DNA from: Candidatus Nanopusillus sp.
Lineage (GTDB): Archaea > Nanobdellota > Nanobdellia > Nanobdellales > Nanobdellaceae
Direction of reading: 5' to 3'
Assembly (NCBI GenBank): GCA_046536775.1
Contig: JAWDMD010000005.1
Coordinates: 1 to 24,389 of the forward strand
DNA: 24,389 nucleotides
Numbering within the stretch: position 1 is the first letter of the stretch; every line of letters starts with the position of its first letter. This document shows, piece after piece, positions 1 through 24,389 of the stretch. The position numbers and the translations under genes are program-made. The notes beneath the pieces were generated by a model. It saw only the letters and a list, made by a program, of their open reading frames with translations, had not been told where the DNA came from and did not search any database.

Positions 1-140
1 TCATATATAAAATAATCCTAATTATGTTACATCCAATTTTACCATATATAACAGAATATATATATCAACAATTATATAGAGAAAATAAATTAATAATTGA
101 AAATAAAATCGATGAAATAATGGATTTACTTATTTTATAA
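1..140 (+). CDS. 3' end of a CDS entering from the left edge; probable class Ia aminoacyl-tRNA synthetase C-terminus (partial)
   Basis: Not in the ORF track because it has no Met. The frame of positions 3-5 is open from the window edge to TAA at 138-140. It reads IYKIILIMLHPILPYITEYIYQQLYRENKLIIENKIDEIMDLLIL*. LHPILPYITEYIY matches the conserved helix of the anticodon-binding domain of Val/Ile/Leu/Met-type synthetases; the LeuRS in this window has LYPIVPHIISEIFEKI at the equivalent place. Only 45 codons are visible, so the call is tentative. Confidence 0.4.
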   Translation, partial: IYKIILIMLHPILPYITEYIYQQLYRENKLIIENKIDEIMDLLIL

Positions 141-197
141 AGGATAGATTTAAGGATAATATTATCAGAGAATGTTGAATTATGGTTAGAGCAATCT

Positions 198-551
198 TTG
201 GAAGATTTAGATACAGCAAAGGTATTATTAAATAACAATAAATATTATGCTTCTACATTTTATTCATATCAAGCAGCAGAAAAAGCTTTGGAAGCTTTAC
301 TATTATATTTTGGAAAAGATGTAAAAACACATGATTTAAGTAAAATGCTAGATATAATTAAAGAAGAAGTAAATTTAAATGTTGAAGAAATAAGAAAAGA
401 AGCTTTAAAATTAAATCCAAATTATACAATTTCTAGATGTCCAGATGCGGCAAATAGTTTACCATATTTATTATATGATAAAAATGATGCAGAAGAATAT
501 TTAAAGATGATTGAAAAGATTATTAACTGGGTTAAGAAATTTATTAAATGA
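198..551 (+). CDS. HEPN domain protein (COG2250/PF05168-like), toxin-type partner of the downstream MNT
   Basis: All-helical 117-aa protein. It has the typical WLEQSLEDLDTAKVLL...YYASTFYSYQAAEKALEALL opening helices, KTHDLSKML and a late SRCPD element (usually [AS]RYP). Its stop overlaps the MNT start as ATGA (548-551). The listed start is TTG at 198. The frame is open back to 141 with no ATG/GTG/TTG, and the upstream residues (LSENVELWLEQS) look like part of helix 1, so the true start is uncertain. Confidence 0.8.
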   Translation: MEDLDTAKVLLNNNKYYASTFYSYQAAEKALEALLLYFGKDVKTHDLSKMLDIIKEEVNLNVEEIRKEALKLNPNYTISRCPDAANSLPYLLYDKNDAEEYLKMIEKIINWVKKFIK

Positions 552-838
552 AAGCAAAATCTGCTATTGAAAGTCAAAAAGAATTATTAAAGAAAGCAAT
601 AGAAATAATAAATAATATAAAAAAGGAAATTAATATAATTTATGTTTATGTTGTAGGTTCTAGAGCTAGAGGAGATTATCTAGACACAAGTGATTTAGAT
701 TTAGTAATAATATCTGATGATTTTAAGAATTTGAGATATATAGAAAGGTTAGAAAAATTATATAAATATTCTAAAGGAGATATTGATTTTTTGCGTTTAC
801 AAAAGAAGAATGAGATAATCCAAAAAGTTTATTTATAA
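548..838 (+). CDS. Minimal nucleotidyltransferase (MNT, Pol-beta superfamily), antitoxin-type partner of HEPN
   Basis: VYVVGSRARGDYLDTSDLDLVIISDDF matches the G-S-x(2)-R-G-x(n)-SD-x-D-L signature of PF01909 nucleotidyltransferases. The protein is 96 aa and is translationally coupled to the HEPN gene. Confidence 0.85.
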   Translation: MKAKSAIESQKELLKKAIEIINNIKKEINIIYVYVVGSRARGDYLDTSDLDLVIISDDFKNLRYIERLEKLYKYSKGDIDFLRLQKKNEIIQKVYL

Positions 839-914
839 TTAATATGAAAAGGGAGACAAAGAGATTAGAAGAACTGTTAAAATTTTATGATATAAATTTT
901 TAAATTATTTATAA

Positions 915-2204
915 TTAAAAATATACCAAGGGGATATATTTTATTTTACCATTATTTATAATTCTTTCTCCCCAGTAATTTTTTGTAACAACTATTGAAA
1001 ATCTACTATTATAATTCCTTATAAAATAATATAGACTTCTAGTTAATATATCTCTTTTTATATTCGAAAATTTAACTTCTGTTGGTATTATTTCCTTCCC
1101 TTCAAATATAAAATCTACTTCTGCTTTATTTTTTGTCCTCCAAAAATTAATCTTCCCATACTGATATAATTCATTTAATATAAAATTCTCTATAAGAGTT
1201 CCAGAATCATTTCTAATTTCTATATCATTAAAATTATTTATTAAATAATTTCTTAATCCTGTATCTATAAAGTATATTTTATTTTCTTTCTTTAATTCCG
1301 TAACTAAATTTTTATGAAATGGTCTTATTCTTCTTATAATATATGTTTGCTCTAAAATATCTAATAGATCTATAATTTCTTTAAAATAGCTATTTATCTC
1401 ATTTGCTAATTGTGTTATATTTATTAGAGAACCATTTAAAGATGCTAATGCTGTAATTAATCTTCTAAATTTAATAGTATCTCTTATATTTAAAAAAGAA
1501 ACAACATCCTTATCTAAATATGTATTTACAAGATTTTTCAATAAAAATATTTTTTCTTTTTCACTTTCAGCTGTTACTATAGCGGGATATCCACCAAACT
1601 TTATATATTCATTTAAATACTTTAATAAGTCATTAATGTATATATCTACATCTTTTTTAATTTCAAAATCACTACTATTCATCAAGAGATTTATTACCTT
1701 TTCATTCCATTCTTTATAGATTCTAGCAATTTTTTGATCATTATATAATAAAAATTCATAAAAATTTAAAGGATATAATTCAAATTCTAATAATCTACCA
1801 ACTAGATATCTTGCAGTTTCATTTTTTAACTCTAATGAAGAGGATCCCGTTATAATAATTTTTATATTTTCAAAAAGATCATATATTAATTTTAGTTTTT
1901 TTCCTAAATCTTTACAATATTGGGCTTCATCTATTAAAAAATAATATCTTTTACTATCGGTTATATATTTTCTTATAAAATCTTTTGGATTTTCTGAAAA
2001 CTTATATAGAATTTCATTATCCTCGAAGGTTAAGTAAATAATGTGATCTTCATCAATATTTTTTTCATTTATTAGAAAATCTTTCAACATTTTCAATAAT
2101 GTTGTCTTTCCAGATTGCCTTGGTCCTTTAATTGATATAATTTCTCTTCTATCAATATACCTTATAATCTCATTTAATAATGCCCTAGGTATGTATTCCA
2201 TCAT
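915..2204 (-). CDS. AAA+ ATPase of the archaeal COG1373 type (AAA_14 + DUF4143 architecture)
   Basis: Walker A is IKGPRQSGKTTLL and Walker B is YYFLIDEAQY. The 429-aa length and the C-terminal region ending ...NFWRTKNKAEVDFIFEGKEIIPTEVKF are typical of DUF4143, a PD-(D/E)XK-like EVD...E-V-K tail. Confidence 0.8.
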   Translation of the reverse strand: MMEYIPRALLNEIIRYIDRREIISIKGPRQSGKTTLLKMLKDFLINEKNIDEDHIIYLTFEDNEILYKFSENPKDFIRKYITDSKRYYFLIDEAQYCKDLGKKLKLIYDLFENIKIIITGSSSLELKNETARYLVGRLLEFELYPLNFYEFLLYNDQKIARIYKEWNEKVINLLMNSSDFEIKKDVDIYINDLLKYLNEYIKFGGYPAIVTAESEKEKIFLLKNLVNTYLDKDVVSFLNIRDTIKFRRLITALASLNGSLINITQLANEINSYFKEIIDLLDILEQTYIIRRIRPFHKNLVTELKKENKIYFIDTGLRNYLINNFNDIEIRNDSGTLIENFILNELYQYGKINFWRTKNKAEVDFIFEGKEIIPTEVKFSNIKRDILTRSLYYFIRNYNSRFSIVVTKNYWGERIINNGKIKYIPLVYF

Positions 2205-2267
2205 AGTAATACTTTTTCTAAAAACTTTTTAATTTTGGCATGGTCAAAATTAAAATATATTTAAAAA

Positions 2268-2933
2268 TTATCTTATAAATCCTTCGGCCAATTCTTTTAT
2301 TTTTTCATAAAAATTATTGGCTTTAGTAACTGCAGAGGATAATAACACCCCTTCAGCACCAAATTCCAATGCTTTTTTTACATCCTCTTTATTACTTATA
2401 CCAGCTCCAACCAATACTTTAATATTTGAATTAATTTCTTTGATCATCTTAACAGAATTTATTACTATTTCAGGTCTTGCAGTCGATACAGAAATTCCAG
2501 TTCCTATCAATTCTGGTGGTTCTACAGCAACATAATCTGGATTCAATTTTGCAACTGCAGCTCCCACAAAATTATCATTTGCACATACTATAGTAATTAA
2601 ACCCAACCTTTTTGCTATATTTATTGCCTTTTCTATATCTATAATTTTCATTGGTTTTTCTGAATGATTTATTAAAGTTCCAACAGCACCAGCTTCTTTT
2701 ACAGCTTCAGGTAATATATATCCTGTATATGCGCCTGGTTCAATTGGATCTATATGCTGTGTAAATATTTTTACTCTCTTTGCATTTTTTGATAATAAAT
2801 ATATATCAGTAGATTGCGGAGCAATTCCTATATCAATATTATATTCTTCAGAGACTTTTTCAGCAGCTTCTAATAATTCCAACCCTCTTTTTCCAATTGT
2901 TTCTATATAAGATTTTAAATTTATAACCAACAT
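2268..2933 (-). CDS. tpiA: Triosephosphate isomerase, short archaeal type
   Basis: The 221-aa length is typical of archaeal TIM. Motifs include MLVINLKSY (substrate Lys), LINHSE (catalytic His), AVEPPELIGTG (catalytic Glu) and the GAGIS / LLSSAV phosphate-binding loops. Confidence 0.9.
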   Translation of the reverse strand: MLVINLKSYIETIGKRGLELLEAAEKVSEEYNIDIGIAPQSTDIYLLSKNAKRVKIFTQHIDPIEPGAYTGYILPEAVKEAGAVGTLINHSEKPMKIIDIEKAINIAKRLGLITIVCANDNFVGAAVAKLNPDYVAVEPPELIGTGISVSTARPEIVINSVKMIKEINSNIKVLVGAGISNKEDVKKALEFGAEGVLLSSAVTKANNFYEKIKELAEGFIR

Positions 2934-2973
2934 TTTATAATTTATAAAATTCGTAAATTTATAAGAATTTATA
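2934..2973. promoter_or_regulatory. 40-bp divergent promoter region with two opposed TATA-like boxes (tpiA / P-type ATPase), both probably leaderless
   Basis: The whole spacer is TTTATAATTTATAAAATTCGTAAATTTATAAGAATTTATA. TTTATAAAA at 2941-2949 is centred about 29 nt before ATG 2974. On the minus strand, TTATAAAT at 2964-2957 is centred about 27 nt before ATG 2933. These spacings fit archaeal TATA-to-TSS distance. The AT-rich background makes chance matches likely. Confidence 0.35.
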
Positions 2974-5532
2974 ATGTGGCATTCTTTACCTGTTGAAGAA
3001 GTATTAAAAAAATTAAATACATCAAATAAAGGTTTAGATGATTATGAAGCTGAAAAGAGGTTAAAAATATATGGAGAAAATAAAATAAGATTAGAAAAAA
3101 GGAATTTTATAGAAATTATAATTGAATATTTAAAAAATCCATTCCTATTATTATTTTTTGTTGCAGATATATTATCAATTATTTTTGGTGGTATTACTGA
3201 AGGATCTGCAATAACATTATTTCTAATATTGTATATAATATCAGATTATTTACATGATAAAAAATCTGAAAAAATAATAAAATCCCTAGAAGAAAATATA
3301 GAAAGTAATGTTTTAGTTATTAGAAATGGAAAATATAAATATATAAAATCATCAAAAATTGTTCCGGGGGATATTATTGTATTGAAATATGGACAGAGAG
3401 CTCCTGCTGATATAAGAATAATAGAATCTATTGATCTAGAAGTTGATGAAAGCTCTTTAACTGGTGAATCTGAGCCTGTAAAAAAATATAATACCATATT
3501 ACCAAAAGATATTTCAATAAAGGAAAGAAAAAATATGATATTTCAAAATAGTTATATAATAAAGGGAATTGCAGTTGGTGTTGTAGTTGAAACTGGAAAT
3601 AATACATATTATGGAAATATATACAAAAATATAAGCAAACAAAAGAGAAACAAATCTCTCTTACAGGAAGAATTAGATAAATTCTCATATTATATGATAA
3701 TAATTATATCAATAATTGTAATTATATCTTTTGTAATATTATTGATCAAAAATATATTAAATTTATACCAGCTAATAATATTTGTAATAGCTTTAGCTAT
3801 TGTAGTAATACCGGAAGGATTGCCTGCAGCACTAGTATTAATATATACAATAAGTGGCCAAAAATTGGAAAAAGATCATATATATGTAAAAGATCCCAAC
3901 ATATTAGAAGATATTAGCAATATTGATACAGTTGTTTTAGATAAAACTGGCACAATTACATATAATGAATTAATTATAAATAAATTTTTTTATAATGGTA
4001 AACTTTATAATGTAAAATATTATCAGGATAGGACAGAAATAATGTTTAATAAAAAAATAATAAATATTGATGAAGTAAAAGAATTCTTAATATTTTTGTA
4101 TAATTCAATAGAAGACTATTTAACAATAGATATAGAAAAAAATATTGGAGATCCTATAAATTTATCAATATATAAATTGACAAAATATTTGAAGACTTCT
4201 AAATTTTTAGAAAGATATTCCGTAAATTATTTTGATCCTTATAGAAAGAGATCTTCTGTAATAGTAAAATATAATGATAAGAAATATGCAATAATAAAGG
4301 GCTCTCCATCATCCCTTTTATCTATCTCAAAATATATAATAATAAATAATAAGATATTTAAAATAGATAAATATAGAGAAAAAATTGAAAAAATTGAAAA
4401 AAAATATGGAAAAAAGGGTTATAAAATATTAGCAATTGGTATTAAAGAAATAGAGGATAACAAAGAACTTGAAAAAGATATAATATTCCTGGGATTATTA
4501 TTTATAAAGGACAAAATAAGAGAGGGGATTTTAAAATATATAAAAGAATTAGAAGATCTTGATATAAAAATATATATAGTAACTGGAGATAATAAAGATC
4601 ATACCTCTGGAATATTGAGATTATTAAAGTTAGATTATAAAATAGTAGATGCAAATGAAATAAAAAAATTGAATGAAGACTATCTATATAGGTTATTAAA
4701 AGATCATCATGTTATAGTAAATGCAGATCCTTTAGATAAATATAGAATAATAAAAACATTAAAAGATAAAGGTCATAAAGTATTATTTGTTGGAGATGGT
4801 ACAAATGATGCCATAGCATTGAAAATATCTAATGTTGGTGTTTCATTTTATAATGCAACAGATATAGCAAAGGATTCTGCAAATGTTATATTGATGGATA
4901 AAGGAATAGATAATATAACAAAACTAATTATGGAAGGAAAAAGAATTATATACAATCTAAAAGTATATATCTTAGTATTATTATCTGAACTACTTGGGGT
5001 ATTTCTATTTATTTCAATTGGATTTTTTATATACAATCAAATATTTCTACAAGCTTTACAATTATTATTATTAAATTTAACAATTGAAACAATCAATTCA
5101 TTATATATAGGCTCATCAAATGTTAAGGATAAAAAAATGTTAAAGAAAATGAAGGTTAAGATATTTGATAGATATACAAAAATAGAAATAATAAGAAATA
5201 TTATATTTATCGGACTTACTTCCACAATAGTCTCTCTAGCTACCAATGATAATAGCTATATAATAATATTATTCTTAATAGCAACACAAGGAATACTATA
5301 TATCCACTATGAAAAAGTATTCTCCTTAAATATAACAAAAACAAAAGAATATTATATATCAATATTTCTATCAACATTTATAGCATCTATATTTCTAGTT
5401 GGATATTTAAGAGAAATTGTTCAGTTTATAATACCATCTTTAATTGATATAGCAATATTTGCAGTAGTTTCATTATATTTCTTCTTTATATATTCAATAA
5501 TAGAAAAAGTAGAAAATATCAGAGGTATCTGA
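2974..5532 (+). CDS. Cation-transporting P-type ATPase (P2-like, PEGLP M4 motif)
   Basis: Motifs: LTGESEPV (actuator TGES), IPEGLPAAL (M4), DKTGTIT (phosphorylated Asp), TGDN and GDGTNDAIALK (hinge). The protein is 852 aa with N- and C-terminal TM blocks. Ion specificity cannot be called by eye. Confidence 0.9.
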   Translation: MWHSLPVEEVLKKLNTSNKGLDDYEAEKRLKIYGENKIRLEKRNFIEIIIEYLKNPFLLLFFVADILSIIFGGITEGSAITLFLILYIISDYLHDKKSEKIIKSLEENIESNVLVIRNGKYKYIKSSKIVPGDIIVLKYGQRAPADIRIIESIDLEVDESSLTGESEPVKKYNTILPKDISIKERKNMIFQNSYIIKGIAVGVVVETGNNTYYGNIYKNISKQKRNKSLLQEELDKFSYYMIIIISIIVIISFVILLIKNILNLYQLIIFVIALAIVVIPEGLPAALVLIYTISGQKLEKDHIYVKDPNILEDISNIDTVVLDKTGTITYNELIINKFFYNGKLYNVKYYQDRTEIMFNKKIINIDEVKEFLIFLYNSIEDYLTIDIEKNIGDPINLSIYKLTKYLKTSKFLERYSVNYFDPYRKRSSVIVKYNDKKYAIIKGSPSSLLSISKYIIINNKIFKIDKYREKIEKIEKKYGKKGYKILAIGIKEIEDNKELEKDIIFLGLLFIKDKIREGILKYIKELEDLDIKIYIVTGDNKDHTSGILRLLKLDYKIVDANEIKKLNEDYLYRLLKDHHVIVNADPLDKYRIIKTLKDKGHKVLFVGDGTNDAIALKISNVGVSFYNATDIAKDSANVILMDKGIDNITKLIMEGKRIIYNLKVYILVLLSELLGVFLFISIGFFIYNQIFLQALQLLLLNLTIETINSLYIGSSNVKDKKMLKKMKVKIFDRYTKIEIIRNIIFIGLTSTIVSLATNDNSYIIILFLIATQGILYIHYEKVFSLNITKTKEYYISIFLSTFIASIFLVGYLREIVQFIIPSLIDIAIFAVVSLYFFFIYSIIEKVENIRGI

Positions 5533-5575
5533 ATATCATCATGTATCAGTCAACTCTGACCTTCATCACTATTTT
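5513..5575 (-). ncRNA. Box C/D sRNA (2'-O-methylation guide RNA)
   Basis: The minus strand reads AAAAUA-GUGAUGA-AGGUCAGAGUUGA-CUGA-UAC-AUGAUGA-UAUUCAGAUACCU-CUGA-UAUUUU. Box positions are C 5569-5563, D' 5549-5546, C' 5542-5536 and D 5522-5519. The guide spacers are symmetric at 13 nt. A 6-bp terminal stem pairs 5575-5570 with 5518-5513. A TATA-like TTATATTT (5599-5592, minus) lies about 26 nt upstream. The element sits in a locally GC-enriched patch of an AT-rich spacer. Confidence 0.78.
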
Positions 5576-5604
5576 TAATAATATTAATATCAAATATAAT
5601 TTTT

Positions 5605-6732
5605 ATGGATCTTCCAAAAATATCAATTATATTTCCTATTTATAAAAAAAGTAAATATTTGGAAACTAATATTCAAAAAATATTAAAAGATCCTTATCCA
5701 AATAATCTAAAAGAAATAATAATATCAATAGACTCTCCAGAAGATGATTTCCTAAATAAATTAATGGAACTAAAAAATAAATATAAAAATATAACATTAG
5801 TTATATCAAAAGATAGAAGAGGGAAAGTTTCTGCAACTAACGATGCAGTAAAAATATCTTCTGGAGAAATTTTATTTTTCTTTGATTCAGATACTATTAT
5901 TGATTATATTAATATAAAGGGAATTGTTGAAGAATTAAAAGAATATGATATAATAGAATTCTATAAAGAAATAATTAGAAAAGGTTGGCTCGGTTATCTT
6001 ATGTTCATAGAATTTTCTTCATATTTTGACATTATTGACCCTATATTAAATAAAACAAAAAGACCATTATTCTTAAATGGGAGTGGATTTGCAACTAAAA
6101 AAAGCGTATGGAATGATGTGGGTGGATATTCTAGAGTATATGTAGAAGATGTAGATTTTGCTATGAAAGCTGGAAAAAAAGGGTATAAGTATTATATGTC
6201 AAAAGATATAAAATTGCTAATTGAACCATTAAAAGGTTTAAGACAATGGATTGAACAAAGAAAGAGATGGAGTTTTGGACTTATAGAAGTAATACTAAAT
6301 CATCTAGACTACATGGCAGATTTCTTTATACACAATTTGTTAACTTTTATGTTGATACTTCTACTTTTGTATTTACCATACCTAATATGGACTTACATAT
6401 ATATTTACTTGCCGGTCTCTTTCTTATATCAAATTGCTATAAATATATATGAAAACTTATCTAAAAATATTAGCTTTATATATTTAATAATATTAAGTCC
6501 ATCATCTATTTTCAAATTATTTTACATTCTATATCTACCTTTATTATATACAATAATAACTTCCGCTTATATATATTTATTAATTTCAATAAAGAGAAGA
6601 AAGTTATATAATTTTCCTTTATTTATATTATTTTCAATATTATATATACCATTATATGAAATAATAATAATATATGATATAATATATTATGGAATATTTG
6701 AAAAAGCTCCAAAGATGAATTGGAAGGTTTAA
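5605..6732 (+). CDS. Family 2 glycosyltransferase, processive synthase type with C-terminal polytopic membrane domain
   Basis: ISIIFPIYKK is a GT-A N-terminus. Signature motifs follow in order: IDSPEDD (D), FFFDSDT (DxD), YVEDVDF (ED) and QRKRWSFG (Q-x-x-R-W). The last ~150 aa are hydrophobic with several TM helices. Confidence 0.85.
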   Translation: MDLPKISIIFPIYKKSKYLETNIQKILKDPYPNNLKEIIISIDSPEDDFLNKLMELKNKYKNITLVISKDRRGKVSATNDAVKISSGEILFFFDSDTIIDYINIKGIVEELKEYDIIEFYKEIIRKGWLGYLMFIEFSSYFDIIDPILNKTKRPLFLNGSGFATKKSVWNDVGGYSRVYVEDVDFAMKAGKKGYKYYMSKDIKLLIEPLKGLRQWIEQRKRWSFGLIEVILNHLDYMADFFIHNLLTFMLILLLLYLPYLIWTYIYIYLPVSFLYQIAINIYENLSKNISFIYLIILSPSSIFKLFYILYLPLLYTIITSAYIYLLISIKRRKLYNFPLFILFSILYIPLYEIIIIYDIIYYGIFEKAPKMNWKV

Positions 6733-7715
6733 TGATGAAAAAAATAGTAATATTGGGAACTTCATCCTCAATGCCTACTAAAAGTAGAAATCATCCAGGG
6801 ATATTTATAAAATTCAATAAGATGGGGATTTTATTGGATTGCGGAGAGAGTGTACAAAGACAATTAAGAATAATGAAAATCTCACCAACAGATATAGATT
6901 ATATATTAATTACACATTGGCATGGAGATCATGTTTTAGGATTACCGGGTATTTTTCAAAGTCTATCTAGTATGAATTATAAAAAAAGATTAAATATAAT
7001 AATCCCAAAAGAAAATATAGAAAATTTGAAAAGAATAATTGAAGATTTTATAATTCCAATAAACTTTGATATAAATATAATAGAAGCAAAAGATGATCTA
7101 ATAGTTGATGAAGAAGATTTCCAAATATATGGAATAAAGACAAAACATTCTACAATTTCTTACTCGTATTATATTATAGAAAAAGACTATATTAAATTAG
7201 ATAAAGATCTTCTAAAGAAATATAATATAAAAAATAAAGAATTAATTAAAAAATTAAAGGAAGGAAAAGAGATAGAAATAGATGGTAAAATAATATCTTA
7301 TAAAGATGTCGGATATATAAAGAAAGGAATTAAAATTACATATATTACAGATACAATATTTCTTGATAAATTAATTGATTTTGCAAAGAATAGTACAATA
7401 TTAATATCTGAATCCACATATTTTTTCCAACCAGATCTAGCAAAGAAAAATATGCATATGGATTTTTTGGAAGTTAGAGAAATTTTTAACAGAAGTAACA
7501 GTAAAATATTATTATTAACACATTTCAGTCAAAGATATGAAGAAGAAATGGAAAATATAAGAAAAGATATTGAAGAAAAAAATGAAAATATCTATATATT
7601 GGATGATTTTGATGAAATAGATATATACAAAGATAAAATAGAATTAAAATTAAACAAAAAGAAAATTATCTATAAATATGATGAAAAAACCGGACAGGTA
7701 TTAAGACTCGATTAG
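6732..7715 (+). CDS. rnz: Ribonuclease Z (tRNA 3' endonuclease, metallo-beta-lactamase fold)
   Basis: ILGTSSSMPTKSRNHPG is the N-terminal RNase Z motif and ITHWHGDHVLGLPG is H-x-H-x-D-H. LLLTHFSQRY is the C-terminal His motif. The ORF track starts at TTG 6720. I prefer ATG 6732, which overlaps the GT2 stop as TAATG. There is a C-terminal extension of roughly 40 aa. Confidence 0.85.
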   Translation: MMKKIVILGTSSSMPTKSRNHPGIFIKFNKMGILLDCGESVQRQLRIMKISPTDIDYILITHWHGDHVLGLPGIFQSLSSMNYKKRLNIIIPKENIENLKRIIEDFIIPINFDINIIEAKDDLIVDEEDFQIYGIKTKHSTISYSYYIIEKDYIKLDKDLLKKYNIKNKELIKKLKEGKEIEIDGKIISYKDVGYIKKGIKITYITDTIFLDKLIDFAKNSTILISESTYFFQPDLAKKNMHMDFLEVREIFNRSNSKILLLTHFSQRYEEEMENIRKDIEEKNENIYILDDFDEIDIYKDKIELKLNKKKIIYKYDEKTGQVLRLD

Positions 7716-8129
7716 TCTTTTCAATTCTTCCTTTAATTCTTCTAATTCAGAAGATATATCATCTAATTCTTTTCCAATTTGATTATTATCTTCCTTATTT
7801 TCTTCTTTTATTACTTCAACCTTTGGTTTCTTTCTTACTTTCTTTTTTTCTGTAATTTCCACTTTATTTAATTCTTCAGAATTAATTTCTTTATATAATT
7901 CTTCTATCTTTTTTGTTTCTGGTAATGAATTTAATAGTTCATCTATTATATCTTTTATAGATTTTATATTTTCTAATAGTTTATCTAATCTCTGACTTTT
8001 AACTTCATGATCTTTTATATCATGTAATACATCATATAGTTGCAAATATATATTTTTCTTTACTCTCTTAATTACTCCTAATAAATCTTTCTCAGATTTT
8101 ATTTCAACATATAGATTATCTGTGGACAT
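7701..8129 (-). CDS. Hypothetical K/E-rich coiled-coil protein (142 aa)
   Basis: The ORF is long for this AT-rich context and starts at ATG 8127-8129, 17 nt below the tRNA-Gly 3' end. Heptad-like charged repeats are present. Its N-terminal ~65 aa align loosely by eye with the C-terminal ~65 aa of the 211-aa neighbour at 8225-8860. No family was recognised. Confidence 0.5.
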   Translation of the reverse strand: MSTDNLYVEIKSEKDLLGVIKRVKKNIYLQLYDVLHDIKDHEVKSQRLDKLLENIKSIKDIIDELLNSLPETKKIEELYKEINSEELNKVEITEKKKVRKKPKVEVIKEENKEDNNQIGKELDDISSELEELKEELKRLIES

Positions 8130-8145
8130 TGTATGAATCGTTTTA

Positions 8146-8216
8146 TGCGCCGGCCGGGATTCGAACCCGGGTCGTAGGCTAGGCAGGCCTACGTCCTACC
8201 ACTAGACTACCGGCGC
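8146..8216 (-). tRNA. tRNA-Gly (anticodon GCC)
   Basis: The reverse complement folds as GCGCCGG-TA-GTCT-AGTGGTA-GGAC-G-TAGGC-CTGCCTA-GCCTA-CGAC-CCGGG-TTCGAAT-CCCGG-CCGGCGC-A. The acceptor and T stems are entirely G-C, the discriminator is A, and no CCA is encoded. The anticodon loop CUGCCUA gives GCC, with U at position 37. Confidence 0.9.
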
Positions 8217-8224
8217 TCTCCATT

Positions 8225-8860
8225 TTACCTAAATATATCTAACACACTGTTTATATTGCTTTTTGATTCTTCCAATTTTTCTTTTAATCCTCTTATGCTG
8301 TCTAATCTCTTGTTTTCATCTTCCTTTAATTCAGTAATTATCCTTTCTACCTCAGACATCTTTTCCTTTAATTGTTGTAATAACTCTCTAACCCTCTTAT
8401 AATCCTCTATCTTTATTAACAATTCTTTTCTTACTTCTAATGGTTTTTCTTCTTTTAAATATTGTTTATGAACCTTTTCTTTAAGTTTTTCCTTCAATAG
8501 AGGTTTAGTTTCTTGTAATTGTGATTGTTGTTGAGCAAATCCTTGATTTCCAAATGTTGGTTGTTGGTTAGTAATACCTTGGACTGCGCCAAAATTGGTT
8601 TGTTGGCCTATACCTGTGGGTTGTTGAGCAAATCCTTGATTTCCAAATGTTGGTTGTTGGTTTTGATTTCCAAATCCTCCAAAACTACCCGGGTTGGTGT
8701 TATAATCATAAAGATTCTGGCCAGTTCCAGACATACCGTAATTATTACCCATATCTGTTGACATACCGCCTACACCCCCGAGTTGGTTTTTTAAATTATC
8801 TAGATCTCCATAAAAATCTTCTTCATTTTTCTTCTTATTCTTAAATAAACCCAGTGCCAT
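8225..8860 (-). CDS. Hypothetical protein: short basic N-terminus + ~90-aa G/Q/N/F-rich low-complexity region + C-terminal coiled coil
   Basis: The 211-aa protein has three parts. The N-terminus is MALGLFKNKKK. An almost uncharged region follows, with SFGGFG, TFG, NFG, TFG and two copies of NQQPTFGNQGFAQQ. The C-terminal ~95 aa are K/E-rich and helical. Confidence 0.6.
   Translation of the reverse strand: MALGLFKNKKKNEEDFYGDLDNLKNQLGGVGGMSTDMGNNYGMSGTGQNLYDYNTNPGSFGGFGNQNQQPTFGNQGFAQQPTGIGQQTNFGAVQGITNQQPTFGNQGFAQQQSQLQETKPLLKEKLKEKVHKQYLKEEKPLEVRKELLIKIEDYKRVRELLQQLKEKMSEVERIITELKEDENKRLDSIRGLKEKLEESKSNINSVLDIFR
8528..8662. repeat. Perfect 42-bp direct repeat, two copies 93 bp apart, inside the low-complexity CDS
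   Basis: 8528-8569 is identical to 8621-8662 (TTGTTGAGCAAATCCTTGATTTCCAAATGTTGGTTGTTGGTT on the + strand). The 93-bp offset equals 31 codons, and each copy encodes NQQPTFGNQGFAQQ. Confidence 0.9.
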
Positions 8861-8896
8861 ATAATATAATTAATAAGTCATAAAATATAAATCTTA

Positions 8897-11710
8897 TTAT
8901 TCGAAAAATACAATGGCTGGTTTATATGGCATTGCCCTATTTTTCTTAGATTCTTTTGATTCTTCCTCATATTCTATAATTATATCTTTAACATTTAATT
9001 CAGATTTAAATAAATCCTTAGCAGAATTTAATAGTTCATATTCTTTTTCTCTATCTAAAAATTCATCAAGTATATACATATTTCTCTTTACAAACAACAA
9101 TATGTCCTTATAATTTTGATAATTTTTTAAAAATTCATCAATCTTGTCTCTATTATTTTTTAATTCATTAAATAATTCATATTTTTCTTTACTTGCAATT
9201 ATTATTTTTATTTTATCAAATTTTTTATTATTCGTTAATATTTTTAACTTTATTAAATCATCCCTTATAGATTTCACATATTTTTCATGTTTTTCATATT
9301 CATCTGTATAAACTAAATTTTCTGGATATCTTATATTAAATGGATCTAAACCAATTTTTTCAAATATTTCAGAAATAATGTGAGGAACTATTGGATATAA
9401 AAATATTGCCTTATATTCAATATATTTATTTATAACTTCCCCATTTGTCCTACCAGAAGATCTCTTTAAATACCATTCAAAAGAATTATCCAATTCAAAT
9501 ATATTATTAACAACATTCATATAATTTAATTTCTCGTATTCATTTTCAATTTCTTCTGCCAATTTATTTAACTTATTTTCAAACCATAGATCAATATAAC
9601 TTTTTTCATATTTCTGATATTTATTGTAATTTTCTATTGAATAATTATAAAATGATATTAAATATTTTATTACAAATTCTGATTTATCTAAATCTATTTT
9701 TGCATCATCATAAGATGAATTTGCCGACATTGAAATAATAAATCTCAATATATCTGCAGAATATTTTCTTAAAGCATCTCTTATTGATATGTAATTTCCC
9801 AAAGATTTAGACATTTTTCTTCCCAATGCATCTACAGCATATCCATTTATGGCAATACCTCTTGGCCAATATTTTTTATCAAATATTGCAACATGATGAA
9901 ATATAAAGAATGATAGATGATTTGGAATTAAATCTTTTCCAGAGCTTCTTAAATCAACTGGATACCAATATTCAAATTCCTCCTTCATCTTTTTTGCAAT
10001 ATCCCCATATTTTCTTATTATCTCCTCTTCATTTCCTTTATTCAAAAATATATAATCAAATAGATCGTCTTCAATTTTATTTGGATCTATGTTTTTTATT
10101 AAGTGAGCAATTGTGTAAAATGCCATATATATTGTAGAATCTGATAATGATTCTATAACCCAGGATTTATCCCAAGGTAAAGGCGTTCCCAATTCATCCT
10201 TATTATGCGCACATGCCCAATCTTTTAGCCAACCAATCTTCTGATAAAAATCTTGTTTTGCATAATCTGGATAAAAGTTCATATTTTCTACACATTCATA
10301 AGCAAGTTTTTTCCATTCAGGATCTGAATATTTTAAGAACCATTGATTATCTATAATTTTTACAATACACAAATTGCCATATCTAGATTCGAATCTTGGT
10401 TTTAATGTATAATGTACTTTTGCTATGTTGTTTTCTATAAAATCTTTGACTATATTATCTTTTGCTTCATATATCTTCATACCACTATATTTTCCAAAAA
10501 CATCTGTTAATATCCCATTATAATATTCTAGAGAATATATTTCTTTTGTTGCATCTTCTAATTTTTGTATATCTTTCTGATTATCTATTTTTATTTTTTC
10601 AACAATCTCTTTTGCTGGTATATTATATCTGGGAACATTAAATAAAACTTTCATATTATCTAAACATTTCTTAGCTATTTCTTTATATTCTGTATCTAAT
10701 AAATCTTTTAATCCAATATAATCATATGGGGCATGAGAGGGAACGCTCATAACAATACCACTTCCAGTCTTTATATCTACAAATTCTGCAGGTAATATTG
10801 GTACTTCTTCATTTGTTAATGGATTTATACATATTTTTTCAATTAGTTCTTTAACATTAATGTCTTTGTTTTTTTCTAATCTATATCCTTGTGCATTAAA
10901 TTCTTCAACAATTATTGTATCTGGTAATATATACTTATTACCACTCTCTTTATCTATATATACTGAATATTTTCCATTTGGATTTATCCATATGTTAGTT
11001 ACTCCATATAATGTTTCTGGCCTTAATGTAAATGCTGGTAATATTATATCTTCATCTTTTAATCTAAACAAGATTATATAACCCTCTGTGGGACCTATTC
11101 CAGCATATTCATCTGACCTATCATGATCACCAACAGATATATTTGCAACTGGATCATATACTACTGGATGCTCTCCAGTAATAACCAAACCCTTTTCTTT
11201 TAATTTTCTATATTGCCATTCTATAAATTTATTATACCATGGATGTAAATATGTCGTATAAAATTTCCTTCTCCAATCTATCGAACATCCCAAATTTTTT
11301 ATATCTTCTTCAGCCTTTTCTACAAAATATAAAGCCCATCCTGCAGGATCTTTTAATTTTTCTATATCCTCATCAGAAATTCCTTCATCTTTTAATTCCC
11401 CTATAAGTTTTTTATCTCCATTTCTTAATTTCCATGATTTTGCAACAATTGGAGATCCTGTTAGATGAAAACCTTGGGGAAATAGTACATTATAACCCTT
11501 TAATCTTTTATATCTAGCAATAATATCTACTCTAGATAAAGATAAAGCAGTACCAATATGAAGAAATCCGCTTACATATGGATATGGAAATGTAACGAAA
11601 AATTTTGGTTTTTCTTTATTAGGATTTGAATAATATACTTGTTTCTCATCCCATATGTTTTGCCATTTTTTCTCTATCTCTTTAAAGAATTCTATATTAT
11701 TTTCATTCAT
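8897..11710 (-). CDS. leuS: Leucyl-tRNA synthetase, archaeal type
   Basis: The 937-aa protein is collinear by eye with archaeal LeuRS. Shared blocks include TLRPETLYGVTN, GTPLPWDKSWVIESLSDSTIYMAFYTI, EFEYWYPVDLRSSGKDLIPNHLSFFIFHHVAIF, RKMSKSLGN (KMSKS) and the C-terminal AMPYKPAIVFFE. The HIGH position reads LHIGTA. Confidence 0.95.
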   Translation of the reverse strand: MNENNIEFFKEIEKKWQNIWDEKQVYYSNPNKEKPKFFVTFPYPYVSGFLHIGTALSLSRVDIIARYKRLKGYNVLFPQGFHLTGSPIVAKSWKLRNGDKKLIGELKDEGISDEDIEKLKDPAGWALYFVEKAEEDIKNLGCSIDWRRKFYTTYLHPWYNKFIEWQYRKLKEKGLVITGEHPVVYDPVANISVGDHDRSDEYAGIGPTEGYIILFRLKDEDIILPAFTLRPETLYGVTNIWINPNGKYSVYIDKESGNKYILPDTIIVEEFNAQGYRLEKNKDINVKELIEKICINPLTNEEVPILPAEFVDIKTGSGIVMSVPSHAPYDYIGLKDLLDTEYKEIAKKCLDNMKVLFNVPRYNIPAKEIVEKIKIDNQKDIQKLEDATKEIYSLEYYNGILTDVFGKYSGMKIYEAKDNIVKDFIENNIAKVHYTLKPRFESRYGNLCIVKIIDNQWFLKYSDPEWKKLAYECVENMNFYPDYAKQDFYQKIGWLKDWACAHNKDELGTPLPWDKSWVIESLSDSTIYMAFYTIAHLIKNIDPNKIEDDLFDYIFLNKGNEEEIIRKYGDIAKKMKEEFEYWYPVDLRSSGKDLIPNHLSFFIFHHVAIFDKKYWPRGIAINGYAVDALGRKMSKSLGNYISIRDALRKYSADILRFIISMSANSSYDDAKIDLDKSEFVIKYLISFYNYSIENYNKYQKYEKSYIDLWFENKLNKLAEEIENEYEKLNYMNVVNNIFELDNSFEWYLKRSSGRTNGEVINKYIEYKAIFLYPIVPHIISEIFEKIGLDPFNIRYPENLVYTDEYEKHEKYVKSIRDDLIKLKILTNNKKFDKIKIIIASKEKYELFNELKNNRDKIDEFLKNYQNYKDILLFVKRNMYILDEFLDREKEYELLNSAKDLFKSELNVKDIIIEYEEESKESKKNRAMPYKPAIVFFE

Positions 11711-11764
11711 AAAGTAATTTAAATATATGAATACTTTTAAAATTATTTTTTATGATTTTATTAA

Positions 11765-12382
11765 ATGGCATATAATAAAAAGTATGCTGATTGGGGTAAA
11801 AAGGTATGGGTAGATATATATGCACCTGTGGAAATATTTAATGAAAATAAAATTGGAGAAACGCCAGTAAACAAAGATAATATTGAAAATGTAATTGGAA
11901 GATCTATAGATCTAAATCTTGCGTTTATATTGAATAATTTTAAATATCAGAACTATAAGGTTATATTTCAGATAAATGAAATATCGGGACTAAAAGCTCA
12001 CACAAAAGTAATTGATGTAATGCTATATCAATCATATACTAGAAGAATAACTAAAAAAGGAACATCGAAAATAGAAGATTCTTTTATAGTAAAAACAAGT
12101 GATGGACATATGGTAAGGATAAAACCACTGGTTATTACAAGATTTAAAGCCCATAGATCACAAAGAGCTGAAATAAGAAAAACATATAGGAAATATTTAG
12201 AAGAAAAAGTTTCTTCATTAAAGTATTATGAACTAATTGAAAAAGTAATAAATTATGATTTACAAAATGAAATAAAGCCAGCATTAAATAAAATATTTCC
12301 TGTCAGTAATGTTGAAATAAAAAGAATAACAATAATAGACCAAGCTAAGCAGAGAGTTCCACAAACAGTAGAAAATAAATAA
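11765..12382 (+). CDS. rps3ae: 30S ribosomal protein S3Ae (eS1)
   Basis: 205 aa. KVWVDIYAPVEIF...IGETPV...VIGRSIDLNL...TSDGHMVRIKPLVITRFKAHRSQRAEIRK...KIFPVSNVEIKRI follows the S3Ae pattern (W-Y-x-I-x-AP, GR, T-x-DG-x-x-R, IYP-x-x-x-V-E-I-R-K). Confidence 0.85.
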   Translation: MAYNKKYADWGKKVWVDIYAPVEIFNENKIGETPVNKDNIENVIGRSIDLNLAFILNNFKYQNYKVIFQINEISGLKAHTKVIDVMLYQSYTRRITKKGTSKIEDSFIVKTSDGHMVRIKPLVITRFKAHRSQRAEIRKTYRKYLEEKVSSLKYYELIEKVINYDLQNEIKPALNKIFPVSNVEIKRITIIDQAKQRVPQTVENK

Positions 12383-13531
12383 TTATTTTTTAATTTCTAT
12401 TAAAAATCCTTTAAGATATGATAATTCCTTATGAGGAAATATAACTTTATGATCTAGAGCCTGATTAAATTTATACAATATTTCAAATTTCTTATTCTTT
12501 CTCCTTATTAATGATCTAATTAATGAATAAAATTTTCTTTCATTTAAATCTTGAGAACATGAAAATGTTATTAAGTATCCTTCATCAATTAAATCCAAGG
12601 CAATAGAATTTATTAATATAAAACTCCTAATTCCTTCTTCATAATTTTCTGCTAATAAATCTGGAGGATCTAATATAATTATATCAAATTTTCTTTTTTC
12701 TAAATAAAATTGATTTAATATTCTATATGCATTACCATTTATAACATTAGAATTTTCTATATTATTTAATTTTAAATTCTTATATAATATACCAACTGAT
12801 TCTTTGTTTTTTTCAATAAAATATTTTTCTTCTCCATTAATAATTATACCGAAAGATCCTGAATATGAAAACACATCTAAAATTTTATCTCCATATAATT
12901 GATTAACAATCTTCCTATTCTCTCTTTGATCTAAAAACCAACCAGTCTTTTGTCCCTTTAATATATTTATATAAAATTTTTTATTGAGCTCTTCTATTTC
13001 AGTTTCATATTTATCCCCATAAATAAACCTTTCTATGGGTTTTAAATAAGATCTTTCTCTCTGTTTTCCTATACTCTTTTCATAAATTGTAATATCATTT
13101 CCATATATATCTATTAATGCATCCCCAATTATATTAATATTTTTATCAAAAAAAGCATTTGAGTTTTGTATTACAAATATATCATTATATTTATCGATAA
13201 TTAAACCTGATAAAAAATCAGACTCCGAATATATTAATCTATAATGATTTTTATAATTTATTATTTTCTCTCTATACTCTTTCGCTTTCTTTATTTTTTC
13301 CTTTATCTCATTATATATATCTATATCTTCATTATATGAAAATATTCTAATATAACGATATGGATCTTTTGGATTTATTATTCCCCAAGCCAGAAAATTA
13401 TTATTATACTTTAATTTAACCAACTCACCAGGTTCAGCTTCGATTTTTTTAATCCAATTTACAGAAAAAACCTGTCTTCCTTTTCTTATCTCTCTTTTTA
13501 CTCTATCCCCAACTTTAATTTCATATTGCAT
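12383..13531 (-). CDS. Class I SAM-dependent RNA methyltransferase with N-terminal PUA-like domain (RlmI/COG1092-like)
   Basis: The N-terminus (REIRKGRQVFSVNWIKKI...GELVKL...FLAWGIINPKDPYRYIRIFS) resembles the RlmI PUA/EEHEE region. ILDVFSYSGSFGI is SAM motif I and FDIIILDPPD is motif IV. The stop abuts the S3Ae stop with zero spacer (12382/12383). Confidence 0.8.
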   Translation of the reverse strand: MQYEIKVGDRVKREIRKGRQVFSVNWIKKIEAEPGELVKLKYNNNFLAWGIINPKDPYRYIRIFSYNEDIDIYNEIKEKIKKAKEYREKIINYKNHYRLIYSESDFLSGLIIDKYNDIFVIQNSNAFFDKNINIIGDALIDIYGNDITIYEKSIGKQRERSYLKPIERFIYGDKYETEIEELNKKFYINILKGQKTGWFLDQRENRKIVNQLYGDKILDVFSYSGSFGIIINGEEKYFIEKNKESVGILYKNLKLNNIENSNVINGNAYRILNQFYLEKRKFDIIILDPPDLLAENYEEGIRSFILINSIALDLIDEGYLITFSCSQDLNERKFYSLIRSLIRRKNKKFEILYKFNQALDHKVIFPHKELSYLKGFLIEIKK

Positions 13532-14852
13532 ATTCTGTTGATAATATTAGGTAATACAAACCTGAATTTATATTACCCATATTTATTAAATCTTTTCCAA
13601 ATTGTAAATAATTGTAAGAAGTTATAGAAAATCCATATTTATTATAGTAATAATAATCTAATTGTTCTATTGATTTTATAGTATAATTACTAATATAATT
13701 TGTACTATTAGCTATATAGAAGAAATATAAATTAGATAGATAATCCATTTTTTCAAAACAAGATAGATTTGTTGGTAATTGATATTGATATAAATATTGG
13801 ATTAATGTATATTGTTGATCTATCAATGAACATTGATTTTCTTTATATATATTATTTGTTATTGATAAAAATTGTGCCCAACCAATTGCAGAATAATATC
13901 TCCAATATGCTTCTTGTAAATTATCTAAAGTTTCATTAGCATCTTCTAGTCTCGATATTGTTTGATATTTTATTTCTTCACATTCATAATTTCCAAAACA
14001 TTGATAATTATTTATATAATTATAAAAATCTGTTATATTTTTTTCTAATTCTTCTTTAGTTATATTTGGATAGAATTGGGGATTTGTAACTTTTTGTTCA
14101 AAACATAAACTTGCTGCTGTATAATAGTCTCCTAAAGAAATATAATAATTTACAGTACTATTATTTACCCCACTGCATATTTCATTCGTTATATTTTCTA
14201 TAACGTCAATATAATCTTGAGAAACATTATACGTATTATTAAATTGTTCTCCCAAATATATTTTTTCTAAATCAAGTATAGTATATACAGGGATTATTTT
14301 AGAATTATTATAATATGGAGCTACCATATATGGAAAATATTGCAAAGTTGCATTTAGTTTATACCCAATACCTTCAACTGGTGCTACTATACCATCTGGT
14401 AACATAAAACCAGTAATTGGATAGTTAACTATTGTGGTTTTATTTGATAAAGCTTCTAAAATAAGTAAAGTTAATCCTGCAGTACCAGAAAAACCTTCTG
14501 CAAACAATACATCATTTGAACTGAAATAATAATCATAATTATTACATTTATCAGGATATATATTACATGCTGCAACCTTTGCAAATAAATATGCCAAATC
14601 ATAATCATCATATGGTATTGGAGGAATCTTTGCATATACATTTCCAGAACCTGGAGATATTCTTAAGAAAAATTGTGTAACTTCTCCAGATAAATTATTT
14701 GTTTGATTTAAAACTGCTGGAATATAAACAAAGTATTTTCCACTATAATAAAAGTTATATTCTCCCAAATTTAGCAAAATTATTAAAAATAATACTATTG
14801 CCAATATAGATAAGGCTATACTTATATTACGTAACCATATTTTCCTGTTCAT
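13521..14852 (-). CDS. Membrane-anchored Lon-protease-like (S16, Ser-Lys dyad) domain protein lacking an ATPase module, with Cys- and sequon-rich C-terminal domain
   Basis: An N-terminal TM helix (ISIALSILAIVLFLIILLNL) is present. GEVTQFFLRISPGSGNVY...FAEGFSGTAGLTLLILEALS...YPITGFMLPDGIVAPVEGIGYKLNA parallels Lon_C (DGPSAG...ITGEI-x-G-x-V-x-P-[IV]-GG-x-x-x-K). The architecture matches the archaeal COG1750 predicted serine proteases. The ORF overlaps the methyltransferase start by 11 nt. Confidence 0.6.
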   Translation of the reverse strand: MNRKIWLRNISIALSILAIVLFLIILLNLGEYNFYYSGKYFVYIPAVLNQTNNLSGEVTQFFLRISPGSGNVYAKIPPIPYDDYDLAYLFAKVAACNIYPDKCNNYDYYFSSNDVLFAEGFSGTAGLTLLILEALSNKTTIVNYPITGFMLPDGIVAPVEGIGYKLNATLQYFPYMVAPYYNNSKIIPVYTILDLEKIYLGEQFNNTYNVSQDYIDVIENITNEICSGVNNSTVNYYISLGDYYTAASLCFEQKVTNPQFYPNITKEELEKNITDFYNYINNYQCFGNYECEEIKYQTISRLEDANETLDNLQEAYWRYYSAIGWAQFLSITNNIYKENQCSLIDQQYTLIQYLYQYQLPTNLSCFEKMDYLSNLYFFYIANSTNYISNYTIKSIEQLDYYYYNKYGFSITSYNYLQFGKDLINMGNINSGLYYLILSTEYAI

Positions 14853-14875
14853 TCTTATTCAAATAGAAAAAATAT

Positions 14876-15750
14876 TTATAAATCTCTATTATCTACTAAT
14901 TTTGAAGACTCGATTAATTCATTTAAGCTATTTAAATATTTTTCTACTATTTTTGGGTTATATCTTACTCTAAAACCAATTTTAAAGTAATATAAATATT
15001 TATTGTTTATATATGTGGTTTCTACCCTTTCTTCTAAATTTAAATTATAGGCATAATATCCATTTCCGTAAGTTTTAATTATATTATGATTATTTTTTAT
15101 TATTTTTTGTGCATTATATAAATTTTTTGTACCTTCAGCATAAAAAATAAGTATTCCACGAAGGTCTCTTTTTTTAGGATTTCTAATTAGGCCAAGTTTT
15201 ATTGTATTTTCTAATAAATATCGATATGATGATAATTGATCTGAACTTGTTTGTATTCTATTGAGAACTTTTTTAATAAGATTTTCGTCCTTTTTTGATC
15301 CTGGCCAATTATAGAAGTCATCAAGATTAAAAGATTTTACTTCAAGAATTTTCACTTTATCATATTCAAAAATTAAGCCATCAGGTTTTCCAACTATTAA
15401 TATAGGATTTAAATTAGTAGGGTATTCAACAGATATTAAATACCCTTGGCTTGATTTTGTCTTTGATCGTATTATATCCTCAAGAGATTCTGCAATTTCT
15501 TTATTTTTTCCTTTCCCTTGGATATTTTCGAATATTTTATAACCATTTTTTCATTAGTTCTTTTAATAAGAGAAACTGCAGCTATTGTAGGTATATTTCC
15601 ATATTTTGCTCTTAAATCTTTTAAAAAATCTTTTAATCTTTTTTTATATAAATTATATTCATTGTAATCATGTTCATTTTGGTTGTTTATTTCCATATTT
15701 ATTCTTTCTATCAAATCATCTATTGTTGCCACTTTATAGTAATTATTCAT
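14876..15750 (-). pseudogene. PD-(D/E)XK nuclease-like gene split by a 1-nt frame change at an A6 run (two track ORFs are one gene)
   Basis: ORF 14876-15355 starts at GTG, but its frame stays open upstream to 15550. That overlaps ORF 15472-15750, whose frame differs by one. Joining the two at the homopolymer at 15546-15551 (A6 on the minus strand) gives ...LIKRTNEK/KNGYKIFENIQGKGKNKEIAESLEDIIRSKTKSSQGYLISVEYPTNLNPILIVGKPDGLIFEYDKVKILEVKSFN... This contains E...PD-x(13)-E-V-K, the PD-(D/E)XK core. Confidence 0.55.
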
Positions 15751-15786
15751 AGATGAATAGTTAATATTACCTATTTATAAAATAAA
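15751..15786 (-). promoter_or_regulatory. Oligo-T tract after tRNA-Ser overlapping a TATA-like box for the nuclease-like gene (leaderless spacing)
   Basis: The minus strand just after the tRNA reads TTTATTTTATAAATAGG. TTTATAAATA at 15781-15772 is centred about 26 nt before ATG 15750. TTTATTTT is a plausible archaeal oligo-T termination signal. Confidence 0.35.
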
Positions 15787-15870
15787 CGCCGCGGGTGGGA
15801 TTTGAACCCACGCCCCCTTTCGGGGAATGGATTAGCAATCCATCCCCTTGGGCCGCTCGGGCACCGCGGC
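15787..15870 (-). tRNA. tRNA-Ser (anticodon GCU), class II with long variable arm
   Basis: The reverse complement folds as GCCGCGG-TG-CCC-GAGCGGCCCAA-GGG-G-ATGGA-TTGCTAA-TCCAT-TCCCCGAAAGGGGGC-GTGGG-TTCAAAT-CCCAC-CCGCGGC-G. The element is 84 nt with discriminator G and no encoded CCA. Confidence 0.9.
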
Positions 15871-15893
15871 ATATTAAATCTTTAAAAATTATT

Positions 15894-15901
15894 ATTTATA
15901 A
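15894..15901 (-). promoter_or_regulatory. TATA-like box for tRNA-Ser
   Basis: TTATAAAT on the minus strand is centred about 27 nt upstream of tRNA position +1 (15870). Confidence 0.4.
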
Positions 15902-15903
15902 CT

Positions 15904-16311
15904 TTAAGTTGAGGCATTATATTCTATGTCATATAAAGTATTATTAAAAAGATACAATAATTGAATTAATGTATTATTCTCAATAATTATATTTCTTACA
16001 TAACATAATACCGATTGATTCGAATATATTATTTCATTTTCACATGTTAAATTATACATATTTCCAGTTATATTTAACATAAAATTAGAAGTATTTATAT
16101 ATGGTAATTGATAATCAGTTATATTTAGATATAAAGTATTATTTATATAATTTACATTATATTGATATGGATTTGGATAAAATGTTATATTTATTGGCAT
16201 ATTTTTTGAAATACCTAGATTTTTACTAAACAATTTATAAAAAGTTATATAAAATATTATAAAAAATATTGCTGTAAGTACAATAAATGTTATTATATCT
16301 TCTTTTTTCAT
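15904..16311 (-). CDS. Small N-terminally anchored, sequon-rich hypothetical surface protein
   Basis: 135 aa with one N-terminal TM helix (IITFIVLTAIFFIIFYITFY). About ten N-x-S/T sequons follow (NIT, NNT, NIT, NTS, NIT, NLT, NQS, NNT, NNT, NAS). No family was recognised. Confidence 0.45.
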   Translation of the reverse strand: MKKEDIITFIVLTAIFFIIFYITFYKLFSKNLGISKNMPINITFYPNPYQYNVNYINNTLYLNITDYQLPYINTSNFMLNITGNMYNLTCENEIIYSNQSVLCYVRNIIIENNTLIQLLYLFNNTLYDIEYNAST

Positions 16312-16347
16312 TTAAAATTTTTTAAGAATAAAACTTAAAAAATATTA

Positions 16348-16554
16348 ATGAAAAAAATAAGGGTATTTATTGAAAGATATTATACTGAAAATAATATTGA
16401 GTTTAATGGAAATAATGTAAGAGATTTACTAAATATGCTAAACCTAGATTCTTCAAGATTTATTATTGTAAAAAATGGGGAAATTGTAACAGAAGATGAT
16501 ACAATAGATGATGGAGATTATATAAAAATATTGGATTCTGTTTCTGGAGGATAA
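16348..16554 (+). CDS. ThiS/MoaD/SAMP-like beta-grasp protein with C-terminal Gly-Gly
   Basis: The 68-aa protein ends ...IVKNGEIVTEDDTIDDGDYIKILDSVSGG*. This is the classic V-N-G-x-(I/V)...L-x-D-G-D-x-(I/V)-x-(I/L)-x-x-V-S-GG terminus of sulfur-carrier and ubiquitin-like proteins. Confidence 0.7.
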   Translation: MKKIRVFIERYYTENNIEFNGNNVRDLLNMLNLDSSRFIIVKNGEIVTEDDTIDDGDYIKILDSVSGG

Positions 16555-16585
16555 ACTTATAATATCTAAAATATTTCTCTATTTT

Positions 16586-17503
16586 ATGTATGACCCATTT
16601 TATTTAGATTATTATTCGATAATTAAAAAATATGAAAATCTTGAAGAATTAGATTATAAAAAAATATTAATATCTGGAATGGGGGGATCTGGAATTTCTG
16701 GGGATTATACAAAACAAATATTGAATGATAAAGAAATAGTTGTTTGTAAAGATTACTTTTTACCAAAATTTATTGATAAAGATTGGTTAACTATATTTAT
16801 CTCATATTCTGGAGATACTGAAGAAACATTAAATTGCATGGATGAAGCAATAAATAATGAAAATAAAATTGTAGCGATTTCTTCTGGAGGAGAAATGGAA
16901 AAAATAGCTAAAGAAAAAAATTTATATTATATAAAAATTGATAATAACTATCCAACAACAAGATATACATTTCCAGTGATTTTAGGAATAATTTTGTCAA
17001 TGTTAGATAAGAAAAAGTATTATGAACTATTAGAAATGTTAGAAAATTATAGGAAAAGGTTAAAAGATTTGTCAATATTTGTGAATGACATAAAAAACCC
17101 AATAATGATTTATACCGATGTAAAACATGAACCTGTTGCTCTAGCATTAAAGATGCATTTAAATGAAGATACAAAATGGTTCTCTGAATATGGAATAATT
17201 TCAGAATATAATCATCATGATTTAGAAGGTATATCAAAATTAGATATAGATTTTATTTTATTGAAATTTAATTATTATGAAAGAATTGAATATAGGATAA
17301 ATTATATGAAAGATTTACTGGAAATGTATGGAAACAATGTTCTTTTATTTGATTTAAAATATAGAAATTTAATGGAAGAATTAGTTTTGGGTACATTATC
17401 ATTAAGAACTTTTACATTGAAATTAGCAGAAAAGAACAATGTAGATCCTTACCATAGTAAAAATATTGCTGGATTAAAGGCATTTTTAAAGAATATTAAA
17501 TAG
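16586..17503 (+). CDS. Bifunctional phosphoglucose/phosphomannose isomerase (archaeal SIS-domain PGI/PMI)
   Basis: 305 aa. ILISGMGGSGISGDY is the SIS P-loop-like motif, followed by FISYSGDTEETL. The later EYNHHDLEG region matches the conserved H-x-E catalytic segment of the PGI/PMI family. Confidence 0.8.
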   Translation: MYDPFYLDYYSIIKKYENLEELDYKKILISGMGGSGISGDYTKQILNDKEIVVCKDYFLPKFIDKDWLTIFISYSGDTEETLNCMDEAINNENKIVAISSGGEMEKIAKEKNLYYIKIDNNYPTTRYTFPVILGIILSMLDKKKYYELLEMLENYRKRLKDLSIFVNDIKNPIMIYTDVKHEPVALALKMHLNEDTKWFSEYGIISEYNHHDLEGISKLDIDFILLKFNYYERIEYRINYMKDLLEMYGNNVLLFDLKYRNLMEELVLGTLSLRTFTLKLAEKNNVDPYHSKNIAGLKAFLKNIK

Positions 17504-17564
17504 GATTTTATTTCTGATTTTGTTTGATGATAATTTTTTTAACTTATAAATCAATATTTAGTTT

Positions 17565-18128
17565 ATGGAATGGTATAATAAAGATGAAATGAAAAAGTTC
17601 ATAAATAGAAAGAGCTCTGTTCTTGTAGTATGGGATGTACAAGAAGCTCTAGTTAGCTCTATATTTAATAAAGATGAATTTCTTGCCAAACTTAAAGAAT
17701 TAATTGACTCTGCCAGGCAATACAATATCCCAATAGTTTATACTAAGATAACACCCCTACCCGATAGGTTTCAGCCTCCATACTTAAAGAGGAAGTTTGA
17801 TCTAGGTGACATAGTTAAAGAAGTATATCCTAAAGAGAATGATATAATACTGAATAAGAACACTGCTTCTATATTTGTAGGAACCAATTTCGAGCTCATG
17901 TTAAGAAATGCTGGGATAAATGTCATTGTTTTCACAGGAATCGCTACAGATATTGGTGTAGAAACATCGGCTAGACATGCCCAGGCTTTAGGATTCTTAC
18001 CAGTAATAGCTAGAAAAGCCGTATCTTCATCAGACAAACAAGCTCATGAAAGATCTTTAGCCAATATGAGTAAATTAATGCTAGTTCTAGACAATAAAGA
18101 AATAATAGAAAGATGGAGTTCTGAATAA
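17565..18128 (+). CDS. Isochorismatase-family hydrolase, Cys-less (Asp-Lys-Gly) subtype
   Basis: VLVVWDVQ carries the catalytic Asp and [45 protein letters not shown] carries the Lys. The usual T-x-x-C-V nucleophile position reads TDIGV. G+C is much higher than in the flanking genome (27/60 in the line starting at 17941). Confidence 0.85.
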
Positions 18129-18282
18129 TTAAATTTTTAAATCATTTCAAACTTTACTAAGGATAATATGCAGTATTTAATTAGCGAACTATTTATAAAC
18201 ACTATTCTCATATAGGTAAAAATAGAAAAGATAATTTGACAATTATAAAAAACTTAAATATAATAAAAATGTTAATAAAAAC

Positions 18283-18870
18283 ATGAAAATAGAAATAGAT
18301 GGTAAGTTAATAAACATAATAGAAGGATCAAATGAAAGAGTTAGGGATTATATAGATTTTATGAATAGACTCGCCCAAGATCCTGACAATTATACATTAA
18401 GTAGATATAGTAAAATCGATGAACAAAGGATGATTGAATGGTCTAAATCTTGGGGAAAAAATACTATTATGATATTAGCATACAATGATTCCAGAGTAGT
18501 GGGCTCTTTTCAAGCATCACTCGGTAAATATTATGGTCTTGAGAGACAATTTCATGTTGCAGACATAGCCTATGCAGTAGACAAAGAATTTAGAGGTAAG
18601 GGATTAATATATTTTCTCTTTAATGAAGCAATAAAGAGACTTGAAGGTGTGAAAATACTTACTGCCTGGGTAGATGAAAGGAACTTAAGGTCTAGTAAAC
18701 TTCTAATAAAGCTGGGATTTGAAGAAGCTTGTAAAATTAATGATTTCATTTATTCTCAGACAGAGAAAATCTTCTGTAATTTAATAATGTATGTAGGAAA
18801 TATAGGGATAGTCAAGGCTAAATTAAAAGAAGAACTGGCAAAGAAAAATTATAGCCTATATGAAGAATAA
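18283..18870 (+). CDS. GNAT family N-acetyltransferase
   Basis: VADIAYAVDKEFRGKGLIYFLFNEAIKRLE contains motif A (beta4-R-G-x-G-alpha3). ERNLRSSKLLIKLGFEE is motif B. The protein is 195 aa. A TATA-like TTAAATATAA at 18254-18263 lies about 25 nt before the ATG. Confidence 0.8.
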   Translation: MKIEIDGKLINIIEGSNERVRDYIDFMNRLAQDPDNYTLSRYSKIDEQRMIEWSKSWGKNTIMILAYNDSRVVGSFQASLGKYYGLERQFHVADIAYAVDKEFRGKGLIYFLFNEAIKRLEGVKILTAWVDERNLRSSKLLIKLGFEEACKINDFIYSQTEKIFCNLIMYVGNIGIVKAKLKEELAKKNYSLYEE

Positions 18871-19045
18871 TCTATAATAGATTAAATTAGAATTAAAATA
18901 TTTTAAGAAATTTTTACCTTTGTTAATAAAAGTTTTTCAAAAAAGTATTGCTCTCATCCTTTTTAACTCAAAATTTCCAAGCATAAAATAGTCTCTTATA
19001 TGTTTTAAAATTTAAGGAATAGTGAAATTAAAAATCTAATTTTTC

Positions 19046-19930
19046 TTAAGAGCTAATATATTTCCATGATAGGATTATACCAATTCCAGATAGAGCTATA
19101 GCAAACACAGAGAGATATATAAAATCTATTGCTAGGTTTGTTTGTATACCAAGTAGCATTCCCCTTATTACTGCATTTGAATAAGTTAATGGATTTATCT
19201 CAGCAATTGGTTTTAACCAGGAAGGCATTGAATTTATGGGATAAAATGCATTACTGGTAAATAGTAATGGCAGATTAAGTAAGTTCATAACCGCCATTTG
19301 AGATTCCCATGAGCTTGCCCTAATGGCTATTACCAAGAATAGAGAAGAAAGTCCAAAGGACATTAGGAATAAAGCGGCATAAGCTCCAAGAAAGTCAAAG
19401 ATATTTATCCCTGGATAAAAAGACATCCCTAACAATACTGCTACAACTAATACAATAGTAGCTTGTACTAATGATCTAATCATTGAAGACAACACTTTGC
19501 TTATGATTATGTTACCCCTTGATATTGGAGTCGTTAAAAGTCTATCCAATACTCCCAACCTTCTATCCCATACTATTGACATACCACTTTGCATTGAAGT
19601 AAATAATACTATAAATGATAACATTCCTGCAGCTAGGTAAGAAAAGTAATCTGTTGTACCAAAGGTTTGTTTCAATATTTCCTGTCCGATCTGGTCAATT
19701 ATACTTTTAGGTATATTCAACCCAGGTATTGAAAGAGCTGTACCAGAGAAAAGACTCTGTAAACTCATAGCCTTCCCAAATAGTGCTATCCAGAAGATTG
19801 GTTGTATAATAGATAAAAGAAGAATTACTGGAGCCTTATACCACTTCTTTAATTCTCTGTTTGTTAAAGTCCATAAACCATGAAAAGGAGACCTATCTAC
19901 TTCCTCTCTCTTTTGTATTTCTTCAACCAT
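19046..19930 (-). CDS. ABC-2 type transporter permease (DrrB-like)
   Basis: 294 aa with about six TM helices. It sits 2 nt downstream of the ATPase gene. The N-terminal WTLTNRELKKWYKAP and late INPLTY motifs are typical of ABC-2 permeases. Confidence 0.85.
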   Translation of the reverse strand: MVEEIQKREEVDRSPFHGLWTLTNRELKKWYKAPVILLLSIIQPIFWIALFGKAMSLQSLFSGTALSIPGLNIPKSIIDQIGQEILKQTFGTTDYFSYLAAGMLSFIVLFTSMQSGMSIVWDRRLGVLDRLLTTPISRGNIIISKVLSSMIRSLVQATIVLVVAVLLGMSFYPGINIFDFLGAYAALFLMSFGLSSLFLVIAIRASSWESQMAVMNLLNLPLLFTSNAFYPINSMPSWLKPIAEINPLTYSNAVIRGMLLGIQTNLAIDFIYLSVFAIALSGIGIILSWKYISS

Positions 19931-19932
19931 GT

Positions 19933-20928
19933 TTATCCCCTAGCTCTTCTTAGAGTTCTTCTCATTGCAAATGCCTCCCTTGAATCACTCTCCTCATCTC
20001 TCATTTTTCTACCCGTGTACTCCATATAGACCTCATCCATTGTAGGCTCTGTTATTGACATTCTAGATACTTTAACTCCATTCTTTATTAATCTTTCAAG
20101 AATTTGCGGGGCCATCTCTTCTCCGTTCTTCACTTTTATCCTTAGCATATTATCGACTTTCTTTATATCTAATATACCATCAAGATTTTGTAATAATTTC
20201 ATAGCTTCCTCATCACTCGTAGTACTTAGAGTAACTACATCACCACCTATACTTTCCTTTAGCTCTTTAGGTGATCCTATAGCAAGTATCTTACCATGGT
20301 CAATAATAGCTATTCTATCAGCGTAAAGGTCAGCTTCCTCTAAGTAGTGGGTGGTAACAAAAATGGTCATACCATACTCCTTCTTAAGCTTCATAATGTA
20401 GTTCCAAATTGCACTTCTAGTCTGAGCATCTAGACCTATGGTAGGTTCATCTAAGAACAGAACTTTGGGTCTACTAATCAAAGACATCGCTATTTCCAAC
20501 CTTCTCCTCATTCCTCCACTATATGTTTGTACTTTTCTGTTCATTGCCTGGGTTAATTCAACCATATCGAGTAATTCCTTAGCTCTTTCTTTAGCTAAAT
20601 CCTTTCTTATACCATAAAGCCCAGCCATCAACATCACATTCTCCCAACCTGTCAAGTCTTCATCAGCAGTGAATTCTTGAGGTACTACTCCAATAGAGCT
20701 CCTTACTTTTGCTGGATCTTTAATTATATCATATCCATTAACTATAGCAGTTCCTTCTGTAGGCTTCAATACTGTAGTTAGCATTTTTATAGTAGTTGAT
20801 TTTCCTGCCCCATTAGGTCCTAGGAAACCAAATATTTCTCCTTCTTTAACTTCAAAATTTATATGGTCGACTGCTATAAACTTACCAAAAGCTTTAGTAA
20901 GGTTTATTGCCTTTATTGCCTCAACCAC
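19933..20928 (-). CDS. ABC transporter ATP-binding protein (DrrA/ABC-2 exporter subfamily)
   Basis: Walker A is GPNGAGKST, the Q-loop is VPQE, the signature is YSGGMRRRL, Walker B is VLFLDEPTIGLD and the H-loop is TTHYLEEA. A C-terminal ~100-aa DrrA-type domain is present. The start is GTG at 20928, and the next upstream in-frame codon but one is a stop. Confidence 0.95.
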   Translation of the reverse strand: MVEAIKAINLTKAFGKFIAVDHINFEVKEGEIFGFLGPNGAGKSTTIKMLTTVLKPTEGTAIVNGYDIIKDPAKVRSSIGVVPQEFTADEDLTGWENVMLMAGLYGIRKDLAKERAKELLDMVELTQAMNRKVQTYSGGMRRRLEIAMSLISRPKVLFLDEPTIGLDAQTRSAIWNYIMKLKKEYGMTIFVTTHYLEEADLYADRIAIIDHGKILAIGSPKELKESIGGDVVTLSTTSDEEAMKLLQNLDGILDIKKVDNMLRIKVKNGEEMAPQILERLIKNGVKVSRMSITEPTMDEVYMEYTGRKMRDEESDSREAFAMRRTLRRARG

Positions 20929-21238
20929 TTTTTATTATATCTCGGATTTTCCTTAATGCCTTTTCTTTCTCACTTTCAAGATATAAGATTATATTACTCT
21001 CTAGAGATGTAGAAAAAGAAAATATGGTGTATTTATCAAAGATCTTGATTGCATTTACGTATTTAAGTATATATAATGTTGGTTTTACTTTGAATAATAC
21101 ATAGTTTTGAATGTTTCCCTTGAAGAAATTGATTATACTCATATTATTAGATACTCTCTTGTAATAATTAACCACTTGATCATAATAGTAATTAAGAGCA
21201 TGAACTGAGTCTGATCCTTTTTCCATTCTATACTGCAT
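20921..21238 (-). CDS. Hypothetical small protein, translationally coupled to the ABC ATPase
   Basis: 105 aa, starting at ATG 21238. Its TGA overlaps the ATPase GTG start by 8 nt. G+C is intermediate (18-20 of 60 in sampled lines). No motif was recognised; a divergent wHTH regulator is possible but unsupported. Confidence 0.4.
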   Translation of the reverse strand: MQYRMEKGSDSVHALNYYYDQVVNYYKRVSNNMSIINFFKGNIQNYVLFKVKPTLYILKYVNAIKIFDKYTIFSFSTSLESNIILYLESEKEKALRKIRDIIKSG

Positions 21239-21600
21239 AGCTATATTTATCTTTTGATAACTATAAAAAGATTTCTATAAAAGAGTGATTTACCCATTTA
21301 ATTTAGTTATTATCCTAAAGAATGCAATATATTATTAAACAAAATCGATACTTTTCCTATTTGGTAGCACATTATATATATGAACAAAAAGATAAAAATA
21401 ATTATATGAAAGAATATTAGAGAATATTAATAAAGTAATGGGCGAAGTATTAAAATCATTATTGTAAATAAAAGATTTAATTAAGAGGATATTTGAAATA
21501 CTAAATGCATATGATAATCTATCATTCAAAGATTTTAATGTTTCAATGAGAATAGATGCTCTATTAAAGTTTAAAAATCCTTTTTATATAGATTTCCATA

Positions 21601-22431
21601 ATGACTACTGAGTCAGAAGAAATACGCGAATTATTAAATTTTGAGTTAAGAATAGGAAAAATTAATGAAAAAGAGTTTAAACTTTTAGAAGAAATTATAA
21701 CTCGATATTATAAAGATTGTAAAAACAGAATAGAAAGTACATATCTTTTTGTCGGAGGATTGATTGATTTGATAACACTTGGATATAATAAAGAAGATAT
21801 ATCTACAATATTAAATGAAATTTTAAATTTAGGAACAAATGAAATCGATAAATTACTATTTAAAGTTTACATCCATATTTATGATAAATATGATGAAGAA
21901 TTTAAAAAATACTTTGAGAAAAAATTAGAATATATAAAAAAGATAGTTGAATCTTCCCCAAATATTGATGATATACTAGATAAATTAGATAAAATAAAAG
22001 TTTTTTCCAATAATAATGATAAAGAGTATACAGAAATAAGAAATTCGATAGAAGATATTAAAAAGTACAAACCATCATTGAACTATGTATATAATATAAT
22101 ACAAAATTGGCGGGATAGAAACTATATAGAAAAAATTAAAGATGCTGAAAGACAAATTTCTTGTACAGTAAAAAATTTAGAATATATAAAAAATAATCTA
22201 GAAAATATTGAGAAAGATCCAAAATATGCTAAGAACTTAAAGGATATATTGAATATAAAAAGAGAATTAGATAATTACTATGATGGATTATTAAAAATTT
22301 CAGAATTATTAAATACATATGAACAATCTTATATAAAATTCAAAGAAGAATATTTGTCAAAATTACTGCTTGAAGGTTTAGATTATATAAAAAAGTATAC
22401 AAATATTAATTCAAATAAAGAAAACATATAA
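21601..22431 (+). CDS. Hypothetical all-helical protein (276 aa)
   Basis: A long uninterrupted ORF with an in-frame TAG 12 nt upstream of the ATG. It is K/E/N/I-rich, predicted helical or coiled coil, and has no recognisable catalytic motif. It lies 56 nt upstream of the HExxH gene on the same strand. Confidence 0.5.
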   Translation: MTTESEEIRELLNFELRIGKINEKEFKLLEEIITRYYKDCKNRIESTYLFVGGLIDLITLGYNKEDISTILNEILNLGTNEIDKLLFKVYIHIYDKYDEEFKKYFEKKLEYIKKIVESSPNIDDILDKLDKIKVFSNNNDKEYTEIRNSIEDIKKYKPSLNYVYNIIQNWRDRNYIEKIKDAERQISCTVKNLEYIKNNLENIEKDPKYAKNLKDILNIKRELDNYYDGLLKISELLNTYEQSYIKFKEEYLSKLLLEGLDYIKKYTNINSNKENI

Positions 22432-22487
22432 GTTTTACGTAAAAAACATTTATTTTTTTAAAGCTTTACTACTAATAAATAGTAAAT

Positions 22488-23468
22488 ATGAATAAGTTAT
22501 ACGAAGAATATAAATGGTCAGAATTAGTAAAAAATGAAGTAGAAAGACAGGGATATAATATAAAGGAGGGTTCTTATTTAGATAAGCTCTTAAAAATTGC
22601 CAATAATGATGAAAAAAGAAATCCAAGAGTATATGTAATTGATCGTTCTTTGCTTAGAGAAATTATAAAATGTGTTTTAACTGGAGAGTATAAAATACAA
22701 GATCAACAAGCTCAATTAAAATACTGCACTAATAAATATGTTTCTGAATTACCTATAGATGTTAAAAACACTATAAATGGAAGGGTTATTTCTAGAGAAG
22801 ATATACCACAAAAGGATTTTTTAGACGACATATTAAAAAAAGGAGCAAATTTGGATGAAATTATAGATCTATATACACTAAACATAGCTACAGGGCAGGG
22901 ATCCGTTCCAAATATATCAAATATTCCAACAATAATATTAATAAATGATGATTTATCTTCTCAATATGGAGTTCTAGCTCCAACAGCTATACATGAATTT
23001 ATACATTTAGCAAATTTAGACAGTCCTAGGTTTCCTGGCTATAAAGATTTATGGTATATGAAATCTAATTATATTATCACTATTCCTAGTAGACTAGATG
23101 AGAAAAATATAAACTTATATAAGATAATCAATGAACATATAAAACCTTATAGTCCTTTTTATAGAGAATATGAAAATATAGAAATCAAAATTGATGAATT
23201 TATAACAGAATTAACAACGATACGTATATTAGAAAATGCAAATATGAAAGATCTATATCTAAACAGAAAAAAATTTATAGAAGAAATGTTTAATCAAATT
23301 ATAGGAAAGAAAAAAGAAGTAGGGATTAGTAAAATTCCTAGAGAAGACTATTTAATTTCTTATTTAAAAGCATATGAACTATTAGAAAAGAGGGAGATAT
23401 CAAAAAATATTATTGAAACTATAGATGAAGTATTAGAATCATATATTGAAGATAAATTGAAAAGTTAA
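22488..23468 (+). CDS. Hypothetical protein with HExxH zinc-metallopeptidase motif (context resembles ImmA/IrrE, M78-like)
   Basis: TIILINDDLSSQYGVLAPTAIHEFIHLANLD places an HEFIH motif after a hydrophobic strand and an 'I-x-I-N-x-x-L' segment, as in COG2856 proteases (h-I-N-x-x-L...R-F-T-h-A-HE-h-G-H). The third metal ligand was not identified. 326 aa. Confidence 0.5.
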   Translation: MNKLYEEYKWSELVKNEVERQGYNIKEGSYLDKLLKIANNDEKRNPRVYVIDRSLLREIIKCVLTGEYKIQDQQAQLKYCTNKYVSELPIDVKNTINGRVISREDIPQKDFLDDILKKGANLDEIIDLYTLNIATGQGSVPNISNIPTIILINDDLSSQYGVLAPTAIHEFIHLANLDSPRFPGYKDLWYMKSNYIITIPSRLDEKNINLYKIINEHIKPYSPFYREYENIEIKIDEFITELTTIRILENANMKDLYLNRKKFIEEMFNQIIGKKKEVGISKIPREDYLISYLKAYELLEKREISKNIIETIDEVLESYIEDKLKS

Positions 23469-23730
23469 GAAATTTTTATAAAATTTTTAATTAAATTATG
23501 ACAATTAAAAATTAAGGAAGCAAAGAGAATTATTTTATATTCATTCGATGATAAATATAAAAAGATTCTTTCTTTTTATGTATAAAACTATATAAATATT
23601 TGAAAGTAATTTTAAATATAACTATTATAGCTTTAGATTTTAATATAAATTTTATTACTGATTTATATCTTTTAGTTAATTTGAATGAAATCTTTCATTA
23701 AAAAATATAATAAAATAATTATATAGTTAG

Positions 23731-24389
23731 CTATCTACTCATCTTTTCTAATTTTTTCTTAACATTAATAAGAATCCACTTATAATATGTACTTTCATGT
23801 GAAAAATAATCACACCATGCTCCTATTTTTCCTATATTATCTTTAATGCAGAATAATCTATATGCAAGAATCGTCGATAAATGACTTGATTTATCAAATT
23901 TTTTTATTTCTTCAATAGCATCTAATATTTTTGTAATTAATTTTCTTTTCCTTCCATATTTTTTAACTATATGGTCCAAAAGTTTTATCAGATAATCCAA
24001 AGTTAAACTATATTTACTTATTATGCCTTTATATATTTCTTCCAATATTTTAGAATTGGTTATAACTTCATAAGGGTCTCTTTTAGCTAATTCGTTTTCT
24101 AAATATTCTAAATCTTTTTCAGACTTTATCAATTTATATAATCTAAAAGAAACAAATTGAGGATAATATTTTAGTATATTTGGGTATTTTGTAAACAAAT
24201 CTCTTCCCATTAAATTTATAACATTATATAATTTATCATAATCTTCGGATTTAATTTTTTTATTACTTGTATGAATTATTATATATCTAACAATTCTTCC
24301 TCCTTTATTTATTAGTTGATTAAATATTTCTAATTTTATTTCTTGATCTATTTTTTCATTAAAATATATATTTTCAAAGTACTTTGTTA
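23731..24389 (-). CDS. Hypothetical protein, 5'-truncated by the window edge (at least 219 aa)
   Basis: The track ORF starts at Met 24210, but the same frame is open for all 59 upstream codons to the window end. Those codons read TKYFENIYFNEKIDQEIKLEIFNQLINKGGRIVRYIIIHTSNKKIKSEDYDKLYNVINL-MGRDLF... The gene therefore very likely begins beyond 24389. No family was recognised. Confidence 0.5.
   Translation of the reverse strand, partial: TKYFENIYFNEKIDQEIKLEIFNQLINKGGRIVRYIIIHTSNKKIKSEDYDKLYNVINLMGRDLFTKYPNILKYYPQFVSFRLYKLIKSEKDLEYLENELAKRDPYEVITNSKILEEIYKGIISKYSLTLDYLIKLLDHIVKKYGRKRKLITKILDAIEEIKKFDKSSHLSTILAYRLFCIKDNIGKIGAWCDYFSHESTYYKWILINVKKKLEKMSR

Follow-up and report, generated by a model that had tools for sequence, protein, structure and literature searches.

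A double-guide box C/D sRNA gene antisense to the 3' end of a P-type ATPase gene in Candidatus Nanopusillus, with predicted targets in helices 68 and 69 of 23S rRNA

Layout of the sRNA gene and its flanks

The window, a 24,389-nucleotide stretch of DNA of the tiny hot-spring archaeon Candidatus Nanopusillus sp. (contig JAWDMD010000005.1), carries on its plus strand the genes for a P-type cation ATPase and a family 2 glycosyltransferase (GT2). On the minus strand at their junction lies a compact box C/D sRNA gene with a core of 51 nt bounded by boxes C and D; its transcript is probably a few nucleotides longer at both ends. The features of the locus are as follows.

2974-5532, plus strand: P-type cation ATPase ORF, TGA stop at 5530-5532
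5605-6732, plus strand: GT2 ORF, the downstream neighbour, syntenic in relatives
5592-5599, minus strand: TATA-like element TTATATTT, putative promoter of the sRNA, with its start 30 nt upstream of box C
5575-5570, minus strand: 5' flank AAAAUA
5519-5569, minus strand: core C/D box sRNA gene, conserved at this junction in related loci
5563-5569, minus strand: box C, GUGAUGA, in relatives unchanged or AUGAUGA/AUGAUGU
5550-5562, minus strand: D' guide AGGUCAGAGUUGA, 13 nt, complementary to 23S helix 69 UAACUCUGACC
5546-5549, minus strand: box D', CUGA, invariant in relatives
5543-5545, minus strand: D'-C' linker (K-loop), UAC, varying in sequence among relatives at a length of 3 nt
5536-5542, minus strand: box C', AUGAUGA, a box conserved in relatives
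5523-5535, minus strand: D guide UAUUCAGAUACCU, 13 nt, complementary to 23S GGUAUCUGAAU in the helix 68 region
5519-5522, minus strand: box D, CUGA, invariant in relatives
5518-5513, minus strand: 3' flank UAUUUU
5502-5518, minus strand: U-rich 3' flank UAUUUUCUACUUUUU, putative oligo-T terminator, with T-runs after box D in all relatives

Read on the minus strand from 5575 to 5513, the flanks, boxes, spacers and linker are exactly those given in the initial annotation of this DNA. All four boxes match the consensus perfectly in a 13/3/13 spacing, and the boxes are conserved in relatives. The terminal boxes C and D are K-turn-capable and conserved in 11 related loci, while the internal boxes are joined by a short loop (CUGA-UAC-AUGAUGA). 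The pattern RTGATGA-N10-14-CTGA-N2-9-NTGATGA-N10-14-CTGA has a single match in the window and a single one in every related locus, as against none of 300 simulated (Markov-1) windows and an analytic chance expectation of 2e-6 per window. Relaxed scans of the window and about 150 kb of related loci revealed no further C/D sRNAs.

The two 13-nt spacers had been flagged as unusual, a description that does not hold. Of 50 Nanoarchaeum equitans spacers, 38 have 12 nt and 6 have 13 nt, the latter including a spacer of the homologous sRNA26, so that the 13/13 arrangement lies off the mode but within the archaeal range; the 3-nt linker recurs in 23 of the 25 N. equitans sRNAs parsed. Tran and colleagues are said to have found in vitro in 2005 that altered spacing lowers efficiency. 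Since spacers of 13 nt depart from the 12-nt optimum, activity at one or both sites could be lower or shifted by one nucleotide.

The flanking signals vary more than the boxes. The closing stem described previously is present in the window (6 bp) but is not conserved: close relatives have 5 bp and a mismatch at the closing position, and from more distant ones it is for the most part missing. The proposed upstream TATA-like box likewise exists (TTATATTT, 5599-5592) but is weak evidence because the DNA is 78% A+T, and a strict TATA consensus at a fixed distance is not found in all relatives. The element adjoins the GT2 start codon of the opposite strand. The U-rich 3' flank, which sits within the ATPase coding sequence of the other strand, may act as an oligo-T terminator, judging from what is known of archaeal terminators and from Randau (2012; PMC3491384). 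Together the promoter-like and T-tract signals are only suggestive of a predicted stable RNA of about 50-60 nt.

RNAs built on K-turns are not expected to score well in tests of minimum free energy (MFE) against shuffled sequences, and the MFE fold of the sRNA was no better than that of its shuffles (z = -0.97). A model-based Rfam scan misses the sRNA: no family passed at gathering level, and the best scores of sR5, sR20, sR3, sR2, sR1, snoPyro_CD, SNORD82 and SNORD11B were 11.6-22.5 bits against thresholds of 40-50. The sub-threshold matches are nonetheless almost all C/D families, including the archaeal sR5 (RF01304), sR20 (RF01140), sR3 (RF01133) and snoPyro_CD (RF00095). These four models align box for box over the whole element at 14-18 bits, against thresholds of 40-45 bits; the boxes match whereas the guides do not. 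Membership in these curated families is ruled out by scores so far under the gathering thresholds.

Conservation and antisense overlap at the ATPase-GT2 junction

An exact-protein look-up of the ATPase of the window returned no match, and its orthologues in Nanopusillus and Nanobsidianus genomes are 82-92% identical. The initial annotation had proposed checking the orthologous ATPase-GT2 junction in relatives, and there the sRNA is present in 11 related genomes (loci L001-L006, L136-L138, L142 and L143), down to an ATPase identity of 45%. These comprise six close genomes, AP031373, JBMFJD01, Nanobdella aerobiophila, JBMFJL01 and one lineage at 45% identity. The gene order TIM-ATPase-[sRNA]-GT2-metallo-beta-lactamase is conserved and the boxes are kept in all 11 loci. 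In the close genomes the sRNA varies in 5 of 63 columns, compared with 19-26% of flanking coding columns, and the changes fall at the ends of the spacers, in the linker and on the first nucleotide of the flank. The Nanobdella orthologue has 12/12-nt spacers; its D' guide keeps the register and forms 10 bp with the helix 69 of that genome, and its D guide has lost the rRNA match; in the L143 lineage the register relative to box D' is off by one nucleotide.

As previously noted, the sRNA is antisense to the ATPase 3' end, including the TGA at 5530-5532. The last 14 nt of the ORF lie opposite box D and 10 nt of the D guide (20 nt when the 3' flank is included), so that on the plus strand the complement of the D guide encodes the last ATPase codons and the stop. 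The overlap is retained in all relatives at 14-27 nt, and the C-terminal residues of the ATPase follow the sRNA sequence across lineages (VRGI*, IRGV*, SAVSEHLH*). An antisense RNA gene can thus dictate the C-terminal residues of a protein. The arrangement is not, as was supposed, unusual: antisense overlap with ORF 3' ends is described and frequent for archaeal C/D sRNAs (PMC6009581; PMC3491384). The Pyrobaculum 3'-antisense C/D sRNAs (Lui et al., 2018; PMC6009581) resemble the window sRNA in being antisense to an ORF 3' end with an overlap conserved among orthologues, and 40 of 47 such overlapping guides there have a predicted rRNA target, as the D guide has here. The window sRNA differs in belonging to another phylum, in having the stop codon inside the guide and in an ORF C-terminus that visibly changes with the guide across lineages. 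The 3' end of the ATPase mRNA carries GGUAUCUGAAU, identical to the 23S target.

Guide targets in 23S rRNA and their covariation

A search of rRNA with both guides, suggested in the initial annotation, gave one best site for each in 23S rRNA of close relatives of the organism. The 23S sequences came from two loci with complete 16S and 23S genes (L020 and L124) and two retrieved via a protein (L129 and L131); the uS19 protein of L020 is 100% identical to an NCBI protein labelled 'Candidatus Nanopusillus sp.'. A metagenome scan with the full 12-nt predicted D target and GGTAAACGGCGG found no match because the nucleotide beside box D is unpaired, and a 10-nt core of the D target recovered the rRNA. 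The D' site formed no part of the search pattern that fetched the rRNA contigs.

The D guide forms 11 Watson-Crick pairs with GGUAUCUGAAU in the helix 68 region (E. coli 1845-1855, by alignment to rrlH), placing a U-A pair at the N+5 position, A1848 in E. coli numbering. The D' guide matches UAACUCUGACC in the helix 69 loop (E. coli 1911-1921) with a G-C pair at N+5, C1914. In the window the D' guide makes 10 Watson-Crick pairs and one G-U, at position 2, where relatives have A-U; their form, AGGUCAGAGUUAG, makes 11 contiguous Watson-Crick pairs. In 3000 trials with shuffled guides, 11 bp came up only 2-3 times. The sites occupy positions 1930-1940 and 1981-1991 of Nanopusillus 23S rRNA, 51 nt apart in domain IV. 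Of the targets predicted previously, the central 11 nt and the N+5 nucleotides were right but the outermost nucleotides were not: each 13-nt spacer leaves its two end nucleotides unpaired, and the sequences present in 23S rRNA are CGGU[A]UCUGAAUC and GUAA[C]UCUGACCC. Every Nanopusillus genome examined has a Watson-Crick pair at N+5 of either site, so both guides show the pairing of at least 8-9 bp with a Watson-Crick N+5 that is looked for in an archaeal guide. With the two tRNAs encoded in the window the guides pair over no more than 4-4.5 bp, in agreement with the earlier statement that these hold no target. Anticodon-loop targets for the D' guide were dropped on account of stem mismatches. 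Neither the supplements of Randau (2012) nor those of Dennis (2015) contain the guide or target strings.

Because the rRNA contigs do not overlap the syntenic ATPase region, sRNA and 23S rRNA were assigned to the same genome through ProRS and uS19 neighbours. In the three genomes where both could be read, an A/G difference in the guide mirrors a U/C difference in the target: Nst1 has guide ...AAUUCAG and target ...CUGAAU, and AP031373 and JBMFJD01 have guide ...GUUCAG and target ...CUGAAC. This is a compensatory change. A second compensatory pair is provided by N. equitans sRNA26, with D guide GGUUCAGGUACCGG and target CCGGUACCUGAACC. The boxes are conserved and the guides track their targets, and the sRNA offers a clear natural case in which a guide RNA gene has changed in step with its target in rRNA.

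Among the closest known systems is this sRNA26 (NC_005213, 403464-403522; Randau, 2012, Genome Biol 13:R63, Additional file 2), from the same phylum. Both RNAs have the compact C-D'-C'-D order, a 3-nt linker and long spacers (13/14 in sRNA26, 13/13 here), and both are double guides inside the helix 68-69 region. Their D guides are homologous (GGUUCAGGUACCGG in sRNA26, AUUCAGAUACCU in the window) and address a common 23S site (CCGGUACCUGAACC in N. equitans, CGGUAUCUGAAUC in Nanopusillus) with compensatory differences, although the predicted nucleotide is one off (U1955 in N. equitans, the following A here). Their D' guides, in contrast, are unrelated, that of sRNA26 addressing GGCCGGUAAACGGC, a sequence some 18 nt upstream from the helix 69 C that the window sRNA targets. 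The genomic context of sRNA26 is NEQ455/NEQ457, and no N. equitans protein was among the matches listed in the ATPase homologue search. More broadly, helices 68, 69 and 71 are predicted hotspots of archaeal 2'-O-methylation, and about half of archaeal sRNAs are double guides with both targets within 100 nt (PMC4644070). The double guides of these helices (Dennis et al., 2015; PMC4644070) share with the window sRNA the box architecture, the target spacing of less than 100 nt, the location in a hotspot at the subunit interface of domain IV, around E. coli A1912, and a presumed L7Ae/Nop5/fibrillarin mechanism, here predicted; they differ in their modal 12/12 spacers. In the literature searched we found no description of a C/D sRNA from Nanopusillaceae or Nanobdellaceae.

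Predicted function and alternative readings

The element is a genuine double-guide C/D box sRNA, and the features once flagged as unusual are ordinary. Its initial assignment as a compact archaeal guide RNA on the minus strand is upheld by its conserved place at the orthologous junction, by an rRNA target for either guide and by the covariation of guide and target, and we hold with high confidence that it is a functional gene for a conventional double guide of 23S 2'-O-methylation. We infer that the gene is transcribed, that its RNA assembles into an RNP and that this RNP methylates the exact nucleotides named here. Boxes C and D would fold into a K-turn and boxes C' and D' into a K-loop, both to be bound by L7Ae, Nop5 and fibrillarin, genes for which are present and expressed in N. 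equitans (PMC3491384; PMC5389701). Each 13-nt spacer would form an 11-bp duplex with 23S rRNA, and by the N+5 rule fibrillarin would methylate the A equivalent to E. coli A1848 through the D guide and the C equivalent to C1914 through the D' guide. Pairing at both sites at once probably aids the folding of helices 68 and 69 in ribosome assembly. The current understanding of C/D RNPs is unchanged by this case. It adds a well-supported guide RNA to the poorly annotated ultra-small symbiotic archaea of the Nanopusillaceae/Nanobdellaceae and predicts two specific 2'-O-methylation sites at subunit-interface helices, of use mainly in annotation and in the choice of sites for RiboMeth-seq.

The sRNA could instead serve mainly as a chaperone of rRNA folding, its 13-nt spacers allowing little or no methylation at one or both sites. 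Spacers of 13/13 rather than 12/12 and targets 51 nt apart around helices 68-69 are consistent with such a role, which has been proposed for double guides (PMC4644070), and the one-nucleotide shifts in the D' register of the L143 lineage and in the D site relative to sRNA26 suggest that pairing is conserved more than the methylated nucleotide. However, the boxes are four perfect matches, each Nanopusillus genome has a Watson-Crick N+5 pair at the two sites, and in N. equitans the sRNAs whose spacers are 13 nt long are abundant and treated as methylation guides. A chaperone role is moreover compatible with methylation, and we regard it as unlikely to be the main one. Box-like motifs arising by chance in an A+T-rich spacer, or a decaying, functionless pseudogene, might account for the absence of any Rfam family at threshold and for the non-significant MFE fold, and the lost rRNA match of the Nanobdella D guide indicates that guides in this sRNA family can decay. 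That reading is effectively refuted by the chance expectation of 2e-6 and by the two 11-bp rRNA matches with compensatory guide/target changes, and the boxes persist in genomes whose ATPase is as little as 45% identical; we assign it a negligible probability.

The antisense overlap invites two further proposals. Were the main role cis-antisense control of the ATPase mRNA or the ATPase-GT2 transcript, by duplex formation, transcriptional interference or guide-directed 2'-O-methylation of the last sense codon, a perfect overlap with the terminal 14-20 nt of the ORF, stop codon included, and its retention at 14-27 nt in all relatives would be in keeping with it; such control was suggested, as an untried proposal, for the Pyrobaculum sRNAs (PMC6009581). 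Yet the conserved, covarying rRNA targets suffice to explain selection on both guides. The ATPase C-terminus changes along with the sRNA, so that the end of the ORF seems to be carried along and not to be itself regulated. In compact nanoarchaeal genomes sRNAs moreover overlap mRNAs as a rule (PMC3491384), and since the whole neighbourhood is syntenic, the conserved position of the sRNA needs no special explanation. We therefore consider this a very improbable main role. That the sRNA, as a conventional guide for rRNA methylation, also acts on the ATPase mRNA to which it is perfectly antisense is improbable as well. In such a case the D guide would direct 2'-O-methylation at the A of AUC, the last sense codon, preceding UGA, or convergent transcription or duplex formation might tune ATPase-GT2 expression. 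Such action, if real, would in a minimal genome link the making of ribosomes to the output of membrane proteins.

Predicted box C/D sRNA gene at the ATPase/GT2 junction

The minus strand at the junction of the P-type ATPase and family 2 glycosyltransferase (GT2) ORFs bears out the box C/D sRNA of the initial annotation in its coordinates, four boxes, 13/13 spacers and 3-nt linker.

Features of the junction (sRNA features as read from the sequence)
5575-5570, minus strand: 5' flank AAAAUA
5569-5563, minus strand: box C, GUGAUGA
5562-5550, minus strand: D' guide, AGGUCAGAGUUGA
5549-5546, minus strand: box D', CUGA
5545-5543, minus strand: linker UAC, 3 nt
5542-5536, minus strand: box C', AUGAUGA
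5535-5523, minus strand: D guide, UAUUCAGAUACCU
5522-5519, minus strand: box D, CUGA
5518-5513, minus strand: 3' flank UAUUUU
2974-5532: P-type ATPase ORF, TGA at 5530-5532
5605: start of the GT2 ORF

A regular expression for the full C/D architecture has a single match in the window and matches none of 300 Markov-1 simulated windows (analytic expectation 2e-6 per window), thus the motif is not a product of chance in DNA of 22-25% G+C. The spacers are indeed 13 nt long, but this is less unusual than had been supposed, as 6 of 50 Nanoarchaeum equitans spacers share that length. At gathering thresholds the only Rfam matches in the window are two tRNAs, while at permissive thresholds the element draws sub-threshold matches, mainly to C/D box families. 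The archaeal sR5, sR20, sR3, sR2, sR1 and snoPyro_CD align to it box for box, and neither scan places the element in a curated Rfam family.

The window genes are of archaeal type (LeuRS, S3Ae and TIM among them), and the ATPase is 82-92% identical to its counterparts in Candidatus Nanopusillus and Nanobsidianus (Nanoarchaeota). All six close genomes carry the element at the ATPase/GT2 junction, likewise on the minus strand, and across these and the window 5 of 63 sRNA columns vary, versus 19-26% of flanking coding columns. Variation is confined to the two nucleotides beside box D', position 3 of the linker, position 1 of the D guide and the nucleotide that follows box D. Distant relatives, found via the protein database, have TIM, ATPase, GT2 and metallo-beta-lactamase genes in this same order and all carry a C/D sRNA at the junction: AP031373 (65% ATPase identity), JBMFJD01 (66%), Nanobdella aerobiophila (58%), JBMFJL01 (57%) and the L143/L144 lineage (45%). 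Conservation of the boxes at the orthologous junction, which the initial annotation proposed to check, holds in close and distant genomes; boxes are canonical throughout and spacers are 13/13, with the sole exception of Nanobdella (12/12). In guide sequence the window departs from its closest relatives only beside box D', where it has GA for AG. This variant (minus strand 5546-5553) yields UUGACUGA, placing UGA directly ahead of CUGA.

Guide targets in 23S rRNA

Among described RNAs the nearest is N. equitans sRNA26, with D guide GGUUCAGGUACCGG and 23S target CCGGUACCUGAACC (Randau 2012, supplementary table, PMC3491384). Its D guide and target are homologous to those of the window element and its spacers are likewise long (13/14), whereas its D' guide differs. 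The resemblance of the D guides served as the lead to the target. A search of metagenome contigs for the core of the predicted target, with the universal GGUAAACGG downstream of it, retrieved archaeal 23S genes including a low-G+C group reading ...CACCGGUAUCUGAAUCCCCC...GGUAAACGGCGGGGGUAACUCUGACCCUCUUAAGG. Two contigs of this group hold complete 23S and 16S genes, and one of them encodes a uS19 that matches a protein labelled 'Candidatus Nanopusillus sp.' at NCBI with 100% identity. The same rRNA sites occur in N. acidilobi-labelled MAG contigs fetched via uS19, independently of the pattern.

The initial annotation had proposed searching rRNA for both guides, and each has a single best site in the Nanopusillus rRNAs, with 11 Watson-Crick pairs: 23S 1930-1940 (GGUAUCUGAAU) for the D guide and 1981-1991 (UAACUCUGACC) for the D' guide, where the window's variant forms 10 plus one G-U pair, to U1911, in place of A-U. 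Both guides leave the outermost nucleotide at each end of the spacer unpaired, and 11 bp is attained by 2-3 of 3000 shuffled guides. Because the D' site was absent from the search pattern, it provides independent confirmation. By alignment to E. coli rrlH, the D site corresponds to 1845-1855 in the helix 68 region, with A1848 the predicted N+5 nucleotide, and the D' site to 1911-1921 in the helix 69 loop and 3' strand, with C1914 predicted.

For three genomes both the sRNA and the 23S gene were recovered.

D guides and 23S targets
Nst1 (sRNA and 23S on one 192-kb contig): guide AAUUCAGAUACCU, target CGGUAUCUGAAUC
AP031373: guide AGUUCAGAUACCU, target CGGUAUCUGAACC
JBMFJD01: guide CGUUCAGAUACCA, target CGGUAUCUGAACC

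An A-U guide/target pair in Nst1 is a G-C pair in the other two, and N. equitans provides a second compensatory pair (guide G/target C) where Nanopusillus has A/U. Helix 69, matched by the D' guide, reads UAACUCUGACC in all nanoarchaeal 23S genes examined and UAACUAUGACC in most other archaeal 23S genes among the search matches.

The 12-nt D' guide of Nanobdella forms 10 bp with the Nanobdella helix 69 in unchanged register. The D guide of this species, AUUUAAACACCU (AP019769, L136 5492-5541), differs from the family consensus by three transitions and finds no match of 8 bp or longer in Nanobdella 16S or 23S rRNA (L139); it appears to be an orphan freed from rRNA pairing. If helix 69 has the other nanoarchaeal sequence, the D' guide AGGGUCAGAGUUG of the 45% lineage (L143/L144 4027-4077) would form 12 Watson-Crick pairs and one G-U, shifted by one nucleotide so that N+5 would fall on U1915, not C1914. 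In JBMFJL01 (L142 3614-3664) the D' guide AGGUCAGAGAUUC would mismatch the family's helix 69 at position 4, beside the methylation site, suggesting either a differing helix 69 or an impaired guide.

Boxes, conservation, targets and covariation all fit a conventional double-guide C/D box sRNA. The RNA would be transcribed, would assemble with L7Ae, Nop5 and fibrillarin (protein genes documented for N. equitans) and would direct methylation at both 23S sites. In vitro, Tran et al. (2005, RNA) reportedly saw lower methylation efficiency with spacing other than 12 nt, which leaves some uncertainty about the precise nucleotide modified and how efficiently each site is methylated. About half of archaeal C/D sRNAs direct their two guides to targets less than 100 nt apart, methylation hotspots are predicted in helices 68, 69 and 71, with predicted sites dense around E. 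coli A1912, and double guides have been proposed to aid local rRNA folding besides methylation (Dennis et al., 2015; PMC4644070). We found no description of a C/D sRNA for Nanopusillus in the literature searched. The gene prediction is solid and offers two specific, testable methylation sites, though it will not surprise a specialist.

ATPase overlap, flanking signals and fold

The antisense overlap with the ATPase stop region is real but not as unusual as first thought: C/D sRNAs antisense to ORF 3' ends are a described category, and predicted targets are retained by 40 of 47 guides with such overlap in Pyrobaculum (PMC6009581). In Nanopusillus the ATPase ends ...VRGI* and its TGA falls within the complement of the guide; the Nanobdella ATPase ends ...IRGV*, with a TAA stop through the diverged D guide; and in two lineages the end is ...SAVSEHLH*, in a different frame with a 27-nt overlap. 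Judged from these sequences, the ATPase C-terminus is the partner that follows the sRNA, not the reverse. That the sRNA also acts on the ATPase transcript, as an antisense RNA or by methylating the mRNA, is improbable.

The 6-bp closing stem is present in the window but specific to it: in close relatives it is reduced to 5 bp and an A-C mismatch stands at the closing position, and no more than 0-2 contiguous terminal pairs form in AP031373, JBMFJD01, Nanobdella and the 45% lineage. Unpaired ends have been reported for the sRNAs of N. equitans (PMC3491384). The TATA-like box noted upstream is found as TTATATTT, 30 nt from box C, and U-tracts lie downstream of box D; these would suit a separate transcription unit, although in A+T-rich DNA they are weak evidence. 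The sRNA has no significant MFE fold. UCAGAG in the D' guide (5550-5562) has its complement in CUCUGA, formed by the final two nucleotides of the D guide together with box D (5519-5524), since CUCUGA lies within the helix 69 target itself, and this leads the MFE fold to pair both RNA ends internally.

Neighboring genes and rRNA gene layout

The 23S and 16S genes of Nanopusillus and Nanobdella form no operon, lying ~6 kb apart on opposite strands (rRNA-bearing loci L020 1415-11783, L124, L129 and L139), separated by genes for a FlaI-like ATPase, two FlaJ/T2SSF-like membrane proteins, uS19, a hypothetical protein and archaeosine TGT; the 23S gene is bordered by ProRS. In the metagenome contig L020 (9038-10245) TGT appears as ORFs of 222 and 184 aa that overlap, and in L129-L134 as a single 402-aa gene; the L020 contig contains ambiguous bases, and its two ORFs are probably an assembly frameshift, not a split gene.

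At 198-838 of the window a HEPN gene (PF05168) adjoins and overlaps a minimal nucleotidyltransferase gene (PF01909), the classic HEPN-MNT toxin-antitoxin-like module, followed on the other strand by an AAA_14/DUF4143 ATPase (915-2204). A minus-strand ORF adjoining the S3Ae gene (12383-13531) has weak Pfam matches to PUA-like and SAM-dependent methyltransferase domains (RlmI/Trm-like) and likely encodes an RNA methyltransferase, unrelated to the sRNA. Finally, the metallo-beta-lactamase-fold protein downstream of GT2 (6720-7715), syntenic in all relatives, matches the Pfam family Anti-Pycsar Apyc1 at 36.6 bits, below the family cutoff of 50, and is more likely RNase Z-like than Apyc1.

Follow-up and report, generated by a model that had tools for sequence, protein, structure and literature searches.

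The 24,389-nt window analyzed here (the whole stretch of Candidatus Nanopusillus DNA under study) carries four genes of Sulfolobaceae ancestry directly downstream of a bifunctional PGI/PMI gene. This island very probably derives from a single ancestral capture of Stygiolobus-like Sulfolobaceae DNA, followed by partial amelioration, vertical inheritance under selection, and deletions. The lineage represented by the window belongs to the Nanopusillus/Nanobsidianus clade, with a LeuRS 93% identical to that of N. acidilobi 7A. The relevant features are as follows:

16586..17503, plus strand: native bifunctional PGI/PMI gene (Pfam and NCBIfam matches), the conserved left anchor of the island
17517..18873, plus strand: donor segment A, running from some 48 nt of donor 5′ sequence through the isochorismatase-like gene and a 154-nt spacer to the end of the GNAT gene
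17565..18128, plus strand: isochorismatase-like hydrolase (ISO), 187 aa, YecD-like, nucleophilic Cys replaced by Gly (PF00857, E = 1e-35)
18283..18870, plus strand: GNAT N-acetyltransferase, 195 aa, RimJ/RimL-like (PF00583, PF13302)
18874..19046, no strand: AT-rich spacer (18% G+C) between the two donor segments, whose 3′ ends converge on it
19047..20965, minus strand: donor segment B, comprising DrrB, DrrA, and ~45 nt from the 3′ end of donor PadR
19046..19930, minus strand: DrrB-like ABC-2 permease, 294 aa (PF01061, E = 1e-35)
19933..20928, minus strand: DrrA-like ABC ATPase, 331 aa, GTG start (TIGR01188, PF00005, PF13732)
20921..21238, minus strand: chimeric ORF, 105 aa, a degraded IS200/IS605 TnpA with a PadR tail (BLASTP)
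21239..21285, minus strand: IS200/IS605 left-end remnant, ~90% identical to the SMV3 tnpA upstream region and to RSNS15

Base composition and borders

The original prediction described a sharply bounded island at 17565–21238, with about 40% G+C against 15–20% outside. Its hand counts of 60-nt lines are exact in all eight cases (27, 23, 25, 18, and 20 G+C inside; 12, 8, and 11 outside), and the anomaly is real; the contrast was nonetheless overstated, with measured values of 32.1% for that interval and 23.3% for the remaining window. The mean G+C of 60-nt lines is 33.3% in the donor-derived segments and 23.4% elsewhere (Mann–Whitney p = 9e-17), and the four island genes have GC3 of 0.235–0.289, compared with a mean of 0.137 (SD 0.034) in 21 other ORFs of the window (p = 0.0013). 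The predicted shift in amino-acid usage is likewise present, with K/I/N/Y/E/F fractions of 0.31–0.46 in island proteins and 0.44–0.60 in native ones.

The island is not uniform, and its predicted coordinates do not hold. Segment B (35.5% G+C) is richer than segment A (29.7%), the two intergenic spacers of 154 and 173 nt reach only 17–18%, and the profile falls to 23% at 18001–18450. Homology to donor DNA places the left border at 17517, 7–14 nt past the PGI/PMI stop, and the right border at about 20965–20970 rather than at 21238. The PGI/PMI gene itself (G+C 0.231, GC3 0.157) lies within the GC3 range of the window outside the island (0.08–0.16); together with its conserved upstream synteny it is present in all Nanopusillaceae loci, including the outgroup loci L021, L022, and L063, whose match to the window ends at 17496–17513. 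One native gene, encoding a G/Q-rich repeat protein (8225–8860), approaches island composition (G+C 0.325, GC3 0.236) and adjoins the LeuRS gene in all relatives, outgroups included; the remaining G+C peaks of the window are two tRNAs. No donor similarity was found for the spacer at 18874..19046, which lies within a continuous alignment to the N. acidilobi locus; the join between segments A and B is therefore ancestral.

Donor identity and direction of transfer

Segment A gives a single unbroken blastn match of 1374–1377 bp, at 82.0–82.5% identity, to Sulfolobaceae RB850M (L011, 9222–10591) and to YNP Stygiolobus-like contigs (L094, L095, L096). The donor 5′ region before the hydrolase gene also aligns, and this continuity indicates that segment A was captured as one contiguous piece. 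Segment B matches Stygiolobus sp. L001 and L002 over 1922 bp at 86.7% identity, with nucleotide identities of 86.3% to YNP contig L006 and 72% to S. caldivivus L092. Protein identities follow the same lineages: DrrA is 94% identical to Stygiolobus sp. CP850M, 86% to S. caldivivus, and 71–82% to other Sulfolobaceae, dropping with taxonomic distance; DrrB is 90.5% identical to Stygiolobus; and GNAT is 84–85% identical to copies in RB850M and MAGs, the next Sulfolobaceae homologs reaching only ~54%. In neighbor-joining trees, nanoarchaeal copies nest within Stygiolobus (99.7% bootstrap) as sister to a CP850M/YNP clade (86%), and eight DrrA residues occur in these two groups alone; for ISO, the sister of the nanoarchaeal clade (92%) is RB850M (94%), within the Sulfolobaceae. 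Together, DNA homology, trees, and composition bear out the predicted horizontal acquisition and identify the donors as Stygiolobus-like Sulfolobaceae.

The GNAT tree complicates this picture: Sulfolobaceae copies fall among nanoarchaeal copies, a point against the preferred explanation, and this GNAT type is limited to Stygiolobus-like Sulfolobaceae and nanoarchaea, as might be expected had the genes been native to nanoarchaea and moved into the Sulfolobaceae. Such a reversal is highly improbable, and for DrrAB and ISO it is already contradicted by distribution, composition, and outgroups. Both are broadly distributed across Sulfolobaceae and Thermoproteota in a taxonomy-congruent manner; the donor genes, with GC3 of 0.36–0.49, match the composition of the donor genomes, whereas in nanoarchaea the genes are anomalous; the syntenic site is empty in nanoarchaeal outgroups; and ISO and GNAT travelled as one contiguous piece, spacer included.

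Under capture from the Sulfolobaceae, the two blocks probably arrived in a single episode, since segments A and B lie 15.3 kb apart on one 51-kb YNP Stygiolobus-like contig. All other donor DNA of the captured stretch would since have been deleted, and the PadR regulator lost. The prediction had also named the host as a possible donor, which fits the Sulfolobales as documented or putative hosts of the Nanopusillus clade (PMC3655853, PMC6142677); hosts of these ectosymbionts are found within the Sulfolobaceae. The hosts known or inferred for two clade members—Acidilobus for N. acidilobi and Acd1 (52% G+C) for Nst1 (PMC4935971, PMC3655853)—lie outside the donor lineage, however, so a Stygiolobus-like "host" of the ancestor would have been an ancestral or unrecognised partner.

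Distribution and age

The island lies downstream of PGI/PMI in more than ten independent assemblies (ENA, JGI, and NCBI), one of them the closed genome of N. acidilobi 7A. This genome, N. stetteri, MAGs, and independent contigs from metagenomes all have the same inner and outer junctions. The corresponding site lacks the island in the outgroups YN1 and Nanobdella and in KM4331-08. Symbiont cells are physically joined to those of the host and the two are sequenced together, a setting in which an assembly chimera or host-DNA contamination of a metagenome or SAG assembly could arise; the probability of this is close to negligible, as the prediction anticipated. Recurrence already refutes it: the island is in the closed genome obtained from cultured N. 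acidilobi 7A and in at least ten independent assemblies. Both junctions are repeatedly spanned, the island is 12–18% divergent from every donor at the nucleotide level, and its intermediate GC3 fits neither partner.

The same distribution bears on the predicted recency of the transfer. The window copies are the least ameliorated of all nanoarchaeal copies (DrrA GC3 0.29, against 0.15–0.20) and the nearest to Stygiolobus (88% nucleotide identity, against 82–84%), which would suit an acquisition specific to this strain or genome shortly before sampling. This is very unlikely: shared junctions and shared synonymous changes already contradict it, and comparison with sister genomes, which finds the island across the clade and absent in YN1 and Nanobdella, removes the label "recent." In the DrrAB of the window, 55 of 60 synonymous GC-to-AT changes (~90%) are shared with N. 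acidilobi, where 33 are expected (odds ratio 25). Further, dS to the donor is 0.4–1.15 overall and 0.67–0.73 for DrrAB, which exceeds the 0.25–0.47 of native genes between nanoarchaeal species, and all copies retain the same ~45-nt PadR remainder with one 3′ junction.

A subtler alternative is recurrent transfer, in which homologous recombination at the existing locus replaced the ancestral DrrAB of the window lineage, and perhaps its GNAT, with a more recent copy from Stygiolobus. The DrrA branches are asymmetric (~3% for the window, ~8% for its sisters), and several observations weigh against a single capture. Nanoarchaeal monophyly is moderate once compositional signal is removed (60% with amino acids, 69% with transversions), bootstrap values weak enough to accommodate replacement; DrrA has four amino-acid changes fixed throughout the nanoarchaeal copies, and every one is AT-driven; private GC-to-AT changes number 5–8 in the window lineage and 27–38 in its sisters, and so are not clock-like; and dS to the donor is far lower for GNAT (0.41) than for ISO (1.15), which, like the GNAT topology, is compatible with replacement. 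Replacement is nevertheless improbable. A fresh copy would lack the ~50 ameliorating changes that recur in identical form in the sister lineages; retained G/C sites show no spatial clustering (runs-test z = −1.2), and donor-like patches are thus absent; and in the transversion-only tree the modern Stygiolobus clade (100%) leaves the window copy outside. The slightly higher native GC3 of the window lineage predicts slower amelioration, although it accounts only partly for the weaker amelioration seen.

The common position, the shared junctions, most of the GC-to-AT changes, and dN/dS of 0.05–0.2 argue for one ancestral capture. It would have taken place in the ancestor shared by the Nanopusillus/Nanobsidianus clade, once Nanobdella and YN1 had branched off but before the clade divided into species, with insertion directly downstream of PGI/PMI. 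The island would since have been inherited vertically under purifying selection, its synonymous sites moving toward the AT-rich composition of the symbiont, and it is conspicuous in the window because this lineage drifted least. Some lineages have lost individual genes: GNAT is deleted from Nst1 and RHS.bin.5, N. acidilobi and RSNP5 carry a truncated or frameshifted version, and the gene-content mosaic across copies fits simple deletions from a four-gene ancestor.

A transposase remnant beside the pump genes

The prediction counted five proteins, including a small ORF coupled to the exporter. This 105-aa ORF (26.7% G+C) is instead a TnpA remnant fused to the last 14 PadR codons, and is not a member of the donor operon. 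Residues 5–65 represent a degraded IS200/IS605 TnpA, 44% identical to that of Sulfolobus monocaudavirus SMV3 (BLASTP, E = 5e-18), in which a 19-aa deletion takes out the HUH motif; the last 14 residues match the PadR C-terminus, with 10 of 14 identical to Stygiolobus PadR (BLASTP, C-terminus only). No Pfam match was found for the ORF. The statement that no integrase is present holds, but a transposase remnant is there. The ORF and the DrrA start overlap over 8 nt, an arrangement also seen with PadR in the donor. Only the window, L003, and L007 have the ORF; L014, L016, and L008 have lost it through disruption or deletion, and just part of the IS remnant is left in RSNS15 (L012). The 3′ junction of the surviving PadR sequence is identical in every copy.

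A Sulfolobales-type IS200/IS605 remnant now adjoins the pump operon. Its left end contains a hairpin (TTATC-TTTT-GATAA) and a TATA-like TTTTTATAG, centered ~26 nt upstream of the ATG of the chimeric ORF, and is a candidate promoter for orf105-DrrA-DrrB.

Selection and possible function

Profile searches (Pfam, NCBIfam) agree with the predicted gene identities: an isochorismatase-family hydrolase, a GNAT, and a DrrA/DrrB-type ABC-2 pump. DrrA scores 425 bits against TIGR01188, over the 312-bit cutoff, whereas DrrB scores 144 bits against TIGR01247, under the 223-bit cutoff. Catalytic motifs of the island proteins are intact. In DrrA, Walker A, Walker B, and the H-loop do not vary among the aligned copies, and the ABC signature reads SGGMRRR or SGGVRRR; the acetyl-CoA motif FRGKGLIY is found in 11 of 13 aligned GNAT copies (FRSKGLIY in RB850M, FRGKRLIY in L020); and the hydrolase conserves D24 and K98, with G131 at the Cys position in all copies. 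Values of dN/dS are 0.05 for the hydrolase, 0.06–0.085 for DrrA, 0.08–0.10 for DrrB, and 0.18–0.22 for GNAT, and lie in the range of native genes. Judged by their sequences, then, the four genes are working genes kept by purifying selection. The hydrolase ortholog Nps_02540 was found in the N. acidilobi proteome; DrrA, DrrB, and GNAT were not detected there.

It is plausible, from the donor context, that the genes form a detoxification or resistance cassette: the donor pump is PadR-controlled (operon order PadR-DrrA-DrrB), and in RB850M the enzyme pair stands beside MFS and MarR genes (ISO-GNAT-MFS-MarR). DrrAB may be an ABC-2 exporter of hydrophobic or toxic small molecules, now de-repressed, and the Cys-less hydrolase and GNAT may form a linked pair that modifies small molecules. 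Some DrrABC systems export lipids. The pump could, accordingly, move host lipids or metabolites at the contact site instead of toxins, with the hydrolase acting as a nicotinamidase for NAD salvage; nanoarchaea are without lipid and cofactor synthesis (PMC4935971), and the hydrolase is annotated as "amidase related to nicotinamidase" in N. acidilobi and at JGI. These roles are unlikely. All copies carry Gly, as YecD does, where nicotinamidases and cysteine amidohydrolases need their nucleophilic Cys, and both the PadR control of the donor operon and the MFS–MarR neighborhood are typical of stress or efflux loci.

Relation to known systems

Orthologs of the island genes have been published as N. 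acidilobi Nps_02540–02555 and N. stetteri Nst1_373/372/371, also downstream of glucose-6-phosphate isomerase and annotated as "amidase related to nicotinamidase," GNAT, and "ABC-type multidrug transport" permease and ATPase. Relative to those loci, the window copies are the least ameliorated and keep the IS/PadR remnant ORF. A Sulfolobaceae origin for these genes is not stated in Podar 2013, which lists only three candidate Nst1–Acd1 transfers (AroD and two uncharacterised proteins), or in Wurch 2016, which counts the ABC genes within a minimal transporter set.

The island shares with the PadR-DrrA-DrrB operon of Stygiolobus and other Sulfolobaceae its gene order and the 8-nt overlap at the DrrA GTG start, at 87% nucleotide and 90–94% amino-acid identity to Stygiolobus; it differs in that only the last ~45 nt of PadR is left, GC3 is down from 0.45 to 0.26–0.29, and the IS200/IS605 remnant replaces the upstream region. 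The two-gene ABC-2 architecture is that of Streptomyces peucetius DrrAB, the daunorubicin/doxorubicin pump and prototype of TIGR01188 and TIGR01247. Island DrrA, like its S. peucetius counterpart, combines an NBD with the DrrA C-terminal domain and scores above the family cutoff, but the island pump is archaeal, is without anthracycline context, and has a permease below the drrB cutoff. The best solved relative of the hydrolase is E. coli YecD (PDB 1j2r), with which it shares G-I-(A/S)-T-(D/N)-I-G-V-E, where Gly takes the place of the nucleophile, in a significant alignment limited to the C-terminal half (E = 8e-14).

Transfers between DPANN symbionts and their hosts, in which ectosymbiont genes branch within the host phylum as they do here, have been described (Dombrowski et al., 2020, PMC7414124); cases include N. 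equitans–Ignicoccus and the Nanoarchaeota–Crenarchaeota and Nanohaloarchaeota–Halobacteria sisterhoods (PMC7414124). The present island differs in offering a DNA-level view of the donor genus, both junctions, linkage in the donor genome, and an amelioration series across sister species; moreover, its donor lineage is not that of the hosts so far documented for two clade members. It represents a well-supported new instance of an already known type of event.

Composition and gene content of the island

The interval 17565-21238, downstream of the PGI/PMI gene, is a genuine and statistically solid compositional anomaly, since counts in 60-nt lines, per-gene GC3 and amino-acid usage all deviate. 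The original prediction had contrasted about 40% G+C within this island with 15-20% outside it; the anomaly is real, but those figures were overstated, the measured values being 32.1% for the island and 23.3% for the remaining window (whole-window mean 24.6%). Its eight 60-nt counts were all reproduced exactly, and the shift it described in amino-acid usage was confirmed. Lines within the two segments with donor homology—17517-18873 (segment A) and 19047-20965 (segment B)—have 33.3% G+C, versus 23.4% elsewhere (Mann-Whitney p = 9e-17). The four island genes range from 0.31 to 0.37 in G+C and from 0.235 to 0.289 in GC3, versus 0.17-0.33 and a mean GC3 of 0.137 (SD 0.034; p = 0.0013) for the 21 other window ORFs. 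Intergenic spacers within the island, at 17-18% G+C, are as AT-rich as the remainder of the genome, and the profile drops to 23% between the first two genes. Elsewhere in the window, G+C peaks at two tRNAs and at one native gene for a G/Q-rich repeat protein.

Island features and their profile matches
17565-18128 (+), ISO, isochorismatase-like hydrolase: isochorismatase fold PF00857, 123.5 bits, residues 18-172
18283-18870 (+), GNAT acetyltransferase: PF00583 and PF13302, both over cutoffs
19046-19930 (-), DrrB: ABC-2 permease PF01061, 123 bits; TIGR01247, 144 bits, under the 223-bit drrB cutoff
19933-20928 (-), DrrA: TIGR01188, 425 bits versus a 312-bit cutoff; PF13732, E = 8.5e-17
20921-21238 (-), 105-aa ORF overlapping the DrrA start

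Pfam and NCBIfam thus bear out the predicted gene identities (isochorismatase-family, GNAT, DrrAB-like), with the permease under its drrB cutoff. DrrA and DrrB are separated by 2 nt. Walker A, Walker B and the H-loop are invariant among DrrA copies, the ABC signature reads SGGMRRR or SGGVRRR in all aligned copies, and both the ABC motifs and the GNAT acetyl-CoA motif are intact in the window. The latter, the pyrophosphate-binding motif with consensus R/Q-x-x-G-x-G/A, reads R-G-K-G-L in 11 of 13 aligned copies, R-S-K-G-L in Sulfolobaceae RB850M and R-G-K-R-L in the compared locus L020. ISO conserves D24 and K98, and in all nanoarchaeal and donor copies the position of the nucleophilic Cys is G131; because Gly131 replaces the Cys of the Asp-Lys-Cys triad, ISO is not to be classed as a cysteine hydrolase or nicotinamidase. 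Among solved structures its closest relative is E. coli YecD, which likewise has Gly at the nucleophile position. An identical-protein look-up returned a match for the window GNAT and no record for DrrA or ISO.

The G/Q/N-rich protein noted above (8225-8860, -) has repeated 'QPTFGNQGFAQQ' units and a C-terminal coiled coil; such FG-like repeats are unusual for an archaeon. Its gene (G+C 0.325, GC3 0.236) is the sole native one to match the G+C richness of the island. It adjoins LeuRS in all Nanopusillaceae loci, including those of Nanoarchaeota YN1 and Nanobdella, and this conservation in all relatives, outgroups included, rules out a second transfer.

Distribution of the island among nanoarchaea

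The backbone genes of the window (LeuRS, ribosomal protein S3Ae, TIM, PGI/PMI) are archaeal. In a scan of one genome per GTDB species, its LeuRS is 93% identical to that of Candidatus Nanopusillus acidilobi 7A, 90-92% to those of Nanobsidianus stetteri and several Nanopusillus MAGs, and 60-65% to those of YN1 and Nanobdella aerobiophila. The order LeuRS, S3Ae, methyltransferase through to ThiS and PGI/PMI is kept in all these relatives, YN1 and Nanobdella included. The arrangement PGI/PMI-ISO-GNAT-DrrB-DrrA recurs across many independent assemblies: ENA and JGI metagenome contigs (loci L003-L005 and L008-L010), a Nanopusillus MAG 98% identical to the window (L007), MAG RSNS15, N. stetteri AB-777_F03, and the closed genome of cultured N. 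acidilobi 7A. This recurrence excludes a chimeric assembly join, as the original prediction had argued. The nanoarchaeal copies are homologous in their left junction, in the AT-rich join of the two blocks and in the truncation of a padR gene, of which only the last ~45 nt are left. Simple deletions account for the missing GNAT in Nst1 and in RHS.bin.5, and for the missing ISO and DrrAB in CON-C and RSNP5. The island is common to N. acidilobi, N. stetteri and many MAGs; at the syntenic site, the only one considered in this comparison, it is absent from the outgroups YN1, Nanobdella aerobiophila and KM4331-08 (Nanopusillaceae) despite LeuRS-to-PGI/PMI synteny.

Synteny breaks at the site downstream of PGI/PMI. 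The locus of MAG RSNS12 (L013, 1-4230) has no island remnant; next to PGI/PMI, a convergent CTP synthase gene, PyrG, and a cysteine desulfurase take the place of the island. The right flank is a strain-variable region. A 276-aa K/E/I-rich protein (21601-22431, +) has weak, sub-threshold matches to phage minor capsid protein 2 (E = 3.6e-4) and SMC that are probably coiled-coil noise, and it is fast-evolving, since homologs in sister genomes are only 55-58% identical. To its right (22424 onward), strains 98% identical over the island diverge abruptly, and a different gene stands in place of the window's 326-aa ORF (L003 4779-5187; L007 7499-9737, where it encodes a phosphodiesterase-family protein).

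Several relatives carry an MNT/HEPN toxin-antitoxin-like pair directly right of DrrA (L008 9696-10389; loci L016, L018 and L020; N. acidilobi Nps_02560). The pair is fully AT-ameliorated. Its counterparts in Sulfolobaceae, which in S. caldivivus include one 4.6 kb upstream of PadR-DrrAB, share 47-59% identity with it; at this level of identity, it may be an older or a co-transferred host gene. The left end of the window (198-838, +) carries overlapping HEPN and minimal-nucleotidyltransferase ORFs of native composition.

Donor lineage and direction of transfer

The window DrrA shares 94% identity with proteins from Stygiolobus sp. CP850M and further unclassified Stygiolobus, 86% with S. caldivivus, 71-82% with other Sulfolobaceae genera and ~68% with Thermoproteales. 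For ISO, Acidianus infernus (84%) and S. caldivivus (82%) are the closest named relatives outside the nanoarchaea; for GNAT, the closest are Sulfolobaceae RB850M and Sulfolobaceae MAGs (84-85%), with the next homologs at ~54%. At the nucleotide level, segment B matches Stygiolobus contigs at 86.7% over 1922 bp, and segment A matches RB850M and Yellowstone Stygiolobus-like contigs at 82.0-82.5% over ~1375 bp, unbroken through ISO, spacer and GNAT. The donor pump operon is PadR-DrrA-DrrB, with an 8-nt overlap between PadR and the DrrA start, and in RB850M an MFS transporter and a MarR regulator follow ISO-GNAT. Both blocks occur on one 51-kb Crater Hills contig (YNP site 01, scf1118683610546, 28400-47273), 15.3 kb apart and divergent; the population there is Stygiolobus-like, with 38% G+C (PMC3654217). 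The nanoarchaeal blocks converge across a gap of 173 bp; relative to the donor, their order is circularly permuted. The RB850M ISO (L011, ~9270-9832) has a frameshifting 2-nt insertion close to codon 27 and is missing from the gene calls, unlike the YNP Stygiolobus-like copy, which is intact.

Neighbor-joining trees (300 bootstraps) nest the nanoarchaeal DrrA within Stygiolobus (99.7%), sister to the CP850M/YNP clade (86%), and place a nanoarchaeal ISO clade (92%) sister to RB850M (94%), inside Sulfolobaceae. Eight DrrA residues are exclusive to the nanoarchaeal copies and the CP850M/YNP clade, and GC3 in the donor copies (0.36-0.49) is ordinary for the donor genomes. Because of the nested trees, the exclusive residues and this ordinary composition, the direction of transfer is from Sulfolobaceae to the nanoarchaeon. 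The GNAT tree by itself is ambiguous on direction; GNAT moved in one contiguous piece with ISO. Horizontal acquisition is therefore borne out by composition, by trees nested in Sulfolobaceae and by absence from the outgroup site, and the suggestion that the donor could be the host is supported at the level of lineage: the donor is a Stygiolobus-like member of Sulfolobaceae, the host family.

Age, single origin and selection

The acquisition had been thought recent; sharing of the island and its junctions among species, shared GC-to-AT changes and synonymous divergence from the donors contradict this. GC3 forms a graded series, and the native GC3 of the window lineage is slightly above that of its sisters.

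GC3 by lineage
Donors: 0.44-0.49 (GNAT 0.36)
Window lineage: 0.24-0.29
Other nanoarchaeal lineages: 0.15-0.25
Native nanoarchaeal genes: 0.06-0.16

Stygiolobus sp. and S. caldivivus both have G/C at 149 synonymous third positions; of these, 60 have become A/T in the window and 82 in N. acidilobi, with 55 of the changes common to both, versus 33 expected if independent (odds ratio 25). Patchy re-conversion by donor DNA as the cause of the window's lower amelioration is ruled out by a runs test, the sites that keep G/C being interspersed and unclustered. A transversion-only tree, which takes out the main amelioration signal, gives nanoarchaeal monophyly at 69% and places the window outside the modern Stygiolobus clade (100%); quartet counts of informative sites are alone indecisive, being confounded by parallel GC-to-AT change. 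Between window and donors, dS is 0.67-0.73 for DrrAB, 1.15 for ISO and 0.41 for GNAT, and for native genes among the nanoarchaeal species it is 0.25-0.47. Taken together, the common arrangement and junctions, outgroup absence, shared changes, trees and dS indicate one capture predating the radiation of the clade, with the window lineage the least ameliorated.

Among nanoarchaeal copies, dN/dS is 0.06-0.085 for DrrA, 0.08-0.10 for DrrB, 0.05 for ISO and 0.18-0.22 for GNAT; flanking native genes have 0.04-0.12. In the published N. acidilobi proteome (Wurch et al., 2016, Supplementary Data 1), the ISO ortholog Nps_02540 was detected and GNAT, DrrA and DrrB were not. An old acquisition from the host family, clade-wide in extent, accounts for the island, which is still under selection and only partly ameliorated.

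The 105-aa ORF and an insertion sequence remnant

The small ORF, once counted as a fifth protein coupled to the exporter, is an IS200/IS605 TnpA remnant fused to a PadR tail. It has no Pfam match, PF03551 included. Over residues 5-65 it shares 44% identity (E = 5e-18) with the IS200/IS605 TnpA of Sulfolobus monocaudavirus SMV3, with a 19-aa deletion that removes the first His of HFH and with the second His changed to Tyr; unrelated sequence and the PadR tail take the place of the C-terminal half, and the catalytic Tyr region is missing. Over the 45 nt upstream, identity to the IS left end of SMV3 is ~90%, and this stretch contains a hairpin. The PadR tail, the degraded TnpA and the IS left end together identify, from sequence, a relic fusion containing a dead TnpA remnant. 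A PadR regulator is rejected, as the N-terminal winged-helix domain is absent and only the last 14 residues match PadR, here its C-terminus; a working Y1 HUH transposase is rejected, as the HUH motif and catalytic Tyr are absent. A TATA-like box lies ~26 nt before the ATG, within the IS left-end remnant, and the IS end may now supply a candidate promoter for a pump that lost its PadR repressor.

The IS remnant is partly kept in RSNS15 and deleted in other lineages; no copies of this IS were found among the donor loci examined, and the left-end motif occurs in no other viral contig. In plasmid and virus databases no carrier of the island was found, the sole match being this tnpA and left end (window 21107-21285; NC_029103 61917-62089). 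SMV3 is a Yellowstone Sulfolobus virus, and the match is a hint that mobile elements of Sulfolobales have made their way into nanoarchaeal genomes. The island borders have no meaningful direct repeats, as the original prediction stated, and no inverted ones, and no tRNA lies at them. No integrase was found either, in keeping with the original prediction, although that description missed the dead TnpA remnant on the right side.

Proposed mechanism and function

DNA of a Stygiolobus-like cell would have entered an ancestral nanoarchaeon, an entry made plausible by physical attachment to hosts; two linked loci would then have been kept beside PGI/PMI and the remaining donor DNA deleted. Locus L008 has ~30 nt more donor sequence 5' of ISO than the window. 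Judging from family membership, PadR control in the donor and the MFS and MarR neighbors, the cassette most likely combines constitutive ABC-2 efflux with a small-molecule hydrolase/acetyltransferase pair.

The donor lineage, with ~40% G+C, is neither Acd1 (52% G+C, host of Nst1) nor Acidilobus (host of N. acidilobi), and this suggests an ancestral or unrecognised Stygiolobus-like host. A more specific scenario is possible, if rather doubtful: that the ancestor of the whole Yellowstone-type Nanopusillus/Nanobsidianus clade—which includes N. acidilobi, now on Acidilobus, and N. stetteri, paired with Acd1—lived on a Stygiolobus-like host and took up, in one episode, a host chromosome fragment of at least 19 kb that was deleted down to four genes. 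The change from distant, divergent donor blocks to adjacent, convergent ones would fit a circularised or rearranged intermediate, which deletion would have whittled down to the four selected genes.

Implications

Gene flow from hosts to DPANN symbionts is known in general and has mostly been inferred from protein trees alone. The island is a clean new example of this phenomenon, here resolved at the nucleotide level to the donor genus, both junctions and the donor-chromosome linkage of the two pieces, together with regulator loss, graded amelioration across sister species and purifying selection on the captured genes. Transfer between DPANN symbionts and hosts, including Nanoarchaeota and Crenarchaeota, is established (PMC7414124). 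In the founding papers on these particular nanoarchaea, exchange with hosts was described as slight or absent. Podar et al. (2013) reported no more than three candidates and "no strong evidence of gene exchange"; Wurch et al. (2016) listed the ABC genes within a minimal transporter set; and Jarett et al. (2018) found four unannotated candidates for another pairing and named 'Sulfolobus type II' among the putative hosts. In the literature searched, which was incomplete, we found no paper tracing the island to Sulfolobaceae, and none on the strain names CP850M and RB850M or on PadR-DrrAB in Sulfolobus.

Of the roughly five genes for ABC-transporter subunits in these minimal genomes, two are foreign, and G+C-anomalous segments in nanoarchaeal bins are not necessarily contamination. 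The donor, 'Sulfolobales type 2' (Stygiolobus-like), is unlike the documented hosts of N. acidilobi and Nst1, which makes past host switching testable. If the single-episode scenario is true, the island would record a host switch as a datable molecular fossil and would give an amelioration "clock series" across sister species.

Follow-up and report, generated by a model that had tools for sequence, protein, structure and literature searches.

The question raised by the right-hand end of the window, as the whole stretch of 24,389 nucleotides of DNA from Candidatus Nanopusillus sp. analysed here will be called (~22 % GC, and encoding the ribosomal protein S3Ae), is whether the three genes found there belong together. 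A preliminary description had presented them as a candidate novel system, consisting of a 276-aa protein, a 326-aa protein with an HExxH motif and a convergent third gene. Nanopusillus-type Nanoarchaeota have genomes of ~0.6 Mb and live attached to a host archaeon, and to our knowledge most of their strain-level variation is unexplained and lies within hypothetical proteins. The block is probably the deletion-collapsed state of a flexible island carrying a fast-evolving putative zinc hydrolase gene, likely involved in genetic conflict. The features of the block are as follows.

20921-21238, minus strand: w105, an orphan 105-aa open reading frame at the left edge of the island, sharing 8 nt with the start of the ABC ATPase gene
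21239-21600, strand not applicable: 362-bp divergent intergenic spacer, with w105 as its left neighbour
21322-21429, plus strand: relic (pseudogene fragment) of a second HExxH paralog, type C, recognised by blastn and blastx of the 362-bp spacer
21601-22431, plus strand: w276, an open reading frame for a soluble 276-aa orphan protein of a clade-restricted family
22432-22487, strand not applicable: 56-nt gap between w276 and the HExxH gene, holding a promoter-like element
22453-22487, plus strand: putative promoter- or operator-like element of the HExxH gene, a T/A run and an inverted repeat
22488-23468, plus strand: open reading frame for the 326-aa HExxH protein, putatively a zinc hydrolase of the gluzincin type, from a new clade-restricted family
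22992-23006, plus strand: codons of the HEFIH motif (H169, E170 and H173)
23208-23210, plus strand: codon of E241, an invariant Glu and candidate third ligand
23469-23730, no strand: 262-bp convergent spacer, part of the divergent HExxH 'cassette', with no RNA gene detected
23731-24389, minus strand: c476, represented by the C-terminal 219 codons; a conserved orphan gene of 476 aa that closes the island on the right

The open reading frames, the HEFIH motif and the spacers of 362 bp, 56 nt and 262 bp were found as previously given, and the peptide IILINDDLSSQYGVLAPTAIHEFIHL was located in the 326-aa protein region as stated earlier. The view of the three proteins as uncharacterised orphans was upheld, none of them reaching threshold in Pfam, NCBIfam, PHROGs or PADLOC, and searches against PDB sequences and viral collections gave no match for any of the three. 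The convergent gene does run off the window, its minus-strand frame being open from 23731 to the window end with a first internal ATG that would give 159 aa, but what had been called an orphan of its own corresponds to the C-terminal 46 % of a gene that related contigs contain in full, with 476 aa. Similarly, the length of the 362-bp spacer was correct, but the spacer is divergent and bounded on the left by the further open reading frame w105.

The surroundings of the HExxH gene were annotated with tblastn in 60 loci (numbered L), of which 45 are distinct, 37 have context and 23 contain complete islands. The flanks are conserved: a GNAT gene, in some loci together with a GC-richer ABC-2 transporter operon, on the left, and c476 followed by CTP synthase or a serpin on the right. 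Between the GNAT/ABC flank and c476 at least seven architectures occur. The variable contents include a HEPN-MNT toxin-antitoxin pair, a PF01663 phosphodiesterase, orphans of 195 aa (p195), 328 aa and 276 aa, and one to three HExxH paralogs per island across strains. The gene immediately upstream of the HExxH gene is HEPN in 18 cases, p195 in 11, the phosphodiesterase in four, another HExxH stretch in three (copies in tandem in L040 and L044; a single frameshifted copy in two pieces in L057), GNAT in one (L011, which has a type-C copy only) and w276 in one, the window. HEPN-MNT pairs adjoin the HExxH gene in relatives and are absent from the island in the window.

Direct succession of the 276-aa and 326-aa genes was found in 1 of 45 distinct loci, the window itself. 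In other loci genes of opposite strand (HEPN-MNT, the PF01663 phosphodiesterase) or others intervene, and in the contigs with the closest w276 relatives (96 % identity) the phosphodiesterase comes next after w276. The conserved linkage of the pair, on which the preliminary description had made its proposal depend, was not found across loci, and a role of the 276-aa protein as cognate partner of the HExxH protein is not supported. Nor is the three-gene block a conserved system; its genes are real, but even strains that are nearly identical differ in what the island contains. Position makes the 276-aa gene and c476 neighbours of the HExxH gene, and a partnership is not demonstrable. In principle, the w276/HExxH junction, which is unique to the window, might be a chimera of two strains created in assembly.

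The w276 protein has 20 homologues, all at least 54 % identical and from the same clade, no TM segment, and no match to a family or in the PDB. A match to Phage_min_cap2 (E 3.6e-4, below the cut-off) recurred in near-identical members only and was dismissed. PADLOC gave a sub-threshold, 14-bit DruC-like match in a helical region of w276 (E 0.0027); its defence-system models found nothing for the other window proteins. The 328-aa and 324-aa proteins of the islands were considered as hidden w276 homologues, and hhalign with the w276 profile showed no homology.

Full-length homologues of the 326-aa protein (n = 63) all came from Nanopusillus-type sources, named Candidatus Nanopusillus or Nanobsidianus. 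The family makes up 12 clusters at 50 % identity among 1.84 billion representatives and was found in only three GTDB species genomes. Judged from these sequences, it is restricted to hot-spring Nanoarchaeota (Nanopusillus/Nanobsidianus). A literature search found no published account of the family or of the island. Among 65 sequences, down to 28 % identity, H169 and E170 are invariant and H173 is conserved in more than 90 %, as the preliminary description had expected of a true motif, and a downstream glutamate, E241, is invariant as well. With this conservation of HExxH and E241 among homologues the motif is very likely functional. One natural member, P0101, has HEYLQ in place of HExxH, so catalysis may be dispensable in some copies.

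No NCBIfam family reached threshold with the 65 members. Weak Pfam matches, all below threshold, included the zincin family MPTase-PolyVal in four members and M61 in two. NurA matches in 24 members (best E 7.8e-4) did not recur when representatives were looked at, and the library matches of the three proteins and of all members of the w276 and HExxH families in Pfam, NCBIfam, PHROGs and PADLOC were all sub-threshold, inconsistent and set aside. Profile searches of the PDB with A1, A2, A3 and c476 yielded nothing meaningful. Other HExxH-bearing proteins encoded beside remote family members (134 aa and 310 aa in L016, 324 aa in L017) showed no homology to the HExxH profile with hhalign.

An AF2 model of the 326-aa protein (m91cfc9c9423f), built from the 65-sequence alignment, had a pLDDT of 83.6 and a pTM of 0.88. 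An earlier model from a 28-sequence alignment (pLDDT 58, below 50 in the HExxH region) was discarded, its Foldseek search being meaningless. The predicted order is strands 136-138 and 148-153, helix 163-175 with the HExxH motif, and helix 235-250, on which E241 would be placed as the candidate third zinc ligand. The predicted HExxH helix (H169-H173) is preceded by a beta-hairpin, a strand of which could serve as a substrate-binding edge. Foldseek with the confident model gave best E values of 0.21 in the PDB and 0.13 in BFVD, so that no match, to a zincin or otherwise, was significant. This is weak negative evidence, since a search with the whole chain has little power to detect a small zincin core. 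The zincin assignment is therefore based on the motif, how well it is conserved, and the succession of secondary-structure elements. In the invariant H169, E170 and E241, the near-invariant H173 and the predicted strand(s), active-site helix and Glu helix the family resembles gluzincins and other zincin-like metallopeptidases; it differs from them in that its model has no Foldseek match to solved or viral zincins and its sequences reach no Pfam or NCBIfam threshold. We regard it as a new putative zincin family, whose members would be expected to bind zinc and to act as hydrolases.

The HExxH gene is preceded by a T/A run resembling a TATA box (22453-22463) and then by the inverted repeat TTTACTA/TAGTAAA (22465-22471 and 22480-22486), which abuts the ATG. 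The 35 nt upstream are kept across HExxH allele types that share just ~42 % protein identity. In 38 of 63 loci the 20-mer TTTACTACTAWNRWATAGTA is found a single time, in each case immediately ahead of the HExxH start; the window has it once, against 0.05 occurrences expected. Perfect palindromes of 10 nt and 9 nt precede the HExxH gene in L004 and L015, respectively. By its position and conservation the element at 22453-22487 may act as a promoter or operator. A scan for bacterial promoters and terminators gave no useful information, the sequence being archaeal and AT-rich.

HExxH alleles do not track their flanks. Strains with 98 % identical flanks have alleles only ~42 % identical, and the window is 97.8 % identical to L015 up to 22424, 64-70 % over 22456-23700 and 95 % thereafter; compared with L005, the mosaic pattern is the opposite of that seen with L015. 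The N-terminal 95 aa have a history different from that of the rest of the protein (L021: N 67 %, M 98 %; L033: N 75 %, M 40 %). The island shares with replacement-type flexible islands (Alteromonas, Salinibacter; e.g. PMC4033161) a fixed position between conserved flanks, sharp identity breakpoints, evident recombination, and strains that differ in gene content and deeply divergent alleles in spite of 98 % identical flanks. Classical replacement islands carry surface glycosylation or O-antigen genes, whereas the present island, of ~2-7 kb, holds cytoplasmic orphans and a TA pair in the ~0.6-Mb reduced genome of an ectosymbiont.

Elevated dN/dS values were obtained for the HExxH gene (0.37-0.77), w276 (0.55-0.73) and c476 (0.25-0.46), compared with 0.05-0.14 for the flanking ABC genes. 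In type A HExxH the C-terminal 66 aa had a dN/dS of 0.19, and local values above 1 were obtained at residues 61-90, 121-165 and 196-255, from short windows with low dS and non-independent pairs. The genome-wide pN/pS of these archaea is 0.159 (PMC6142677).

From these observations the block in the window would be a local, deletion-collapsed state of a Nanopusillus/Nanobsidianus flexible island, in which the 326-aa gene would form a transcription unit by itself, behind a conserved TATA-like box and palindrome. Its product would be soluble and cytoplasmic, a zincin-like catalytic core lying between an alpha/beta domain at the N-terminus and a helical bundle at the C-terminus. The predicted succession in the core, from beta-hairpin to HExxH helix to a distal helix with the invariant Glu, would be a gluzincin-type arrangement, and the protein is most likely a zinc-dependent hydrolase, probably a peptidase. 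Its putative catalytic residues are fixed, and rapid turnover, through substitution, intragenic recombination, allele replacement, duplication and loss, affects the segments around the predicted cleft as well as the whole allele. Such turnover would be expected of a gene in conflict with a virus, a mobile element or the host rather than of a housekeeping enzyme. A more specific form of this reading, which we consider decidedly doubtful, is that the family is a Nanoarchaeota-specific conflict or recognition determinant: a soluble zinc protease with cleft segments under diversifying selection, deeply divergent allele classes being kept and exchanged by recombination between strains that co-exist, and a dimeric regulator, possibly the conserved N-terminal domain of the protein itself, switching the gene by binding the conserved palindrome over its leaderless start. 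Its target would be a rapidly changing viral, mobile-element or host (Acidilobus/Sulfolobales) protein.

The locus is a concrete hotspot: the borders of the small island are fixed, and within it strains have duplicated, lost, recombined and exchanged a putative metallohydrolase whose catalytic residues are invariant. The family, probably a new zincin family, is covered neither by current domain databases nor by structure libraries. It is a candidate for work on symbiosis or virus defence, with a soluble protein, a clear active-site mutant and many natural alleles, and the cultured N. acidilobi-Acidilobus system makes it tractable. For annotation, the apparent three-gene operon would reflect a chance deletion in a single strain, and it should not be passed on to other records as a 'system'.

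The level of dN/dS in the HExxH gene also fits relaxed constraint without an arms race. The family could be decaying or neutral and lineage-specific, with HExxH kept for structural metal binding or by history and no important enzymatic or conflict role. Values of ~0.4-0.8 are what such a family would give, hypothetical proteins of these archaea have a high nSNP density in general (PMC6142677), and the frameshifted copies (L057, L058/59, L061), the relic in the spacer, the complete loss in L008 and the HEYLQ of one member are consistent with decay. However, open reading frames of ~300-336 aa remain intact even where identity falls to 25-28 %, and the H, the E and the distal E do not vary; purifying selection clearly acts on the C-terminal bundle (0.19, as above), the palindrome of the putative promoter is conserved across alleles, and at least one copy is retained in 22 of 23 complete islands of a ~0.6-Mb reduced genome. 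Relaxed constraint as the explanation is unlikely.

The preliminary description had placed the 326-aa protein with the ImmA/IrrE proteases (Peptidase_M78, PF06114, COG2856), as an anti-repressor protease that would cleave or sense the upstream 276-aa partner in a novel two- or three-gene immunity or defence module. ImmA/IrrE proteins are likewise soluble, with an HExxH helix after a hydrophobic beta-strand and a conserved Glu helix some 40-70 residues downstream, a spacing approached in the family once the type-A insertion is discounted; both occur in variable, conflict-rich genome regions, and the window gene lies behind a palindromic operator-like promoter. HExxH with a downstream Glu is, however, generic to gluzincins and not specific to M78. 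The HExxH protein is about twice as long, having an extra N-terminal alpha/beta domain and C-terminal helical bundle, and sequence profiles showed no significant similarity. The window protein had no Pfam match, and Peptidase_M78 was absent among the Pfam matches listed for the 65 family members (E<=10). With hhalign, the family profile gave probabilities of 2.7 % and 6.4 % with two Pfam-verified M78 proteins, and 6.6 % with an alignment of ten such proteins, over 36 columns covering the strand and the HExxH helix; with one M78 protein the ExxxE helix was aligned as well.

The genomic setting differs likewise. No HTH Pfam match was found among neighbours across the 45 distinct loci; there is no adjacent XRE-type HTH substrate, no integrase beside the HExxH gene and no prophage, ICE or viral context, the gene having a fixed chromosomal position between housekeeping-type flanks in the nanoarchaeal island. 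The verified M78 gene of phage CP51, in contrast, lies between an HTH gene and an integrase, and no relatives of the family were found in phage records or IMG/VR contigs. In favour of a link to the 276-aa protein, w276 and a HExxH paralog share the island in 16 of 23 complete loci, and in L011, L012 and L053 they adjoin the other way round, w276 following a type-C HExxH gene, an arrangement that the relic in the spacer suggests to be ancestral. Against it, apart from the adjacency seen only in the window, the HExxH gene has its separate conserved promoter-like element and its allele type assorts independently of the w276 lineage. Additionally, 17 of 23 complete islands contain w276; the other six have the HExxH gene without it, and L008 keeps w276 without the HExxH gene. 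The block is not an ImmA-type module, and the protease-partner model as a whole is very improbable.

A functional pair of the HExxH gene and the convergent 476-aa gene, for example an enzyme and its target or inhibitor with the rest of the island incidental, we likewise consider very unlikely: c476 is directly downstream of the HExxH gene in 36 of the 37 loci with context, both are clade-restricted orphans and c476 evolves faster than housekeeping genes, but the genes are convergent, with 216-351 bp between them in relatives, c476 persists in L008 and L011, where no HExxH gene adjoins it, and remote family members in L016 and L017 have no c476 in their vicinity. The window part of c476 is 85-97 % identical to full-length genes of relatives (88-89 % in related contigs) while the adjacent HExxH allele is swapped for one ~42 % identical, so there is no co-variation of partners, and the adjacency is simply explained by c476 being the fixed island boundary.

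The 362-bp spacer holds a trace of island turnover. By blastn, positions 21320-21459 of the window matched the 3' end of the intact type-C HExxH gene of L012 (70.6 %), and by blastx IIKQNRYFSYLVAHYIYEQKDKNNYMKE of the spacer matched the conserved C-terminal family motif IPREDRILAYLIGYYIFEQRDKND. An intact type-C copy stands at the syntenic position upstream of w276 in L011, L012 and L053, all without the ABC operon.

The 262-bp spacer had been suggested to leave room for a small RNA. This was not borne out: an Rfam scan gave no match at the gathering threshold or at E<=1, none of 35 predicted pairs in seven aligned spacers was compensatory (covariation term +0.33), and folding z-scores were modest (-1.95 and -2.73). 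An unstructured transcript is possible. The spacer is ~90 % identical among type-A loci, with indels, and in the comparison with L015 the low-identity stretch of the HExxH gene continues through it to 23700. At the other edge of the island, w105, which had no family match in Pfam, NCBIfam, PHROGs or PADLOC, is 94-96 % identical in the same-species contigs L008 and L015, and in L005-type genomes it can be aligned over its N-terminal 55 aa only (40 %).

The sequence of the window is archaeal and strongly AT-rich (GC about 22%). Among its genes are those for an S3Ae ribosomal protein, LeuRS, TIM and PGI, and homologues of its genes carry the names Candidatus Nanopusillus or Nanobsidianus. An ORF check found all three ORFs where the preliminary description had placed them, with the reported gaps of 362, 56 and 262 bp, and each of the three proteins stayed below threshold in Pfam, NCBIfam, PHROGs and PADLOC, in agreement with the statement that no family could be named for them. 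The convergent gene, described as an orphan of at least 219 aa, does run off the window; the part inside is the C-terminal 46% of a 476-aa gene (c476) with 85-97% identity to c476 of relatives.

Features of the region
21322-21429, type-C HExxH relic, a degraded paralog fragment inside the 362-bp spacer
21601-22431, + strand, gene of 276 aa (w276)
22453-22487, + strand, candidate promoter/operator element of the HExxH gene, conserved across allele types, inside the 56-nt gap
22488-23468, + strand, HExxH gene, 326 aa
22992-23006, + strand, HEFIH codons within the 326-aa gene
convergent spacer, 262 bp, part of the divergent HExxH cassette, the spacer being conserved among type-A loci
23731 to window end, - strand, part of c476, open frame of 219 codons

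Among 5.8 billion proteins, a word-indexed search returned 63 homologues of the 326-aa protein from hot-spring metagenomes and Nanopusillus MAGs, all full length, at least 39% identical and without annotation. When 1.84 billion cluster representatives were searched exhaustively with a profile, only 12 clusters came up, two of them remote members (25-28% identity), and the family occurred in only three of 185,579 GTDB species genomes, those of two Nanopusillus species and of Nanobsidianus stetteri. Every sequence of the 65-sequence alignment has H169, E170 and E241, and more than 90% have H173; one member has HEYLQ in place of HExxH. No description of the family was found in the literature searched. 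The family is new, clade-restricted and multi-copy, with an invariant gluzincin-type signature.

A first AF2 model of the protein, built from 28 sequences, was poor over the HExxH motif region, whereas the second, from 65 sequences, was confident (pLDDT 83.6, pTM 0.88).

Elements of the second AF2 model
residues 1-95, N-terminal alpha/beta domain
residues 109-131, helices
residues 136-138 and 148-153, strands
residues 163-175, HExxH helix
residues 177-195, disordered insertion, type A only
residues 235-250, helix bearing E241
residues 254-325, C-terminal helical bundle

The order of these predicted elements looks like that of a minimal gluzincin core. Foldseek gave no significant match to the model in PDB or BFVD, PDB sequence-profile searches with the family were empty, and neither a TM segment nor a signal-like N-terminus was predicted. 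The protein had been proposed to be of the ImmA/IrrE type (Peptidase_M78). It was compared with ten phage proteins found by their similarity to an M78 motif and to a verified M78 protein; most of the ten are annotated as metalloprotease or ImmA/IrrE, and two are Pfam-confirmed as Peptidase_M78. Profile-sequence and profile-profile hhalign gave probabilities of 2.7-6.6%, the aligned part being the strand and HExxH helix, with the ExxxE helix added in one case; what is shared is therefore the generic zincin motif. The canonical context is also missing, since the M78 gene of phage CP51 is set beside an HTH regulator and an integrase, whereas the HExxH locus of the window has neither, and membership of M78 is unsupported. 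Searches of phage records and IMG/VR contigs turned up no viral or mobile-element link. The protein is most likely a soluble zinc hydrolase, probably a peptidase, acting in some genetic conflict.

Pairwise dN/dS values (NG86) were 0.05-0.14 for the ABC genes, 0.25-0.46 for c476, 0.55-0.73 for w276 and 0.37-0.77 for HExxH; the published genome-wide pN/pS of these archaea is 0.159 (PMC6142677). Relaxed constraint alone would fit the high HExxH values, but is less well supported as an explanation of the family, given the invariant residues and a dN/dS of 0.19 over the C-terminal 66 aa of type A. Windows above 1 in type A (residues 61-90, 121-165 and 196-255) are noisy and only suggestive. The window is 97.8% identical to related locus L015 up to 22424, 64-70% over 22456-23700, which holds the HExxH gene and the convergent spacer, and 95% from 23701. 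The comparison with L005 gives the converse, 77% identity in w276 and 91% over 22442-24389. The N-terminal 95 aa (segment N) have a history unlike that of the remainder: N and a second segment, M, gave 67% and 98% in L021, and 75% and 40% in L033. Flanks do not predict HExxH allele type, and the gene evolves fast, driven by recombination and in a birth-and-death mode.

At the w276/HExxH junction the window retains L005-like sequence, about 20 nt long, that belongs downstream of w276, and its fusion to the promoter region of the HExxH gene falls on a short TTTA(T) microhomology. This looks like a deletion of intervening genes. The stretch 22424-22488 combines a switch from L015-like to L005-like lineage with this deletion; it may be a natural recombinant, the alternative being a chimeric metagenome assembly.

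Every c476-proximal HExxH gene (window, L001-L062) has a TATA-like box and a palindrome directly before its start codon. The box, TTTTAAA, lies about 30 nt upstream of the ATG; the palindrome abuts the ATG, with arms of up to 10 nt (TACTACTATA/TATAGTAGTA in L004; TTTACTA/TAGTAAA at 22465-22486 in the window). Across allele types the element shows more conservation than the coding sequence does. In 38 of 63 loci the 20-mer TTTACTACTAWNRWATAGTA is present as a single copy, at a constant position before the HExxH gene (in the window, 1 observed vs 0.05 expected). The conserved box and palindrome and the single-occurrence 20-mer argue for an independent, regulated, probably leaderless transcription unit, and the palindrome may be bound as an operator by a dimeric regulator of the leaderless transcript. 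The HExxH gene, with a zincin-like core predicted for its product and a palindromic promoter-like element of its own, is the notable component of the island.

Annotation of 60 related loci (45 distinct) by tblastn with family queries revealed a small island with fixed borders and variable content. Its left border is a GNAT gene, accompanied in some loci by an ABC-2 transporter operon; its right border is c476, after which comes CTP synthase or a serpin.

Island content, with flank identity to the window (HExxH allele or paralog class A-D in brackets; w105, 105-aa ORF at the left edge; p195 and p328, orphans of 195 and 328 aa)
window, flank reference: w105, w276, HExxH(A)
L015/L045/L047, 97-99%: w105, w276, phosphodiesterase(-), HExxH(B)
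L008, 98%: w105, w276, phosphodiesterase(-), MNT-HEPN(-), without HExxH
L005 type, about 93%: w276, MNT-HEPN(-), p195, HExxH(A)
L001/L004, about 92%: MNT-HEPN(-), HExxH(B), without w276
L012/L053: HExxH(C), w276, phosphodiesterase(-), p328, MNT-HEPN(-), HExxH(D)
L040/L044: HExxH copies in tandem

A functional pair of HExxH and c476 is a less well supported reading. In 36 of 37 loci the gene directly downstream of the c476-proximal HExxH copy is c476; remote HExxH members have no c476 nearby, and a phosphodiesterase again adjoins one of them. Upstream neighbours of the c476-proximal gene were HEPN (18), p195 (11), phosphodiesterase (4), a HExxH stretch (3: the tandem copies of L040 and L044, and L057, whose one frameshifted copy entered the count as two pieces), GNAT (1, L011) and w276 (1, the window itself). 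The earlier model of w276 as partner and substrate of the HExxH protein is less well supported, w276 lying directly upstream of HExxH in the window alone and being present in 17 and missing from 6 of the 23 islands spanning both borders; contigs of the closest w276 relatives (96% identity) run on into phosphodiesterase, not HExxH. Rather than a three-gene system conserved across genomes, the block is a flexible island in the collapsed form that one strain carries.

The position of the 362-bp spacer is occupied by an intact type-C paralog in L011, L012 and L053, genomes without the ABC operon, which was probably inserted and destroyed the upstream type-C copy. The operon (19046-20928, GC 0.34-0.36) is absent from L011, L012, L053 and L058, in which island genes come straight after GNAT. 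The suggested small RNA in the 262-bp convergent spacer found no backing, with no Rfam match, no covariation and modest folding z-scores.

A 456-aa serpin (PF00079) lies just past c476 in L011, L012, L020, L045, L049, L053 and L056, and CTP synthase in other relatives; the right flank is therefore variable too. In several MAGs or contigs (L001 11302-12790; P0092/P0093/P0095/P0096) c476 is called as at least two fragments, e.g. 327 + 128 aa or 121 + 343 aa, which points to frameshifted or pseudogenised copies in some strains, or else to sequencing errors in homopolymers. Contigs of the remote HExxH members (L016, L017; GC 26%) encode nearby unrelated small proteins also with HExxH or HExxxH (L016 1830-2234 and 2513-3445, L017 3954-4928; 134 aa with a weak DUF6782 match, 310 aa and 324 aa), for which hhalign showed no relationship to the family apart from the motif.

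Elsewhere in the window, a 96-aa ORF, probably an MNT partner, comes right after a HEPN gene (PF05168; 198-838, + strand), which it overlaps by 4 nt; a DUF4143/AAA_14 ATPase (915-2204, - strand) adjoins the two. The pair had no tblastn match at 1e-6 to the island HEPN-MNT of relatives and, being too divergent at that threshold, is therefore a separate TA-like locus. ORFs of 159 and 92 aa (14876-15355 and 15472-15750, - strand) are the two parts of what in relatives is one gene of 280-288 aa (e.g. L008 3313-4179), so that a frameshift splits the window copy. This gene is hypervariable between lineages (40-52% identity, where its neighbours have about 90%) and makes a second orphan locus that evolves fast.
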